A DNA stretch of 64,000 bases from assembly GCA_965205485.1 (NCBI GenBank), contig OZ242180.1, positions 1,952,001 to 2,016,000 on the forward strand, given 5' to 3'. Both the position numbers and the translations under genes were made by a program. Of the stretch, positions 1 through 64,000 are shown one piece after another. Origin of the DNA: Candidatus Latescibacterota bacterium (lineage in GTDB: Bacteria > Latescibacterota > UBA2968 > GCA-2709665). The notes beneath the pieces are model-generated. The model was not told the DNA's origin and searched no databases. It saw only the letters and a list, made by a program, of their open reading frames with translations. Positions within the stretch are counted from its first letter, which is position 1. The number at the start of each line of letters is the position of its first letter.

Positions 1-48
1 CATACGCTGAATATACTGTACAAATGTTCAGATATCAAGTGAGAAAAA

Positions 49-605
49 GCTATCAGCGATCAGCCGTCAGCTAAAAACGAAAGGCAAATTCAAAAGCAAC
101 CTCTCTCCCCGGCCCTCTCTCCTAAAGGAAAGAGGGAGCACGGCCAGGGTCTCGCGCCATAGCAGATTTTTCCGTTCGAGCGACCGGGGGTATGGGGGGT
201 TTTTCCGTGTTAATCCGTTCCGCACCGATGTCTTGGCACACGTCAGGGGGTCGCAGGCCACCGAGTTGCATTCGTGCCTCTGAGGCGGTTCACGGAAAAA
301 CCGGCCCCCCGCCGAGGGGCGCGGTTCTTTTTGGTCCTTTTTCTTACGCGGATAAGAAAAAGGACGTAAAAAATTGAAAAATAAGAAGTTATCATAAAAG
401 AGCCGACTTGCAAATGACAAATCCTCTTTTGCCTTTCTGTTCAAAATCGTTCCTACCGCGTGTTCCTCAAGAACGGGAAGACGTGAGACGGAAGAGGGTA
501 GAGATCGCCTGCCGTGTAATGTTTCTTCTCATGCCGCAGGCAAGTCGGAGGAACAAATCGGCAAGGGTTTCTTCTACCGTCTCGCCTCTACCGTCTAACC
601 GCTTC
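49..605. repeat. Composite intergenic repeat, copy 1 (TCAGC heptamers + CTCTCTCCCCGGCCCTCTC hairpin + TTTTTCCGTG/CACGGAAAAA element + GAGACG/CCGTCT module)
   Basis: Same module order and similar sequence at 11588-12340 and 13741-14375. Confidence 0.85.
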
Positions 606-712
606 TTCCCTTGTTTCATGCAACCCAAGTCCATCCGCCGGCGTCCCATACATAGAGGCTATCTATTTCGACGTGTTCGGCCCGAGTGCCGTGAACGTGA
701 GGAGGAACCCGG

Positions 713-1819
713 ATGAAAACCACACTTGTGCTGTTGTTGACCGCTGCCGTCGTCGTTGTCGCACTGGCCCTGGGCCCCGGGGACGGCCGTTCCGAAACGA
801 AGAACGTGGAGCAGGCCACCTTTGCCGGCGGATGCTTCTGGTGCATCGAGGCGCCATTCGATAAACTCGAGGGCGTTGTTTCCGCGGTATCCGGCTATAC
901 CGGCGGGGAGATCCGGAATCCCACCTACGGCCAGGTCAGTAAGGGCATTACCCGGCACATCGAGTCGGTGCTGGTCACGTACGACCCCTCCGTGGTCACC
1001 TACGCGCAATTGCTCGACGTATTCTGGATGCAGTTCGACCCCACCGATGCCGGAGGGTCGTTCTATGATCGGGGCCATCAGTATTCGTCCGCCATCTTCT
1101 ATCATGACGAGAAGCAGAAGCAATTGGCGGAAGCTTCGAAAGACGCCCTTGGGAAATCCGGTCGCTTCAACGCCCGCATCGTCACGCCCATCCGGCCGGC
1201 GGAGACCTTTTATCCGGCGGAGGAATATCACCAGGACTACTACAGAAAGAAGCCGGCCCACTACAACCGCTACCGGAAGGGCTCCGGCCGCGACCGGTTT
1301 ATCGAAAAGACCTGGGGACGCGACCAAACGTCCGAATCCTCCAGCGGGACCTGGATGAAGCCTCCTGACGCGGACCTGCGCCGGAAACTGACGCCGCTGC
1401 AGTGGAACGTCACCCAGGAAGACGGTACCGAGCGGCCGTTCCGCAACGAGTATTGGGACAACAAGAAGCCGGGCATCTACGTGGACGTCGCGTCGGGAGA
1501 GCCCCTCTTCAGTTCAACGCACAAATACAGGTCGGGCACGGGATGGCCGAGCTTTACGCAGCCGCTCGTGCCGGAACACGTGGTTGAGCGCGTGGACAAC
1601 AGTCTCTTCATGACCCGAACCGAGGTACGCAGCAAGTACGGGGATTCCCATCTCGGCCACGTATTCAATGACGGCCCCGCACCGACCGGACTGCGCTATT
1701 GCATCAATTCGGCCGCGCTGAGGTTCATTCCCGCGGATGAACTGAAGGCTGCCGGGTATGCCAGGTACCAGGACCTGTTCAAGGACCTGGCGGTGACCGC
1801 GGGAAAACCGTCTGAGTAG
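713..1819 (+). CDS. msrAB: Peptide methionine sulfoxide reductase MsrA/MsrB fusion with N-terminal signal peptide
   Basis: MsrA motifs FAGGCFWC and AEEYHQDYY; MsrB motifs GWPSF, HLGHVF, RYCINS; GAGGAGG RBS; hydrophobic N-terminus. Confidence 0.95.
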
Positions 1820-1846
1820 AAGATTCTGCGCCAAACACATTTGCAT

Positions 1847-1872
1847 GGTGGAGCGGACATTCCTGTCTGCTC
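1847..1872. repeat. REP-like palindrome, GGTGGGGCGGACATTCCTGTCTGCCC family
   Basis: Related copies at about 46520-46546 (inverted) and 50523-50549. Confidence 0.7.
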
Positions 1873-1885
1873 GCACCGAAAGTAA

Positions 1886-1927
1886 AAAAAGCGCATCGCC
1901 CCGCAGGATTGGGGCGATGCGCTTTTT
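1886..1927. terminator. Bidirectional intrinsic terminator
   Basis: AAAAAGCGCATCGCCCC-N8-GGGGCGATGCGCTTTTT between convergent genes. Confidence 0.9.
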
Positions 1928-1942
1928 CGGTTCCAAATCTCT

Positions 1943-2569
1943 CTATCCAGTAATCTCGTCGGTAGAAACGACCGTGACGCCGCGAGCCTTCCAGCCTTCC
2001 ACCAGCGTTTCTCCCCGTTCGGGGAAGATGGCCTGCGTGGCGTCCAGCACCAGTTGGACGGGCGCGGTGTTTCTCTCGAGAAAGCCGTCGATGGCGTAGG
2101 CATTGCAGACGTCCAGGGCAACGCCGTACAGTACGATGCGACCGGGCCTGACAGCGTTCAGAACGGGCTCCACGTTCCGGTTGGTGAACACGTCGAAGCG
2201 CTGTTTGCGGAAGATGACCTCGCCCGTGTGGTTTTGGACCCGTTCGCCGAGCGCCGCGGTGTCTTCCGCGGCGCTGTCGATCCACAGCGGATTCACCGGG
2301 TGTGTTTCCGTGACTTTTCGCTGGCCCGGGGTGTTCTTGAGACAGTGCGGCGGAAAGGTGTCCTGGAAGTCGGGCGAATCCGAAATCTCCGGATCGTCGG
2401 GGTTGTGGTAGTCCACGGACCCGAAGATGGGGATATTGCGCTGCCGGGCGCATGCCGTGAGCCGATCCAGGTTGGGCAGGATTCTCTCCGCGTCCCGGAT
2501 GTAGAGTTTGCCGTCCGGCATGATGAAGTCGAACTGGGTGTCCACGTCCCAGAAGATGGTCTCGGCCAT
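1943..2569 (-). CDS. Isochorismatase/nicotinamidase family cysteine hydrolase
   Basis: WDVDTQFDF, DYH, FPPHC, FRK, YGVALDVC motifs; start chosen at MAETIF. Confidence 0.85.
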   Translation of the reverse strand: MAETIFWDVDTQFDFIMPDGKLYIRDAERILPNLDRLTACARQRNIPIFGSVDYHNPDDPEISDSPDFQDTFPPHCLKNTPGQRKVTETHPVNPLWIDSAAEDTAALGERVQNHTGEVIFRKQRFDVFTNRNVEPVLNAVRPGRIVLYGVALDVCNAYAIDGFLERNTAPVQLVLDATQAIFPERGETLVEGWKARGVTVVSTDEITG

Positions 2570-2658
2570 GGGCCTGTCCCCCGAATTTTTCGGAAAAAGA
2601 TACGGCAAATCGGAGACGATAACAAGAGCGGCGCCGTTCGCGCGCGACAGTCGGCAGT

Positions 2659-3390
2659 CTATCCGTTCGTCGTATCCGGCGGCTCGGCGAGCTTCTGCAT
2701 GATTATGCCCGCGGCCACGGAGACGTTGAGCGAGGCGACGTGTCCCGTCGATGGAATCCTGCAGGTGGCGTCGCACTTGTCCAGCGTAAGACGGCGGAGC
2801 CCGCGTTCCTCGTTGCCCAGGACAATCAGCCACGGCCGGTCGGCCGCGATCCGGTCCAGGCTCGTGTCGGCATGTTCGGACGCGCCCAGAATCCAGAGGT
2901 TCGCCTTCCGCGCCAGGTCGAGCGCCCTGCCGAGATTGGCCGGGAAGCAGAAGGGCACGTGCTCGACACCGCCGGATGCGACGTCGTACACGGTATCCGT
3001 GAGTGGCGCCGAGCGGTCCCGTGTGATCAGGATGCCGCGGACACCGAAGAAGGCGGCGGTCCGAAAGATCGCCCCCACGTTGTGCGGGTCCTGCACCCGG
3101 TCGAGCGCGAGCCAGAGTCCGGTTTCAGGCACGTTCGCGAACAGATCCTGGACCGGGACCGCGCTTCGTTCCCTGACAACGGCCTCGGCGCCGCCGGCCC
3201 GTCCACTCCGGTTTTGCCTCCGCGAGCCCCGTTTCTCGCCCCCGAATTTGACGCCGATTTCCATGGCGGACGACTGCACCCGGCTCCACGGGCCGGCCAC
3301 GGGGTCCGGCAGACGGATTTCGTAGACGTCCTGGGGCCGGGATCGCAAAACGGCCAGGATGCTGTGAGGGTTCTTCAGGTGGAGAGGCAT
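2659..3390 (-). CDS. rlmB: TrmH/SpoU-family RNA 2'-O-methyltransferase (RlmB-like)
   Basis: LDRVQDPHNVGAIFR, LGNEERGL, SLNVSVA SPOUT motifs. Confidence 0.85.
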   Translation of the reverse strand: MPLHLKNPHSILAVLRSRPQDVYEIRLPDPVAGPWSRVQSSAMEIGVKFGGEKRGSRRQNRSGRAGGAEAVVRERSAVPVQDLFANVPETGLWLALDRVQDPHNVGAIFRTAAFFGVRGILITRDRSAPLTDTVYDVASGGVEHVPFCFPANLGRALDLARKANLWILGASEHADTSLDRIAADRPWLIVLGNEERGLRRLTLDKCDATCRIPSTGHVASLNVSVAAGIIMQKLAEPPDTTNG

Positions 3391-3421
3391 TGCGGTTCCT
3401 GTTTTCCCGGGCCGCGGCCGG

Positions 3422-5047
3422 CTATCCGAACTTTCCCTCCGCATACTGCCGGCGGATGACTTTCTTGTCCAGTTTTCCGACGCTTGTTTTGGGGATCTGC
3501 TCCACGAAGACGATTCTGTCGGGTACCCAGTATTTCGGATATGCGGACGCGAGGCGCGCCCGGAGCGCCTCGGCCGTGACCGGGTCCGCGCTGGGCGACC
3601 GTACGGCGATGGCGAAGGGTCGTTCCGTCCATTTTGCGTCGGGAACGGCGATGACGGCGGCCTCGGTGACGGCCGGGTGGTCCATGAGCGTGTTCTCCAG
3701 CGCCACGCTCGATATCCACTCGCCGCCGCTCTTGATGAGGTCTCTCGTCCGGTCCGTGATGGTGAGGAAGCCGTCCGGACTCATCGAGCCGACGTCGCCG
3801 GTCCGGAACCACCCGTCGGCCGTGAAGTGATCTGACGCGGGGTCCTGTCTGTAATAGCTCCCGATCACCCACGGACCCCTCACCTGTACCTCGCCCATGC
3901 TGCTGCCGTCCCATGGCGCTTCGTTTCCGGAATCGTCCACGATCCTCATGTCGACACCGCAAATGGGATATCCCTGCCTGGCTTTCACGTCCCACCTGTC
4001 CGCTTCCGGAAGGGCGCGATGATGCCGTTGCAGCCTGGAGACGGTCCCGAGGGGCGAGAGTTCGGTCATTCCCCAGGCGTGTACGACCGGCACGTCGAGT
4101 TCGGTTTCGTAGGCTTCGATCAAGCCGCGCGGCATGGCCGCCCCGCCCACAATCAGGGCGCGAATGCTGGAGATGTCGCGTGGATTGACTTTCAACTCTT
4201 CGTACAGCCCGGTCCAGATGGTGGGGACGCCGGCGGTGACCGTGACGCCTTCCTCCGCGATCATCCTCGCAAGGGCGGCGGGATTCGGGTGGGGTCCGGG
4301 CAGGACCAGTTCCGCGCCGGCCGCGGCGCAGGCATACGGCAGCCCCCAGGCCATGGCGTGAAACTGCGGTACGACGGGCATCACGACGTCTGATTCGACG
4401 AGGCCCACCGCGTTGGACTGGTTCACGCCGAGGGTGTGCAGAAACATCGAACGGTGCGAGTACAGCGCGCCCCGGGGCTCGCCGGTGGTGCCGCTGGTGT
4501 AGCAGAGGCCCATGGCCCTGTCTTCGTCCAAAACGGGCCATTCGAACGAATCGCTGCCGCCGGCGATCAGGGTTTCGTAGCAGCAGGTGTCCGACAGGGC
4601 GGTCCGGATTCGCGGTTCCACGTTGAACAGGACGATGCGCGGGCAGCGGTCGAGTCGGGCTGCCACGGCTTCGAAGCGGGGCAGCAGGGTTGCGTCCACA
4701 AAGATGGCCTTATCTTCCGCGTGGCCGATGATATACGCCAGCTGATCCGGAGAGAGGCGGATATTCAGCGTATGGCAGACGGCGCCGCTGCCGGGTACGG
4801 CGAAATACAGTTCCAGGTGCTGGTAGTTGTTCCAGGCGAAGGTGCCCACCCGGTCGCCGGGTTCGATACCCAGCCCGCCAAGCGCGCTTGCGAGTCGCTT
4901 CGACCGGCTGTACAGGTCCGACCAGGTGTACCGGTGGGCGGTTCCGTCGGGCAATACAGTCGTTATGCGTTTTCCAGGGTACAGACGGTTGGCGTGCTCC
5001 AGGATCCTTTCCATAGTGAGGGGGTAGTCCATCATAAGGCCCTGCAT
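3422..5047 (-). CDS. Medium/long-chain fatty acid-CoA ligase (AlkK-type)
   Basis: MQGLMMD start, [36 protein letters not shown]. Confidence 0.92.
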
Positions 5048-5126
5048 GGATTGCGCTCCTCGGGAAATCGTCGCCAACGTCTGAAAACCGCTGTAGCGAC
5101 GGCTCGGCCCGCTAACATAAGCCGGG

Positions 5127-7559
5127 TTACGGGAGGTACTCTTCAGGGGTGAACGCGTCCACCCGGACCGCCTCGTCCCTGGCGGTCTCCGCGCGCCGGA
5201 ACAGCTCCGCGTCTTCCCGCGTAATCAGCTCTTTTTCGACGGCTTGTTCCACCAGCCGGTGAGGGTCCCGGCCCGATAGCATGCCCGCGCGCGCGGCCTC
5301 TTTGATGGCGCGGGAAACGGGTTCGGCCCTGCAGGAAAGCTCGAATGCGGATTCAAGTCGGGCCAGGGGTTCATCGGGCGAGTCCGGCAGGTGGATGTCC
5401 GAAGTCAGCGCGTCCCGGTCCGGGCCGGGCGTCCGGATGGCGCGGGCGACGTCGCCGCCGAGGGCATCCGATGGCATGCTGCCGATCGGGTTGAGGCGAA
5501 ACCACAGCGCGACCGGATAGCGGAACAGCAGACTCAGGCCGGGGAAAGCGCGCAGGTTCCGGAACAGGCCGCTGAATCCGGTTTGGATCTGAGCGAACGC
5601 GTATTGCATCGCCCAGTGCAGATAGGGCAGGTGGCCCGGTCTGCGTCCTTCCGCTTCGAATCGGCGCGTGACGGCCGTGCCCAGGTACATCCACGAAAGG
5701 ACGTCGGCGAAACGGCCGGCCAGTTTCTCTTCTTTTTTCAGCGCGCCGCCCAATGTGATCAGGGCGACGTCGGCCAGAAAGGCAAAGGTGGCCGACGTCC
5801 AGGCCAGTTTGCGATAGTACCGGGACGCCGGCCCCCGCACCGGCGAGGCGGCCAGATAACCTCGCGACAGGCTCAGGAGCGCGGCGCGGAAGGCGTTGCG
5901 AATGAAGTGGCCGGCGTGGGCCCAAAACGCGCGATCGAAGGCGCGCAGGTTGCCGGTCTTGAGCGCCTGTATTTCTTCATAGATGTACGGATGGCACCGG
6001 ATTGCGCCCTGCCCGAACGTGATGAACGTCCGCGTGAGGATATTCGCGCCTTCCACCGTGATGGCGATGGGCGCCCAGAGATATGACCGGGCGAGCAGGT
6101 TTCTGGGACCCTGGGCGATGGCGTTGCCGGCCAGGACGTCCATGCCGTCCATAATGGCGCGCCGGTGGAGCTCCGTGAGATTGAATTTGACGATGGCGGA
6201 GACCACGGCCGATTTCTCACCCGCGTCCAGGCCGCCGCAGGTGAAACGCCTCGCGGCCTCCATCAGATAGGTAAAGCCGCCGATACGCGCGAGCGGCTCC
6301 TCCACGCCCTGGAACCGGCCGATGGAAAGTCCGAACTGTTTGCGTACGGTGGCGTGGGCGCCCGCCACCCGCGCGGTCAGCTTGGCGCCGAAGGCCGCGG
6401 TTGCAGGCAGCGAGATGCCGCGTCCCGCGGCGAGGGATTCCATGAGCATGCGCCAGCCCTGGCCGGCGCCTTCCGGACCGCCGATGATGGCGTCAGCCGG
6501 GACGACGACGTCCCGGCCCTCGGTGGGGGCATTGTGGAAGGGCACGCCCATCGGATCGTGCCGCCTGTCCACCACAACGCCCGGCGTGTCGCGTGGAACG
6601 AGGGCGCAGGTGATGCCCGGGTTGTTGCCCTTGCCCAGCAGATTTTCCGGATCCCTGAGTTTGAAGGCCAGTCCGATCAGTGTGGAAATGGAAGCCAGCG
6701 TGATATACCGCTTGTTCCAGTTCAGCCGCAGATAGGTCCGTTCGTCCTCGCCTTTGAAGACGACCCCGCTGGACCGGATGCTGCCGGCGTCGGACCCGGC
6801 GTTCGGCTCGGTGAGGGCAAAGCAGGGAATCTCTTCGCCGCGCGCCAGGCGCGGCAGGAAACGGTCCTTCTGGTCCTGGGTGCCGTAATGGATCAGCAGT
6901 TCCGCCGGCCCGAGCGAGTTGGGCACCATGACGGTGACGGCCAGAGGCATGGAGCGCGAGGCCAGCTTGCCGACAATGGCGCTGTGAGCCGAGGCGGAGA
7001 ATCCAAGCCCGCCGAATTCCTCGGGGATGATGATGCCGTAAAACCGTTGCTTCTTGAGGGTGTCCCAGAGTTCCCGCGGGAGGTCTCTGTCCCGGTGAAT
7101 CTGCCAGTCATCCGCCATCCGGCACGCGGCTTCCACGGGGCCGCTGAGGAATGCGCGCTCCCTTTCGTTCAGGTCGGGGTAGGGTTCACTGTTCAGACGC
7201 CTGAAATCGGGTTTGCCGGAGAAGAGGTCGGCGTCGATCCATACGCTGCCGGCTTCGATGGCGGCCTGTTCGGTAGGAGAGATGGTTGGAAGGAGTTTGA
7301 GGACCCTGAGGATCTTGAGGATCCAGAAGGAAATCAGAATGCGGCGCAGCGGCCGCAGGTTGAGGAGCAGCGCAAGGGCGCCGAAGCCCCACCAGAGGCC
7401 GCCGGGAGCGCCGAATGCCCATAGCCCCGCGGCCGAGAAGACCGTCCAGAGCCACAGCGGGGCGCCGGTGAAACCCAGGACGCACACGAGGACCGCGATG
7501 CCGAGGGCTTCCACGTACGTAAGGGACAGGACGCCGCAGGTTGAAGTCAGAACGTCCAT
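5127..7559 (-). CDS. fadE: Acyl-CoA dehydrogenase, FadE type with N-terminal membrane segment
   Basis: [47 protein letters not shown]. Confidence 0.92.
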
Positions 7560-7564
7560 GCATT

Positions 7565-8749
7565 TTACACCATGAGGTTTTCGAAAACCCCCGCCGCGCC
7601 CATACCACTTCCGATACACATGGTGCAGATGCCGTAGCGGACGTTGCGACGCGCCATCTCGTGCAGGAGGGTGGCCGTGAGTTTGGCGCCGGTACAACCC
7701 AGGGGATGGCCGAGCGCGATGGCCCCGCCGTTGACGTTCACGATATCCCGGTCCAGGTCGAGTCTGCCGATCACGGCGAGAGCCTGGGCCGCGAAGGCCT
7801 CGTTCAGTTCGATCAGGCCGATATCTTCAAGGGAGAGACCTGCCTGGCGCAGCGCCTTCGGCACGGCTTCGGCGGGGCCGATGCCCATGATTTCCGGCGC
7901 GACGCCGGCCACCGCGTAACCCGCGAGCCGCGCCATGGGTTCCGCCTGGAGTTCTCTGGCCGTCCGTCCGCTCATGACCACCGTCGCGGCGGCGCCGTCC
8001 GAGACCTGCGAGGCATTCCCCGCGGTGACCGTGCCGCCGGCGCGAAAGACCGGCCTGAGCCGGGCAAGCGCGGCGGCGCTGGTGTCGGCGCGAGGCCCTT
8101 CGTCCGTCCTGAACGTCTTCTCGGTGGATGTCGTCCTGCCGTTGTCGTACACCGTGTCCACCACATGGAGGGGCACGATCTCGTCATCGAATCGGCCTTC
8201 GGCGGCGGCGGCGAGCGCGCGCTGATGGGAACGCAGGGCGAAGTTGTCCTGGTCATCCCGGGAGATGCTTTCGCTTTCCACCAGGTTTTCAGCGGTGTTT
8301 CCCATGTCGATGTACAGGTCCGGGTCTTCCCTCGTGATATCCGGATCGGGCATGAAGTTGTTTCCGCCCATGGGCACCAGGCTCATGGACTCGGCGCCGC
8401 CGGCCACAATCGCGTCGGCCTGGCCCGCGGAGACTGCCTGGTGAGCCATCGCGATGGATTGAAGACCCGAAGCGCAAAACCGGTTGATGGTTACGCCGGG
8501 GACCGAATCGGGCAGGCCGGCCTTCTGTGCGACGACGCGACCCAGAACCATGCCCTGCTGCGCTTCCGGAAACGCGCAGCCCATGATCACGTCGTCGATA
8601 CGTTCGGGCTGAAGGCCATCCACGCGGGCGATCGCGCCGTTGACGGCGGCCGCGCCCATGGTTTCCGGCCGCACGTTGCGCAGGGCCCCGCGTCCGGCTT
8701 TGGCCACGGCCGTGCGTACGCTGCTCACGATGTATGTTTCGTTGTTCAT
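7565..8749 (-). CDS. fadA: Acetyl-CoA C-acyltransferase (thiolase)
   Basis: [33 protein letters not shown]. Confidence 0.93.
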
Positions 8750-8893
8750 GGCGGGCTGCACCTCTCGCGTCCGGTGACACGAAGTGTCCTGATAATCCTG
8801 AGTCAAATCGCCTTGATTAACTTGCATATATACGAATTATTACGGGGAACCACGCGATAGTTTACCTCTCATTCACATCATTGACCGCGTACC

Positions 8894-8983
8894 CCGAGCC
8901 GCTCCCTGAGCCTGTCGAAGGGTCGGCGAAGGGTAGGCGAAGGAAAAAGGGTGCCGAAACGCGGGCGCTTCGACAAGCTCAGC
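8894..8983. repeat. REP-like doublet CCCTGAGCCTGTCGAAGGG / CTTCGACAAGCTCAG
   Basis: Near-identical inverted copy at 43096-43135. Confidence 0.8.
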
Positions 8984-9084
8984 GTCCACGTTTGGGCACG
9001 TTCCTTTCCACTGTAGCAGGCGCAATAGATGTCAACTATTTACGGCTCCCGGTAATAACATTCCTGAAAAACGATGAATCACGG

Positions 9085-11439
9085 TCAGTTTCGCAGGGGT
9101 CTGTTGGTTCGCAGAATACTGTGGATCCGTTCCCGGGTCTTTGCTTCGCCGGTAAGGGCGACAAAGACTTCGCGCTCCAGTTCGAGAAGGTAGTCCTCGT
9201 GTACGTTGGCCGGGCCCGTAAGGTCTCCGCCGGTCAGCACATAGGCGAACCGGTTGGCCAGAAAGCGGTCGTATTCGCTGATGAATCCCGACTGGAGCAT
9301 ATTCCAGGTTGTCACCTCGAACCGCGCGCGGGCCGGTTGTCCGAGGACCCTGATGGCATTGCGGACCGGGGGCGCCGCGTACCCCTGGCCGGAAAGGCGC
9401 AGGACCTCCTGGCGCGCGGCCTGGAGCCGGTGGTCCTCGTTCATGACAATGGGCGAACCGGGCGGCAGAAACCCGTACTCGCGCGCCTGCCAGGCGCTGT
9501 TGGACACCTTCGCCATGGCCACCGTTTCGAAGGCCCTCGTCAGAAACGGCTGGATGTGGCTGTCGTGCTCGGAAGGTGCGCGCTCGTGCGAAATCGCCGC
9601 CATCCGCATGGTGCCGCACCCCCCGGGAATGAGTCCAACGGCGAGTTCCACAAGACCGATGTAGGACTCCGCCGCGGCCACCGGGCTGGCGCAGGCCAGC
9701 GTGAGTTCGCAACCGCCGCCCAGCACGCGGCCGTGGGTGGCAACGACGACGGGTTTGGCGGCGTAGTGGACACGCTGTATCATCCCTTGAAAATTGACCA
9801 GGAGTCGGTCCATCCGGTCGAATCGATTCTGTTCTGCGTGCGCGACCATCTCTCCCAGATTCGCGCCAACGGAGAAGTTTTTTCCCCTGTTGCAGATGAC
9901 CATTCCCCGGTAATTCCCCGCTTCGACGATGTCGACCGCTTCGACGAGGCCGCGTACGAGCGATTCTCCCATGGAATTCGCCTTCGAACGGTATTCGAAG
10001 AGGGCGATATCCTCGCCCAGGTCCAGCAGGGCGGCTTCCTCGTTCTCCCAGCGGACGTGCTGTTTCTCCGGGCGAATCGCGGGCATGGCGGATTCATCCG
10101 TCGTTCCGGAATCCGGCGCGTATCCGCGGCCGGGCAGATAGACCCGTGAGCGGTCGCGGAATCCCTTTGCCCCCGCCCCGGACATGGTTTCGACCCAGTC
10201 CGGCAGGGGGATGTTTTCGGCCGCCATGGCATCGAGGACGGTATCGAACCCGATGGTATCCCACATTTCAAAGGGTCCGGCCTCCCAGCCGAATCCCCAG
10301 CGAAGGGCCCGGTCTATGTCTGCCGGGTTCGCCGTGATCTCGGGAATGCGGCGCGCGGCGTAACCCAGCGTTTCCAGGAGATGCCCCCGGAAGAAATCGC
10401 CCGCCCGCCCGTCATGCGCGTAAAGGTCGCGCAGGCGCCGGGAGAGTTCCCGCTGCTTGCGTACGGGTTCGAGATCGCCCAGTCGCTGTTCCCGCGGAGG
10501 TTCCCACGCGCGGGTAGCCGGATTGAACGAAAGGATGTCCCGGCCTTCTTTTCTGTAGAAGCCTCTGCCCGCCTTGGCGCCGGTGGCCCCGTCTTCGACG
10601 AGATGGGTCAGCGCTCCGGGAACCTGGAACCGGTCGCGGCTTTCATCCTCCGGCAGGGCATCGTACAGGTATTCGGCGACGTGTACGAGGGTGTCCAGCC
10701 CGACAACGTCGGCTGTTCTGAACGTGGCCGACCTGGGGCGTCCCAGTAGCGGGCCCGTGAGGGCGTCAATTTCCTCGATCGTATATCCGCCCTCGGTAAA
10801 GGCCCGGATACACTGCATCATGGCGTATACGCCGACGCGGTTGCCGATGAAGCCCGGCGTGTCGTTTGCGACCACAATGCCCTTGCCAAGTCGTACGCGG
10901 CCGAACATGGAGATGCGTTCCATAACGGCCGGATCGGTTTCAGGAAGGGGAATGAGTTCGAGGAGCTTGAGGTAGCGCGGCGGGTTGAAGAAGTGGGTTC
11001 CCAGGAACCGGCTCCTGAAATCCGATGACCGGCCCTGAGCGATCAGGTGGATTGGAATGCCGCTGGTGTTGGTGGAGATAACGGCGCGACTGTTCGCGGC
11101 GGCTTCCACGCGCGCCATAATCTGTTGCTTGACGTCGGGCTTCTCGACGACGGCCTCGATGATCCAGTCCACATCCGAGGCGCGATCGAAGTCGTCTTCG
11201 ATGTTGCCGGGAGTAATGCGTCGGACGGTATCTTCAGTAAACAGGGGGGCCGGGCTGACGCGCTCGAGGCCTTTCATCGCGCCTTCGACAATCGCGTTTC
11301 TGTTCTTCCCGTCGCCGGGAAGGTCCAGCAGATGGACGGACAGGCCGGCGTTCGCGAGGTGGGCGGCAATCTGGGATCCCATGACGCCAGCGCCCAGAAC
11401 GGCAGCGGTGCGAAACGGGGGATGTGCTGCGCGGTGCAT
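9085..11439 (-). CDS. 3-hydroxyacyl-CoA dehydrogenase / enoyl-CoA hydratase fusion (FadN-like)
   Basis: GAGVMG, STNTSG, GTHFFNPPRY, crotonase GGGCE, C-terminal PLRN. Confidence 0.93.
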   Translation of the reverse strand: MHRAAHPPFRTAAVLGAGVMGSQIAAHLANAGLSVHLLDLPGDGKNRNAIVEGAMKGLERVSPAPLFTEDTVRRITPGNIEDDFDRASDVDWIIEAVVEKPDVKQQIMARVEAAANSRAVISTNTSGIPIHLIAQGRSSDFRSRFLGTHFFNPPRYLKLLELIPLPETDPAVMERISMFGRVRLGKGIVVANDTPGFIGNRVGVYAMMQCIRAFTEGGYTIEEIDALTGPLLGRPRSATFRTADVVGLDTLVHVAEYLYDALPEDESRDRFQVPGALTHLVEDGATGAKAGRGFYRKEGRDILSFNPATRAWEPPREQRLGDLEPVRKQRELSRRLRDLYAHDGRAGDFFRGHLLETLGYAARRIPEITANPADIDRALRWGFGWEAGPFEMWDTIGFDTVLDAMAAENIPLPDWVETMSGAGAKGFRDRSRVYLPGRGYAPDSGTTDESAMPAIRPEKQHVRWENEEAALLDLGEDIALFEYRSKANSMGESLVRGLVEAVDIVEAGNYRGMVICNRGKNFSVGANLGEMVAHAEQNRFDRMDRLLVNFQGMIQRVHYAAKPVVVATHGRVLGGGCELTLACASPVAAAESYIGLVELAVGLIPGGCGTMRMAAISHERAPSEHDSHIQPFLTRAFETVAMAKVSNSAWQAREYGFLPPGSPIVMNEDHRLQAARQEVLRLSGQGYAAPPVRNAIRVLGQPARARFEVTTWNMLQSGFISEYDRFLANRFAYVLTGGDLTGPANVHEDYLLELEREVFVALTGEAKTRERIHSILRTNRPLRN

Positions 11440-11587
11440 TCGGGCTCACCTTTCCGGACGGGTTCAGGGAGAGAGGTTTCGCGTCGCTGGAAGTCAGATC
11501 GCGGGCGGGCGTATGCCAGTCCCGAAAGGTAGTGTACAACCGTTCGCCGATCAAGAACGAAACGCATGATGCCGAACATCAGAAGGA

Positions 11588-12340
11588 GCTGTCAGCTATC
11601 AGCCGTCAGCTGTCAGCAGAAGCGAAACACGAAAGGCAAAGATCAAGAAGCAACCCCTCCACCCAGCTCGGCAGACCTCTCTCCCCGGCCCTCTCTCCCA
11701 CCGGGAGAGAGGGAGGATAAACAGGTTTCGCGTGCCGGTCAACTCTAGACACATTGATCGAAAGGCAATCGCCATCCCGGCACTTCGCAAAACCTGCACA
11801 ACCACCCATCACCGTTCCCCCTTCCTCTCAGGAAGGGGGTTAAGGGGTAGGTCTCGCCCCATCAATGTATTTCACGTCTGGCGACCGGGGGTATGGGGGG
11901 TTTTTCCGTGCTGATCCGTCCAGCGCATTTGCACTGGCACTGCTGAAGGGTTCGTAGGCCACACAAATCCCGTTTATGCCTCCGGAGTGATTCACGGAAA
12001 AACCGGCCCCCTGCCGAAGGGCGCGCTTCTTTTTGGTCCTTTTTCTTCCGCGCATAAGAAAAAGGACGTAAAAAAAAGAAAAATAATGATTTAATTAAAG
12101 AAAATGGGATCTGTCAGTCACAAAAACCATCATTTGTCTTTTTGTCAAATTATGCCTACGGCGTGTTCCTTAAATGCGGGGAGACGTAAGCCGGGAGACG
12201 TTAGAGATTTCCTGCCTTGAGAGGTTTCTTATTGTGCCGGAGGCAAAACGGAAAAAATGTCGGGCATATATGTCTTCTAACGTCTCACCTCTCCCGTCTA
12301 ACCGCATTTCATCTACCGTCTACCGTCTTCCCTCTCCCCG
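11588..12340. repeat. Composite intergenic repeat, copy 2 (with extra CCCCTTCCTCTCAGGAAGGGG module)
   Basis: Similar to 49-605 and 13741-14375; extra module shared with 40519-40570. Confidence 0.85.
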
Positions 12341-12792
12341 CCTTTAGGATGCGTGAGCGCTTCCATCACAGGCCGGATGCCAGGCCCGTATTCGTACGTC
12401 ATCCGGCCCCCGGTATATCCGCTCAGGGCAACGAGTACCGCCGTCGCCGCCACACCCGCGAGATACAGGAAGCGAACGGATCCAGCGAACTTTTGCTTGA
12501 GGATGAGGTGGGTGCGGAGGAGGGCCAGTACGATGGCGAGCCACGTGGCGGCGGTGGAGATGGATTCGTGCTGTTCGAGCGCGGCGGCGATGCCGGGGAT
12601 CCCGGCGGCCGCGTCTTCAGCCGCGTTTCCGGTCAGCGATGCCGCAATCGCCGAAACAGCGCCAAGAACCAGGAGGAGGTATCCGGTGCGGAGAAGCTGG
12701 TCCCTGCGAAACAGAATGCCGGCGGCGTCGCAGAAGAAGCCCACAGTGAGCAGGGCGACGGGAAAGTGGACGATAAACGGATGGTAGTCCAT
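12313..12792 (-). CDS. DUF2231-type membrane protein
   Basis: HPFIVHFPVAL N-terminus, four hydrophobic segments, TGG-MTY-YG C-terminal motif. Confidence 0.8.
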   Translation of the reverse strand: MDYHPFIVHFPVALLTVGFFCDAAGILFRRDQLLRTGYLLLVLGAVSAIAASLTGNAAEDAAAGIPGIAAALEQHESISTAATWLAIVLALLRTHLILKQKFAGSVRFLYLAGVAATAVLVALSGYTGGRMTYEYGPGIRPVMEALTHPKGGEREDGRR

Positions 12793-12822
12793 AGATGGGG
12801 TTGTGAACCGGGACCCGGGCGA

Positions 12823-13611
12823 TCAGCTCCACGCGCCTTTGGCCATCATCCCGCCGTCCACGCAGACGTTTTCGCCGGTCATGAAGGACGCTTTTTCGCT
12901 GGCGAGGAAAAGCACGGCATTCGCGATGTCCTGCGGCATGCCGATCCGGCCGATGGGATGGGACCGGCCCATGCGTTCCCGATGTTCCTTCTCGTCGCCG
13001 CCCATGGCCTGAAGGGCCTCGTCGACCAGCGGTGTGTCGATGGTGCCGGGGTTGACGGCCAGCACGCGCACGTTGTCTTCCGCGTATTCCAGGGCGAGTT
13101 GCCGCGTCAGGGAGAGGATGCCGCCTTTGCTGGCGGCGTAGGCGCAGACGCCCTTGGTGGATTGCAATCCCTGGACGCTGGCCGTGTTGATGATCACGCC
13201 GCCCCCGCGTCTGATCATCTCGGGTACGCAGTGCCGGGTCATCAGGAAGGCGCTCTTGAGGTTGACGTTCAGGATGTCGTCCCACGTTTCTTCTGGCAGT
13301 TCATGGGCGGGCAGGTAGCTGCTGACGGGCTGAACGCCGACGTTGTTGCAGAGGATATCCACGCCGCCCCATTCTGAAACGGCGGTCCGCGCCAGCGCCC
13401 GGCAGGCGTCGTCCCGCGCCACGTCGGCTGCCTGAAACCGGATATGGCCGCGAAGAGAACCGTTTTCCGCCGCCAGGCCTTCCCCGGCCTCCACGTCCAC
13501 GTCGGCGCAGAGTACGCGGGCGCCCTCCCGGGCGAATGCAAGGCAGATACCCCTGCCGATGCCCTTGGCCCCGCCGGTGACGATGACCGCTTTATCCTGA
13601 AATTCCGACAT
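12823..13611 (-). CDS. SDR family oxidoreductase
   Basis: TGGAKGIG, NNVG, YAASK, PGTIDT, VDGG. Confidence 0.92.
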   Translation of the reverse strand: MSEFQDKAVIVTGGAKGIGRGICLAFAREGARVLCADVDVEAGEGLAAENGSLRGHIRFQAADVARDDACRALARTAVSEWGGVDILCNNVGVQPVSSYLPAHELPEETWDDILNVNLKSAFLMTRHCVPEMIRRGGGVIINTASVQGLQSTKGVCAYAASKGGILSLTRQLALEYAEDNVRVLAVNPGTIDTPLVDEALQAMGGDEKEHRERMGRSHPIGRIGMPQDIANAVLFLASEKASFMTGENVCVDGGMMAKGAWS

Positions 13612-13740
13612 GGCGCACTCCTGGTATTGTTCGGTCCGCGTAGACACAGGTGCGACAGGGACAATAAGACAAAGCGGGCGCTGGATGTCAAATGTTAGTG
13701 TTGCGTCCCGCGAACCTCTCCCCCCACGCCTCACACAGAG

Positions 13741-14375
13741 TGATCAGCTGTCAGCCATCAGCTAAAACCAAAGGCGAGAATCAAAGGCAGCTTAAGGCAA
13801 GAACGAAAAGCAAAGTCAAAAGCGACGTCTCCCCACCGCCCCGCAGACCTCTCTCCCCGGCCCTCTCTCCCAAGTGAGAGAGGGAGCAAGGCGAGGTCTC
13901 GCCCTATCAATGCATTTCACAACCGGCGACGGGGGGTACGGGGGGTTTTTCCGTGTTCGTCCGTCCCGCGCATTTGCACTGAAACTGCTGAAGGGTTGGC
14001 AGGCCGCCGGGTTGCATTGGTTCCTTTGAGGTGATTCACGGAAAAACCGGCTCCCCGCCGAGGGGCGCGGTCTTTTTGGTCCTTTTTCTTACGCGTATAA
14101 GAAAAAGGACGTAAAAAAAAGAAAAATAATGATTTATTTCAAAAAATAGAGTCATGCACCAAGCAAAATCCGGCGTTTGCTTTTTTGTTCAAAGTCATGC
14201 CTGCGGCGTGTTTCTTGAAACCGGGAAGACGTGAGACGAAAGAGAGTAGAGATCGCATGCCGTGTAAGGATTCTTCTCATACCGCAGGCTAGTCGGAGGA
14301 ACCTATTGGCAAGGGCTTCTTCTCCCGGCTAACCTCTCCAGGTCTCCCCTCCATTTCTTCTCCCGTCTCCCCGCC
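13741..14375. repeat. Composite intergenic repeat, copy 3
   Basis: Similar to 49-605 and 11588-12340. Confidence 0.85.
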
Positions 14376-14464
14376 TTTAAATGTTTTTGCTGACAGGAAG
14401 CGGTTTTTTTGTTTACTTGTGATGGAAATCATCACTTCGCCATGTTTCTGGAAAAGGAGCAATT

Positions 14465-17239
14465 ATGGATGGGCGTCCGAAGGGATGGATCGTTCTTGGC
14501 GTGCTGGTTGGCGGGTTCTTCGGTATCAGTTTTCTGGTGTCGTACTATACGGACTGGCTCTGGTTCAGGAGCCTGGAATTCGATTCGGTTTTCTGGCGTA
14601 TCATACGCGCCCGCTTCGGATCGGGCATGTTATTCGGCGCGATCGCGGCCGTCGTGGTGGGGGTGAACCTGTGGATTGCCGGAAGGATAACCCAGCGGGC
14701 GCTGCGGGTGGACGGCGAAACCGGAGGCGTCTTGCAGTCCGGAAAAGCCCGGATTCTCATCGCCGCCGTGCTGGTATTCATCCTGGGCAACATCGGCGCC
14801 AGCCAGTGGCCGGTCCTTCTGCGGTACCTCTATGAACAGCCGTTCGGCGCCGTCGATCCGATCTTCAATAAGGAGGTGGGTTTCTATGTGTTCCTGCTTC
14901 CGTTCTACGACTTTCTGTCCGGTTATCTGATTGCGGCGCTGGTGTTGTCGGCGCTCGTGGTCGTGGTGATGTACGTAACCGCGGGCGGCATCGGGATCCG
15001 GGAGGGGCTCGAGGTGGAGGAACGCCCCATGGCCCATCTCTCGGGATTGGGCGGGGTATTCCTCCTCGCGCTGGCGTGGAAGTACCGTCTGAAGATCTAC
15101 GGCCTTCTGTATTCGCAGGGGCGTTTTTTCGGGGCCGGTTACGTGGACGTCAACGTTCAGATCTGGGCGTTCTGGGTGATGGTGATCGTCTTCCTGGCTG
15201 CGGCGGTCTTCCTGTTTCTGAACGTGAGATCGCCCAATTCCCGGCTGCCGCTCAGGGGTGTCGGAGTGCTGGTCGTCGGCACGATCGTCGTGGGGGCGGT
15301 GCCCGCCACGGTGGTGCAGAAGCTCGTGGTGGAGCCGAGCGAACTCCGCCGTGAGGGACCCTATATCAAGTACAATATCGAGGCCACCAACCGGGCATAC
15401 GGTCTGGACCGGATCGTCGAGCAGCCTTTCGAGGCCTCGGAGGACCTGACGCTGGCGGATATTCAGGCGAACCCGCTGACGATGCGAAATATCCGGATCT
15501 GGGACGAACGCCCGCTGAAGCAGACCTACCAGCAGGTGCAGGAAATCCGTCCCTATTACGTATTCCCGAACGTGGACGTGGACCGGTATACAGTGGATGG
15601 CGTATACCGGCAGGTGATGCTGTCCGCCCGGGAACTGGACACCAACCGCCTGCCGTCCCAGGCGAGGAACTGGGTCAACGAGCGTCTGCAGTACACCCAC
15701 GGATACGGGGTGACCATCAGCCCGGTCAACCACGTCACCCCGGAGGGCCTGCCGGCGTTCATGGTCAAGGATATTCCGCCGATTTCGGACCCGGGACTGG
15801 AGGTCGATCGGCCCGAGATCTACTACGGTGAAAGAACCTACGCCTACGTGGCGGTAAAGACGGGAATTCAGGAATTCGACTACCCGAAGGGCGATGAGAA
15901 CCAGTATTCGACGTATGAAGGGACAGGGGGCGTTCCCACGGGCGGCTTCATCAATCGGCTGGCGTTCGCCATACGATTCTGGGACGTAAGCCTCCTGCTG
16001 AGCGGTTACATATTGCCCGATAGCCGCATCATGTTCCGCCGGCAGATCCGGGAGCGGGTCCAGACGCTGGTTCCCTTCCTCATGTACGACACCGATCCCT
16101 ATATCGTGGCGTCCGAAGGGAGGCTCTACTGGATCCAGGATGCGTACACGATTTCCGATATGTATCCGTATTCCACGCGCTCGGGGCGCATGAGGATCAA
16201 CTATATCAGAAACTCAGTGAAGGTGGTGGTCGACGCCTACAACGGCACGGTGACGTTCTATCAGGTGGATGCGGAAGATCCGCTGGTTCGATCTTATGGC
16301 GAGATGTTCCCGGGGGTGTTCCAGCCGATGTCCGCCATGCCGGAAAAACTGAGAGCGCACGTGAGGTATCCGATCGACCTGTTTTACGCACAGGCCTCCA
16401 TGTACCGAAGCTATCACATGGAAGACGTCAACGTCTTCTTCAACCAGGAGGACCTCTGGGAGATCCCGAACGAGATTTACAGCGACCAGCCGCAGCCGAT
16501 GCTTCCTTACTACATCATTGTCAAGCTGCCGGGCGAGAGCCAGGAGGAATTCCTGCTGATGGTGCCGTTCACGCCCGCAAAGAGAGACAATATGATCGCC
16601 TGGCTCGCGGCGCGTTCCGACGGTGAAAACTACGGACACCTGCTGGTGTACAAGCTACCCAAGGACAAGCTCATCTACGGTCCGATGCAGATCGAAGCTC
16701 GGGTGGACCAGCAACCGGAGATCTCAAGCCAGCTGACGCTGTGGGGGCAGCGCGGTTCGGAGGTGATCCGCGGCAACCTGCTGGCGATTCCGGTGGAAAG
16801 TTCGTTTATCTATGTCGAACCCATCTATCTGCAGGCGAGGCAGGAGCCCGACCAGCAGGCGTATGGGCAGGAGGAGGGGATACCCGGGGGTCAGCCACCG
16901 CCGAGGCGGCAGCAGGAACGCAGTACGGCCATTCCGGAGCTGAAGCAGGTGATCGTCGCTTTCGGCGGGCAGGTGGTGATGCGGAATACGTTCGAGGAGG
17001 CGCTGACGGTCCTGTTCGGGGAGGGGGTTGGCGCCACCCTGGCGGAAGACAGGGAGGAAACGCCGGCGACTCAGGTTGCCGTTCAGGCCGGGCGTTCCGC
17101 GGCCGAACTGGCTGCGAAGGCGGATGTACACTACTCGCGCGTGCGAACGGCGCTGCAGCAGTGGGACTGGGAACAGGCGGGCAAGGAGATGAAGGCGCTG
17201 GAGGAGACGATCCGGGCGCTGAAGGAAGAGTTGAAATAG
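14465..17239 (+). CDS. UPF0182 family membrane protein
   Basis: YTDWLWF, DPIFNKEVGFYVF, NIRIWD, YTHGYG, RPEIYYGE, NYIRNSVK, YVEPIYL. Confidence 0.9.
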   Translation: MDGRPKGWIVLGVLVGGFFGISFLVSYYTDWLWFRSLEFDSVFWRIIRARFGSGMLFGAIAAVVVGVNLWIAGRITQRALRVDGETGGVLQSGKARILIAAVLVFILGNIGASQWPVLLRYLYEQPFGAVDPIFNKEVGFYVFLLPFYDFLSGYLIAALVLSALVVVVMYVTAGGIGIREGLEVEERPMAHLSGLGGVFLLALAWKYRLKIYGLLYSQGRFFGAGYVDVNVQIWAFWVMVIVFLAAAVFLFLNVRSPNSRLPLRGVGVLVVGTIVVGAVPATVVQKLVVEPSELRREGPYIKYNIEATNRAYGLDRIVEQPFEASEDLTLADIQANPLTMRNIRIWDERPLKQTYQQVQEIRPYYVFPNVDVDRYTVDGVYRQVMLSARELDTNRLPSQARNWVNERLQYTHGYGVTISPVNHVTPEGLPAFMVKDIPPISDPGLEVDRPEIYYGERTYAYVAVKTGIQEFDYPKGDENQYSTYEGTGGVPTGGFINRLAFAIRFWDVSLLLSGYILPDSRIMFRRQIRERVQTLVPFLMYDTDPYIVASEGRLYWIQDAYTISDMYPYSTRSGRMRINYIRNSVKVVVDAYNGTVTFYQVDAEDPLVRSYGEMFPGVFQPMSAMPEKLRAHVRYPIDLFYAQASMYRSYHMEDVNVFFNQEDLWEIPNEIYSDQPQPMLPYYIIVKLPGESQEEFLLMVPFTPAKRDNMIAWLAARSDGENYGHLLVYKLPKDKLIYGPMQIEARVDQQPEISSQLTLWGQRGSEVIRGNLLAIPVESSFIYVEPIYLQARQEPDQQAYGQEEGIPGGQPPPRRQQERSTAIPELKQVIVAFGGQVVMRNTFEEALTVLFGEGVGATLAEDREETPATQVAVQAGRSAAELAAKADVHYSRVRTALQQWDWEQAGKEMKALEETIRALKEELK

Positions 17240-17254
17240 CAACCCGATGACGCT

Positions 17255-17370
17255 TTTTACCTTGATTCGCGATAATTCGGGGACCTGAATGCCGAAAGTA
17301 TACACAACAACAAAGGCGAATTGACGTTAAAGGTCCCGGATACTTGATGGCACTGGATGTGAACGGGACC
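17255..17370. repeat. Dispersed intergenic repeat (CCTTGATTCG...GGGGACCTGAATG...GCGAATTGACGT), copy 1
   Basis: Second copy at 54121-54222. Confidence 0.7.
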
Positions 17371-17394
17371 TCTCCCCCCGGCGCCCGAAGAGCA

Positions 17395-17522
17395 GGAAGA
17401 CGTGAGACGGAAGACGGTAGAGATGACCTGCCCTATGAGGATTCTTTTCGTGCCGAAGGCAATGAGGAGAAACTTACCGGGCATGGCTTCTTCTCCCGTC
17501 TCACCTCTACCGTCTCCCCGCA
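17395..17522. repeat. Partial composite repeat (GGAAGACGTGAGACGGAAGAC...CCGTCTCACCTCTACCGTCT module)
   Basis: Matches 476-601 and 14224-14370. Confidence 0.75.
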
Positions 17523-17594
17523 TTCAGGCTTTTTGTGGCCATTTTTACGTTTGTCTTTTTTCGAATTGAGGTTAAATCTGTTGAGGGTATGCGG

Positions 17595-18569
17595 ATGACG
17601 GTGAAGGTCGGTTTTATCGGCGCGGGGAATATCTCACGCGGGCATCGCCGGCATTTGAAGCGTATGGACGACGTGGCGGTTGTGGCCGTTTGCGACCTGG
17701 ATCGGGCGAAGGCGGACGAGGCCGCGGCGGAGTGGAATGCCGGCGTTTTCACGGACTACAGGACCATGTTGAACGACGTGGAACTGGATGCGGTATACGT
17801 CTGCGTTCCTCCATTCGCGCACGAGACGCAGGAAATCCTGGCCGCGGAGAAGGGGATCGCGCTTTTCGTCGAGAAACCGGTCTCCCTGCACATGGACACG
17901 GCGCGGGAGGCGGACGCGGCCATTCGGGAACACGGTGTGATTTCCTGCGTGGGCTTCCAGGGTCGCTACCTGGACATTATAGACAAAACGCGGGACCTGC
18001 TTGCGGACCGTCAGGTCGGGCTGGCAATCGGGTACTGGATGGGGGGGTTGCCGGGCGCATACTGGTGGCGGCGGAAGCATTTGTCCGGCGGGCAGGCCGT
18101 GGAGCAGACGGTTCACGTGACGGACATGGCCCGGTATCTCTTCGGCGAGGTGAAAACCGTATTCGCGGGGGGCCGTACGGGGTTGATGACGGATGTGGAG
18201 GACTACGATATCGAAGACGCGAGCGCGGCCACGCTGATTTTCGAGAACGGCACGCTGGCGACGCTTTTTTCGGCCTGTTTCCTGTCGTGCGGCCACCGCG
18301 GCGGGTTGGACATTTACACGAAGGACATGGTCATCGAATACAAAGAGCGAAAATCCATTACGGTTGTGCAGGGGGACCGTTCCGAGCATTTCGAGGTGGG
18401 TAACCCGTACTGGCAGGAAATGGACAACGCCTTTATCGAGGCGGTCCGCACCGGCGACGGATCGAAGCTGCGATGTCCGTACTCGGACGCCGTGAAGACC
18501 CAGCAGGTTGTGGTGGCGGTGAACCGGTCGCTCGAAACCGGCGAACCCGTATCGATTGCGGATGTGTAG
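17595..18569 (+). CDS. Gfo/Idh/MocA family oxidoreductase
   Basis: GFIGAGNI, EKP, GGQAVEQTVH-D. Confidence 0.9.
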   Translation: MTVKVGFIGAGNISRGHRRHLKRMDDVAVVAVCDLDRAKADEAAAEWNAGVFTDYRTMLNDVELDAVYVCVPPFAHETQEILAAEKGIALFVEKPVSLHMDTAREADAAIREHGVISCVGFQGRYLDIIDKTRDLLADRQVGLAIGYWMGGLPGAYWWRRKHLSGGQAVEQTVHVTDMARYLFGEVKTVFAGGRTGLMTDVEDYDIEDASAATLIFENGTLATLFSACFLSCGHRGGLDIYTKDMVIEYKERKSITVVQGDRSEHFEVGNPYWQEMDNAFIEAVRTGDGSKLRCPYSDAVKTQQVVVAVNRSLETGEPVSIADV

Positions 18570-18573
18570 AAAA

Positions 18574-18890
18574 GCTGTCAGCCATCAGCAGTCAGCTAGA
18601 ATCAAAAACAAAAGGCAGGATCAAAACCCACCACTTTTCCCAGCCCCGCAGAACCTGGTAAAACCCACAGGTCACTGCACCGGACACGAGAGTCCGGCAA
18701 CTGAAGGCAATCTCCCCACGTTTACCGCGTGAACCACCAATATCCGGAGCGAGGGCATCCCTGCCCTCGAACCTCGAGGAACCGACCAATCCCACATCAA
18801 TGCCGAATTGCTTCTCTTCCGTCTGAAAACAATTGAAATGGTGGCGCAGAGGCCTATCCTATTCGCCGTGATGCCCTCGCTCCCGGGAAA
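18574..18890. repeat. TCAGC heptamer module followed by a partial MITE-like element containing a REP doublet
   Basis: GCTGTCAGCCATCAGCAGTCAGC; GAGCGAGGGCATCCCTGCCCTCG at 18747-18769 and GATGCCCTCGCTC at 18870-18882. Confidence 0.7.
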
Positions 18891-19101
18891 GGCATTCCTG
18901 GCTACTTCGCCATTGCGATCCGTTCAGCGTCGATCGCGACTTCGAAATGACCTCCCGCGGGTGCGCGACATTCGTTCCTCCGGTCACTTTGCGCGCCTGC
19001 CTGATAGCCGGCTACGGCAGATGGGTTGCCAGAGTATCATTGGCTGCCGGTCTCGCGCAGCTGCGGTTTTGCAGCGCCCCTTTTCTATAGGTTGTAACCC
19101 G

Positions 19102-20667
19102 TCATTTGTAAACTTTCATCTGCCCGGATTTCAACCGGTCCCAGTATTCATTCAGCGTAGCCTTGATGTGCGGGCTGAGGATCACGCCGCCGATGATGTT
19201 CGGGAAGGCCATTCCGAGGATCATCATGTCGGTGAAGTTGAGTACGTTGGTCAGGGCGGTTACGGCGCCCAGGAAGACAAATACAACGAAGATGACGCGG
19301 AACACGAGGATGGTGTCCGTCCCGAAGAGATACTCCCATGCCCGCTCACCGTAATAGGACCACGAGATCATGGTGGAATAGGCGAACAGGACGACGGCGA
19401 TGGCGAGGACGTGCCTGGCGCCCGGGATGAAGGTTTCGAATGCAGCGGCCGTCATCGCGGCGCCGACCGGCTGCCCCTGCTGGGCCTGCCCAAGGAACTG
19501 GGGGTCTGCGTACACGCCCGTGATCAGGCAGACGAGACCAGTCATCAGACAGATGATGATCGTGTCGATGAACGGCCCGATCATCGCGACCATGCCCTCC
19601 CGGGCGGGTTCGTCGGTTCTGGCCGCAGCGTGTGCGAATGCCGCGGATCCGAGGCCTGCTTCATTGGAAAAAGCGGCGCGTCGGATGCCGGTTACCAGCA
19701 CGCCGACGAAACCACCGTAGAGCGCCTGGGGCGAAAAGGCCTGGCCGAAGATGGTGGCCAGCATTTCAGGAATGCGGGTGAAGTTGGTAAGGATGATCAG
19801 AAGGCAGGTGGCGACGTACAGGAGACACATCGTTGGCACGACGCGGGAGGTGACGCGCCCGATTCGCCGGATCCCGCCGATGATTACGACGGCGACCATC
19901 GCGGCGAGAACGATACCGACCAGCCAGTTGTATTCCTTGAAGACCGGGGAAACGGTGCCCAGTATTTCCAGCGTCTGATTGGCCTGGAACATATTGCCGC
20001 CGCCCAGGCTGCCCCCCACGGTCAGAAAGGCGAACATGACCGCAAGGGTGCGTCCGAACTCCCCCATGCCCTTTAGTTTGAGACCGTTCTCAAGGTAATA
20101 CATGGGGCCGCCCGAGACGCGGCCGTCGGGGTGTATCTTCCTGTACATGACCGCCAGGGTGCAGGAGGCAAGCTTGGATGACATGCCGAAGACCGCGGTG
20201 ACGAGCATCCAGAAAATCGCGCCCGGTCCGCCGAGACTTACGGCGATGGCGACTCCGGCGATGTTTCCAAGCCCGACCGTTGCCGAGAGCGCGCTGGTGA
20301 GGGCCTGGAAATGCGAGATTTCCCCGGGATCGTCCGGATTGTCGTAGCGGCCGCGGATGACGTCGATGGAATGGCGGAACCCCTTCAGGGAAATCCATCC
20401 GAAGAAAAACGAATAATAGATGCCGCCCAATAGAAGCACGACGACGATAAGTGGAATCCCGGTGCCGAACGATGCGAAGAGGACCGCTGCCAGAAGTTCG
20501 ACCGTGTTTCCGAAGAGCCTGTCCAGGTCGGTAAGGTTGGACTGTATCCAGCTATTTGCCGAATCACCCGTAGCGGTTTCCTCCGCGCAGGCCATGACGG
20601 GAAAGACGAGCGCCAGGAGCAGGATTGAACCGAGCGTTACAACGGAACGACGATTGACTCTATGCAT
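19102..20667 (-). CDS. Alanine/glycine:cation symporter (AgcS family)
   Basis: ATVGLGNIAGVA, GGPGAIFWM, GGPMYY, FSNEAGLGS. Confidence 0.93.
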   Translation of the reverse strand: MHRVNRRSVVTLGSILLLALVFPVMACAEETATGDSANSWIQSNLTDLDRLFGNTVELLAAVLFASFGTGIPLIVVVLLLGGIYYSFFFGWISLKGFRHSIDVIRGRYDNPDDPGEISHFQALTSALSATVGLGNIAGVAIAVSLGGPGAIFWMLVTAVFGMSSKLASCTLAVMYRKIHPDGRVSGGPMYYLENGLKLKGMGEFGRTLAVMFAFLTVGGSLGGGNMFQANQTLEILGTVSPVFKEYNWLVGIVLAAMVAVVIIGGIRRIGRVTSRVVPTMCLLYVATCLLIILTNFTRIPEMLATIFGQAFSPQALYGGFVGVLVTGIRRAAFSNEAGLGSAAFAHAAARTDEPAREGMVAMIGPFIDTIIICLMTGLVCLITGVYADPQFLGQAQQGQPVGAAMTAAAFETFIPGARHVLAIAVVLFAYSTMISWSYYGERAWEYLFGTDTILVFRVIFVVFVFLGAVTALTNVLNFTDMMILGMAFPNIIGGVILSPHIKATLNEYWDRLKSGQMKVYK

Positions 20668-20815
20668 AGAGACCTTCCTTGCCGTCGGGTTGTGGGATAC
20701 GCAGGTGGTGAACACGGGTTACGTGCGTGAATATGCGGAATACCGCGGGCACAGGCAACAGCAATCCCGCGCGCCCGGACCGCTCGAACGACAGGCGCCT
20801 TTCAGGCCGATCGGC

Positions 20816-21706
20816 TCATTCGCGCCGCCGTTGGACCTCTTCCTGCTTGTCTCCATGCGCGCTTTCGCCGGTGATCCAGCGCAGCCGTTCCTCGTGCGAA
20901 CTCCCGGCGAGCAGGAGATTCTCCTTTGTGACGGACAGACACCTTGAGATTTCCCGGTACCCGCGGATGAAGGTCTCGGCGTAACCGGTGCCGGCCTTCC
21001 ACCCCTGAAATCCCGCGCTTGACTCGATCCGCTTTATTGCGAATTCCGCCGTATGCCCCTGGGATTCGAATAGTTCCTCCGCCTTGATCCGGTTCTGAAC
21101 CTGATCGGAGATATCGATACAGACGTCGACCTCGTGGAACCCGTAGTCGATGCCCGTATAGTAGATGGCGGCCACTCTGTGAGGCGCGCGGCCCAGTTTC
21201 GTGTCCGGGATGGACACGTGGTTGAGCGCCTTTTGAACCGCGATGCCGGCTGCGGTATGGTCGTTCACCCACGCGTAGTGAAAGCGGCGATCGGGAAGGG
21301 TGTAGGGCGCATGGGTCAGGATCATCTGAGGGCGGACGACGTACAGAATATCGGCCAGCGCCGACACCACGTCTTCAGTGGCCTCGAGGGGATGATCGGA
21401 AAACGGCAGCACGGTTACGTCGGTGATGCCGAATACAGCGCACGCCCTGGCGAATTCTTCTGTCTTGCGTCTTGCGTATTCTTCCTGCGATCCGTGAATC
21501 ACGTTCCTGTCCCGCTGGTCGGACGGCTTGCGCAGTTCGTCCGCCAGTTTTTCGTTATGGGTGCGCTGTCCTCCGGTTATCGCCACCACGGAGACGCTGT
21601 CGCCACGATCGACGTGGTGGGCGCACGTGCCCCCCATGTGACACACATCGTGCGGATGGGCCACCACGACCAGGATCTTGAGGCTCTCATCTCCAGCAGG
21701 CAGCAT
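20816..21706 (-). CDS. PIG-L/LmbE family N-deacetylase
   Basis: VVVAHPHD, ITGG, RPQMILTH, NDH, FESQ. Confidence 0.8.
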   Translation of the reverse strand: MLPAGDESLKILVVVAHPHDVCHMGGTCAHHVDRGDSVSVVAITGGQRTHNEKLADELRKPSDQRDRNVIHGSQEEYARRKTEEFARACAVFGITDVTVLPFSDHPLEATEDVVSALADILYVVRPQMILTHAPYTLPDRRFHYAWVNDHTAAGIAVQKALNHVSIPDTKLGRAPHRVAAIYYTGIDYGFHEVDVCIDISDQVQNRIKAEELFESQGHTAEFAIKRIESSAGFQGWKAGTGYAETFIRGYREISRCLSVTKENLLLAGSSHEERLRWITGESAHGDKQEEVQRRRE

Positions 21707-21729
21707 GATGGGTTTCTTCCCTTCGGGAT

Positions 21730-23406
21730 TCAGGCCGGCGGCGACCACGCCGGCGGCGCAATGCCCTCGATGTGGGTCTTGACGTCGATCACGGCCGGTT
21801 TTCCAGATGTAATCGCCTCGTCGAGGGCGCTTCCGAACGCTTCCGCCCTTCGTACCGTGATGCCCACGCAGTCCATCGATTCCGCCATTTTCGCAAAGTC
21901 GCCGTCCGTCATATGCCAGAGCTCGTCGGACCCCGGTTCCGGGCCTCCGTAGATATCTTCGTTGAGTTCCTTCTCCTGGTTGAGAGAATGGTTGTTGTTG
22001 ACCACAACGACAACGGGAATGTCGTTTCGAACGGCGGTGTCCAGTTCCGTGACGTGATACCAGATGCCGCCGTCGCCGGTGAAGCACACGACCGGCCGGT
22101 CCGGAGCGGCGCACCGGGCGCCGACGGCCGCGGGAATGCCCCAGCCGAGGGATCCGGAACATCGGATATAGGACTGACCCGGATGGATGAGATCGATCAG
22201 GGTTCCGGTCCAGATTCCGGAGTGGCCGGTATCGGAAACGAGGATGGCGTCGGCGGGCAGATGCCGGGTCAGTTCCCTGCACAGGCGCTCGGGTCGAATG
22301 GGAACCTCGTCCGAATTGACGAACGGGGCCACGCTCTCCCGCCATTGGGAGGTGAGTTGCCGGACGCGCGACGACCATTCGCCTCGCGCGACGGAGGCCG
22401 GCGCGGCATCGATCAACCTGGAAAGTCCGGCTTTTGCGTCGGCTTGAATACCGAGCCGGATCGGATAGGAGCGTCCGATCTCGGACGGGTTGATATCGAG
22501 TTGAATGACATGGGTCCCGGCCGGGGGAACGCTCCAGTCGTTCGTGACCTGACCGCCGGTATGGCTTCCGACAAAGAAGACCAGGTCCGCCTCGCAGACG
22601 GCGCGGTTTGCGCACTCCCGGGAATACAATCCGCAGACGCCCACGGCGAGGGGATGGTCGAAAGGGAAGGCTTCCTTGGCGTTCAACGACGTGGCCACGG
22701 GTATGGAGAGCCTTTCCGCGAACCCTCGCAACGCTGCGCTGGCCCCGGAGGAGACGATCCCGCCGCCGGCGACGACAATCGGGCGTTCAGCGGCGGCCAG
22801 CAGATCGATCGCCTTGCGGACGGCCTCCGGGTCGGGCTCGGGCCGGAAGGGAGGCAGTTGGGCGAAGGGTTCTTCGGCCACCACGTCCAGATCGGCTTCG
22901 GCGTTCGCCACCACGTCTCCGATGAAACCCGCCATGTCGAGATGAACGGGCCCGGGCGTTCCCGTGGTTGCTTCACGGAAGGCCTGCCTCAGGAAATAGG
23001 GGAGTTGCTCGGGCCGGTCCACCAGAACGTTGTACTTGGTGACGGCGTCGAAAGGCGCTACGTGGTCCACTTCCTGATAGGCGTGCCGGTGCCGGTTGAT
23101 CTGGGTCTGACGGCCAGTGATGGCAATTACGGGAGAACACGCGAGATACGCGTCCTGGAGCCCGGCGGCGAGGTTTGCGGCCCCCACGGATTGCGCCATG
23201 CAGATGCCGGCGCCCCGGCGGACCCGGGCATAGGCGTCGGCCATATAGGCCGCGCTCTTCTCACCGTGGGTCATGATGCGCCGGATACCCAGCCGTTCCA
23301 TTTCCATCAGGGCACGAGGCGCGATCACGGGCATGAAGAACACGTGGGTGATCCCGTATCCGTGGACCGTCTCGGCGATGAACCGGCCGCCGGTCAGGCG
23401 GGGCAT
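21730..23406 (-). CDS. Thiamine-diphosphate-dependent enzyme (acetolactate synthase-like)
   Basis: HGEKSAAYMADAYAR, GPVHLD, GSLGWGIPAA, TGDGG...NN; AGAGGAGAGG RBS before MPRLTGG. Confidence 0.9.
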   Translation of the reverse strand: MPRLTGGRFIAETVHGYGITHVFFMPVIAPRALMEMERLGIRRIMTHGEKSAAYMADAYARVRRGAGICMAQSVGAANLAAGLQDAYLACSPVIAITGRQTQINRHRHAYQEVDHVAPFDAVTKYNVLVDRPEQLPYFLRQAFREATTGTPGPVHLDMAGFIGDVVANAEADLDVVAEEPFAQLPPFRPEPDPEAVRKAIDLLAAAERPIVVAGGGIVSSGASAALRGFAERLSIPVATSLNAKEAFPFDHPLAVGVCGLYSRECANRAVCEADLVFFVGSHTGGQVTNDWSVPPAGTHVIQLDINPSEIGRSYPIRLGIQADAKAGLSRLIDAAPASVARGEWSSRVRQLTSQWRESVAPFVNSDEVPIRPERLCRELTRHLPADAILVSDTGHSGIWTGTLIDLIHPGQSYIRCSGSLGWGIPAAVGARCAAPDRPVVCFTGDGGIWYHVTELDTAVRNDIPVVVVVNNNHSLNQEKELNEDIYGGPEPGSDELWHMTDGDFAKMAESMDCVGITVRRAEAFGSALDEAITSGKPAVIDVKTHIEGIAPPAWSPPA

Positions 23407-23462
23407 AAATCCTCTCCTCTGCGATGAGGCGACGGGCGCCGCATCACTTTCAGCGGTTAGAA

Positions 23463-23686
23463 CACTGGACACGATCGCCTTGCAACCGAAGGCAATCTGC
23501 CCGCTATCACGACATGATCCACTCGCTCCCGGGGAACGCCATCCACACCGGTCCCAAATCGGTTTCTGTCCTGCACAGCCATGGCCAAAAGAACATGACC
23601 TGCATTGGCACTACGAAACGACTATAAAAAAAGAAGGTACTTACGCATCCGGGATCGTCTTTACCAAACGACCTTCGACAGCAGTG
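23463..23686. mobile_element. MITE-like element, copy lacking the REP doublet
   Basis: CACTG...GACAGCAGTG ends; internal similarity to 31270-31632. Confidence 0.55.
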
Positions 23687-23960
23687 TAACGGTATTTTTG
23701 GATTCAGGTTGGCTGGCCGAGGTCGAAGGGCCCACGCGAACGGAAATCTAAACCGTACCGATTGATTTTGAAAGTAAAAACGGCACGGGCAGGGCACATT
23801 GGGACGGGCGATTGCTTCTCCCCTGCTTCGGCTCTTTCCCGTTCCCCCGGGCTACCCGTTTCTTTTCCGGGCGCTGAACCGGGCATTTCCGCTTGACTTT
23901 TCAACCTGCGTGGGAGATTATGAAAGCTGCTGTTCTTGGCAGATAATCCAGGAGGACGGT

Positions 23961-24953
23961 TTGGATTTTTCTCTGTATTTGCCCATCGCGGGCACGAGCG
24001 TCAACCTGTGGTTGTTGCTCACGCTGGGCGCTGGCGTCGGGCTGCTTTCGGGTCTGTTCGGGGTGGGCGGCGGGTTTCTGCTGACGCCTCTCCTGATCAT
24101 GATCGGGATACCTCCCACCATCGCGGCGGCATCAGATGCCAATCAGATCGTGGCGGCTTCGGCATCCGGGGTCTATGCCCACTGGAGGTTGAAAAACGTC
24201 GATCTTCGGATGGCCCTGTTGTTGATTGTCGGAGGGTTCGCCGGCGGCACTGCCGGCGTGCAGATCATCAAGGTGTTGCGGGCGGTCGGCAGCGCGGATC
24301 TCGCGATACAAATCGGCTACGTCTTCATGCTGGCGACCGTGGGCGGCATCATGTTCGTGGACGGGCTTCTGGGGCGGCGCGCGGGTACAGTCGTGAGGGC
24401 GGCGGACCGTGCCAGGCGGGAATTGCGGATAACCTGGGCGGAGCGCCCGCTGGCCTGGGTGAACAAAATAGGTGGTATGGCGTCATGGTTCGTCCGGCTC
24501 AACCGTGCGCTGCCGTGGAGAATCCGGTTCGAGACGGCCGGAACCACCATGTCCGTGCTCGTTCCATTGGGGCTGGGAATCCTGGTGGGCATGCTCGCCG
24601 CGATTTTGGGCGTGGGCGGCGGCTTCATCATGGTGCCGACCATGTTGTACCTGCTGAAGATGCCCATGCCCGTGGTGGTGGGAACCAGCCTGCTGCAGGT
24701 GATGTTTACGTGTATCAACGTCACCCTGATGCACGCCTATACCAATCATACGGTGGATTTCGTGCTGGCATTGATGCTGCTTGCAGGGTCAACGCTGGGG
24801 ACCCAGGCGGGCGTCCGGATCGGCAGGCGCCTGGGGGCGGAGCAGTTCAAGATGCTTCTCGCCGCGATTGTGCTCCTGGTGATGGGAAAGATGCTGTCGG
24901 ATCTTCTGTCGGCGCCTGCTATCCTGCTTGCCGATTGGGGAGGGAGGGCATGA
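23961..24953 (+). CDS. TauE/SafE family sulfite/anion exporter
   Basis: Duplicated GLFGVGGGF / ILGVGGGF motifs; LYLPIA N-terminus; GGAGG RBS with TTG start. Confidence 0.88.
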   Translation: MDFSLYLPIAGTSVNLWLLLTLGAGVGLLSGLFGVGGGFLLTPLLIMIGIPPTIAAASDANQIVAASASGVYAHWRLKNVDLRMALLLIVGGFAGGTAGVQIIKVLRAVGSADLAIQIGYVFMLATVGGIMFVDGLLGRRAGTVVRAADRARRELRITWAERPLAWVNKIGGMASWFVRLNRALPWRIRFETAGTTMSVLVPLGLGILVGMLAAILGVGGGFIMVPTMLYLLKMPMPVVVGTSLLQVMFTCINVTLMHAYTNHTVDFVLALMLLAGSTLGTQAGVRIGRRLGAEQFKMLLAAIVLLVMGKMLSDLLSAPAILLADWGGRA

Positions 24954-25690
24954 TCTGCCGGGTCTGGGCAAGTGTGTTGACGATGCTAATCGCCGTGCCG
25001 TGCGCGGCGGAACCGTCGCTCCAACTGTCTCCCTCGCGGGTCGAGGTCGACCTCTTTTTCAGGGGCGCGGGACTGGTCGCGAACGGGACGGTTCGGAGGG
25101 ACTGCCAGGTCGTTTTGAAACTGGAAGGGGAACGGAGCGCCGCCGCGTATCGCAGAAAGGACAAACGCGGCCCCGTGTGGGTGAGTATGGGCAGCGTCGT
25201 GTTCGACGCGCTGCCGGGGCTCTATATGGTCGCCGCCTCAAGCGATTCTGCGGACCTCGAACGGCAGCTGGAAATCGTCGGGGAGGGGTTCGGCGCGCTT
25301 CGACGAAGCGTCACCATCGAGCAGTCGCCTCCGGGCGATGACGGGTTCGTATTCGACGAGTTTCTGCGTCTGAAGATTCAACGGGGATTCTACGCGGTCC
25401 GGCCGGGTTCGGTAGCCTTGTCCGACCGGGACGGCGCATTCACCGGTTTTCGTGTGGAATTCCGGGTTCCGCCCGCTGTTCGGCCCGGAACCTATCGCGC
25501 CACGCTGTACTGTTTCAACGAACACACGCTGATCTCGGAAACCACACAGTCGATTTCTGTCGAAAAAACCGGGCTTGTACGGGTGCTCTCCAACGTCGCC
25601 TTTCAACACGGGGGTCTTTACGGCATCGTCTCGGTTCTCGTGGCGCTGGCTGCGGGGTTGGTCGTGGGTATGATATTCCGTAAATTGTAA
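24950..25690 (+). CDS. TIGR02186-like exported protein with C-terminal membrane anchor
   Basis: Signal peptide, RRKDKRGPVWV, VEKTG, C-terminal YG+TM; ATGA overlap with tauE. Confidence 0.75.
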   Translation: MICRVWASVLTMLIAVPCAAEPSLQLSPSRVEVDLFFRGAGLVANGTVRRDCQVVLKLEGERSAAAYRRKDKRGPVWVSMGSVVFDALPGLYMVAASSDSADLERQLEIVGEGFGALRRSVTIEQSPPGDDGFVFDEFLRLKIQRGFYAVRPGSVALSDRDGAFTGFRVEFRVPPAVRPGTYRATLYCFNEHTLISETTQSISVEKTGLVRVLSNVAFQHGGLYGIVSVLVALAAGLVVGMIFRKL

Positions 25691-25839
25691 CGGGCGTATC
25701 ACGATGGATTATCGGGCGGGGACATACGGGGTTCATTCAGACTGGACAGGCGGCGCGACGGGGACGTCCGGAGTCGAAACGGCTCCTCTCCGGCTGAGTC
25801 CGGAGTCCTGGACCCGCCGCCTGTGAAAGGAGTTGCGGC

Positions 25840-26613
25840 ATGACTAATGTTCGGACGACGCTGGCGGTTTGTCTTTCGTTGGGCATATTCGCGATTGACG
25901 GGCGGGCAGGCGCGGACAAGATGTCAACCGGGGATGTGAAGACCGATGGTTTGATGGTCGCCATTCAGGAAAAGCTGAAGTCAGTCAAAACGTGTGAATT
26001 CCGCGTCAGGACCCTGTTGACGGTAGAAGGCGAGCAATATGAAATCCTGGACGACATCACCGCTCAGACACCGGCAAGGATGCACGTGGCCCGTGTGCTT
26101 GCCGGCCGGATCCGTCAGACGATTGTGTCTGACGGCAGCCTGATGTGGCGTTACGATCCCGAAGAGAAGATCGTCTACCGGATCAACATGGCAAGAGTCT
26201 ACCGGGCGACGCAGGTGGAAGCGGATGCGGACCAGCCGAATCCCATGCGTCCTTTCCGAGCGCTCGAGTGGAAGTCAATCCGTTATTCAGAAACGGACAC
26301 GTTGAAGGGCGAGATCCTTCGGGTGTTCGAAGCGACGCCGGAGGTGACGCTGTTGAATGCCGAGCTCCCGGAGCCGCCTTCCAGGGTCCGTTTCTCGGTC
26401 CACCCTGAAGATGGACTGGTGAGGGAGGTGCGGTATTTTAACGCCGGGGGCGGGGAGCTGCTGTCAAGGCGATTTGAAACCTTGAAAACAAACGTAAAGG
26501 TGGACGAAGAACGGTTCGAATTCGTCGTGCCGGCGGGGGTTCATGTGATGGACGTGACGGACGACATCATCGACCTGATCAAGACGACGAAGCCGGGGCG
26601 GCCTAAAGAATAG
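25840..26613 (+). CDS. LolA-like periplasmic lipoprotein carrier fold protein
   Basis: Signal peptide, IVSDGSLMWRYDPE, C-terminal FEFVVPAGVHV-D. Confidence 0.7.
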   Translation: MTNVRTTLAVCLSLGIFAIDGRAGADKMSTGDVKTDGLMVAIQEKLKSVKTCEFRVRTLLTVEGEQYEILDDITAQTPARMHVARVLAGRIRQTIVSDGSLMWRYDPEEKIVYRINMARVYRATQVEADADQPNPMRPFRALEWKSIRYSETDTLKGEILRVFEATPEVTLLNAELPEPPSRVRFSVHPEDGLVREVRYFNAGGGELLSRRFETLKTNVKVDEERFEFVVPAGVHVMDVTDDIIDLIKTTKPGRPKE

Positions 26614-26683
26614 AACGTCGAAATCCGGGAGATCTCAAGAAGCCGTCAGCGACCCATCACCGTTCCCCTCCCTAAATACGTTT

Positions 26684-28003
26684 CTAAAGGGCCATTCCGA
26701 AGGACGTGGCCAGCAGAGTGGCCAGACCCAGAAAACTGACGAACCCGATGACGTCCGTTACGGTAGTCAGGAAAATTGACGCCGACTGGGCCGGGTCCTT
26801 CCCCAGGGCCGTGAGAACAATGGGAATGATCGCCCCCGTGAGACTGGCCATGGACATTGAAAACACCATCGATACGGCCAGCACTAGGGGAAGCCCGATC
26901 GTACCGGACCAAAGGTATGCGGCCAGCGATGCGACCAGAGCAATGGCCAACCCGTTGACAAACCCGGCCAGCAGTTCTTTCCGGGCAACGCGAAACCAGC
27001 GTCGCGGCCTGAACTCCCGCAACGCCAGGCCGCGAGACGTCACCGCCAGGGCCTGGGCGCCGGTATTGCCCGCCTGCCCGGCGACCACGGGCAGAAAGAC
27101 CGCGAGGGCAGTAAATCTGGCGATGGTATCCTCGAAAAGGGCCACGGCAGCTGCCGCGAGAAAGGCCGTCCCCAGATTGACCTGCAGCCACGGCAGCCGC
27201 TTGCGTACTGCAAGCACCGGGCCGGAAAGGGCGCGTTCGTCTTTGCCGGCGCCAACCATGGTCACCAGATTATCGCTAGCTTCGTGTCTGGCGGCATCCA
27301 CCAGCGCATCGTGGCGGATGATTCCGCAGAGCCGGCCGTCAACCCCGCCGACAACCGGCAGCGAAGCCAGTTTGTGAGCCTCGAGCAGTTCCACCACTTC
27401 CTCCCTCGATGACATGGCCTGCACGTACACGGGAGGGCCCTGCGCCAATTGCCCAAGGCGGTCGCCCGGCTGGGCGACCGCGACCTCCTGAAGCGTAAGT
27501 ACCGCGCTCAGCGCCCCGTCGTCGTCCACCACGCACAGATCGTGAATGCGCCGTTCCGGAAACGACCGGATGCGGGTGAGCGCCTCCTCCGCGGTTTCGT
27601 CGACATTGAAAACCGACACCGAGCTATCCATGATCTGACCTGCAGACCCGGACGGATAGCTCATCAGTTCCCGCATTTCACCGGCCAGTCTCTCTGGCAG
27701 AGCGGCCAGGCGCTCGGTTCGGTCTTCCGGCGACAGCCGGGCCAGGAGTGAAGCGGCCACCCCTTCGTCCATCGCCGCCCATAGACGCCGGAACAATGTC
27801 TCGTCCATGGCTTCCAGGAGAACGACGGCCCGATCCGGGTCCAGGCGTTCAAAGACCTGCGCGGCCCTGTCTCCAACCTGGGTTTCAATCAGTTCGAGAG
27901 CCTCGGGGACGGGTGTTGAGGCCAGCGCGCGCGCGGCCTCACCCGGATGGAGACGAAAATAGGCCCTGATCAGGGCCTGCTGGGCACTCGCGTCTTCAGT
28001 CAT
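26684..28003 (-). CDS. mgtE: Magnesium transporter MgtE
   Basis: N-domain, CBS pair, KRLPWL-VN, AGQAGNTGAQ, DPA..TTVTDV. Confidence 0.9.
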   Translation of the reverse strand: MTEDASAQQALIRAYFRLHPGEAARALASTPVPEALELIETQVGDRAAQVFERLDPDRAVVLLEAMDETLFRRLWAAMDEGVAASLLARLSPEDRTERLAALPERLAGEMRELMSYPSGSAGQIMDSSVSVFNVDETAEEALTRIRSFPERRIHDLCVVDDDGALSAVLTLQEVAVAQPGDRLGQLAQGPPVYVQAMSSREEVVELLEAHKLASLPVVGGVDGRLCGIIRHDALVDAARHEASDNLVTMVGAGKDERALSGPVLAVRKRLPWLQVNLGTAFLAAAAVALFEDTIARFTALAVFLPVVAGQAGNTGAQALAVTSRGLALREFRPRRWFRVARKELLAGFVNGLAIALVASLAAYLWSGTIGLPLVLAVSMVFSMSMASLTGAIIPIVLTALGKDPAQSASIFLTTVTDVIGFVSFLGLATLLATSFGMAL

Positions 28004-28165
28004 ATCTGACTCCTTGTACGATGAGTCCTTCCCTTCCTTCGAATTAAGGGAGCCTGGGGACGAGGTCGTTACCTTTGATAAGTCGATTCGCATCTTTCCG
28101 GAAAGGCTTGTGAATAGCTGCCAGTGAAATGACTCCTGCAGATAACGGAAAACCTGCTCTGCGAA

Positions 28166-29017
28166 TTATTCCGGCCAGGGTCGGGATCGATCGCCCGTGG
28201 GGGGCTGGATGTTTTCCGCTCCGAGGGCGCTCCTGGCCAGGGCCGACAGACCGATGCGATAGAGTTCTCCCAGTGCGGCGCCCGCCTCGCCCGCGTGCAA
28301 GAGTCTGTCCGTATGTCCGGTCAGTTGGCAGAGGGTCTTGTGGCGCAACGCACCGACGAACAGGCTTTGTTCGTCGAGTACGGGCAGCGTGTGAAAATCC
28401 GTCCAGGAAGGATGGACGAGCACCGAATCCACCGAATCGTCCGTTCGCAGGAACATCACGTCGCGGCCCATAAATGAGGCGACGATTATCGCTTCATCGG
28501 CAGCAAGGAGTTCCCCGAGGCTGAAAACCCCGGCCATTGTCCGGTCGCGATCCACAACATATACGTAACCCAACACCCGGGCCTGACTGGTTCGCAATCT
28601 GGCCAGCGCCTCGCCGGCGGAGATTTCAGGCGGCACGGTGAATACCTGAGATTCCATCAGTGCGCCGGCGGTCTCCTCCCGGTAACGAAGTAGTGGATTC
28701 AGATTCCTGGTGAGATCTTCGGGCAACACTTTTAAGATCGCCTTTCTCGACTTCGGCTCCAGCCGGCGAACGAGGTGCGCCGCCCGGTCCGCCGCCAACC
28801 CGCCCAACGCGTCGGCTGCCACCTCGGCGGGAATACGCTCGAGACAGGCCGCGGCGGTACTCGATTCCATCGTGTTGAGTAAAGGGGTGGCAAGTTCGGT
28901 CGGGACCTGGGAGAAGAAGGGAACAAGGTCATCCAGCGAGCAGTTCTCCAGTTCGCGTGCGGCTTCCGCGGCGTGTACGCGGATAAATTGATGTATTACA
29001 TTCGATGCCCCGTTCAT
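28166..29017 (-). CDS. Soluble MgtE N-domain + CBS pair protein (no membrane domain)
   Basis: LRYREETAGALM, YVYVVD, LPVLD; no hydrophobic C-terminus. Confidence 0.8.
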   Translation of the reverse strand: MNGASNVIHQFIRVHAAEAARELENCSLDDLVPFFSQVPTELATPLLNTMESSTAAACLERIPAEVAADALGGLAADRAAHLVRRLEPKSRKAILKVLPEDLTRNLNPLLRYREETAGALMESQVFTVPPEISAGEALARLRTSQARVLGYVYVVDRDRTMAGVFSLGELLAADEAIIVASFMGRDVMFLRTDDSVDSVLVHPSWTDFHTLPVLDEQSLFVGALRHKTLCQLTGHTDRLLHAGEAGAALGELYRIGLSALARSALGAENIQPPTGDRSRPWPE

Positions 29018-29021
29018 CGTA

Positions 29022-29834
29022 TCAATTCCTCTCGACAAGCAGAATGGACGCCCGTTCGGCAAACACCGACGCGGGCACCGAGACTCGTCCTTCTTCGGCG
29101 TCAAGCACCACGGCCGTGGCGGTGATCTGGACAATCTCTCCCTGGTGGTCCCCAACGCTGACCCGATGGCCGACCCGGTAGGTCTTCTGCAGGTAGTATG
29201 AAGCCAGGATATTGGCCACGGTGGTACGGGCCCCGAGAGCGAAGGTCAGTGCGCTGCCAAGCAGGGCGATACCGAGTACGAGTAGAAGCCCGCTGGTCAG
29301 CAGGTCGACGTTCAGACCCGCCTGGTTTACGGCAATCAGGGCACTCGCGACCACGACAGCCATCTGACCCAGACGCGCGAGGGCCGTCGCGTAGGCAATC
29401 CCCGTCGACAGGATTACATCCCTGAGAAACTGACCGCCGATCAGGCCGGCGAACAGGATCAGGACTGCCGCGAGGAACCGCGGCAGATACACGACGATGC
29501 CGTTGAGCCAGACGGACACCACGGGCAGCCCGAGTATCTCGGTAGCCAGGGTGAGGAAAAAGAGCAAAACCAGCCAGAAGAGCACACGACCGACCGCCCA
29601 GCCGGCCGCGTTCCGGAATTCCGCTCCTCGCCCTCGGTGCAGCCTGAGCTTCGGAACCAGCCGGTCCAGCCCGGCGATCAGCCTGCGGCTCAGGGCGCGC
29701 ACCAGATACGCCAGCGCCAGACCGAGCAATGCCAGCGCAAGGGCGCCCGCGACCCGCGGTGCGGCATCGATCACCTGGTGGGCTATTTGCTGGATCTGCA
29801 CCTTGAGTTGGGCGATCACTTCCTGGTAAGACAA
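29022..29834 (-). CDS. Small-conductance mechanosensitive channel-like membrane protein (TM-helix repeat type)
   Basis: Y-LPRFLAA repeat, FALGA..VANILA, GEIVQI beta-domain. Confidence 0.75.
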   Translation of the reverse strand: MSYQEVIAQLKVQIQQIAHQVIDAAPRVAGALALALLGLALAYLVRALSRRLIAGLDRLVPKLRLHRGRGAEFRNAAGWAVGRVLFWLVLLFFLTLATEILGLPVVSVWLNGIVVYLPRFLAAVLILFAGLIGGQFLRDVILSTGIAYATALARLGQMAVVVASALIAVNQAGLNVDLLTSGLLLVLGIALLGSALTFALGARTTVANILASYYLQKTYRVGHRVSVGDHQGEIVQITATAVVLDAEEGRVSVPASVFAERASILLVERN

Positions 29835-29902
29835 TTCACGGGTCCTTTCTCATCAGAAAATTCTGAAACGGCCGATTTATGTCGTCCCGTTTTCCCCACT
29901 GC

Positions 29903-31069
29903 TTACCTCGTCAGGCCGGGAATCCCTCGACGGGTGTCCTCCACGACGAGGTCGACCACTTCCCGCAGGGCTTCAGGTTCCGAATCGCCTTCCAGTCGCC
30001 GCAGGCGGAAATGGTCGATCTGGCGGTCCGCGCCGGTACCGTTTCGTATGACGGTCAGCGCATGGCGCAGTTCAGGCTCGCAATTCAGCGCCCGCGCGTC
30101 TTCCGCAAGATCGTCCACGAGCGAGTGCGCGAGTTCGTCGATGTCCGTGCGTCCCTTTCCACCGGTATTGCCCAGGAAGGCAAGCACGCCGTATCGTTGC
30201 GCGAGCCAGCAGTTTTCGGCGATCAACTCTGTTGGCGGCTCCGGCGGAAGCCGACCCTCCAGATCCAGCCGGAGCAGGTAACGCACAAGAGAAGCATATA
30301 ACGCGACCACGCAGACCGCTTCTTCGATGGTGTGGCAGATGTCGCAGATGCGCAGTTCCACCGTTGGATAGGCGCGGGATGGCCGGATATGCCACCAGAG
30401 TTCGGTGCTGTCCTGGATGAAATCCATTCGCTGGTAGCCGGATACGAGAAGGTCGAATTCGTCCCACGTCTCAAGAGGCGCGGGGAGGCCCGTGCGCGGC
30501 AGACTGCTGAAGAGCGTGATCCTGTAGGACTTGAATCCGGTTTCCCCGCCGCTGCTGAACGGAGATGAAGCCGAAAGCGCGTGGAGCAGCGGAAGGTGCT
30601 GCCGCAGTGCCGTCATTACCCTCACGCGGCTGTCCGCGTCACCGAATCCGGCGTGAATGTGCATCCCGCCGACGAGCAGTTCTCTAACCGCCTGCTGATA
30701 GGTCGTTGCGAATTGTTCGTAACGCCGTCCTGCGGTAACGACCTGGCTGCGCCAGGCCGCAAAGGGATGGGTGGAGGCGGCCATGACCGCTGCTCCGTAA
30801 TTTGCCGCCACATTGATAACCAGGCGTCGGGTCTCCACCAGGGCTTCGCGGACCTCTGCAACGGATTGGCAGACTCTGGTGGTGGTTTCGATCTGGGATC
30901 GGAGGAATTCCGCAACAACCTTGTGGCGTCCTCGGTTCTTATCGCAATCCTCGAAAATTCGAGAGTCCGGATCCGGCAGCAGATTGCGGGTTCCCGGATC
31001 TACGAGGAAGAACTCTTCCTCGATCCCGAGTGTAATTGCAAGGGGATCGTCGTTTTTACCCTGCGCCAC
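29903..31069 (-). CDS. Carboxylate-amine ligase (YbdK/GCS2 glutamate-cysteine ligase family)
   Basis: TLGIEEEFFLVD, ASTHPF, GMHIHAG, ALSASSPF, WWHIRP, TVELRICD. Confidence 0.9.
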   Translation of the reverse strand: MAQGKNDDPLAITLGIEEEFFLVDPGTRNLLPDPDSRIFEDCDKNRGRHKVVAEFLRSQIETTTRVCQSVAEVREALVETRRLVINVAANYGAAVMAASTHPFAAWRSQVVTAGRRYEQFATTYQQAVRELLVGGMHIHAGFGDADSRVRVMTALRQHLPLLHALSASSPFSSGGETGFKSYRITLFSSLPRTGLPAPLETWDEFDLLVSGYQRMDFIQDSTELWWHIRPSRAYPTVELRICDICHTIEEAVCVVALYASLVRYLLRLDLEGRLPPEPPTELIAENCWLAQRYGVLAFLGNTGGKGRTDIDELAHSLVDDLAEDARALNCEPELRHALTVIRNGTGADRQIDHFRLRRLEGDSEPEALREVVDLVVEDTRRGIPGLTR

Positions 31070-31269
31070 TTTGCCTCCTCGAACTCCCGGGGGTTTTGGA
31101 ACGGATACATTTCGGCGCCGGCCTGCCGGTCCTCAGGACGGCACTCGTTTGTGTACTTGAAGTGTACCGGAGTCGCTCTATATTTCTCGCTGCCGGCCTG
31201 GCGGTTGCCTCCGGCCGGGTATATTTATACCACATTTGCCTCTTGCAGCGCAACTGTTTTTCATTTTTT

Positions 31270-31632
31270 CACTGCCGTCCGGGATCGTTTTTTCAAACCG
31301 CTATCACGACATGATCCACCCGTACCCCGAGCGAGGGCATCCTGCCCTCGAACTTCGCGTCGCCTACCCCTATTCGTGTCGAGCGCCCGACGTGTCCATT
31401 CAATCCGACACCGGTTCGCGGAAAACACGGTGTGCGACGAGCTATCCGACGTCGAGGGCAGGATGCCCTCGCTCCCGGGAACGCCAACCACACCGGTCCA
31501 AAATCGGTACCTGTTATGGACAGCCGTGGCCAGGAGAATGTGGCCTGCATTGGCACTACGATACGACGATCAAGAAAACCAGGTACTTACGCATCCAGGA
31601 TCGTCCTTTGCAAACTGTCCTGGACAGCAGTG
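31270..31632. mobile_element. MITE-like element with imperfect 15-bp terminal inverted repeats and a nested REP doublet
   Basis: CACTGCCGTCCGGGA vs TCCTGGACAGCAGTG (13/15 complementary); perfect 22-bp inverted repeat at 31329-31350 / 31453-31474. Confidence 0.65.
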
Positions 31633-31707
31633 ATTTGTCACCGTCATTGAACGTCTGATTTGCTCACACGGAACCGGTTTCAGGGACATTGCTCCCGGGA
31701 GGGCATT

Positions 31708-32910
31708 GTGGACAGCGCTTCAGATGGGGAACGGCTGGAAGAACTCCGATGCGTGGTGAATCGGAATCGGCTTGTTGAAACGGCGAAGGCGCTGATTTCA
31801 GTACCCAGCCCCACGCGGAGCGCCGGCGCCGTGGCGGACCGTCTCGCGGAGATACTGGCCGACGACGGATTCGAAGTGAAACGGCCGGAAGCAGACTGGC
31901 CCGAAGCGCCCGCCGTGGTCGTCCGGCTGGAAACAGGGCGGCCGGGACGAACGCTGCAGTTCGACGGGCACCTGGATACGGTTCACCTGCCGTTTGTTCC
32001 GCCCAGTTTGGAAGACGGTATCCTTTGCGGCTCAGGCGCATCGGACATGAAGGGTGGAATCGCGGCGGCCGTGGAGGCCCTCCGGGCGCTGCGCGAAACG
32101 GAAGCGCTTGCCGGCGGGGGCGTGCTGCTGACTGCGCACGATCATCACGAGGGTCCCTGGGGAGACCGGCGCCAGGTGAGGGCGCTGGTAGCGGAGGGTT
32201 TCGTGGGTGACGCCGTGATGCTCCCGGAATATCTGGCGGATCGATTGCCTCTGGCCGGACGGGGAATGGCAATTTTCGAGGTTTCGATTCGCAGAGAGGG
32301 GGATCCGGTTCACGAGGTCCTTCGTGCGCCGGAGACGCCCGACGTCCCGGGAGCCGGCGCCGAACTGGTATGCCGGCTCCGGTCCTTGAATGAATCGCTG
32401 GCGAAGACGTCCGACCCCTGGTCGGGGCGCGACACGGTATTCGTGGGGTTCATTGAGTCGGGCGAGATCTACAACCAGGCCCCGGTGGGTTGCACTGTCA
32501 GGGGAACGAGGCGATGGGTCACGCCCGGCCGAACTGACGCTGTCGAAGCCGGGTTTCGCGCGCTGGTCGACGAACTCGCGGTGGAATCAGGGACGTCGGC
32601 GACGGTTGACTTCCAAATTCAGGGAGACGCGTTCCGGGTCTCGCGCGAAGACGCGATCGTCGGCGCGTTTCAGTCGGCGTACTCGGCGGTTACCGGCAGA
32701 GAACTGCCCGTTGGCGGCAAGCCGTTCGTGGACGACGGCAATTCCTACGCGGCGCTTGCCGGCATTCCGGCGCTGACGCACGGGCCGGATGCAAAAGGAG
32801 CGCACACGCTTTCCGAGGCAGTTGAAGTGGACGAACTGGTCCGGGTGGCTCGGGTATACGCGATGACGGCCGTGGCGTACTGTGGAGGGGTGGTTCAGGG
32901 CCCGGAATAA
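31708..32910 (+). CDS. M20 family metallohydrolase (ArgE/DapE-like)
   Basis: FDGHLDTV, GSGASDMKGG, GP..GAHT-E. Confidence 0.85.
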   Translation: MDSASDGERLEELRCVVNRNRLVETAKALISVPSPTRSAGAVADRLAEILADDGFEVKRPEADWPEAPAVVVRLETGRPGRTLQFDGHLDTVHLPFVPPSLEDGILCGSGASDMKGGIAAAVEALRALRETEALAGGGVLLTAHDHHEGPWGDRRQVRALVAEGFVGDAVMLPEYLADRLPLAGRGMAIFEVSIRREGDPVHEVLRAPETPDVPGAGAELVCRLRSLNESLAKTSDPWSGRDTVFVGFIESGEIYNQAPVGCTVRGTRRWVTPGRTDAVEAGFRALVDELAVESGTSATVDFQIQGDAFRVSREDAIVGAFQSAYSAVTGRELPVGGKPFVDDGNSYAALAGIPALTHGPDAKGAHTLSEAVEVDELVRVARVYAMTAVAYCGGVVQGPE

Positions 32911-32923
32911 GTGAAACCACCGG

Positions 32924-33598
32924 TTACGCCGATATTCCGTGTTCGTCCAGGTAGGATTCGATTCGCCCTCTGAAGTCGGGCGTAAGGGCAATTTTCCCGT
33001 CGATGCTGCGGCCGGGCAGGTATTCAAGAACGTCTTGAATGGTGATTATGGAACGCACGGGTACGCCGGCGGCTGTCTGAAGCGCTGCCACGGCGTCTTC
33101 GCCGTCCGCGTTTCTCTCCTTGCGGTCCAGAGCGATGACGAGGCCCGATATCCGGGCGCTGCATGCTGCTTTCAGTCTGCGGATCATCTGAATCTTGGTG
33201 GCGCCGTCTGTGACGACGTCGTCTACCAATACGACGCGGTCCTGAGGGTCGGGTTCTTTGCCAACGAGCCAGCCCCCCTCGCCGTGTTCCTTGATCTCCT
33301 TGCGGTCAAAGCCATAGCTGGTGTCCATATCGAAGCGCTGTCGGAGGGCGATGGCCGCGGCGATGCAGAGGGGGATGCCCTTATAGGCCGGACCGAAAAC
33401 CAGCGTCGGCTCAACGTCGAGCTCGCGGATGGCGCAGGCATAGAAATAGCCGAGGCGCTCGATTTCCGCGCCGGTGTTGAATTGCCCGGCATTGAAGAAG
33501 TACGGGGACCTTCTGCCGCTCTTGAGCGTGAACTCGCCGAAACGGAGGGCGCCGGTCTCAATCAGAAAGTCGATGAATTCCTGTTGATAGGCTTGCAT
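32924..33598 (-). CDS. pyrE: Orotate phosphoribosyltransferase
   Basis: FTLKSGRRSPYFFNAG, FGPAYKGIP, RKEIKEHGEGG, VLVDDVVT-G. Confidence 0.96.
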   Translation of the reverse strand: MQAYQQEFIDFLIETGALRFGEFTLKSGRRSPYFFNAGQFNTGAEIERLGYFYACAIRELDVEPTLVFGPAYKGIPLCIAAAIALRQRFDMDTSYGFDRKEIKEHGEGGWLVGKEPDPQDRVVLVDDVVTDGATKIQMIRRLKAACSARISGLVIALDRKERNADGEDAVAALQTAAGVPVRSIITIQDVLEYLPGRSIDGKIALTPDFRGRIESYLDEHGISA

Positions 33599-33734
33599 CG
33601 CGGGTACTCCTGACAGATGGTGCCCGGACCGCGAAATCGGTTTACAGCCGGGTTTGTACTTGACGCGAATTCGTCAAGAAACGATCTTAGATGACTCTGG
33701 AGACGAAACGGTTAAACGGCGAATCGAGGTCGGA

Positions 33735-34178
33735 TTGACAGTCACACGGTGGAGAATCGCACTGGCGGGTTGGATGGGACTGGTTTTTCTCTTATCCAGC
33801 AGATGGCTCGCTTTCGGCATGTCCGCGGATGCGACGGAGGCGTATCTCGGCATATTGAATTACGCGGTTCGCAAGCTCGCCCATTTGACTGAATACGCGG
33901 TCCTGACGTATCTCTGGCTGCGGTCAATCTGGATTGAGCCGCGCCGTTTCGGTCCATGTCTGGCATGGAGCGCGGTACTGTCCGCATGTTTCGCCGTGAC
34001 CGACGAGATCCACCAACATTCCGTTCCGGAACGACTGGGAATCTGGACAGACGTGGTGTATGACGCCGCCGGCATCCTGCTGATGGTTTTTCTGTTATGG
34101 AAGATCAGGAACGGGGAAAACGCGGCATTGAAACGCAGGGTGTTCGGTTTCTCAGATCATGCGCCGGACCGCGCATAA
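33735..34178 (+). CDS. VanZ family membrane protein
   Basis: RKLAHLTEYAVL, TDEIHQ-VPER, DV-YD; start uncertain. Confidence 0.85.
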   Translation: MTVTRWRIALAGWMGLVFLLSSRWLAFGMSADATEAYLGILNYAVRKLAHLTEYAVLTYLWLRSIWIEPRRFGPCLAWSAVLSACFAVTDEIHQHSVPERLGIWTDVVYDAAGILLMVFLLWKIRNGENAALKRRVFGFSDHAPDRA

Positions 34179-34242
34179 GATAAACGATCCCACCCGGCCT
34201 GACAAGCCGATTCACCCATATTGAGCTCGAGGAAGGACCGCC

Positions 34243-35577
34243 ATGGCGACAGAATATCGCAACGTACTCCTGCTGATTGCCGACGACTGGAGCCCGATTG
34301 CCGGATGCTACGGGAATCCGGCGATCCGGACCCCGAATGTTGACGCATTGGCGTCGCGTGGAACGGTGTTTACCCAGGCCTTCTGTACAACGCCTTCCTG
34401 CGCGGCCAGCCGGGCGTGCGTGTTGACGGGACACTACAGCCATACCCACGGGCAGTACGGCCATACGCACGGGATCCACAATTTCCACACGCAACTCTCC
34501 ATGCCCTCTATACCGAGAGCCCTCGGATCCGAGGGGTTCGCCACCGGGATTGTGGGCAAGCTGCACGTACAGCCGGAAGAGGTATATCCGTGGACGTACG
34601 ACGGGCAACAGGTGCACGGCGGGACCCGCAACGTAGCCGAGATGGCCCGGCATGCCGGTGAGTTCCTTGCTCAGACGGGTGACAGGCCCTTCTATCTGCA
34701 TATGGGATTCGGGGATCCGCATCGGAATTTCGGCAATCAGGAGACCTATCCTGACGTGGAAGAGGTGCATTATTCGCCTGACGAGGTGGTGGTGCCCGAT
34801 TTCCTGCCCGACCGCCCCGCTGTGCGTAAGGAGCTGGCGGAATATTACCAGTCGATATCCAGGCTGGATCAGGGGATCGGGATGGCGGTGGGTGCGCTGG
34901 AAGCCGCCGGGAGGGCGGGCGACACGCTGATCGTCGTGATGAGCGACCATGGGATGCCGTTTCCCGGCGCCAAGGGGTCCTCGTTCGACTCCGGGCATCG
35001 CTGTCCCCTGATTCTGGTACGGCCCGATGCGCCGGCCGTCCGGTCGGACGCGCTCGTGAACTGGTGCAATATCGCGCCGACGGTCCTGGAATGGTGCGGG
35101 GTGGAACCACCGGGCGGACTTCCGGAGCGTTCCATGATCCCGATTCTGGACGAGTCCCGTCCGGAGGGGTGGGAAGAGACGTTTTTTTCTCATTCGTTCC
35201 ACGAAGTGACGAACTACTATCCGTACCGCGTGTTGAGGGGAAGAAAGTACAAATACGTCCGCAATCTGTATCCTGAGCTGACAACGCCGATTCCGGGCGA
35301 TCTGTGGGCGTCTCCGACCTGGCAGACAGTCCTGGCTGAAGGGATCGGGATGATGGGGCGGCGGCCCACGGAACGGTTTCTGCATCAGGATGGAGAAGCG
35401 TTGTTCGACGTTGAAGCCGATCCGCAGGAATCCACCAATCTGATCCAAGATCCGGAGGTTGCCGAGGTCGCGGAGACGATGCGGCGGAAGGTCAAGGCGT
35501 TCCGCGTTGAGACCCGCGATCCCTGGGTCCTCGCGTCCATCCACGCCGGCGAAGAAGGCCTTGACGACAGGCGGTGA
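34243..35577 (+). CDS. Sulfatase (heparan N-sulfatase-like subfamily)
   Basis: IADD, TPNVDALA, CAASRACVLTG formylglycine motif, GKLH, DPHR, SDHG. Confidence 0.9.
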   Translation: MATEYRNVLLLIADDWSPIAGCYGNPAIRTPNVDALASRGTVFTQAFCTTPSCAASRACVLTGHYSHTHGQYGHTHGIHNFHTQLSMPSIPRALGSEGFATGIVGKLHVQPEEVYPWTYDGQQVHGGTRNVAEMARHAGEFLAQTGDRPFYLHMGFGDPHRNFGNQETYPDVEEVHYSPDEVVVPDFLPDRPAVRKELAEYYQSISRLDQGIGMAVGALEAAGRAGDTLIVVMSDHGMPFPGAKGSSFDSGHRCPLILVRPDAPAVRSDALVNWCNIAPTVLEWCGVEPPGGLPERSMIPILDESRPEGWEETFFSHSFHEVTNYYPYRVLRGRKYKYVRNLYPELTTPIPGDLWASPTWQTVLAEGIGMMGRRPTERFLHQDGEALFDVEADPQESTNLIQDPEVAEVAETMRRKVKAFRVETRDPWVLASIHAGEEGLDDRR

Positions 35578-35725
35578 GACGGGAGAGATCGAGGAAAATC
35601 AGAAAATCGGGCTCACACGGAGACATGAAGGCACAAAGAAGAGCAGTCAGCATTCAGAAAAGGCCGGTACAATGGCAGATCCAAACGGCTGTCCTTGCCA
35701 CGAAGACTCACGCCCGCCCGGTGGC

Positions 35726-35935
35726 GTGGGGGGTTTTTCCGTGTCATTCCGTACACCTCCGTACGTCGGAAGTTCCGCGAGGGCTCGAAGGCCACCCAAT
35801 TCCATTTGTGCCTCTGGGGCGATTCACGGAAAAACCGGCCCCGCGCCGAGCGGCGCCCTTCTTTTTCGCCCTTTTTCTTGGGCGCAGCAAGAAAAAGGGC
35901 AAGGGAATAGGGGACGTTATGGGATGGGGGAGATA
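35726..35935. repeat. TTTTTCCGTG/CACGGAAAAA structured element, copy 4
   Basis: Similar to 181-366; 81-nt core; compensatory changes in the distal hairpin. Confidence 0.85.
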
Positions 35936-35989
35936 TTTCCTGACGTTTGGCGAAACACTTCAGTTAAATCGTCTCTTTAGAGGTTTTTC

Positions 35990-36630
35990 TTGATCTTCAA
36001 ATCAATCGTCGTCGGTCCGTTGCAGGTGAACTGTTTCGTCCTGGCCTGCGAAAAAACCCTCGAGGGCATTATCGTCGATCCGGGGCGACAACGTCCCGGA
36101 AGTCATGGAACTCGTCCTGGAAGACGACATCCGCATCGTGGAAGTCATTGCCACCCACGGGCATTACGACCACATCGCCCATGCGGCCTCGGCGGTCCGC
36201 GAAACCGGCGCCCCGTTCGCAATACATCCGGCCGACCGCTACGAGGTCGAGCAACCTTGTGGAAATCGCCGGATCTGTCGGTATTGACGCGGAGCCCCCG
36301 CCGCGCATCGATCGTTTCCTGCACGAGGGCGACGTTGTCAGCATGGGTGAGGAAACCCTCGAGATTGTCCACACGCCGGGCCACGCACGTGGCAATATCA
36401 CCCTCAAGTGGCCGGGTCACGCGATTGTGGGGGACAGCCTCTTTGCCGGCTCCATCGGCCGCACCGACCTTCCGGGCGGCGATGCGGACCTTCTGCTCAA
36501 GTCAATTCGGGAGAAGATTCTGACCCTGGACGATGGGACGAAGATCTATCCGGGCCATGGACCCTTCACCACCGTGGGCATCGAGAAATCGAGCAATCCC
36601 TTTTTCGCGGGACATACAGGCGCGTGGTAG
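35990..36630 (+). pseudogene. MBL-fold metallo-hydrolase (glyoxalase II-like) split by two +1 frameshifts, or assembly errors
   Basis: GPLQVNC..IVDPG, THGHYDH and HTPGH..GDSLFAGSIGRTD..PGHG lie in three successive frames; shifts near 36083 and 36252. Confidence 0.75.
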
Positions 36631-36768
36631 TTCCGGATACCCGCGCTCGCGGCGAACCATACGAACCGCCGGATCTTGAACGAACGCCGTGAGCGCAATC
36701 CGATCAGGCGGTTACGGGGGGAAACACGGAAACCGGGACAGCGCCAACCGTCATCAACAGGAGGTCTT

Positions 36769-38283
36769 GTGGACATATCCGTAGCGATTGAGAACATCGC
36801 AGCATGGGAAACGGACGCGATCGTGTTGAATCTGTTCGAGGGCGTCACGGTACCCGGCGGCGCCACCGGCGCGGTGGACGCGGCGCTCAACGGCCAGGTT
36901 CGGGACCTGATTGCCACCGGCGACTTCACGGGCAAGTTCAAACAGGTTGCCGTCCTCTATCCGCGGGGTGGCATTTCCGCGAAGCGCCTCCTTCTCGTGG
37001 GTCTGGGCAAACGCGAGGAATTCACCCTCGACCGTGTGCGGCAGGTCTCCGCCGCGGTCGCGCGGCATGCACGCGGCCTGGGCATAGAACAACTGGCCAC
37101 GGTCGTTCACGGTGGCGGGGTGGGTGGTCTGGACGTTTCCGATGCGGCGCAGGCCGTGGTCGAAGGCGCTATTCTCGGGACGTACCGGTTTACGCCGTAC
37201 AAGAGCGGGGACGACGACATCAACAACGAACTCGAAGGCCTTACACTCGTCGAATTCGATGCGGCCAAACAGACCGAAATCGAAAGCGGTTCGGATGCAG
37301 GGCGAATCATCGCCGAAGCCACGTGCCTGGCCCGGGACCTGGGAAGCCACCCGGGAAACGAAATGACTCCCGCCATACTCGCCGGACGGGCTGAGTCCAT
37401 GGCCCGTGAAACGGGTCTGCGGTGCGAGATCTTCGACGAAGGTCGGATTGCAAGCGAAGGCATGCGCACCATCCAGGCCGTGGCGCAGGGCAGCGCGCAA
37501 CCCCCCAGGTTCATCGTTCTCGAACACGAGGGCGATGATCCCGAAGCGGCGCCCGCGGTGCTGATCGGAAAGGGCATCACTTTCGATTCCGGCGGCATTT
37601 CCATCAAAGGCTCCGAGGGCATGTGGGATATGAAGTTCGACATGGGAGGCGCCGCCGCCGTCATCGGCGCGATGCAGGCTGTGGCACGGCTGGATCTGCC
37701 GGTACGTACGATCGGCCTTGTGGCCGCCTCGGAAAACATGCCCGGCAGCCGCGCGCTCAAGCCGGGCGACATTATCCGCTCCATGCTGGGAAAAACCATC
37801 GAAATCCGTTCCACGGACGCCGAAGGCCGCCTGGTTCTGGCCGACGCCGTGGCCTACGCCGCCCGTTACAACCCCTCCGCTGCCATCGATCTGGCAACGC
37901 TTACGGGCGCGTGCGTCATCGCCCTGGGACACGAGGCCAGCGGGCTCTTCTCAAACGATGACGGGCTGGCGGCTGAAATTGCCGCTGCAGGAGAAAGGAC
38001 GGGTGAGATTGCGTGGCGCCTTCCCGTTCTGGATGGCCATCGGGAGGAGATGAAGAGCGATGTTGCCGATCTGAAGAACACAGGCGGCCGCGCGGGCGGC
38101 GCCATCACGGGCGCGGCGTTCATCGAAGCCTTCGTGCAGGACTTCCCCTGGGCTCACCTGGACATTGCCGGCACGGCCTGGGCGAGCAAAGACCTGCCGC
38201 ACGTTCCCAAGGGCGGCACGGGCGTGGGCGTGCGTCTCCTGGTTGACCTGCTGCGGAACAAAGAAAATGCGCCGGGACCCTGA
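36769..38283 (+). CDS. pepA: Leucyl aminopeptidase (M17)
   Basis: GKGITFDSGG, MKFDMGG, TDAEGRLVLAD, ATLTGA, WAHLDIAG; AGGAGG RBS before GTG. Confidence 0.95.
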   Translation: MDISVAIENIAAWETDAIVLNLFEGVTVPGGATGAVDAALNGQVRDLIATGDFTGKFKQVAVLYPRGGISAKRLLLVGLGKREEFTLDRVRQVSAAVARHARGLGIEQLATVVHGGGVGGLDVSDAAQAVVEGAILGTYRFTPYKSGDDDINNELEGLTLVEFDAAKQTEIESGSDAGRIIAEATCLARDLGSHPGNEMTPAILAGRAESMARETGLRCEIFDEGRIASEGMRTIQAVAQGSAQPPRFIVLEHEGDDPEAAPAVLIGKGITFDSGGISIKGSEGMWDMKFDMGGAAAVIGAMQAVARLDLPVRTIGLVAASENMPGSRALKPGDIIRSMLGKTIEIRSTDAEGRLVLADAVAYAARYNPSAAIDLATLTGACVIALGHEASGLFSNDDGLAAEIAAAGERTGEIAWRLPVLDGHREEMKSDVADLKNTGGRAGGAITGAAFIEAFVQDFPWAHLDIAGTAWASKDLPHVPKGGTGVGVRLLVDLLRNKENAPGP

Positions 38284-38338
38284 AAAGGGGTTCCGGCGCT
38301 TTGCTGTTCCTGAGTTCCGCCCGTCAGTTGCAAGTCAA

Positions 38339-38842
38339 TCAATCTCCCGGGATGTAGAATCGTATCCCCGCCTGAACGCCGATTTCGTTCTCCGCCGTCT
38401 GATCTTCAAAGGATCTGAACCAGCGTACCTGAACGAACACCCCCGCGCTGGGTCCCACGCCGAACGACAACCCGCCCGCCACGGTGATCATCCCGTCGGT
38501 GCCGGTTGCCAGACCCGCCGTGGGTTGGCCCCGGATAAGCAACGCGCCTCCGCCTGCGCCGAAATAAATCGTGCCTCCGTATTCCGAAAGCGGCGGTTTG
38601 TACAGCAGTGAGATACCTATGGGTATGATCCTTGTACCCGACTTGCTGTAGAACTCGAAGAAAGGCGCCAGGTGAGTGGGATATTCGTCGCTAAGCGACA
38701 TCTCCAGCGAAAAGTGACCGCCCGGCCTGGTGGGGTCGAAGAGTGTACCGCCTCCCAGATTCATCCCGAAATCTCTCGCGTAGACAGGCGTGGCCGCCAG
38801 TAACGCAAGCCCGGACATCAAAGCCAGTATGCGAGTTCTCAT
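38339..38842 (-). CDS. Outer-membrane beta-barrel protein, paralogue 1
   Basis: Signal peptide, alternating strands, IYFGAGGG, C-terminal AGIRFY. Confidence 0.7.
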   Translation of the reverse strand: MRTRILALMSGLALLAATPVYARDFGMNLGGGTLFDPTRPGGHFSLEMSLSDEYPTHLAPFFEFYSKSGTRIIPIGISLLYKPPLSEYGGTIYFGAGGGALLIRGQPTAGLATGTDGMITVAGGLSFGVGPSAGVFVQVRWFRSFEDQTAENEIGVQAGIRFYIPGD

Positions 38843-38892
38843 TATTCCTCCATTTTGCGCGGTCGAATGGTGAGGAATTTTGGGACAGGACA

Positions 38893-39495
38893 CTAGTAGT
38901 CCTCATATTCCGATTGGCCGATATTGAGAGAGAGGCCAATCTGAAATGCAAAACTCTTTATATCCAGTTGAGGCGCCACCTCCTGGCCACTGGAGAGACG
39001 GATGACTTCCGGGTCTCCGCTGTACATGCCAATCCACTTCCCCTGCAGAAAGACAGATGCCCTTTCGGTTGTGGCAAACTCAAGACCGAACAGCACGTTG
39101 ACCATGGCCTGGGTTCTTGAAGCTTCGACCGTCTCAAGCGATTGATCGGTGGTTTCGCCGATGTCGACGTCAAATTCCCTCTTCGAGGTCACGCTGCCAA
39201 TCCCGCCTCCACCTCCGAAGTAGATGATTCCGTTTTCGCCCGCGGGGCGTTTGACGACAAGATTCAGGCCGCCGCCGAATACCCTGCTTTCGGACTTCGA
39301 AAAGAAGTCGACAAATGGCGAAAATGCGACCAGGCCCTCCGAGGCGCTGATGTCATACGCGAGTCCGATGCCCGGCGTCTGTTCATCGAAGTGTATACCC
39401 GCGCCCAACTTGAGCGCGTGCTGCGCCCACGCGTCAGAAGCAGTGAGCATTGCAGTGAAACATAGAGCAAAGAGAACGCGGATAAGCGCCTGCAT
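38893..39495 (-). CDS. Outer-membrane beta-barrel protein, paralogue 2
   Basis: Signal peptide; SPFVD..SRVFGGGLNLVVKR shared with paralogue 3. Confidence 0.75.
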   Translation of the reverse strand: MQALIRVLFALCFTAMLTASDAWAQHALKLGAGIHFDEQTPGIGLAYDISASEGLVAFSPFVDFFSKSESRVFGGGLNLVVKRPAGENGIIYFGGGGGIGSVTSKREFDVDIGETTDQSLETVEASRTQAMVNVLFGLEFATTERASVFLQGKWIGMYSGDPEVIRLSSGQEVAPQLDIKSFAFQIGLSLNIGQSEYEDY

Positions 39496-39680
39496 TCAAT
39501 CCTCCCCGGTTCCGGTGCGGCCTGGACGCGTGAATCTCCAGGATACATGATGTGTTCAATCCCAACAATAATCGCCAAAATGCCGCCAAAAATCAACCCA
39601 AAAACCGCCGGACGCGCTTGTACGGGCCAACCGATGCCATCCAGCGAGCCGTTAATTTTCCCTTGCCGCCGATAGTGCGA

Positions 39681-40262
39681 TCAGTGCCAGAACCCTATGG
39701 TAATTCCGGCGGTGGCAGCGAAATTTCTGAGTTCCAGGTTGATCGCGTCCGGAATCGTAACCGTCCTTCCTTCAACCGAGCCCGTGATGTCCACCCGCCC
39801 CCCGCCAAAGGTCCCCAGCCACTTGACCTGGACGAACCCTCCGACGGTTTCGTGCAGGTCGAATTCCACACCCAGTTCGAGATCCGCCATCGCCTGCGTC
39901 TTTGACGCCGAACCGGTGATGCCGGCCGAACTTTCTTCTGCCCGAACCGAGGCGATTCCACCTCCAACGCCCAAATAGAGTCGCGACTGCTCGCCTCCAG
40001 CGCGTTTGACGACGAGATTCAGCCCGCCGCCGAAAACGCGGGAGCCGGAATCTCCGTAATAATCCACGAACGGCGAAAGCATCATTCCCTCTTTGCCAAG
40101 ATCGACGGAAACGCCTCCGCCAGGTTCATTCTTGTTGAAGAACATCCCCCCGCCGACCTTGAATGTACCGGCCGACGCCGGAACGGAAGCAAGGAGAATC
40201 ACCATCGCGGCGAGAAGGGCGAGACGTGGTGAATTGGAATACCGGGTTATTCGAAGATTCAT
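39681..40262 (-). CDS. Outer-membrane beta-barrel protein, paralogue 3
   Basis: Signal peptide; C-terminal AGITIGFWH aromatic beta-signal. Confidence 0.75.
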   Translation of the reverse strand: MNLRITRYSNSPRLALLAAMVILLASVPASAGTFKVGGGMFFNKNEPGGGVSVDLGKEGMMLSPFVDYYGDSGSRVFGGGLNLVVKRAGGEQSRLYLGVGGGIASVRAEESSAGITGSASKTQAMADLELGVEFDLHETVGGFVQVKWLGTFGGGRVDITGSVEGRTVTIPDAINLELRNFAATAGITIGFWH

Positions 40263-40307
40263 GTCAACGAGATTCTCCTGCGCATAAACAGCTTACTGCT
40301 TCAAGAA

Positions 40308-40572
40308 GCCGTCAGCTATCAGCTCTCAGCAGTCAGCTAAAACCAAAAGACGAAAAGCAAATTCAAAAGCCACCTCACACCCGGCCCCCCAGACCTCTCT
40401 CCCCGGCCCTCTCTCCTACCAGGAGAGAGGGAGCAAAAACAGGTTTCGCGTGCCGGTCATCTATAAAAATTCTGTGACAGGGAAACGCCATCCGGCAGGT
40501 TTGCATGCCCTGTACATCCACCCATCACGGTTCCCCCTTCCTCTCAGGGAGGGGGTTAGGGGGAAGGTCGGA
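40308..40572. repeat. Partial composite repeat (heptamers + two purine/pyrimidine hairpins)
   Basis: Colinear with 11588-11853. Confidence 0.8.
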
Positions 40573-40922
40573 GAGAGGGGGAGACGACAGCACCGCACGC
40601 CAACGGTTTTCCGCTCTCCTCAGCAATCCTATTCCATTCGAATCTTGCGAGAGTCCGATTGCAGAAAGACAGATGACACAGTTCCCGCAAAATCAAAATT
40701 CGTAATTCAGGAAAGGTCCAGTCTCGCGCTACCCGAAATATATCACAGCAAAAGAACCGGCGGCAAGGGAATTTTCCATCGAGGATGCCCTCCTGAACGG
40801 ATGCCTGTTGCTCAGCGACGCCGGTTATCCTATATTCCACATCGCTTTTCTCAGGAGCCTGGAATTTCAAGACAGCTTCCTGTACCTGTCTCCGGAAATT
40901 GCCGTACCGTTCAACCACGTCT

Positions 40923-42204
40923 ATGCCCGAATCCGCGGAATACCCCGCCGGGTGCGCCCGAACCCACCGTATCGCCGACCTTGCGCCCGGCGACGAAGCA
41001 GTATTGGCCGGTCGGATCGTCGCAGGCATGGACGAGGACAGTCCGCGATTGGTTGACGAGTCAGGCGAGGTTGGCCTGACGTGTAGCCGGACCCGGGAAA
41101 CTCCGCGCATTGGAGACGTTGTCGAGTTGACGGGGTATCTGGCGGCCCCCTGAATTCCAGGTGCAAAGCCACCGTGTACTGGCGCCGGCGTTACGCGCTC
41201 CCGAAGCCGGGCCCTCCCCCGGAATCCTGCGTACGCGCGCCAGGGTTCTTGCGTTTGTCAGGCGCTTTTTCGAGAACGCCGGGTTCCTGGAGGTTGAGAC
41301 CCCGTTGCTCGTCCCCAGCCCGGGAATGGAACCCCATCTGGACGCGTTCGAAACCCGCTACAGCGAAAACGGAAACGCCCGGCGCTATTACCTGCCCACC
41401 TCTCCCGAATACGCGATGAAGCGCCTCCTGTCGTCCGGGTACGAACGCATCTTCCAGATCTGCAAGTCTTTCCGCCAGGACGCGCCCGGTCCAATGCACA
41501 GCCCTGAATTCACACTCCTCGAGTGGTACCGGGCGTACGCCGATTATACCACTATCATGGCCGATACCGAGAATCTGTTTCATGGCCTGGTGCGTGAAGT
41601 TACCGGAAGTTCGTCGGTCATCTACAGGGGTCGAGCCGTCGATTTTACCCCGCCGTGGCAACGGCTGAGCGTGCGGGAAGCGTTTGCCCGGTACGCCGGC
41701 GTGCGCGCCGATCCCGCCGAGGACCTGGACGGGTTTATCCACGAAGCCCGGCAACAGGGCCACCGTTCGGTCTCTCACGGCGATCCCTTCGAGGTTGCTT
41801 TCTTCAAGGTGTTCCTGGATGCCGTGGAAAAACGTCTCGGCGCCGGGCGTCCCACCTTTCTCGTGGATTATCCCGCGGAGATGGCGGCGCTTGCAAGGTT
41901 GAAGCAGAACGCGCCCGGAATCGCGGAACGGTTCGAGCTCTATGTGTCGGGCGTGGAGCTTGCCAACGCCTTTACGGAACTGAACGATCCCGCCGAACAG
42001 AGAGCCCGCCTGGAAGACGAAGCCGCGCAGCGACAACACAGCGGCCGTCCGGCGTACCCGATCGACGAACAGTTTCTGGGGGCTCTCGAAGCCGGTATGC
42101 CGCCGGCCGCGGGCATCGCGCTGGGTATCGATCGCCTGTTGATGGTGCTGACCGATGCCAGGCACATCCGCGACGTCGTGGCCATCCCGTTTTGTAATGC
42201 GTAG
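40923..42204 (+). CDS. epmA: EF-P lysine aminoacylase EpmA (GenX/PoxA) with an apparent N-terminal OB-fold separated by a +1 frameshift at the C-run 41146-41150
   Basis: GFLEVETP, PGMEPHL, YLPTSPEYAMKRLL, HSPEFTLLEWYR, ERFELY..ELANAFTEL, GIALGIDRL. Confidence 0.85.
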
Positions 42205-42247
42205 CGCTTGATAAAATTCCACCACAACCAGATCGAAAGGATTCACG

Positions 42248-42988
42248 ATGGGTCGTATGGACGGAAAGGTCGCGCTGGTGACCGGCGGCGGCACAGGAAT
42301 CGGCAGGGCGACCTCCCTGCTCCTCGCCTCTGAAGGGGCTGACGTGGCCGTCAACTACTCGCGTTCGAGAACCGAAGCCGAAACCACGGCCGCGGAAATC
42401 CGCGCGCTTGGCCGGAACGCCATCGCCATCTGCGCGGACGTGTCGGTCGAAAGCGTCGTCCGTGAAATGGTGGACCGCGTGGCTGAGGAACTGGGTCGAT
42501 TGGACGTCTTGGTCAACAATGCGGGTACCACTGTCTTTGTGCCGCTTGCCGACCTGGAGGCGCTTACCGAAGAGGCTTGGGACCCGGTCTTCGACGTCAA
42601 TGTCAAGGGCGCTTTCTACTGCGCGCGGGCAGCCATACCGAAGATGCCCGAGACGGGTGGACAGATCGTCAACGTGGCGTCGATCGCGGGTACGTGCGGG
42701 CAGGGAAGTTCCATTGCCTATTGCGCCTCCAAAGCGGCGCTGATATCCCTCACCAAATCCCTGGCCATCAGCCAGGCGCCCCGCATTCGGGTAAACGCCG
42801 TGGCCCCCGGCATCGTCAACACGCGCTGGGTGAAAGGCTGGGACGAATTCATCCGGGTGAATCGCGAGGCCACGCCCCTCCAGCGCGTCGCGGAGCCGGA
42901 AGACATCGCAAACGCGATTCTGGGCCTGGCCATCAACGAACTGGTCACCGGCCAGGTTCTGGTTGTGGACGGCGGCAAGACGATTTAG
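42248..42988 (+). CDS. SDR family oxidoreductase (FabG-like)
   Basis: TGGGTGIG, NNAG, YCASK, VDGG. Confidence 0.92.
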   Translation: MGRMDGKVALVTGGGTGIGRATSLLLASEGADVAVNYSRSRTEAETTAAEIRALGRNAIAICADVSVESVVREMVDRVAEELGRLDVLVNNAGTTVFVPLADLEALTEEAWDPVFDVNVKGAFYCARAAIPKMPETGGQIVNVASIAGTCGQGSSIAYCASKAALISLTKSLAISQAPRIRVNAVAPGIVNTRWVKGWDEFIRVNREATPLQRVAEPEDIANAILGLAINELVTGQVLVVDGGKTI

Positions 42989-43042
42989 CCCACACTCACA
43001 TAAGTTTTGCAGTCGCAAGAATCCAGTCTCGCCGCGTGGTCA

Positions 43043-43170
43043 TTGAGCTCGTCGAAATGCCCGCGTCTCAATATCCGTAATGGGCCAATTGACAATCCTT
43101 CGCCGACCCTTCGACAAGCTCAGGGAGCGGCTCAAGGCTAACGCGCAGGTTCCTGAGCCTGCCGACAAGG
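43043..43170. repeat. REP-like cluster CCCTTCGACAAGCTCAGGG
   Basis: Inverted match to 8894-8943. Confidence 0.75.
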
Positions 43171-43240
43171 AATGCAGGACAGGCGACTCGTCGGCTGAAT
43201 TCGGGAAACTTTGTTCCGGGACAGTACACTGATCACCGAA

Positions 43241-44197
43241 ATGAAATCCCAGACAGTTGCGGTCGTCGGCCTGGGCACGATGGGCCACGGCATCGCGCAG
43301 GCATTCGCGGCGGCAGGCCACCCGGTCCGCTGCTATGACGAATCCCCACCAGCCCGTGACTCTATTTCCGGCCGTATCGAGTCGAACCTGCGGCAACGCA
43401 TTCAGGCGGGGATGGATACACCCGATTCCGCCCGGGAAACGCTTGAACGCATCACGGTTTTCAGCAGCGAACGCGAAGCCGTGGAACCCGCCGGGTTTCT
43501 CACGGAAGCCGTTCGAGAGGACCTCGACGTCAAGCGGGAGCTCTTCGCCAGAGTGGAAACCTCTGTCTCGCGGGAGACGATTCTGGCCAGCAATACGTCG
43601 TCTTTTCCCATGACCGAAATCGCCCGGGACCTCTTGCATCCCGGGCGAGCCGTGGTGACCCACTGGTTCAATCCCCCTCACATCGTACCGCTTGTGGAAG
43701 TCGTACCCGGCCAACGTACGACCGAGCGGACCGCACAGACCGCGGTAGACGTCCTGAAGAAAATCGGCAAGGTGCCGGTCCGCCTCAAGAAGGAACTACC
43801 GGGTTTCCTGGTCAACCGGATCCAGGTCGCCATGCAGCGCGAGGTCTGGGACCTGCTTGACCGGGGCGTTGCCGAGCCGGAGGACATCGACCGGGCGGTC
43901 CGGGCAAGCGTCGGATTCCGGTTGGCCGCTACGGGACCTCTTTCGGTTCGGGACTTTGGGGGTCTCGACGTCTCTGCTCTGGTCTACGGGATTCTGGTTC
44001 CTGAAATCCGGTCGGACACCGAGCTCCCGGGAAGCATCCGGAAGCTGGTCGAAAACGGGCACTACGGTGTGAAGACCGGCCGCGGTTTCCACCAGTATAC
44101 GCCCGGATCCATCGATCAGGTACGAAACCGGCGGGACCGGCTCTTCCTGGCGCTGCTCAAACTGCTCTATGAGGATGAGGAAACCAGCGAACTATAG
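43241..44197 (+). CDS. 3-hydroxyacyl-CoA dehydrogenase family protein
   Basis: GLGTMG, EAVRE...K, ASNTS, HWFNPP, PGFLVNR. Confidence 0.9.
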   Translation: MKSQTVAVVGLGTMGHGIAQAFAAAGHPVRCYDESPPARDSISGRIESNLRQRIQAGMDTPDSARETLERITVFSSEREAVEPAGFLTEAVREDLDVKRELFARVETSVSRETILASNTSSFPMTEIARDLLHPGRAVVTHWFNPPHIVPLVEVVPGQRTTERTAQTAVDVLKKIGKVPVRLKKELPGFLVNRIQVAMQREVWDLLDRGVAEPEDIDRAVRASVGFRLAATGPLSVRDFGGLDVSALVYGILVPEIRSDTELPGSIRKLVENGHYGVKTGRGFHQYTPGSIDQVRNRRDRLFLALLKLLYEDEETSEL

Positions 44198-44265
44198 GGT
44201 TCGGATAATCCCGCGTGCAGCATCAGTATCGTTCCGAAATCTGCAAGATCCCTTAAAGCGTCGCG

Positions 44266-44415
44266 TGGGGGGTTTTTCCGTGTTAATCCGTCATGCACGT
44301 AAACATAGTTACTCCTGAGGTGTTCGTAGGCCACCAAATCCATTTGTGTCCCGGTCCGATGGGCGCAGCAAGAAAAAGGGCAAGGGAATAGGGGACGTTT
44401 TGGGGGTGGGGAAGT
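44266..44415. repeat. TTTTTCCGTG structured element, copy 5 (internally deleted)
   Basis: 5' arm and core match the other copies; 3' tail matches 35880-35915; right arm missing. Confidence 0.75.
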
Positions 44416-45523
44416 TCTTGATCCGGGCCTGCGACCGCCAGCCGACCGATCCATGTCCGGTCCGATCCGGATCGAATGGGCCTTCACCAGACACATCACG
44501 GTGTCCCGCCTTGAGGCCCAACTCTTCCAGCGCCTCCAGGGTCACCTCCACGGCCAGCCGTTTTCCCACGTCCACGTAGACCAGTTGCTTTCCGTCCACG
44601 TCCTGCATGTCAAGGATCCGACCCCGCATCGCATTGCGGATGCTCAGCCCCTCGGGCTGCTTTCTGCTCAGGATAATGTCGTTTGCCCGGATGCCGATGA
44701 AAATCCGGCTTCCCACCGGCCTGTCGCAGGGGGGTACCCGAAGTTCCTGATCTCCAAAACGTACGCGGCAGCCCTTTCGGATCCCGTCCTGTCCCACCAC
44801 CTCCACCGGCAGGACGTTTTCGAACCCGTGCGCCTCGGCCAGCGGCAGCACGTCGGGGAGATGGGCAACGTGAAAGAAGTCGCCGTGGGCAAGCACGCGC
44901 CCGGCCTTCAGTACGATCACCTGGCCCGTCAGCTCCAGGATCTCCGCGACCGAGTGGCTCACGTAGAGGATCGGTATGCCCAGGTCCGACCTGATGTGCC
45001 GCAGGTAGGGGATGATGCGATCTTTCAGCTCCTGATCCAGCGAAGCCAGGGGCTCGTCCATCAGGAGCAGATCCGGCGATGTCAGAATCGCCCGTGCAAG
45101 GGCCACCCGCTGCCGCTCGCCGCCGGACAGACGCGAGGGACGTCTGTTCAGGAGCCCCGTCAATCCCATCAGGTCCGCAATCGGCTCGACCTCGAACCGG
45201 CGCGACTCCGGAGACACGAGATCGTACCCGTAACGCAGGTTTTCCAATACCGACAGATGGGGAAACAACAGGTCTTCCTGAAATACGTACCCCACCCTGC
45301 GCTGTTCGGGCGGCAGATCGACACCGGTTTCGGACGAATAGAGCACGCGGCTCCCCAATCGGATCTCACCGGCGTCCGGCCGCAGCAGCCCCGCCACGAG
45401 GTTCAGCAGCGTCGTTTTCCCTGCTCCGGAAGGACCGAAAATTGCCGTCACGGGGTAGGGACAATCCACCGCCACGTCGAGGGTGAAATCGGTAAGCGCC
45501 CGCTTCGCGCGGATGGAGAGCAC
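44309..45523 (-). CDS. modC: Molybdate ABC transporter ATP-binding subunit; apparent frameshift near the C-terminus (about 44506)
   Basis: GPSGAGKT, LSGGERQR, LLMDEPLASLD, YVSH, SIRN; TOBE-type VMCLVKAHSI continues in another frame. Confidence 0.9.
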   Translation of the reverse strand: MLSIRAKRALTDFTLDVAVDCPYPVTAIFGPSGAGKTTLLNLVAGLLRPDAGEIRLGSRVLYSSETGVDLPPEQRRVGYVFQEDLLFPHLSVLENLRYGYDLVSPESRRFEVEPIADLMGLTGLLNRRPSRLSGGERQRVALARAILTSPDLLLMDEPLASLDQELKDRIIPYLRHIRSDLGIPILYVSHSVAEILELTGQVIVLKAGRVLAHGDFFHVAHLPDVLPLAEAHGFENVLPVEVVGQDGIRKGCRVRFGDQELRVPPCDRPVGSRIFIGIRANDIILSRKQPEGLSIRNAMRGRILDMQDVDGKQLVYVDVGKRLAVEVTLEALEELGLKAGHRDVSGEGPFDPDRTGHGSVGWRSQARIKNFPTPKTSPIPLPFFLLRPSDRDTNGFGGLRTPQE

Positions 45524-45524
45524 G

Positions 45525-46202
45525 TCAGTTTCTCCTCATTTTTCGGGCCACCGCCTCGCTGGCCACCAGCGCCGCGAATGACACGATCACGGACAGAATT
45601 GCCAGGCGCGCCACCGCGGCGTCCCCGCCCGGCCGGTTGATGTACGTGTAAATGGCGAGTGGCAGCGTCCGTGTCTCCCCGGCGATATTCGACACAAAGG
45701 TGATCGTCGCGCCGAACTCACCCAGGCTTCTTGCGAACGCCAGCAGCGCGCCGACCAGCAATCCGGGCGCGGCCAGCCGCATCGTTACCGTGCAAAAGAC
45801 CCGGAAAGGGCCCGCGCCCAATGTACGGGCAGCCTGCTCCAGACGGGGATCCACATGCTCTATGGCCAGACGAACGGCGCGCAGGGCCAGGGGGAACCCC
45901 ACAACGGCCGACGCCAGCGCGGCGCCCTTCCACGAAAAGGCAACCTGGATGCCCAGGGCTTCTTCGAAAAAGCCGCCCAGGATGCCGCGACGGCTGAACA
46001 GCAACAGCAGCACGTAGCCGGTCACGACGGGCGGCAGTACCAGGGGCAGGTGGCACAGCCCGTCCAGCAGCACTTTGCCCCGGAATTCGCGCCGGGCGAG
46101 CAACCATCCCAGGACCACCGCCGCCGGCAGGCTCAATGCGACGCAAACCAGCCCCACGCGAAGCGACAGGGCCAGAACCGCCCACTCTTCGGAGGTTAAC
46201 AA
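45525..46202 (-). CDS. modB: Molybdate ABC transporter permease
   Basis: LPLVLPPVVTGY, EQAARTLGA, FARSLGEFGAT, TLPLAIY. Confidence 0.95.
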   Translation of the reverse strand: MLTSEEWAVLALSLRVGLVCVALSLPAAVVLGWLLARREFRGKVLLDGLCHLPLVLPPVVTGYVLLLLFSRRGILGGFFEEALGIQVAFSWKGAALASAVVGFPLALRAVRLAIEHVDPRLEQAARTLGAGPFRVFCTVTMRLAAPGLLVGALLAFARSLGEFGATITFVSNIAGETRTLPLAIYTYINRPGGDAAVARLAILSVIVSFAALVASEAVARKMRRN

Positions 46203-46600
46203 ATCATCCTGCTCCAGTTGGAACCGGCTCCGCAAGGAAGAACCGGTCGAGTGTACCGTTATCTGTCTCCACACCGTATTGTGCAGACGTGATTATATAA
46301 CACGGTTCGCGACGCCGATCAAGCCGGATCTTTTCGAATTATTTCCTGAAAAACTGCTTACACCCTCAGATTTTACACATAAAGAAACGCCCCTGCCGCG
46401 GACAGGAGCGTCGGCCGGAGAATACTATTCTCCGGGGGGCAATAATCTTAGCACGATACAATCTGTCAACCTGACCCCGAGGTGTCAAGCGCTAATCCCA
46501 ATTGCAACATGCAATGAGATGGGCAGACAGGAATGTCTGCCCCACCTTCAAAGGCACTTCCTCGACGCCTCCACTTATCCTCCACGTTCCCCCTCGCCGT

Positions 46601-46625
46601 GTAGGGGCGTCCCTTGTGGGCGCCC
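46601..46625. repeat. GTAG-type REP palindrome
   Basis: GTAGGGGCGTCCCTTGTGGGCGCCC; single copy in the window. Confidence 0.55.
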
Positions 46626-46677
46626 TGCCTTCCGCGGCGGTCGACGGTCTATTTTTTCGTGGTTGATGAAAAAAAAC

Positions 46678-46706
46678 TTGCATTTCCGGACGCGATTGGT
46701 TAGTAT
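46678..46706 (+). promoter_or_regulatory. Sigma70-type promoter of the ytrA operon
   Basis: TTGCAT-17 nt-TAGTAT preceded by an A-tract. Confidence 0.7.
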
Positions 46707-46737
46707 ATTACTGTATCGGTTCACCGATACAGTAATA
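46706..46737. promoter_or_regulatory. YtrA/GntR operator
   Basis: Perfect 15-bp inverted repeat TATTACTGTATCGGT-TC-ACCGATACAGTAATA next to the -10 box. Confidence 0.8.
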
Positions 46738-46861
46738 CTGTTGACGAACCAGGTTGCGATGCGGCGCGAGAACTGAAATCCGGCGGGTTACCTGTGCAGA
46801 TGCCGTTCACGTAGACTTCATTGCGTTTTGCTGAGCCAAGGAAAGGACCAGGAGCGTCTTC

Positions 46862-47260
46862 ATGCTGCCCTTGCGCATCGATTCCGCCAATGGGGTTCCC
46901 ATCTACCTGCAGATGATGGAGCAGATCCGGTACCAGATGGCCCGGGGGGTGCTGAAGCCGCACGAAGAACTGCCCTCGGTGAGGGAACTCGCCGGCCAGT
47001 ACCTGATCAACCCGAACACGGTGGCGCGCGCCTATCGGGAGCTGGAGCGTGAGGGCTTCATCTACAAGAAGCGGGGGATGGGCACGTACGTCGCCGAGCG
47101 GGACGTAACCATGTCCCACGAAGAAAAGCTCGAGATTGTCAGAGAATTGCTCGACAAGGTGCTCGTTCAGGGCGTGGAACTGGAACTGAGCCCGGACGAA
47201 ATGGCGCAGGTGATCCGGGAACGCCTCGACCGGTTTCGGCAGCAGGAGGGAGACGATTGA
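46862..47260 (+). CDS. GntR family regulator, YtrA subfamily
   Basis: PIYLQ, LPSVRELA, INPNTVARAYRELE, RGMGTYV; short C-terminus; precedes an ABC ATPase. Confidence 0.93.
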   Translation: MLPLRIDSANGVPIYLQMMEQIRYQMARGVLKPHEELPSVRELAGQYLINPNTVARAYRELEREGFIYKKRGMGTYVAERDVTMSHEEKLEIVRELLDKVLVQGVELELSPDEMAQVIRERLDRFRQQEGDD

Positions 47261-47279
47261 CCGGGAGGAAGGAGTCATT

Positions 47280-48179
47280 ATGAACGGCACTGCGATCGCG
47301 ACAGAGGGCCTGACCCATCGCTTCGGCAAACTCACGGCCGTGGACGATCTGCACATGGAGGTGCCCGCGGGTACCGTGTGCGGTTTCCTCGGTCGCAACG
47401 GCGCCGGCAAGACCACGACGATCCAGATTCTCATGAACCTGCTGCGGCCCACAGCCGGGACGGCCGAGGTCCTGGGGCTGGATCCGGCCGCGGACTCCCT
47501 GGACCTCAGGCGGCAGGTCGGATACGTGGCCGAGAATCGTGTGATGTACGGCTGGATGAAGGTGCGTGAAATCGTGTGGTTCACCGGCCAGTTCTACGAG
47601 ACATGGAATCAGCCCCGGGTGGACGGGCTTATCAGCCGCTTCGGTCTGGACCCGGAGCAGAAGGTGAAGCATCTGTCCCGGGGGATGAACGCCCAACTGG
47701 CCCTCGCTCTGGCCCTGGGCCACGAGCCCCGGCTGCTGATTCTGGACGAGCCGGCCTCGGGGCTGGACGTGGTGGTGCGCCGCGATTTCCTGGAGAGCAT
47801 TGTCGGTCTCATCCAGGAGGAGGGACGCACGGTCTTCCTGTCCTCTCATCTCGTCCACGAGGTGGAGCGCGTGGCCGACCGCGTGGCCATTATAGACAAC
47901 GGCCGCCTGGTGGCGGAAGGCGCCGTGGACGACGTGAAGGGCTCTGTCAAGCGCGTGGTTGTGCGCGTGCCGGAAGGCGCGGATGATCTGTCGGATATCG
48001 AGGGCCTGCGCCAGGTGCAGGGAGAGGGTCCCCGGCGACTGCTGACAGTGGTGGGGTACGGCGAGGCGCAGGCCGCGCGCATCCAGGCGCAGGGCGGGCA
48101 AATCGAGGACGTCATGTACGTGGGCCTGGAGGAGGCATTCGTCGCCCACGTCCGGCCTGAAACAGGAGGACAGCCATGA
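47280..48179 (+). CDS. ABC transporter ATP-binding protein (YtrB-like)
   Basis: GRNGAGKTT, LSRGM, LILDEPASGLD, LSSH. Confidence 0.93.
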   Translation: MNGTAIATEGLTHRFGKLTAVDDLHMEVPAGTVCGFLGRNGAGKTTTIQILMNLLRPTAGTAEVLGLDPAADSLDLRRQVGYVAENRVMYGWMKVREIVWFTGQFYETWNQPRVDGLISRFGLDPEQKVKHLSRGMNAQLALALALGHEPRLLILDEPASGLDVVVRRDFLESIVGLIQEEGRTVFLSSHLVHEVERVADRVAIIDNGRLVAEGAVDDVKGSVKRVVVRVPEGADDLSDIEGLRQVQGEGPRRLLTVVGYGEAQAARIQAQGGQIEDVMYVGLEEAFVAHVRPETGGQP

Positions 48180-50269
48180 ACCCGACTCTGGCTCTTTTCT
48201 GGAAAGAAGGACGCGAGGCCGCCTATAAAGTCGCCGCATGTGCGGGGTTGGCGTTGATTGTCGGGCTGTTATGTAATCTGTGGGAGTATCCCCAACGCAG
48301 CATTCTCGACGCAGACGTCGGTACTGTCGGTCACTTCGTTGGGCTCATTGGAGCGGTGCTGATGGGGATGGATGCAATCGCGCGGGAGCGCAGCCGGACG
48401 ACGCTGCCGTTTCTGTTGTGTCGGCCCCTTGAAACCGGGAAGATGCTGCCCGTAAAATTCGTGATGGGTGCAGCAGGACTGCTGGCAATCCTGGCCGCGT
48501 ACTGGGGCGGTGTTTTTGTCGGTATGTCACTGGATGGAAGCTCGATCTTTGGTGAAGGCGGGTCCCACACCACTGTTTTTTCCATAACGTCGTCTATCCC
48601 GGCGGAGGAGACTCTGGCCGACGTCGGTTACGTCCGGGTACTGATGTTGTGGTTCCTGGTCTTTCTGATTCCGTACAGCGCTGCCGTACTGGTGTCGACG
48701 CTTACCGATCATCCCTTCAAGGCCGCTGTTATGTGCCTGATGGCCGCATGGGTGGCGACCGTATTCATTGGGATCGCGTGGAACTGGGGGCCGCCAATCG
48801 TGGCATTCTACTTCAGGCTCCTGTTCTCCATTGGCGTGCACGGCCACGCCGGAATCCTTCGAAAGGCGTTCGACGTACCTCTCTTATTGACCAGGGGAGC
48901 CGTAGCCGTCCTGGTCGCCGGAGCCATTCTGGTGTTGTCGTGTCGAGTGTTCAAACAGCAGGTCGGAAAGCGCTTTCAATGGACCGTAGGGGGCCTCGCG
49001 GCGATCTGTGCGATTGCAGTCGTTGGGATGGATGTCTACTGGTCCCGCCATGGACGCATGCTTGAACCGCCGGTGCACCCGATTGGCAGCCTTTCATACG
49101 AGATGAACGTGTCGGATCTGGCGTTAAAGGATGGAATGGCAGTCGTCCTTCTTGAGCGGGGCTTGAGCGTAGTGGACGTATCGGACCCGCAGTCGCCCGC
49201 TGAGATTGGCCGGGTGGAGAAGCCTGGATGGCGATTCCAAAGGTTAGCCCTGGCTGCGACCCGCGCCTATGTATGGGGCGAGTATCGGGACAGTGTGGGT
49301 GTAGCCGTGTTCAATCTCAGCCGGCCCGACCGCCCCCTCGTGCAGGCCGTGGACCTGTTGCACCCGGTTGAAGAGGGACCAACCCCGTGGTTGGAGCGAA
49401 TTCCCAGGCTCGTGGGGTGGGGCGTCTGGAATAACCATTTGTACGTCGGTTTACTCAGTAGCAACTTTCTGAAGTTACACGGTTTCGACGTACAGGAAAA
49501 TGGTCCGCCCCCATACATTCATGCGTTTCCAATCGTAGAAACACACAAACATGTCTGGAACAACGAGTGGGCAATGCGGGTTGTGGGACCTCGCCTGTTT
49601 CTGACTATCGGACACGATTTAGTAGTCCTTGATCTGGACGATCCAGGTGGTCCCAAGGTACTAAGCCGGACGCCGCTGCGTCGTTTTGGACGCTCCGTCG
49701 ACTATGAGAAATTGGTAGTTGAGGTCCTCGAAGGACTGGCTTCCGGCTCGACTATGGAACGCATAGAGAAGAAACTTGAGGAAACAAGACGGAGAATCGG
49801 GCCGGCGTATTGGCGCTTCTTCGAGTCCCGCGGGTTGCAATCCTCGCTGATTGCGGCGCCGCCCGGATTGGGACCCTTAACCGTCACCAAAGACAGAGTT
49901 TACATCGAACGACATCTCCCCCGCGAAATCGCGATCGTGGACATCAGCGATCCACGAAATCCGGTGGAGGTCGATTACCTCCCATGGACCCGACTGCCCA
50001 CGATGATGACAATCGACGGGGAATCCGCCTACGCCCTTCGCGGGAACGCAGTCCAGATGTACGCCAGGACAATTTACGGCGCGTATAAGCGAAAAGAGAG
50101 ACTCGGGTTGGATGATCGGTTGACGCGTCGGCTTGGTGCCGGCGTCTGGGGCTCTAACGCACAACAGACCGCACGTGGTCGGGATATGTTTATTCCGCAG
50201 GGCGATCATATCTACGCACTTCTGAAAAACCACCTGGCCATATTCGAGAATCCGAGGAAGACGGAATAA
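48176..50269 (+). CDS. ABC-2-type permease fused to an LVIVD-like beta-propeller domain
   Basis: WKE, ERSRTTLPFLLCRP, several TM segments, then LSVVDVSDP / VAVFNLSRP / LVVLDLDDP / IAIVDISDP repeats. Confidence 0.75.
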   Translation: MNPTLALFWKEGREAAYKVAACAGLALIVGLLCNLWEYPQRSILDADVGTVGHFVGLIGAVLMGMDAIARERSRTTLPFLLCRPLETGKMLPVKFVMGAAGLLAILAAYWGGVFVGMSLDGSSIFGEGGSHTTVFSITSSIPAEETLADVGYVRVLMLWFLVFLIPYSAAVLVSTLTDHPFKAAVMCLMAAWVATVFIGIAWNWGPPIVAFYFRLLFSIGVHGHAGILRKAFDVPLLLTRGAVAVLVAGAILVLSCRVFKQQVGKRFQWTVGGLAAICAIAVVGMDVYWSRHGRMLEPPVHPIGSLSYEMNVSDLALKDGMAVVLLERGLSVVDVSDPQSPAEIGRVEKPGWRFQRLALAATRAYVWGEYRDSVGVAVFNLSRPDRPLVQAVDLLHPVEEGPTPWLERIPRLVGWGVWNNHLYVGLLSSNFLKLHGFDVQENGPPPYIHAFPIVETHKHVWNNEWAMRVVGPRLFLTIGHDLVVLDLDDPGGPKVLSRTPLRRFGRSVDYEKLVVEVLEGLASGSTMERIEKKLEETRRRIGPAYWRFFESRGLQSSLIAAPPGLGPLTVTKDRVYIERHLPREIAIVDISDPRNPVEVDYLPWTRLPTMMTIDGESAYALRGNAVQMYARTIYGAYKRKERLGLDDRLTRRLGAGVWGSNAQQTARGRDMFIPQGDHIYALLKNHLAIFENPRKTE

Positions 50270-50603
50270 CTCACGGGCATTCAGACCATCACCGCCGCGA
50301 CCTGTCTGGCTTAAGAGTTAGCGCAACGGTTCGCCGGAATCTGGAGAGACCACGACCGCCATTGACGGCAGGCCGATGGATCACGCGGAACAGAAAGAAA
50401 CGTCGAACCGCGAGAGACGGAATAACGGCTCTACGGGATTCAGGATATACACGCCGGGCGACGTCAGCGAAGAGAACTGCAGGACCGAATCCCAACATAA
50501 GCAGTGAGGAAGCCGGAGTGAAGGTGGGGCGGACATTCCTGCCTGCCCGCATCGCCGGCCCTATCGCGTAAATGTCGCACTCACAGGCATTTAAGCCAGG
50601 AGA

Positions 50604-51725
50604 ATGGAGATGATTCCCAGATTCCTTAAGACACTGCTTGTCGTCACGAGCATCTGCGCTTGCGGAAGCGAATCGGTGATGATGCCGGACCTTGAACGGG
50701 GTCTCCACGAGGTTGGAAATCTGACTCGACCCCGGAATCTGCATGTCGCGACATTATTGCAGAATGGCAAGGTCCTGATTGCCGGCGGCAACGCGGCGCT
50801 ACCTCCTGCAGGAGAAGGTGTTGTGGAGCAGGATCTTCTTGTCAGCGCGGAGATTTTCGATCCTGAAACCGGGACCTCAACGCCAACGGGAGACATGAAC
50901 GCCAGTCGCAGCGAGGACCACGGAATACTGCTTCCCGACGGTCGGGTCCTGATTATATCCGGTTTTCTTAGACTCCCCATTGAGAAGTACGATCCTCATT
51001 CCGGCAGATTCGACGCCGTTGCAGACGCACCCTTTTCGGTCGGGACCCGGACTGCCACCGTGTTGCCCAACGGAGAGATCCTTTTAATCAGCGGGCACCC
51101 CGGGGGTGGACGATGGCGTGTTTTCGATCCCGCTAAAGGCACACTTTCCGACACATTCGCGATGGACCATCCCGGACGTGGCCATACGGCGACTTTGCTC
51201 AAGGACGGCCGCGTGCTGATCGTTGGAGGAGCCCACAGGGGAGTCGAGTTGACCGGACGGAATCTGATCTACGATTCCTCGTCGAATGGTTTTACGGAAG
51301 CCGGTCATCTGCAAGTCGACCGCTCGGGCCATACTGCCGTGCTTCTTGCGGACGGCAGGGTACTGATCGTTGGCGGTTTCGCCGGAAACGGGCGTCGCGC
51401 ACAGACGGCCGAGATCTACGACCCCGAGACGAACACCTTCTCGCCCGCCGGAACTTCCGCAATGGCTCCCATAGCCGCCCTTCTGCTGCCGTCCGGCAGG
51501 GTGTTTTTCATTCACTCTGAAAACGGCAATATCGCACTGTATAATCCGGACACTCAGGTATTTTCACCTACAGGACACAGCATAGGACAGTGGCGATCCG
51601 GGGCGACCGTGACGCTCCTCGATGACGGCCGCGTCGTTATCGCCGGCGGAGTGAAATGGAGTGATGGCGGTCATTCTGCCGTTCCTGAGTCGATTACGGA
51701 TCAGATTTCGATTTTCACACCTTAA
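50604..51725 (+). CDS. Kelch/galactose-oxidase-type beta-propeller lipoprotein
   Basis: Lipobox-like ICAC; repeated HTATLL-DGRVLI-GG...AEIYDP. Confidence 0.85.
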   Translation: MEMIPRFLKTLLVVTSICACGSESVMMPDLERGLHEVGNLTRPRNLHVATLLQNGKVLIAGGNAALPPAGEGVVEQDLLVSAEIFDPETGTSTPTGDMNASRSEDHGILLPDGRVLIISGFLRLPIEKYDPHSGRFDAVADAPFSVGTRTATVLPNGEILLISGHPGGGRWRVFDPAKGTLSDTFAMDHPGRGHTATLLKDGRVLIVGGAHRGVELTGRNLIYDSSSNGFTEAGHLQVDRSGHTAVLLADGRVLIVGGFAGNGRRAQTAEIYDPETNTFSPAGTSAMAPIAALLLPSGRVFFIHSENGNIALYNPDTQVFSPTGHSIGQWRSGATVTLLDDGRVVIAGGVKWSDGGHSAVPESITDQISIFTP

Positions 51726-51933
51726 CCTGCATCATTCAAAAAACTGGCAACAGGTGTTCCGTAACCCATCGACGTGCTGACCTCGCCTTCACGTTTGCAT
51801 CGAAACGACCAAGGGCAAGGGAGACGATTGTGCTTTTAACTGCGGGATTCAGGGCAATCTGTATTGTCGATTGCCAATTGTTGACGAATTCAGGCTGTTT
51901 GATTATTATTTCGGAAAAGAGGGGGTTTGACGT

Positions 51934-54009
51934 ATGAGGAACGTATACGGCAGCGTCCTGCTGGCGATACTCGCATTGTCAACTGTCTGTCCGGTCGCGG
52001 AAGGCGGTGAGACATCGGTCGCGATTGTCACCGGTGAAGTCCGGGATCCGGTCTCGCGGGAAATCACGTTCAGGTTCGACACGCCGACGGCGTTGGGCAG
52101 GAAGGTGGAGCGGAAAGTGACCCTGGACAGCCGGAACCGCTTCGCCCTGGAAATTCCCGTTGTCCGTGGGACCCTGGTAAGGGGAAGTTACAAGGGGAGA
52201 AGCATACCATGGAAATGGGTGCGGCAGGCCGCGTCGTACGTCTTCAAGCCGGGTCCACTCGTGCTGTATGTCGAACCCGGTGACAGCCTGCATATCAGGA
52301 TCCATCCCGGTCGTCTCAATACCACTTACCGGTTCAGCGGCCGGAACGCGGATAACAACCGCTTTATTGCCGAATGGTACCCCCGGTTTCCGGATTTCCA
52401 ACGGAAAATCAGGGATGCCAGGGATGCGGAGGCGGGAGACTTTGCACGTCTGGCGGACGGATGGCGCGCGGACCAGAATGAATTCCTGAACCGGCGGCGC
52501 ACGAGATACGCGTTATCGCCCGGATTCATCGAACATGCGGAGCGCTATTTCAACTATACGTACGCGTTCCTGATGATCTCATACCCTACCAATTACCGGT
52601 TTGCCACGGGCCTTGAGAACAAGAATATCCCACCTGACTTCTATGACTTTCTTAAACAAATCCCGCTGGCCGATGAGAAGGCGATTGGCGTGGAACCGTA
52701 TTCAACCTACCTGGTTCGGACAATGGATCTGGAAATGGTGAAGATGCCCAGGTCGACAGAGTTGTCCGACCTGTACGATTTGACCAGCCTGGAGCTGTCA
52801 AGGGAGACTCTCGCCGGACTGGATTCCCTCTACGCGCGGTTCGGGTGGCATCCCAGCCTGTCGAAGATGATAGACCTGTCAACGTTGGGTCTGCCAGGAG
52901 ATGTTGAAACCAGACTCGACTCATTGTACGCCTCCAGGGGAAGACCCCGGCTTTCTCAGATGTTCGATCTTGCGAAAATGGGCTTGTCGGAAACGGCCCG
53001 GACAGAGATCGACTCCTTCTATGCGAAGAGCGATGGATCTTACAGGATTGTCACTTCAAAGGAACTGAAAGAGCCAAAGATCGATACGACGGATGGCGCG
53101 CTGGTCTTCAGGGTGCCCAATAAGGACGGTGCAGCGTCCCCGGATGGATTGAAGTCGTTCGAAAAGACACCGAAATTGTCGGAAATGGTGGATCTATCGG
53201 GATTGGACCTGTCGCCTGGGATCGGCGCACATCTGGACTCTCTCTACGATAACCGCCGACCGCTCAGGCTGTCCGACAAGCTGGATCTCGCGGGCCTGGG
53301 ATTGTCGCAGGCGGCGCAGACAACGCTCGATTCGATTTATGCGATTAAGACCCGGACGATATCAATGCTGCCACGCACGTTCAATTTGGCGGAGAAGAAG
53401 CTGAACGGGAGGGTGCGCTATTGGTTTCTGGCTGGACGACTGATCAGTGGTTTCCAGGGCGGAGGCGCGAGCTTCGCTGTGGTCAACCGTATGTGGAAGG
53501 ACTTCCAGGCGACCAACCCCTACCCGGAATACAACGCGGCGGTCCTGGCGGCGCTGGACAAGGCGATGGCGCTGCAACCCGGGCGTCCGGCGCCGGATTT
53601 CACATTGACGGACCTGGACGGTCAACCGGTGTCTCTGAGCCAGTTCAGGGGCAAGGTGGTCCTCCTGGATTTCTGGGCGAGTTGGTGCGGACCGTGCATC
53701 GCCAACCTGCCGTCCATCAGGAATTTAAAGAAGAAAACCACCGATTTACCGTTGGTTTTCCTCAACCTTTCACTGGACTCGAGTGACGCCGCATGGCGCA
53801 AGGCCATCGAAGAACACGGGATCGAAGGGGTGCACGTGCGCTCCGGGGCGTCCGGTTCCGGCCCCGCCGTCGACTACAACGTTCGCGGGATACCGGCCTA
53901 TTTCCTGGTGGATCCGAAGGGAATGGTCCTGGAGCGGCTGGACGGATTGGAAATTCGCGATACGGATGGCGTGGTCGCAAAGATCCTGAAGAGCCTGGGC
54001 TCGGTCTGA
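51934..54009 (+). CDS. Exported TlpA/redoxin protein with internal ~31-aa repeats
   Basis: Signal peptide; C-terminal PAPDFTL..LLDFWASWCGPC..GIP. Confidence 0.85.
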   Translation: MRNVYGSVLLAILALSTVCPVAEGGETSVAIVTGEVRDPVSREITFRFDTPTALGRKVERKVTLDSRNRFALEIPVVRGTLVRGSYKGRSIPWKWVRQAASYVFKPGPLVLYVEPGDSLHIRIHPGRLNTTYRFSGRNADNNRFIAEWYPRFPDFQRKIRDARDAEAGDFARLADGWRADQNEFLNRRRTRYALSPGFIEHAERYFNYTYAFLMISYPTNYRFATGLENKNIPPDFYDFLKQIPLADEKAIGVEPYSTYLVRTMDLEMVKMPRSTELSDLYDLTSLELSRETLAGLDSLYARFGWHPSLSKMIDLSTLGLPGDVETRLDSLYASRGRPRLSQMFDLAKMGLSETARTEIDSFYAKSDGSYRIVTSKELKEPKIDTTDGALVFRVPNKDGAASPDGLKSFEKTPKLSEMVDLSGLDLSPGIGAHLDSLYDNRRPLRLSDKLDLAGLGLSQAAQTTLDSIYAIKTRTISMLPRTFNLAEKKLNGRVRYWFLAGRLISGFQGGGASFAVVNRMWKDFQATNPYPEYNAAVLAALDKAMALQPGRPAPDFTLTDLDGQPVSLSQFRGKVVLLDFWASWCGPCIANLPSIRNLKKKTTDLPLVFLNLSLDSSDAAWRKAIEEHGIEGVHVRSGASGSGPAVDYNVRGIPAYFLVDPKGMVLERLDGLEIRDTDGVVAKILKSLGSV

Positions 54010-54084
54010 ACATCTCCCTTTTGTGTCAACGGTGGCGTCCGGCTCGCGGACGAGTACGGCATCGACAGGGTCGCAAGCGTAAAC

Positions 54085-54124
54085 AAAGGATCGGCAGCTT
54101 TCAGGCTGCCGATCCTTTAATTTT
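54085..54124. terminator. Intrinsic terminator
   Basis: AAAGGATCGGCAGC-N6-GCTGCCGATCCTTT followed by a T-rich tract; lies between convergent genes. Confidence 0.85.
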
Positions 54125-54222
54125 GCCTTGATTCGTGATTATTGGGGGACCTGAATGAAGAACAATCGCGAATTGACGTCAAAGTTCCCAGATACGTCAG
54201 GTCACCGGACGTGAAAGGAAAT
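54121..54222. repeat. Dispersed intergenic repeat, copy 2 of the 17255 family
   Basis: CCTTGATTCG...GGGGACCTGAATG...GCGAATTGACGT. Confidence 0.7.
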
Positions 54223-54387
54223 TTCATCCACTTGTACGACCTCGATGCCCCGCTCTTGCGCTGCTTCCTTCTGTGTCTTTTGTGCTTTTTGTGGTAAGTC
54301 TTGCCGTTGCCTTTCTTCGGATTAAGGTTAGTTGCCAGGTCATTGCAGAATCTTCGAGTCCAGGCTTGCGAAATCCGGCCTCCTCGT

Positions 54388-57300
54388 TCAATCGTCCGCA
54401 GCCGTGGACTCCGCTACGGATTGCGCCTGCCCGTTGCCGCCGTGGGTTTCGTGGTCCAGCCTGACCGATACCAGCCTGGACACCCCCGGTTCTTCCATCG
54501 TAATCCCGTGCAGACAGTCCGCCGCGTCCATCGTCACCTTGTTGTGGGTCACCACGATGAACTGGGTGTCGGCCGCGAACCGCTTGAGGACACGCACGAA
54601 ACGGGTGACGTTGGCATCGTCCAGAGGAGCGTCGACCTCATCGAGGATGCAGAAAGGGCTGGGCTTGACCAGGTAGATCGCGAACAGGAGCGCAATCGCG
54701 GTGAGCGCCCGCTCTCCGCCTGAGAGCAGGTTGATGTGCTGGAGCCGCTTGCCTTTCGGGCGGGCGATGATCTCCAGCGGCGCCTCCAGCGGGTCCTCGT
54801 CCGGGGGCATCAGGAGATCCGCCTGACCTCCGTCGAAGAACGCCTCGAAAGTCTTCCGGAAGTTCTGCTTGATCTGATCGAACGTAACCATGAACCGGCC
54901 GCGGGCCGTCCTGTCGATGCGGGAAATGGTCCGCTGAAGGGTTTCGGCCGCCTCGAGCAGATCGCTCCGGTGTTTCGACATGAACTCGTGATGTTTTTTC
55001 TGGTCCTCGTACTCTTCCACGGCGCCCGGATTCACCGGACCCATCCGCCGGATCCGCTCGCGAAGCTCGTCTCTTTGCACTTCCGTTACGTCTGCATTGA
55101 ACTCCGGATCGTCCAGTGCGCCCGCTTCTCTGACGTCCACGTCGTACTCATCCAGAATTCGCGCCCGCAGGGCCTCGGCCCCGGTTCTCAGTTCCGCCAT
55201 CTCCGCCTGAAGCTGACCCAAACGGTCCCTGTTCCGATTCGCACGACGGTTCTTGTCCCGCACTTCCTCTTCGAGCTGGCGGGTATCCGTCAACAACGCC
55301 TGCTGGCGTTCCGCCTGCGTGTCCCGCTTCGATTCCAGTTCGTCCTGCCTGCGATGCAGGGTCTCCAGTTCCTTCCCGGATTCCTGCGCCGCCTTCTCCA
55401 GGCCGAGTCTTTCCTTTCGTCGTTCCTCGCAGTCGGCGACCAGTCGTGTCATCTCCTTCTCGGTTTCGGTCAGGTCCCGCGCCCACCGTTGCCCTTCGTG
55501 TTCGTGACGGTCCACGCTGGCTGTCAGCGATGCGATCTCCACCTGCCGGCCTGAGAACGCGTCCTGCCCGGCCCGCTGCTGATGTTCCTGCTCCCGCAAC
55601 GCAGCGTCCACGTCACCCGTAGCCGCTTCCAACCGCTCCCGGCGTTTCTCCAGCACGTTCAATTCCGCCGCCTCGGAAGCGATGGCTTCCCTCAGCCCGG
55701 TTTCGTCGGACGTCACCGCCGCGATTTCATCCCGCAATTCCACCTCCACGCGCAACTGTCGCTGCTCTTCCTCCCGGGCAATCTGCAGGTCCCTGCGGCT
55801 TGCGGCCAGGCGGTTGTTCAGGTCCGCAAGAATCCCGTCGGTTTCGTCGATACGGGCCTGTAATTCGTCCCGCGATGCAGTGGTCTCCTCGAGCCTCGTA
55901 TCCAGCGACTGCAGGTCCGCGCCCGCGGTGCTCAGGTTTGCTTCCAGCGTCTCAATCTCCTGCCTGCGCCCTATCAGGCCCGTTCCATCCTTGGCCGTCT
56001 TACCCCCGTAAATCGTACCGTCGGCTGAGAACAACTCGCCGTTCTCGGTCACCAGGTCCACGCCGAGAGACCTCATTTCATCCAGCAGCACAAGCGCGTA
56101 CCCGGCATTTTTCACCACCAGCGTCCGGTGAAGCAGCGCGTGAACCGGAGATTCCTCGCCGTGCAGGAGATCCGACGCCCTGCCCACCACGCCTTCCGCA
56201 TCCGGCGCCGACCACGGCGCGTCGTTACCGTTCGAAAGGGAGTCCAGCGGCAAAAACGCCGCTGATCCGAGGTCGCCTGACTGCAGGTAGTCGATGGCTT
56301 TCAATGCATCTGCCGGTTCGTCCACCAGAAGACATTCCAGCGCACGACCCAGGGCAGCTTCGATGGCGGTCGCGTATCGCCCGTCCACTTCAATCCGGTC
56401 TGCAACCACGCCGCGCACGCGATCGGCAAATGGAGATTCCACCGCCAGCGCGCGGACGCCGCTCGAATACCCCTCGAATCCCTCCCGAAGCTTCTTCAGC
56501 AGTCCGATCCTCGCATCGTCGGCCTCCCTTATGGCCAGCAACCGGCTGCGCTCTTCCGTCATCTCCTCCTGTCGTTCGATCAGCTGCTCGTACTTTGCGG
56601 CGTCAGTCTCCCTCAGCCGGCTCCTGTCGGCCACGGCGCGTTCCAGGCGATCGATCTGTCGTTCCGCTTCGCGGCTTGCGGCGTCCGCCGCCTCCTTGCG
56701 AAGCGCCGACTGCTTTGCATCGGCTTCGAGTCTGGCCTGGCGTTGTGTGATTCCCTCTAGTCTTGCCCGTCCGCGTTCCAACCGGCCGCTTCCTTCACTG
56801 AGTTCGCCCAGGGCGCTTATCAATTGGGACTTTTGTTCATCCGCACGGGTTCTCCGTGCGTCAAGCGCCTGGTTCGCCGCCTCCAGTTTGCCGCGCTCGG
56901 CCTCCAATGCGCGTTCCGCGTGTTGGTATGCCCCACGCGCCTCCGCCTCCAGCCGGCGTGCCTCTGCTGCTTCCTTCCGTGCAATATCCCGCCGGCGCGT
57001 CATGTCTTCCTTTCGCCGGGCCGCCTGCTTCAGGAAGGCGTCAATCGATCGGATTCTCTCCTGCGCTACCTGGATATGCGTGTCTTTCCTGTGTACGAGT
57101 TGACTCTGGCTGCTCACTTCCGCGTTCGCTTCTCTGAGCGCACGATCGCGTTCGGACAGTTCCGTCCGGACCTCTTCGAGGCGCGCTTCCAGGCGCGTGA
57201 CGTCTCCGGCGGCCACCTCGACGTCCTCTTTCAGGAACGCCATCTCATCCGCGACCGGGCGGGACCTATCGGACATCTGAAAGAACCGTTGTCGTCCGAG

Positions 57301-57984
57301 CCGGACTTCAAGGTCCTTCATCTGGTCGGATAGCTGCATATAGAGACGGGCTTTCCGCTCCTGCCTGGCGAGCGACTTCACCTGGCGCTCGACTTCCGCC
57401 ATGACGGCATCCACAGTCTGCAGATCCCTGCGGACGGACTCCAGTCGGTTCCACGCCGCCCGGCGCTGCACTTTGTACCGCGTTACCCCCGCCGCCTCCT
57501 CGAACAGCCGCCGCCTTTCTTCCGGTTTGTCGCTGATGATCTCATCCATCATCCCCTGCTCGATGACGGAATAGGCATGGGCGCCCAGCCCTGTATCCAT
57601 CAGCAGATTTTGAATATCCTTCAACCTGCAGGGGACCTTGTTGAGCAGATAGTCGCTGTCTCCGGACCGGAACAGCCGGCGGGTCACGGTCACTTCGGTG
57701 TAGTCAACAGGAAGAATCCGTTCCTCGTTGTCGATGGTGATGGATACCTCGGCCATGCCCAGCGGTTTCCGGTTCCGCGTTCCCGAAAAAATCACGTCTT
57801 CCATATTGTTGCTGCGCAACGACCGGACCCGCTGCTCGCCCAGCGCCCAGCGCAGGGCATCCACCACGTTGGATTTGCCGCAGCCGTTGGGGCCAACGAC
57901 GCAGGTAATGCCCTTCTGCAGCGAGAGATCCAGCTGTTGCACGAAGGACTTGAAGCCCAATGCCGTCAGTCGGGAAAGGTACAA
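54388..57984 (-). CDS. smc: Chromosome segregation protein SMC
   Basis: GFKSF, GPNGCGKSN, coiled coils, hinge, LSGGE, ILDEVDAPLD; TTG start with GGAGG RBS. Confidence 0.97.
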   Translation of the reverse strand: MYLSRLTALGFKSFVQQLDLSLQKGITCVVGPNGCGKSNVVDALRWALGEQRVRSLRSNNMEDVIFSGTRNRKPLGMAEVSITIDNEERILPVDYTEVTVTRRLFRSGDSDYLLNKVPCRLKDIQNLLMDTGLGAHAYSVIEQGMMDEIISDKPEERRRLFEEAAGVTRYKVQRRAAWNRLESVRRDLQTVDAVMAEVERQVKSLARQERKARLYMQLSDQMKDLEVRLGRQRFFQMSDRSRPVADEMAFLKEDVEVAAGDVTRLEARLEEVRTELSERDRALREANAEVSSQSQLVHRKDTHIQVAQERIRSIDAFLKQAARRKEDMTRRRDIARKEAAEARRLEAEARGAYQHAERALEAERGKLEAANQALDARRTRADEQKSQLISALGELSEGSGRLERGRARLEGITQRQARLEADAKQSALRKEAADAASREAERQIDRLERAVADRSRLRETDAAKYEQLIERQEEMTEERSRLLAIREADDARIGLLKKLREGFEGYSSGVRALAVESPFADRVRGVVADRIEVDGRYATAIEAALGRALECLLVDEPADALKAIDYLQSGDLGSAAFLPLDSLSNGNDAPWSAPDAEGVVGRASDLLHGEESPVHALLHRTLVVKNAGYALVLLDEMRSLGVDLVTENGELFSADGTIYGGKTAKDGTGLIGRRQEIETLEANLSTAGADLQSLDTRLEETTASRDELQARIDETDGILADLNNRLAASRRDLQIAREEEQRQLRVEVELRDEIAAVTSDETGLREAIASEAAELNVLEKRRERLEAATGDVDAALREQEHQQRAGQDAFSGRQVEIASLTASVDRHEHEGQRWARDLTETEKEMTRLVADCEERRKERLGLEKAAQESGKELETLHRRQDELESKRDTQAERQQALLTDTRQLEEEVRDKNRRANRNRDRLGQLQAEMAELRTGAEALRARILDEYDVDVREAGALDDPEFNADVTEVQRDELRERIRRMGPVNPGAVEEYEDQKKHHEFMSKHRSDLLEAAETLQRTISRIDRTARGRFMVTFDQIKQNFRKTFEAFFDGGQADLLMPPDEDPLEAPLEIIARPKGKRLQHINLLSGGERALTAIALLFAIYLVKPSPFCILDEVDAPLDDANVTRFVRVLKRFAADTQFIVVTHNKVTMDAADCLHGITMEEPGVSRLVSVRLDHETHGGNGQAQSVAESTAADD

Positions 57985-58362
57985 AGTTCCGCCTCCTGAA
58001 GAACACAGCTTCCATGTCCGGATGCACGGGACGAATCGGACGTGGCGCGACAGCAAGGACAAATCGCAAGCAGCGCCGATCCGCCGTATCATAGCCCGGA
58101 CTGCACCGGACGCTCGCTATTGACCTGAAATAGCGAGTATTACAATGAAAGGGGAAAGATGGGGAGGTGAGGAATACGCAACAGATTGGGGAATAACCCG
58201 TTGCGGTGTCTGAAAAGTACTACATCTTGTAGCGGCCGTCAAGACCAAATTCCCTCTTGCAATATGGGTGGCCTTTCAACACCGGCTTTTTTGATTTCCA
58301 ACCGCCGGTTTTTGGCTTACTTTATCGGATCGTACGCGCGGCCCCTATTTCGGAAACCCCTT

Positions 58363-59541
58363 ATGAACTGCGCTTTCTCCGATCCTATCGCCAGAGTCGA
58401 AAAGGTCGTCCTCCACGGCAGGCGGCCGCGTTCCATCGGGCGGAACGCGCGTATCGGCGACCATGGCCCGGCCGTCACCGATCCGGTCGTGCGCATCTCC
58501 ACGGCGGGCGGCGCCGTGGGCGTCGGCTGGTCTTCCCTGGACAGGGATCGCGCCGAAGCGCTGCTCGGCGTGCGCCCATCGGATCTTTTCGATCTTCCCG
58601 GCGGGTCAACCGGCGACGGCGCGGCCATCGATCTTCCACTGTGGGATCTGGCCGCCAGATGTGAAGGGGTGCCCATGTATCAGCTCCTGGGCGCGCGCGG
58701 TTCGCGCGAAGTCGAACTCTACGACGGCTCCATCTATATCGACGACCTGGGGGTTTCCGACAGCGAAGCGAGGAGGATCTTCCACGAGGAAGTCCGAACC
58801 GGGCACGACGCCGGCTACCGCAATTTCAAAATCAAAATCGGCCGCGGCGCGCGCTGGATGCCGGTCCGGGAAGGTACGGACCGGGACGTGCTGGTGATCC
58901 ACGCCGTCCGGCAGGCCGCGGGACCGGATGCGAAAGTCCTGATTGACGCCAACAACGGAACCACGCTCAATATCGCTCTGGACATCCTCGAACGCTGCCG
59001 CGACGCCGGGATCTACTGGTTCGAAGAGCCGTTTCCTGAAGACCGGGCGTTCAATGAGGCATTTAAGGAAGCCATCGAACGTTGGGGCTACAATACGTTC
59101 GTGGCGGACGGCGAGTCCGGGCCGCCGCCGCCGGACTTCTTCGATATGGTCGAAAGTGGATGGATCGATATCGTACAGCACGATTTCCGTTACAAGGGGC
59201 TCACATGGTGGAAAGCCACCGCGGAACGCATCGAACCCTGGGGTGCGCAGTGCGCCCCCCACTGCTGGGGTAGCGTCATCGAGCGATACGCCCACGCCCA
59301 CTTCGCCGCTTCCGTTCCCAACTACAGCCTCCTGGAAGCCGCCCCCGCGGAGATGCCCGGCATCGCCCTGGACGGGTGGCGGATGAAAGACGGCAGGCTG
59401 ACCGTGCCCGATACGCCCGGCGCGGGATTCGACGTCGAAACGGACGTGCTGGAACGGGGCGTGACGTCGGATGGCGGATTTCGCATCGGCATGCACGATC
59501 GCCAGCGCCCCCGACGCCCTTCGCCGGCACGCGTATCCTGA
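58363..59541 (+). CDS. Mandelate racemase/muconate lactonizing enzyme (enolase superfamily) protein
   Basis: IDLPLWDL, KIKIG, DAN, WFEEP, DGE, PH. Confidence 0.85.
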   Translation: MNCAFSDPIARVEKVVLHGRRPRSIGRNARIGDHGPAVTDPVVRISTAGGAVGVGWSSLDRDRAEALLGVRPSDLFDLPGGSTGDGAAIDLPLWDLAARCEGVPMYQLLGARGSREVELYDGSIYIDDLGVSDSEARRIFHEEVRTGHDAGYRNFKIKIGRGARWMPVREGTDRDVLVIHAVRQAAGPDAKVLIDANNGTTLNIALDILERCRDAGIYWFEEPFPEDRAFNEAFKEAIERWGYNTFVADGESGPPPPDFFDMVESGWIDIVQHDFRYKGLTWWKATAERIEPWGAQCAPHCWGSVIERYAHAHFAASVPNYSLLEAAPAEMPGIALDGWRMKDGRLTVPDTPGAGFDVETDVLERGVTSDGGFRIGMHDRQRPRRPSPARVS

Positions 59542-59551
59542 AAGGAAGTGC

Positions 59552-60643
59552 ATGCCAACGTACAACATCGCGGTACTCCCAGGAGACGGCGTCGGGCCGG
59601 AAGTGGTCGCGGAGGCGCTCAAGGTGCTTCTGGCGCTCGAGGAACCGCATCCCGATCTCCGTTTCACATTTTCCGAACACCGGGTTGGCGCCGGGTGTTA
59701 CGCCGAAACCGGGGTTGACCTTCCGGAATCCACGCTCGAGGCCTGCAAGCAGGCCGACGCCGTGCTCTTCGGCTCAGCCGGCGACCCGGACATCCGGTTT
59801 CCCGACGGCACGGAAATCGCACCGCAACTCACGCTGCGCTTCGAGCTGGACCTGTACGCCGGGATACGGCCCATCAGGAAATACCGTGGCGTGCCTCCGC
59901 TTCTGGACGGAAACCCGCCCCTCGACTACGTCATCATGCGAGAGAATACCGAGGGCCTCTACGCCTCCCGAGGCGCCGGGGTCCGCCTCGGAGACAGCCT
60001 CGCCGTGGACAACATGGTCATCACCCGCGCCGGTACCGAGCGGATCGTCAGATACGCTTTTGAAATCGCAAAGCAACGGAAGGGGGCGCCGGCCGACGGC
60101 AGGAGCCGCGTGACGTCAGTGGACAAGGCCAACATTCTGAAGAGCATGGCTTTTTTCAGGCAGATCTACGACGAGGTCGCGGAATCCTATCCCGGCATCG
60201 AACGGGACTATGCCTACGTGGACGCATTCACGGTGTACCAGCTTCGCAACCCCGCCTGGTACGACGTTGTCGTCGCGGAGAATATGTTCGGAGACATCAT
60301 CTCGGACCTGGCCGCAGCAACCATCGGCGGGATGGGGATGGCGCCCTCGGCCGACGTCGGCGACCGCTACGGCGTCTTCCAGCCGTCCCACGGCACCGCG
60401 CCGGATATTGCCGGGAGCGGTACCGCCAATCCCATGGCACAGATCCTCTCCGCCGGGATGATGCTATCGTGGCTGGGCGCACGCCATGACGATACGGAAG
60501 CCATCGCTGCCTCGGAGACGATCGACCGCGCGGTTGATCTGGCGCTGGGCGATCCGAAGAACCACCCGGCCGATCTCGGAGGCGCCGCCGGGACAACGAA
60601 AGTGGGCGACGCGGTGGCCGATGCCGTCGCGAACCCGGGTTAA
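59552..60643 (+). CDS. Isocitrate/isopropylmalate/tartrate dehydrogenase family protein
   Basis: LPGDGVGPEV, RENTEGLY, VDKANIL, NMFGDIISD, HGTAPDIAG. Confidence 0.9.
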   Translation: MPTYNIAVLPGDGVGPEVVAEALKVLLALEEPHPDLRFTFSEHRVGAGCYAETGVDLPESTLEACKQADAVLFGSAGDPDIRFPDGTEIAPQLTLRFELDLYAGIRPIRKYRGVPPLLDGNPPLDYVIMRENTEGLYASRGAGVRLGDSLAVDNMVITRAGTERIVRYAFEIAKQRKGAPADGRSRVTSVDKANILKSMAFFRQIYDEVAESYPGIERDYAYVDAFTVYQLRNPAWYDVVVAENMFGDIISDLAAATIGGMGMAPSADVGDRYGVFQPSHGTAPDIAGSGTANPMAQILSAGMMLSWLGARHDDTEAIAASETIDRAVDLALGDPKNHPADLGGAAGTTKVGDAVADAVANPG

Positions 60644-60660
60644 TACACGAGGAAAATGCC

Positions 60661-61983
60661 ATGACTAAAAAAGAAAAGAGGAGTCTCGTCAATCGCGCCG
60701 TGGGCGCCGAGTCGAAACGGGCACGGGTACTTTCGAGTAAGGTGCACGCATGGGCGGAACGGCCCTTCCGCGAAGTCAAGTCCTCGCGGGCGATCGCCGA
60801 CTACCTGGATTCTCGCGGCTTCGAGGTCGATTTCCCTTTCAACAAGATTCCCACGGCGTTTCGCGCAACCCGGGGAACCGGAGAACCGGCGGTCGGCATG
60901 CTGGGCGAATACGACGCCCTGCCCAACTGCGGCCCCGAAGAAGGTCAATGGGGTCACGGCTGAGGCCATAACCTCCTGGGCGTTGCCCCGGCCGTGGGTG
61001 CGGTCGCCGCTGCGAAGATCCTCGAATCAACCGGAATATCGGGCAAAATCGTGTACTACGGCTGTCCGGCGGAGGAAACCCTGGGTGGCAAAGTCTACAT
61101 GGCCCGCGACGGCGCCTTCCGGGACCTGGACGTCTGCCTTGCGTGGCATCCGGGGGATGAATCGGGCGTCAACAATTTCGGCGGGTCGTCGTTGGACTCC
61201 CTCGTCTATGAGTTTTTCGGCCGCACGGCCCACGGCGCGTCAGCCCACCGGGGCCGCAGCGCGCTGGACGGGGTGATGCTCACGGACGTCGCCGCCAACT
61301 ATCTCCGCGAGCACGTCCCCGAAAACGTCAGGATCCATTCCGTGATCCGCGACGGAGGCGACGCACCCAACGTGGTGCCGGCCTATGCGAAGATCTGGTA
61401 CTTCGTTCGAGGCAAGGACCGCGCGCAGGTCGACGACGTGCGGGAACGCCTCACCGCCTGCGCCAGGGGCGCCGCCAGGGCGACCGATACGAAGATGAAA
61501 TGGTCGCGAATCACCGCCGTGTACCCGCGTCTGCCCAACAAGGCGATGTGTGAAATCGTCCGAAAGAACCTCAAACTCTTCGGGCCTCCCAAACCGACGG
61601 AAGCCGACGTGAAGCACGCCGAAGGCCTCGGCTACAAGAAAGGTTTCAACACGAAGATCGCCAAGGGCAGCGGCTCGCAGGGACGGGGATCCACGGACGA
61701 GGACAACGTATCCTGGCTGGCCCCGCTGGGACGCTTCGAGATGGTCTGTTACGCGAAGGGAACGCCCGGCCACCACCGGGATATGGCCGCGCAGGCTGCC
61801 CTGCCCTTCGCCGATCGTGCGGTCCGGCAGACCGCGAAAGTCTTCGCCGGAAGCGCGGTCGACCTCTGCCGGGACCCGGAAAAACTGAAAAAGGCGCGCG
61901 CGGAGTTCGAAAAACGCTCGGAAGGATTCACATACGACCCGCTGGTTCGCAAGAGGCAGAAAGTACCCGTCGATCCGCCGTAG
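60661..61983 (+). CDS. M20D amidohydrolase (AbgB-like), candidate selenoprotein; in-frame TGA at 60961-60963 is codon 101
   Basis: GEYDALP...GHG*GHNLLG, GCPAEE, WHP, G-TAH, GRSALD, PNVVP, GSTD; both halves in the same frame, 440 codons in total. Confidence 0.8.
60975..61008 (+). promoter_or_regulatory. Candidate bacterial SECIS hairpin
   Basis: Hand-folded stem-loop just 3' of the UGA with G-starting apical loop. Confidence 0.55.
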
Positions 61984-62047
61984 CGGGGTCTCAAAGCTGT
62001 CTGGTATTGATCCGACCCGAAAAAACCCTCAGCCAGGGACAAAACAC

Positions 62048-63085
62048 ATGCCGGAAGTCACCCTCGAAGAAGCGCAGGCGGTCCACGATCGCTGCCTGAT
62101 CGTCGACGGCCACAACGACACGCCCGTGGAGCACGTACACCGGGGCGATCGTCCGATGGACCTGAAAAAGCGGGACCTCGCGTATCATATGGACATTCCT
62201 CGGATGCGTGAAGGCGGGTTCGACGCCGGCTTTTTCGTCGTCGGCAACGGTCCCACCGCAAACGTCCGTGTCACCCTCGAACAGACCCTGGCGTCGGTGG
62301 CGCTTTATCCCGACGACCTGATGCTGGTGTTCTCGTCCCGGGATGTTGAACGGGCGAAAGATTCCGGCAAGATCGGCATCCTGCTCACAATCGAAGGCGC
62401 CGGACGCTGGCTGGAAGGCGAAATGGATACATTGCGTCTCTACTACCGCCTGGGCGTTCGCTGCATCGGCATCACCCACGGCGAAGGCGGCGACGACCCC
62501 TCCCTGCTGCAGGGCAGCAGGAGTCCTTTCGGGCCGTGCACGCCTGAAGACCGCGAACGGGAACGCAGGAGCGCCAGCGGGCTGACGGACTTCGGAAAAG
62601 CCGTGCTGGAGGAGAGCAACCGGCTGGGCATCATCACGGACCTGGCCCATATCAACGACAAAGCGTTCTACCAGGTGCTGGAACAATCTTCGCTCCCGGT
62701 AACGATGACCCACACCGCGGCCTTTTCCGTCTGCAACCACTGGCGCTGCCTGACCGACGATCAGCTCAGGGCGCTGGCCGGGGCCGGCGGGGTGATGGGT
62801 ATCGCGTTTCTACCGGGATTTATCGATCCCGAAAACCCTTCCACGGACCGGATGGTCGACCATATCTGTCACGTGGCGGACCTGGTCGGCATCGACCACG
62901 TCGGCGTCGGCTCCGATTACGACGGCATGGGTTCGCAGAAGCCTGTTTTCGGAGACGTCTCGAAGCTTGTGCGCCTCACCCGCGCCATGCTCGCTCGCGG
63001 CCTCTCGGAAGACGAAATCCGGAAAGTCTGGGGAGGAAACTTCCTTCGACTCTTCCGTCATACCCTGGACCGAGGGCAGGCGTAG
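62048..63085 (+). CDS. Membrane dipeptidase family (M19) amidohydrolase
   Basis: DGHND, TIEG, DLAH, THT, GSDYDG, GGNFLR. Confidence 0.92.
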   Translation: MPEVTLEEAQAVHDRCLIVDGHNDTPVEHVHRGDRPMDLKKRDLAYHMDIPRMREGGFDAGFFVVGNGPTANVRVTLEQTLASVALYPDDLMLVFSSRDVERAKDSGKIGILLTIEGAGRWLEGEMDTLRLYYRLGVRCIGITHGEGGDDPSLLQGSRSPFGPCTPEDRERERRSASGLTDFGKAVLEESNRLGIITDLAHINDKAFYQVLEQSSLPVTMTHTAAFSVCNHWRCLTDDQLRALAGAGGVMGIAFLPGFIDPENPSTDRMVDHICHVADLVGIDHVGVGSDYDGMGSQKPVFGDVSKLVRLTRAMLARGLSEDEIRKVWGGNFLRLFRHTLDRGQA

Positions 63086-63172
63086 ACAACGCGCCCGACT
63101 CCCGGCGGGTTTCCGTGTCCGTCTCACTGCCACGCACGGATCCGCAGTCGGACAATTCGAAAGGGCTCGCAG

Positions 63173-64000
63173 ATGAAAGCCAGACGTCTCCAGATTCCCG
63201 GTATTCGCCGGATGGAAGTCGCGTCCTTCGAAACGGGTCCGGTACCGGATGACGGGATCCTTCTCGAAAACGAGTACACCGCCGTCAGCGTGGGTACCGA
63301 GATCCACGGATGGACCCACGGCGGAGAGCCCGGAAACCCGGTACGGTTTCCCCGCGCCACCGGCTATTGCAACGTCGGCACCGTGCTGGAAGTCGGTAGA
63401 GACGTTGAAGGCATCCGGCCGGGCGACCGCGTCGCCGGCCAGGGTAACCACGCCAGCCACAGCATTCTCTACGGCGTGAGGGCCTTCTATGTGAAGGTCC
63501 CGGATACCGTGACGTCCAGGGCCGCCGCCTTTATGGTCATGGGGGCGATCGCCATCCACGGGATTCGCGTGGCGCGCATCGAATTGGGCGAGGTTGTCGT
63601 CGTCATCGGCATGGGGATCGTCGGCCAGTTGGCGGCGACCTTGGCACAGCTCTCCGGCGCCCTCCCGGTGATCGCCATCGACCTGGACGGCTTTCGCCTG
63701 GAAATGGCCCGCAGCCGCGGCACGGAAATCTGTATCAATCCCGGGGAGGTGGACGACGTCGGGGAGGCAGTCGGACAATACTGCGTCGAAGACGGCGCCA
63801 ACGTCGTCATCGAAGCGACAGGCAAGCCCGCCGTGTATCCCACCGCCGTCCGGATCGCGTGTACCGCGGGCCGTGTGGTCGCGTTGGGTTCGCCGCGCGG
63901 CACCGTGGACATGGATTTCCTGGCCGACGTGCATCTGCGGGAAGTCAGCATCCTGGGCGCCCATCAGCCCAAGACGCCGGAGGCCGACCACATCTACTAC
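63173..64000 (+). CDS. MDR/zinc-binding-type alcohol dehydrogenase family protein, truncated by the window edge
   Basis: Open frame from ATG 63173: VSVGTE, GY..VGTVLEVG, GDRV, GMGIVG, VVIEATG. Confidence 0.85.
   Translation, partial: MKARRLQIPGIRRMEVASFETGPVPDDGILLENEYTAVSVGTEIHGWTHGGEPGNPVRFPRATGYCNVGTVLEVGRDVEGIRPGDRVAGQGNHASHSILYGVRAFYVKVPDTVTSRAAAFMVMGAIAIHGIRVARIELGEVVVVIGMGIVGQLAATLAQLSGALPVIAIDLDGFRLEMARSRGTEICINPGEVDDVGEAVGQYCVEDGANVVIEATGKPAVYPTAVRIACTAGRVVALGSPRGTVDMDFLADVHLREVSILGAHQPKTPEADHIYY

Follow-up and report, generated by a model that had tools for sequence, protein, structure and literature searches.

In the genome of a Candidatus Latescibacterota bacterium we identified a gene that very probably encodes a full-length M20D metallo-amidohydrolase in which a hairpin directs SelB and tRNA-Sec to decode UGA codon 101 as selenocysteine (Sec), and in which Sec101 would act as a non-redox metal ligand. 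The gene lies in the window, that is, the whole 64,000-nt stretch of DNA analyzed here, and the two features on which the argument turns are as follows:

60661-61983, + strand: coding sequence of the predicted Sec-containing M20D amidohydrolase, complete, 440 codons, stop codon TAG
60961-60963, + strand: UGA codon 101, predicted selenocysteine in GHG-U-GHNLLG, a conserved TGA versus Cys in homologs

One reading frame with a single conserved UGA

The open reading frames at 60661-60963 (100 aa) and 60994-61983 (329 aa) are in the same frame, and translated as a whole, 60661-61983 gives 440 residues; the TGA at 60961-60963 is the only internal stop, and there are no frameshifts. The preliminary description of this DNA had joined the two frames into one gene, had given the surrounding letters as GGT CAC GGC TGA GGC CAT AAC CTC CTG GGC (GHG*GHNLLG, the asterisk marking the TGA), and had listed several motifs as intact; the frame and the letters are as it gave them, and GEYDALP (residues 82-88), CPAEE (135-139), WHP (162-164), and GSTD (343-346) are all found in the 440-residue protein. 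It had also proposed a check of the sequencing reads. Contigs from four runs belonging to four studies span 60961-60963, and among the differences listed for them there is no alternative letter at these positions. The 22 sequencing runs listed for the locus include no RNA runs.

Orthologs (e value of 1e-100 or less) were found in 59 of the 168 genomes of the phylum, and 55 of these, comprising the source genome and 54 others, contain exactly one in-frame TGA, located at codon 101, in genes that are 68-100% identical and derive from three families. This TGA occupies the identical aligned codon in all 28 Sec-form loci among the 31 loci inspected and is invariant in the 34 unique Sec-form genes, whereas an ortholog from one genome (G059) has Cys at this position, as do all 27 aligned full-length homologs (58-76% identity), in which the Cys is invariant. 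Among 80 named MAG loci, codon 101 is TGA in 23 and TGC or TGT in 57. Judged from these alignments, the recurrence of TGA at codon 101 is far beyond chance, and the earlier proposal that the UGA is aligned to a conserved Cys, together with the TGA/Cys pairs that it suggested seeking in other genomes, is borne out by close and distant homologs alike.

The reading frame is strictly maintained in all orthologs, and selection acts on both sides of the UGA. In seven pairs dN/dS is 0.11-0.21 upstream and 0.05-0.12 downstream, so that the 3' half, for which relaxed selection had been named as evidence against the Sec reading, is under strong purifying selection. Codons 102-106 (GHNLL), which precede any possible restart codon, are invariant in amino acids and vary at synonymous sites. 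Alternatively, the TGA could be an error of sequencing or assembly, or the gene could have become a pseudogene recently, dead after TGY mutated to TGA. This would take only a single substitution and would agree with public gene callers, which take the TGA as a stop and shorten the Sec-form proteins to fragments of 294-351 aa, but it is refuted by the occurrence of the TGA in 55 genomes from three families, at identities as low as 68%, by the contigs from four studies, and by dN/dS values of 0.05-0.21 across both sides of a gene without other stops or frameshifts, which leaves it a negligible probability. The single-TGA frame was correctly observed, and both error and pseudogene can be dismissed.

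The UGA might also terminate translation in a functional split gene, so that the product is an N-terminal piece of 100 aa, either alone or alongside a C-terminal protein with its own initiation, and in the source genome a GTG at 60994 does start the 329-aa frame. However, codons 102-111, which extend from the UGA to this GTG, are conserved in amino acids and vary synonymously, codon 112 is GCA or GCG (Ala) and hence no start in 14 of the 34 unique orthologs, and the strict maintenance of the frame likewise argues against two separate genes. A split would in addition part Sec/Cys101 and His103 from the remaining active site, and His103, the codon of which sits between the UGA and any possible restart, would belong to neither piece. 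We consider a split gene extremely improbable.

Selenocysteine machinery and the hairpin downstream of the UGA

The preliminary description had proposed a search for the Sec machinery, and all of its components are present in the source genome: selA (470 bits), selB (357.6 bits), a tRNA-SeC(tca) gene that adjoins both, and selD, which has an in-frame TGA of its own in the motif CGUAAK. Across the ortholog-bearing genomes, SelA was found in 54 of the 55 with the Sec form and in none of the four with the Cys form; the one Sec-form genome in which it was not found (G032) is 91% complete and consists of 430 contigs. In the source genome TGA is used as a stop more often than TAA or TAG, closing 1,200 of 2,115 long frames, and it is therefore not reassigned.

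Two RNA elements follow the UGA:

60989-61006, + strand: SECIS-like hairpin with a 7-bp stem (60989-60995 paired with 61000-61006) and a GGGU tetraloop (60996-60999), 32 nt after the UGA
60978-60988, + strand: small GGGC-GUU-GCCC hairpin from the RNAalifold consensus, directly 5' of the SECIS-like hairpin

The SECIS-like hairpin (+29 to +46) is paired at every stem position in each of 31 distinct sequences; at pair 30-45, 28 of them have GC, two AU, and one GU, at pair 35-40, 18 have UG and 13 CG, and the loop is GGGU or AGGU (RGGU). Its energy is -9.3 kcal/mol in the source gene and -7.5 kcal/mol or lower in 33 of 34 sequences. The published bSECIS model (PMC13188914) specifies a loop of 3-9 nt with a G in the first two loop positions, a stem of 4-16 bp, a spacing of 16-37 nt, and a minimum free energy of -7.5 kcal/mol or less, and the hairpin agrees with this model in its loop (4 nt), stem (7 bp), spacing (32 nt), and energy. 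The selD gene of the source genome has a 7-bp hairpin as well, with a GGUC loop.

Codons 107-116, which overlap the hairpin, form the region of lowest synonymous variation in the gene, with a mean synonymous entropy of 0.24 over 9 columns compared with 1.44 over the 149 columns elsewhere (Mann-Whitney p = 3.7e-7). Covariation within the hairpin is limited, as a single pair is changed on both sides, in two sequences, and the stem is otherwise nearly invariant; the covariation pair-count was reached by 77 of 500 shuffles. The fold of 60961-61030 is no stabler than shuffled sequences (z = 0.49), which in this GC-rich gene makes stability alone uninformative. The four pairs of the small GGGC-GUU-GCCC hairpin never vary and thus provide covariation evidence neither for nor against it; it is possibly a lower element. 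A rival 12-bp hairpin, the minimum-free-energy fold of the source sequence, was rejected as the conserved element because its pair 29-36 is unpaired in 16 of the 31 distinct sequences and no compensatory change was seen among them. Rfam returned three matches for 60600-62100 at e values up to 10, all far below the gathering scores and none over the hairpin. The Cys forms do not keep the hairpin: four of the seven pairs are present in Cys-form locus L038 and 0-5 (mode 2) in the 57 distant loci.

Read-through alone does not identify the inserted residue, and the homologs have Cys, so it has to be weighed whether near-cognate suppression or a variant code, independently of the Sec pathway, places Cys, Trp, or Gly at the UGA. 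The use of TGA as the commonest stop in this genome, the complete Sec pathway, found alongside the TGA in 54 of 55 Sec-form genomes but in none of the four Cys-form genomes, and the constrained bSECIS-type hairpin after the UGA all speak against such a reading, and we regard it as very unlikely. UGA codon 101 is almost certainly decoded as Sec where the relatives have a metal-holding Cys. In the mechanism that we infer, SelB and tRNA-Sec would read this codon under the direction of the intragenic hairpin, which has a 7-bp stem and an RGGU loop and lies 32 nt downstream.

Enzyme family, active site, and gene neighborhood

Residues 26-373 match TIGR01891 with 186.3 bits (cut-off 153.75) and residues 184-272 match the M20_dimer model PF07687 with 28.9 bits; the Pfam catalytic domain PF01546 gave no match to the source protein at an e value of 0.001 or less, and precomputed matches to it exist in many homologs. 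The AlphaFold model of the 440-aa protein has a pLDDT of 89.1 and a pTM of 0.90, and its best Foldseek match is HmrA (3RAM; TM 0.80/0.90), followed by PM20D2, CsAga, and AbgB. As judged from the profile matches and this predicted structure, the protein is an M20D (TIGR01891) amidohydrolase with the fold of a catalytic domain and an inserted dimerization domain. The codons of the presumed active site, in addition to the UGA, are:

60967-60969, + strand: His103, second residue after Sec in the U-G-H motif, ligand role by homology
61072-61077, + strand: Glu138-Glu139 (PAEE), presumed general base and metal ligand, by homology
61147-61149, + strand: His163 (WHP), presumed metal ligand, aligned with IHPG of HmrA
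61771-61776, + strand: His371-His372 (GHHR), presumed last metal ligand

These residues, which we take to be the M20D metal-ligand and catalytic set, are invariant in the alignment of full-length homologs. In HmrA and PM20D2 the counterpart of Sec101 is the Cys of GHACGHN; His103 aligns with the His of this motif in HmrA, PAEE with CPAEE of HmrA and PAEE of PM20D2, and GHHRD with GHTHR of HmrA. A review (PMC11511702) describes the corresponding Cys of CsAga, an M20D enzyme, as a bridge between its two zinc ions. Sec101 would substitute for the conserved Cys of H-x-C-G-H, the residue that in M20D enzymes coordinates both catalytic metal ions as a bridge, and therefore its selenolate, together with His103, Glu139, His163, and His371/372, would hold the dimetal center. 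This center would activate water for hydrolysis of an amide bond, with selenium in a non-redox role as a metal ligand, and the product would be an M20D-type dipeptidase or aminoacylase. By analogy with the [NiFeSe] hydrogenases (PMC13188914), it is plausible that Sec as the bridging ligand resists irreversible oxidation or alters metal affinity.

Four neighboring genes recur at Sec-form loci:

58186-59541, + strand: enolase-superfamily gene (MR/MLE, acid-sugar-dehydratase-like), upstream; PF13378, 132.5 bits
59471-60643, + strand: isopropylmalate/tartrate-dehydrogenase-like gene, directly upstream; PF00180, 299.6 bits
62048-63085, + strand: M19 membrane-dipeptidase-family gene, downstream; PF01244, 273.1 bits
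63173-64000, + strand: medium-chain Zn-dependent dehydrogenase gene, downstream, running off the window; PF00107, 67.7 bits

Of 23 Sec-form loci, 19 have the isopropylmalate/tartrate-dehydrogenase-like gene directly upstream, compared with none of the 57 distant Cys-form loci; the match of this gene to PF00180 begins at residue 32, its true start is probably later than 59471, and its score against TIGR02088 (310.6) is below the cut-off of 409.8. The enolase-superfamily gene, which accompanies 15 of the 23 Sec-form loci, has 3N4F as its best PDB match (240.8 bits) and scores below the cut-off of every NCBIfam equivalog. The M19 dipeptidase gene is present in 14 and the Zn-dependent dehydrogenase gene in 18 of these loci, one of the latter being a 76-aa partial match. 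Among the neighbors as a whole, NCBIfam equivalog matches were found only below cut-off and PDB matches are mostly to unnamed or generic family members. The conservation of these four neighbors suggests a small operon devoted to the catabolism of a hydroxy or amino acid in peptide or amide linkage.

The majority of selenoproteins catalyze redox reactions (PMC13188914) and two dehydrogenases are encoded among the neighbors, both of which would suit a protein in which Sec is inserted for a different chemistry, such as a redox reaction, C-S/C-Se or C-halogen cleavage, or selenium or heavy-metal handling. Yet all the other M20D residues (His103, Glu138/139, His163, and His371/372) are invariant, and on the tree Sec forms are intermingled with Cys forms, with at least four switches by parsimony, a pattern that favors a shared reaction. 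A different chemistry is accordingly very unlikely, and we retain the metallo-amidohydrolase with a metal-bound selenolate as the preferred reading.

Novelty and comparison with known systems

To our knowledge, nearly all characterized selenoenzymes use Sec for redox chemistry, and where Sec binds a metal, as in formate dehydrogenase (Mo/W) and hydrogenase (Ni), the enzyme is still an oxidoreductase. The preliminary description had set this gene apart from such enzymes as a non-redox Sec hydrolase. With respect to the family the distinction stands, in that no M20 or amidohydrolase family is among the 119 prokaryotic selenoprotein families of a 2026 catalogue (a comparison outside which the groundwater-MAG selenoprotein study of Deng et al. 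falls); with respect to non-redox selenoproteins in general it does not, as these have already been predicted, and the catalogue lists UshA-like, glutamine-amidotransferase-like, and MerB-like Sec proteins (PMC13188914). A literature search by title or abstract found no published Sec-containing M20 enzyme or amidohydrolase; one paper (PMC5658510) covers both selenoprotein and M20/amidohydrolase topics, in unrelated contexts.

We lean toward the view that this would be the first selenium-dependent metallohydrolase, with a selenolate bridging the M20D dimetal center, and that it has long been kept in Latescibacterota living mostly in sponges and the sea, on account of a change that selenium makes to the metal preference, Lewis acidity, or oxidation resistance of a non-redox hydrolytic site. 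If true, Lewis-acid catalysis would be added to the biochemistry of selenium, by way of a Sec bridging the metals in a hydrolase, and the natural Sec/Cys pair, with its several switches, would allow a clean test of the benefit of selenium at a metal site. Gene callers cut the protein at the UGA, and the Sec-form family is therefore invisible in public annotation, which systematically truncates it to a fragment without two metal ligands, a point of consequence for the metabolic reconstruction of sponge symbionts.

The protein had also been described as an AbgB-like M20D enzyme. The M20D assignment holds, with TIGR01891 above its cut-off, but other enzymes are closer than AbgB: among solved structures HmrA scores 149 bits and human PM20D2 116 bits, whereas AbgB (3IO1; p-aminobenzoyl-glutamate hydrolase subunit B), although likewise a member of the M20D superfamily and a significant fold match, scores just 28 bits. 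In AbgB operons an AbgA partner and the AbgT transporter are encoded nearby; no AbgA-like second M20 gene or transporter was seen among the neighbors examined here, which are enolase-like, isopropylmalate-dehydrogenase-like, M19, and alcohol-dehydrogenase-like genes, and AbgB was rejected as the identity of the protein. JGI names homologs after AbgB.

HmrA of Staphylococcus aureus (3RAM), an M20D Met-X carboxydipeptidase and the best match among solved structures, agrees with the source protein in its two-domain architecture and in the motifs GHACGHN, CPAEE, HPG, and GH, but it has Cys in place of UGA/Sec, is only ~26% identical, and differs in gene context, hmrA being paired with ldmS in staphylococci according to PMC9486568. 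The second-best match, human PM20D2 (7YH4, 8ZEI; a beta-alanyl-lysine/Xaa-Arg dipeptidase, fold TM 0.78), has GHACGHN and PAEE in common with the source protein but is a eukaryotic Cys enzyme of ~25% identity. Far closer are metagenomic orthologs from Planctomycetota, Verrucomicrobiota, and unnamed sources, which are 56-76% identical across 440 aa and keep the invariant residues and the motif WGHG-C-GHNLLG, with Cys (TGC/TGT) in place of the UGA; they are annotated as "amidohydrolase" or "aminobenzoyl-glutamate utilization protein B." In L038 the Cys form goes together with the lack of both the hairpin and, in its genome, SelA. The replacement of a Cys metal ligand by Sec has counterparts in FdhA (Mo/W) and the [NiFeSe] hydrogenases (Ni), for which Cys homologs likewise exist (PMC13188914); those are redox enzymes, whereas the protein described here would place selenium in a hydrolytic dimetal center, presumably of Zn, Mn, or Co.

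Conservation of an in-frame TGA in an amidohydrolase gene

The preliminary description had joined two same-frame ORFs (60661–60963 and 60994–61983) into a single amidohydrolase gene with a candidate selenocysteine (Sec) at a metal-ligand cysteine. ORF listing and translation confirmed one 440-codon frame whose sole internal stop is, as claimed, the TGA at 60961–60963 (codon 101), in the context GGT CAC GGC TGA GGC CAT AAC CTC CTG GGC (GHG*GHNLLG), and all four motifs named in that description (GEYDALP, CPAEE, WHP, and GSTD) were found in the translated frame. Among 61 genomes, comprising the window's own and its 60 nearest relatives, 52 have a match at E ≤ 1e-40, and exactly one in-frame TGA is present in 49 of these. 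In a sample of 168 genomes from the phylum, 59 match at E ≤ 1e-100; 55 of them, from three families and with 68–100% identity, contain one TGA, and the remaining four orthologs contain no in-frame stop. We excised 31 loci and found that TGA is codon 101 of GHGUGHNLLG in all 28 of the Sec type (Sec forms), that the ortholog in phylum genome G059 (68% identical) encodes GHGCGHNLLG, that is, Cys (a Cys form), and that two paralog-like genes (37–40% identical) encode GHACGHH. We also compared this codon in 80 named genome_contigs loci. TGA is present in 23 of them (70–98% identical), whose titles give Candidatus Latescibacterota, "Gemmatimonadota" or unclassified MAGs, and TGC or TGT is present in the other 57 (35–45% identical), whose sources are Acidobacteriota, Planctomycetota, Aminicenantes, KSB1, and Clostridia.

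If the locus were instead two separate genes, the second would open with the GTG at codon 112; however, 14 of 34 unique orthologs have GCA or GCG at this codon, and the split would leave Sec101 and His103 apart from the other active-site residues. Codons 102–106 (GHNLL), which follow the UGA and precede any candidate restart codon, are invariant in amino acid sequence while using two to four synonymous codons each. TGA ends 1200 of the 2115 stop-to-stop frames of at least 400 codons in the window's genome, making it the commonest stop, and therefore it is not reassigned. A sequencing error or pseudogene is rejected because the TGA is shared by 55 genomes, dN/dS in seven pairwise comparisons is low on both sides of it (0.11–0.21 for codons 1–100 and 0.05–0.12 for codons 102–440), and four sequencing runs agree. 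Among the differences listed for contigs from these four runs (X1, X5, X6, and X7), each from a different study, which left aside 17 weaker ones, no other letter occurs at 60961–60963, and many are listed elsewhere in the same contigs. The runs that hold part of the gene (X5–X22) are by label mostly sponge metagenomes, with a few labelled marine or coral-reef.

The terminal stops of the 34 unique Sec-form genes are TAG (29) or TAA (5), the window's own being at 61981–61983. TGA accounts for 57% of long-frame ends in the window's genome, yet it never terminates a Sec form, whereas it does so in all three non-Sec relatives examined. Because the Sec-form sequences are related, this absence may be inherited and need not mean that a second UGA is avoided.

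Selenocysteine machinery and a putative recoding hairpin

In the window's genome (G000; 5.13 Mb in one contig), SelA scores 470 bits and SelB 357.6 bits with an adjoining stretch, and a tRNA-SeC(tca) at 3228602–3228699 comes directly after selA and selB. SelD is also encoded (362.6 bits), and its gene is itself a selenoprotein gene, with an in-frame TGA in the classical context:

G000:C1:2394761–2395684, minus strand, outside the window: selD, with in-frame TGA in ...TCGUAAK...

Using a threshold of E ≤ 1e-60 for SelA across the phylum sample, we found strong matches in 54 of the 55 TGA-form genomes and in none of the four Cys-form genomes, including G059; neither genome of the G059 genus has one. 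The sole TGA-form genome lacking SelA at this threshold (G032) is 91% complete in 430 contigs, and the gap is likely a matter of missing assembly.

Synonymous variation in the 34 unique Sec-form genes was measured at conserved codons of four-fold or higher degeneracy. The lowest window of the gene is codons 107–116, where nine such codons have a mean entropy of 0.24 bits versus 1.44 bits for the other 149 (Mann–Whitney p = 3.7e-7). RNAalifold placed two hairpins within this region, the second of which resembles a SECIS element, the hairpin that directs Sec insertion:

60989–61006, plus strand: SECIS-like hairpin, +29 to +46 from the U of UGA, 7-bp stem, tetraloop GGGU or AGGU

Across the 31 distinct rows of the 34-sequence alignment, all cells of this stem are standard pairs, including pair 30–45 (G-C in 28 rows, A-U in two, and G-U in one) and pair 35–40 (U-G in 18 and C-G in 13), while slid controls pair in only 36–63% of cells. 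Covariation is modest: a single pair has changes on both sides, a pair count that 77 of 500 shuffles also reach. The window's own sequence has its minimum free energy in a competing 12-bp hairpin; this fold was rejected, as one of its pairs has 16 unpaired cells and it shows no compensatory change. The 7-bp hairpin alone has a folding energy of −9.3 kcal/mol here and of −7.5 or lower in 33 of 34 sequences. The bacterial SECIS model described in a 2026 review (PMC13188914) has a 3–9 nt loop with G in its first two positions, a 4–16 bp stem, MFE ≤ −7.5, and 16–37 nt spacing, and the 7-bp hairpin, with a spacing of 32 nt, falls within these constraints. A hairpin at +14 to +31 in selD of the same genome has a 7-bp stem capped by a GGUC tetraloop. 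Of the seven pairs of the SECIS-like stem at 60989–61006, the Cys ortholog L038 can form only four, and the 57 distant Cys loci zero to five (mode 2).

Enzyme family, active site, and gene neighborhood

The read-through protein (P0001) scores 186.3 bits against the NCBIfam model TIGR01891 "amidohydrolase" (cut-off 153.75 bits) and 28.9 bits against Pfam M20_dimer; the Pfam catalytic-domain model gave no match at the default threshold. HmrA of S. aureus (3RAM, 149 bits) is the top sequence match among solved structures, where human PM20D2 (7YH4/8XZC) scores about 116 bits and AbgB (3IO1) 28 bits. In sequence alignments GHG-C/U-GHN superposes on GHACGHN in both HmrA and PM20D2, and CPAEE aligns to their CPAEE/PAEE. 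With a 28-sequence alignment as input, AlphaFold gave a model (mean pLDDT 89.1, pTM 0.90) for which Foldseek likewise ranks HmrA first (TM 0.80/0.90), ahead of PM20D2, the Corynebacterium acylglutamine aminoacylase CsAga (6SLF), 4EWT, AbgB, YxeP, and ILL2. According to a review (PMC11511702), the two zinc ions of the M20D enzyme CsAga are bridged by a Cys. His103, Glu138, Glu139, His163, and His371/372 are invariant among homologs. From this invariance and by homology with M20D enzymes, His103, Glu139, His163, and His371/372 are the presumed other metal ligands and Glu138 the presumed general base.

The gene is the third of five on the same strand:

54388–58092, minus strand: SMC chromosome-segregation gene (1234 aa), divergent from the cluster and its upstream boundary
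58186–59541, plus strand: enolase-superfamily gene
59471–60643, plus strand: isopropylmalate/tartrate-dehydrogenase-like gene
60661–61983, plus strand: Sec amidohydrolase gene
62048–63085, plus strand: M19 dipeptidase gene
63173 onward, plus strand: Zn-dependent dehydrogenase gene

The enolase-like and isopropylmalate-dehydrogenase-like ORFs overlap by 71 bases (59471–59541); the Pfam match of the latter starts at residue 32, and therefore its true start is probably downstream of 59471. In a survey of 23 Sec-form loci with 3-kb flanks and 57 distant Cys loci, the isopropylmalate/tartrate-dehydrogenase-like gene lies directly upstream in 19 Sec-form loci, and the Zn-dehydrogenase, enolase-like, and M19 genes occur at 18 (one partial), 15, and 14, respectively; none of the four is found beside the 57 Cys loci. 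No neighbor gene reaches an NCBIfam equivalog cut-off, and their PDB matches are generic. Our best guess for the substrate is a dipeptide or an N-acyl amino/hydroxy acid that would feed a short catabolic route.

Sec/Cys switches and relation to known selenoproteins

A search of 5.8 billion clustered proteins listed many full-length homologs (435–460 aa, 56–76% identical), few of them named: "amidohydrolase" (Planctomycetota, Phycisphaerae, Kiritimatiellae, Chthoniobacteraceae) or, from JGI, "aminobenzoyl-glutamate utilization protein B". Cys occupies position 101 in all 27 aligned full-length homologs. Among the matches listed, no full-length protein exceeds 76% identity, and closer relatives appear only as fragments of 294–351 aa (16 of 120). 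The five fragments inspected (P0020, P0040, P0059, P0077, and P0088; 320–336 aa) all start just after the Sec codon, one being named [quoted passage not shown]. In public gene calls, members of this family are N-terminally cut and lack two predicted metal ligands; the clusters of P0077, P0020, and P0059 hold 217, 94, and 55 member sequences.

A FastTree phylogeny of 34 Sec forms, 104 Cys forms, and two outgroups, with 17 listed proteins shorter than 430 aa left out, resolved the Sec forms into four groups interleaved with Cys forms, and the smallest clade containing all Sec forms (support 0.83) includes 18 Cys tips. Parsimony gives at least four Sec/Cys switches from a Cys root, with some separating nodes weak (0.50–0.67).

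Taken together, 60661–61983 is a genuine, well-supported selenoprotein gene, with Sec insertion and metal ligation predicted. The 119 prokaryotic selenoprotein families and subfamilies compiled in Table 1 of PMC13188914 include no M20, amidohydrolase, or peptidase entry, and the terms amidohydrolase, M20, peptidase, hydrolase, aminoacylase, and hippur- are absent from the text of that review and of a 2022 review (PMC9312934), as well as from the deep-Sep paper and its four supplementary files. NCBIfam release 20 holds no selenoprotein-specific model for the read-through protein, and full-text literature searches, whose coverage stopped short of the candidate list of a groundwater-MAG study cited in PMC13188914, returned nothing relevant. 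The Sec form of this known amidohydrolase family appears to be uncatalogued. According to PMC13188914, ligand binding, mostly of metals, is predicted for about a fifth of known selenoprotein families, and UshA-like, glutamine-amidotransferase-like, and MerB-like families are predicted non-redox Sec proteins; therefore, neither property is new by itself. What is new is Sec at the predicted bridging position of a hydrolytic dimetal center in an enzyme of a metallopeptidase family.
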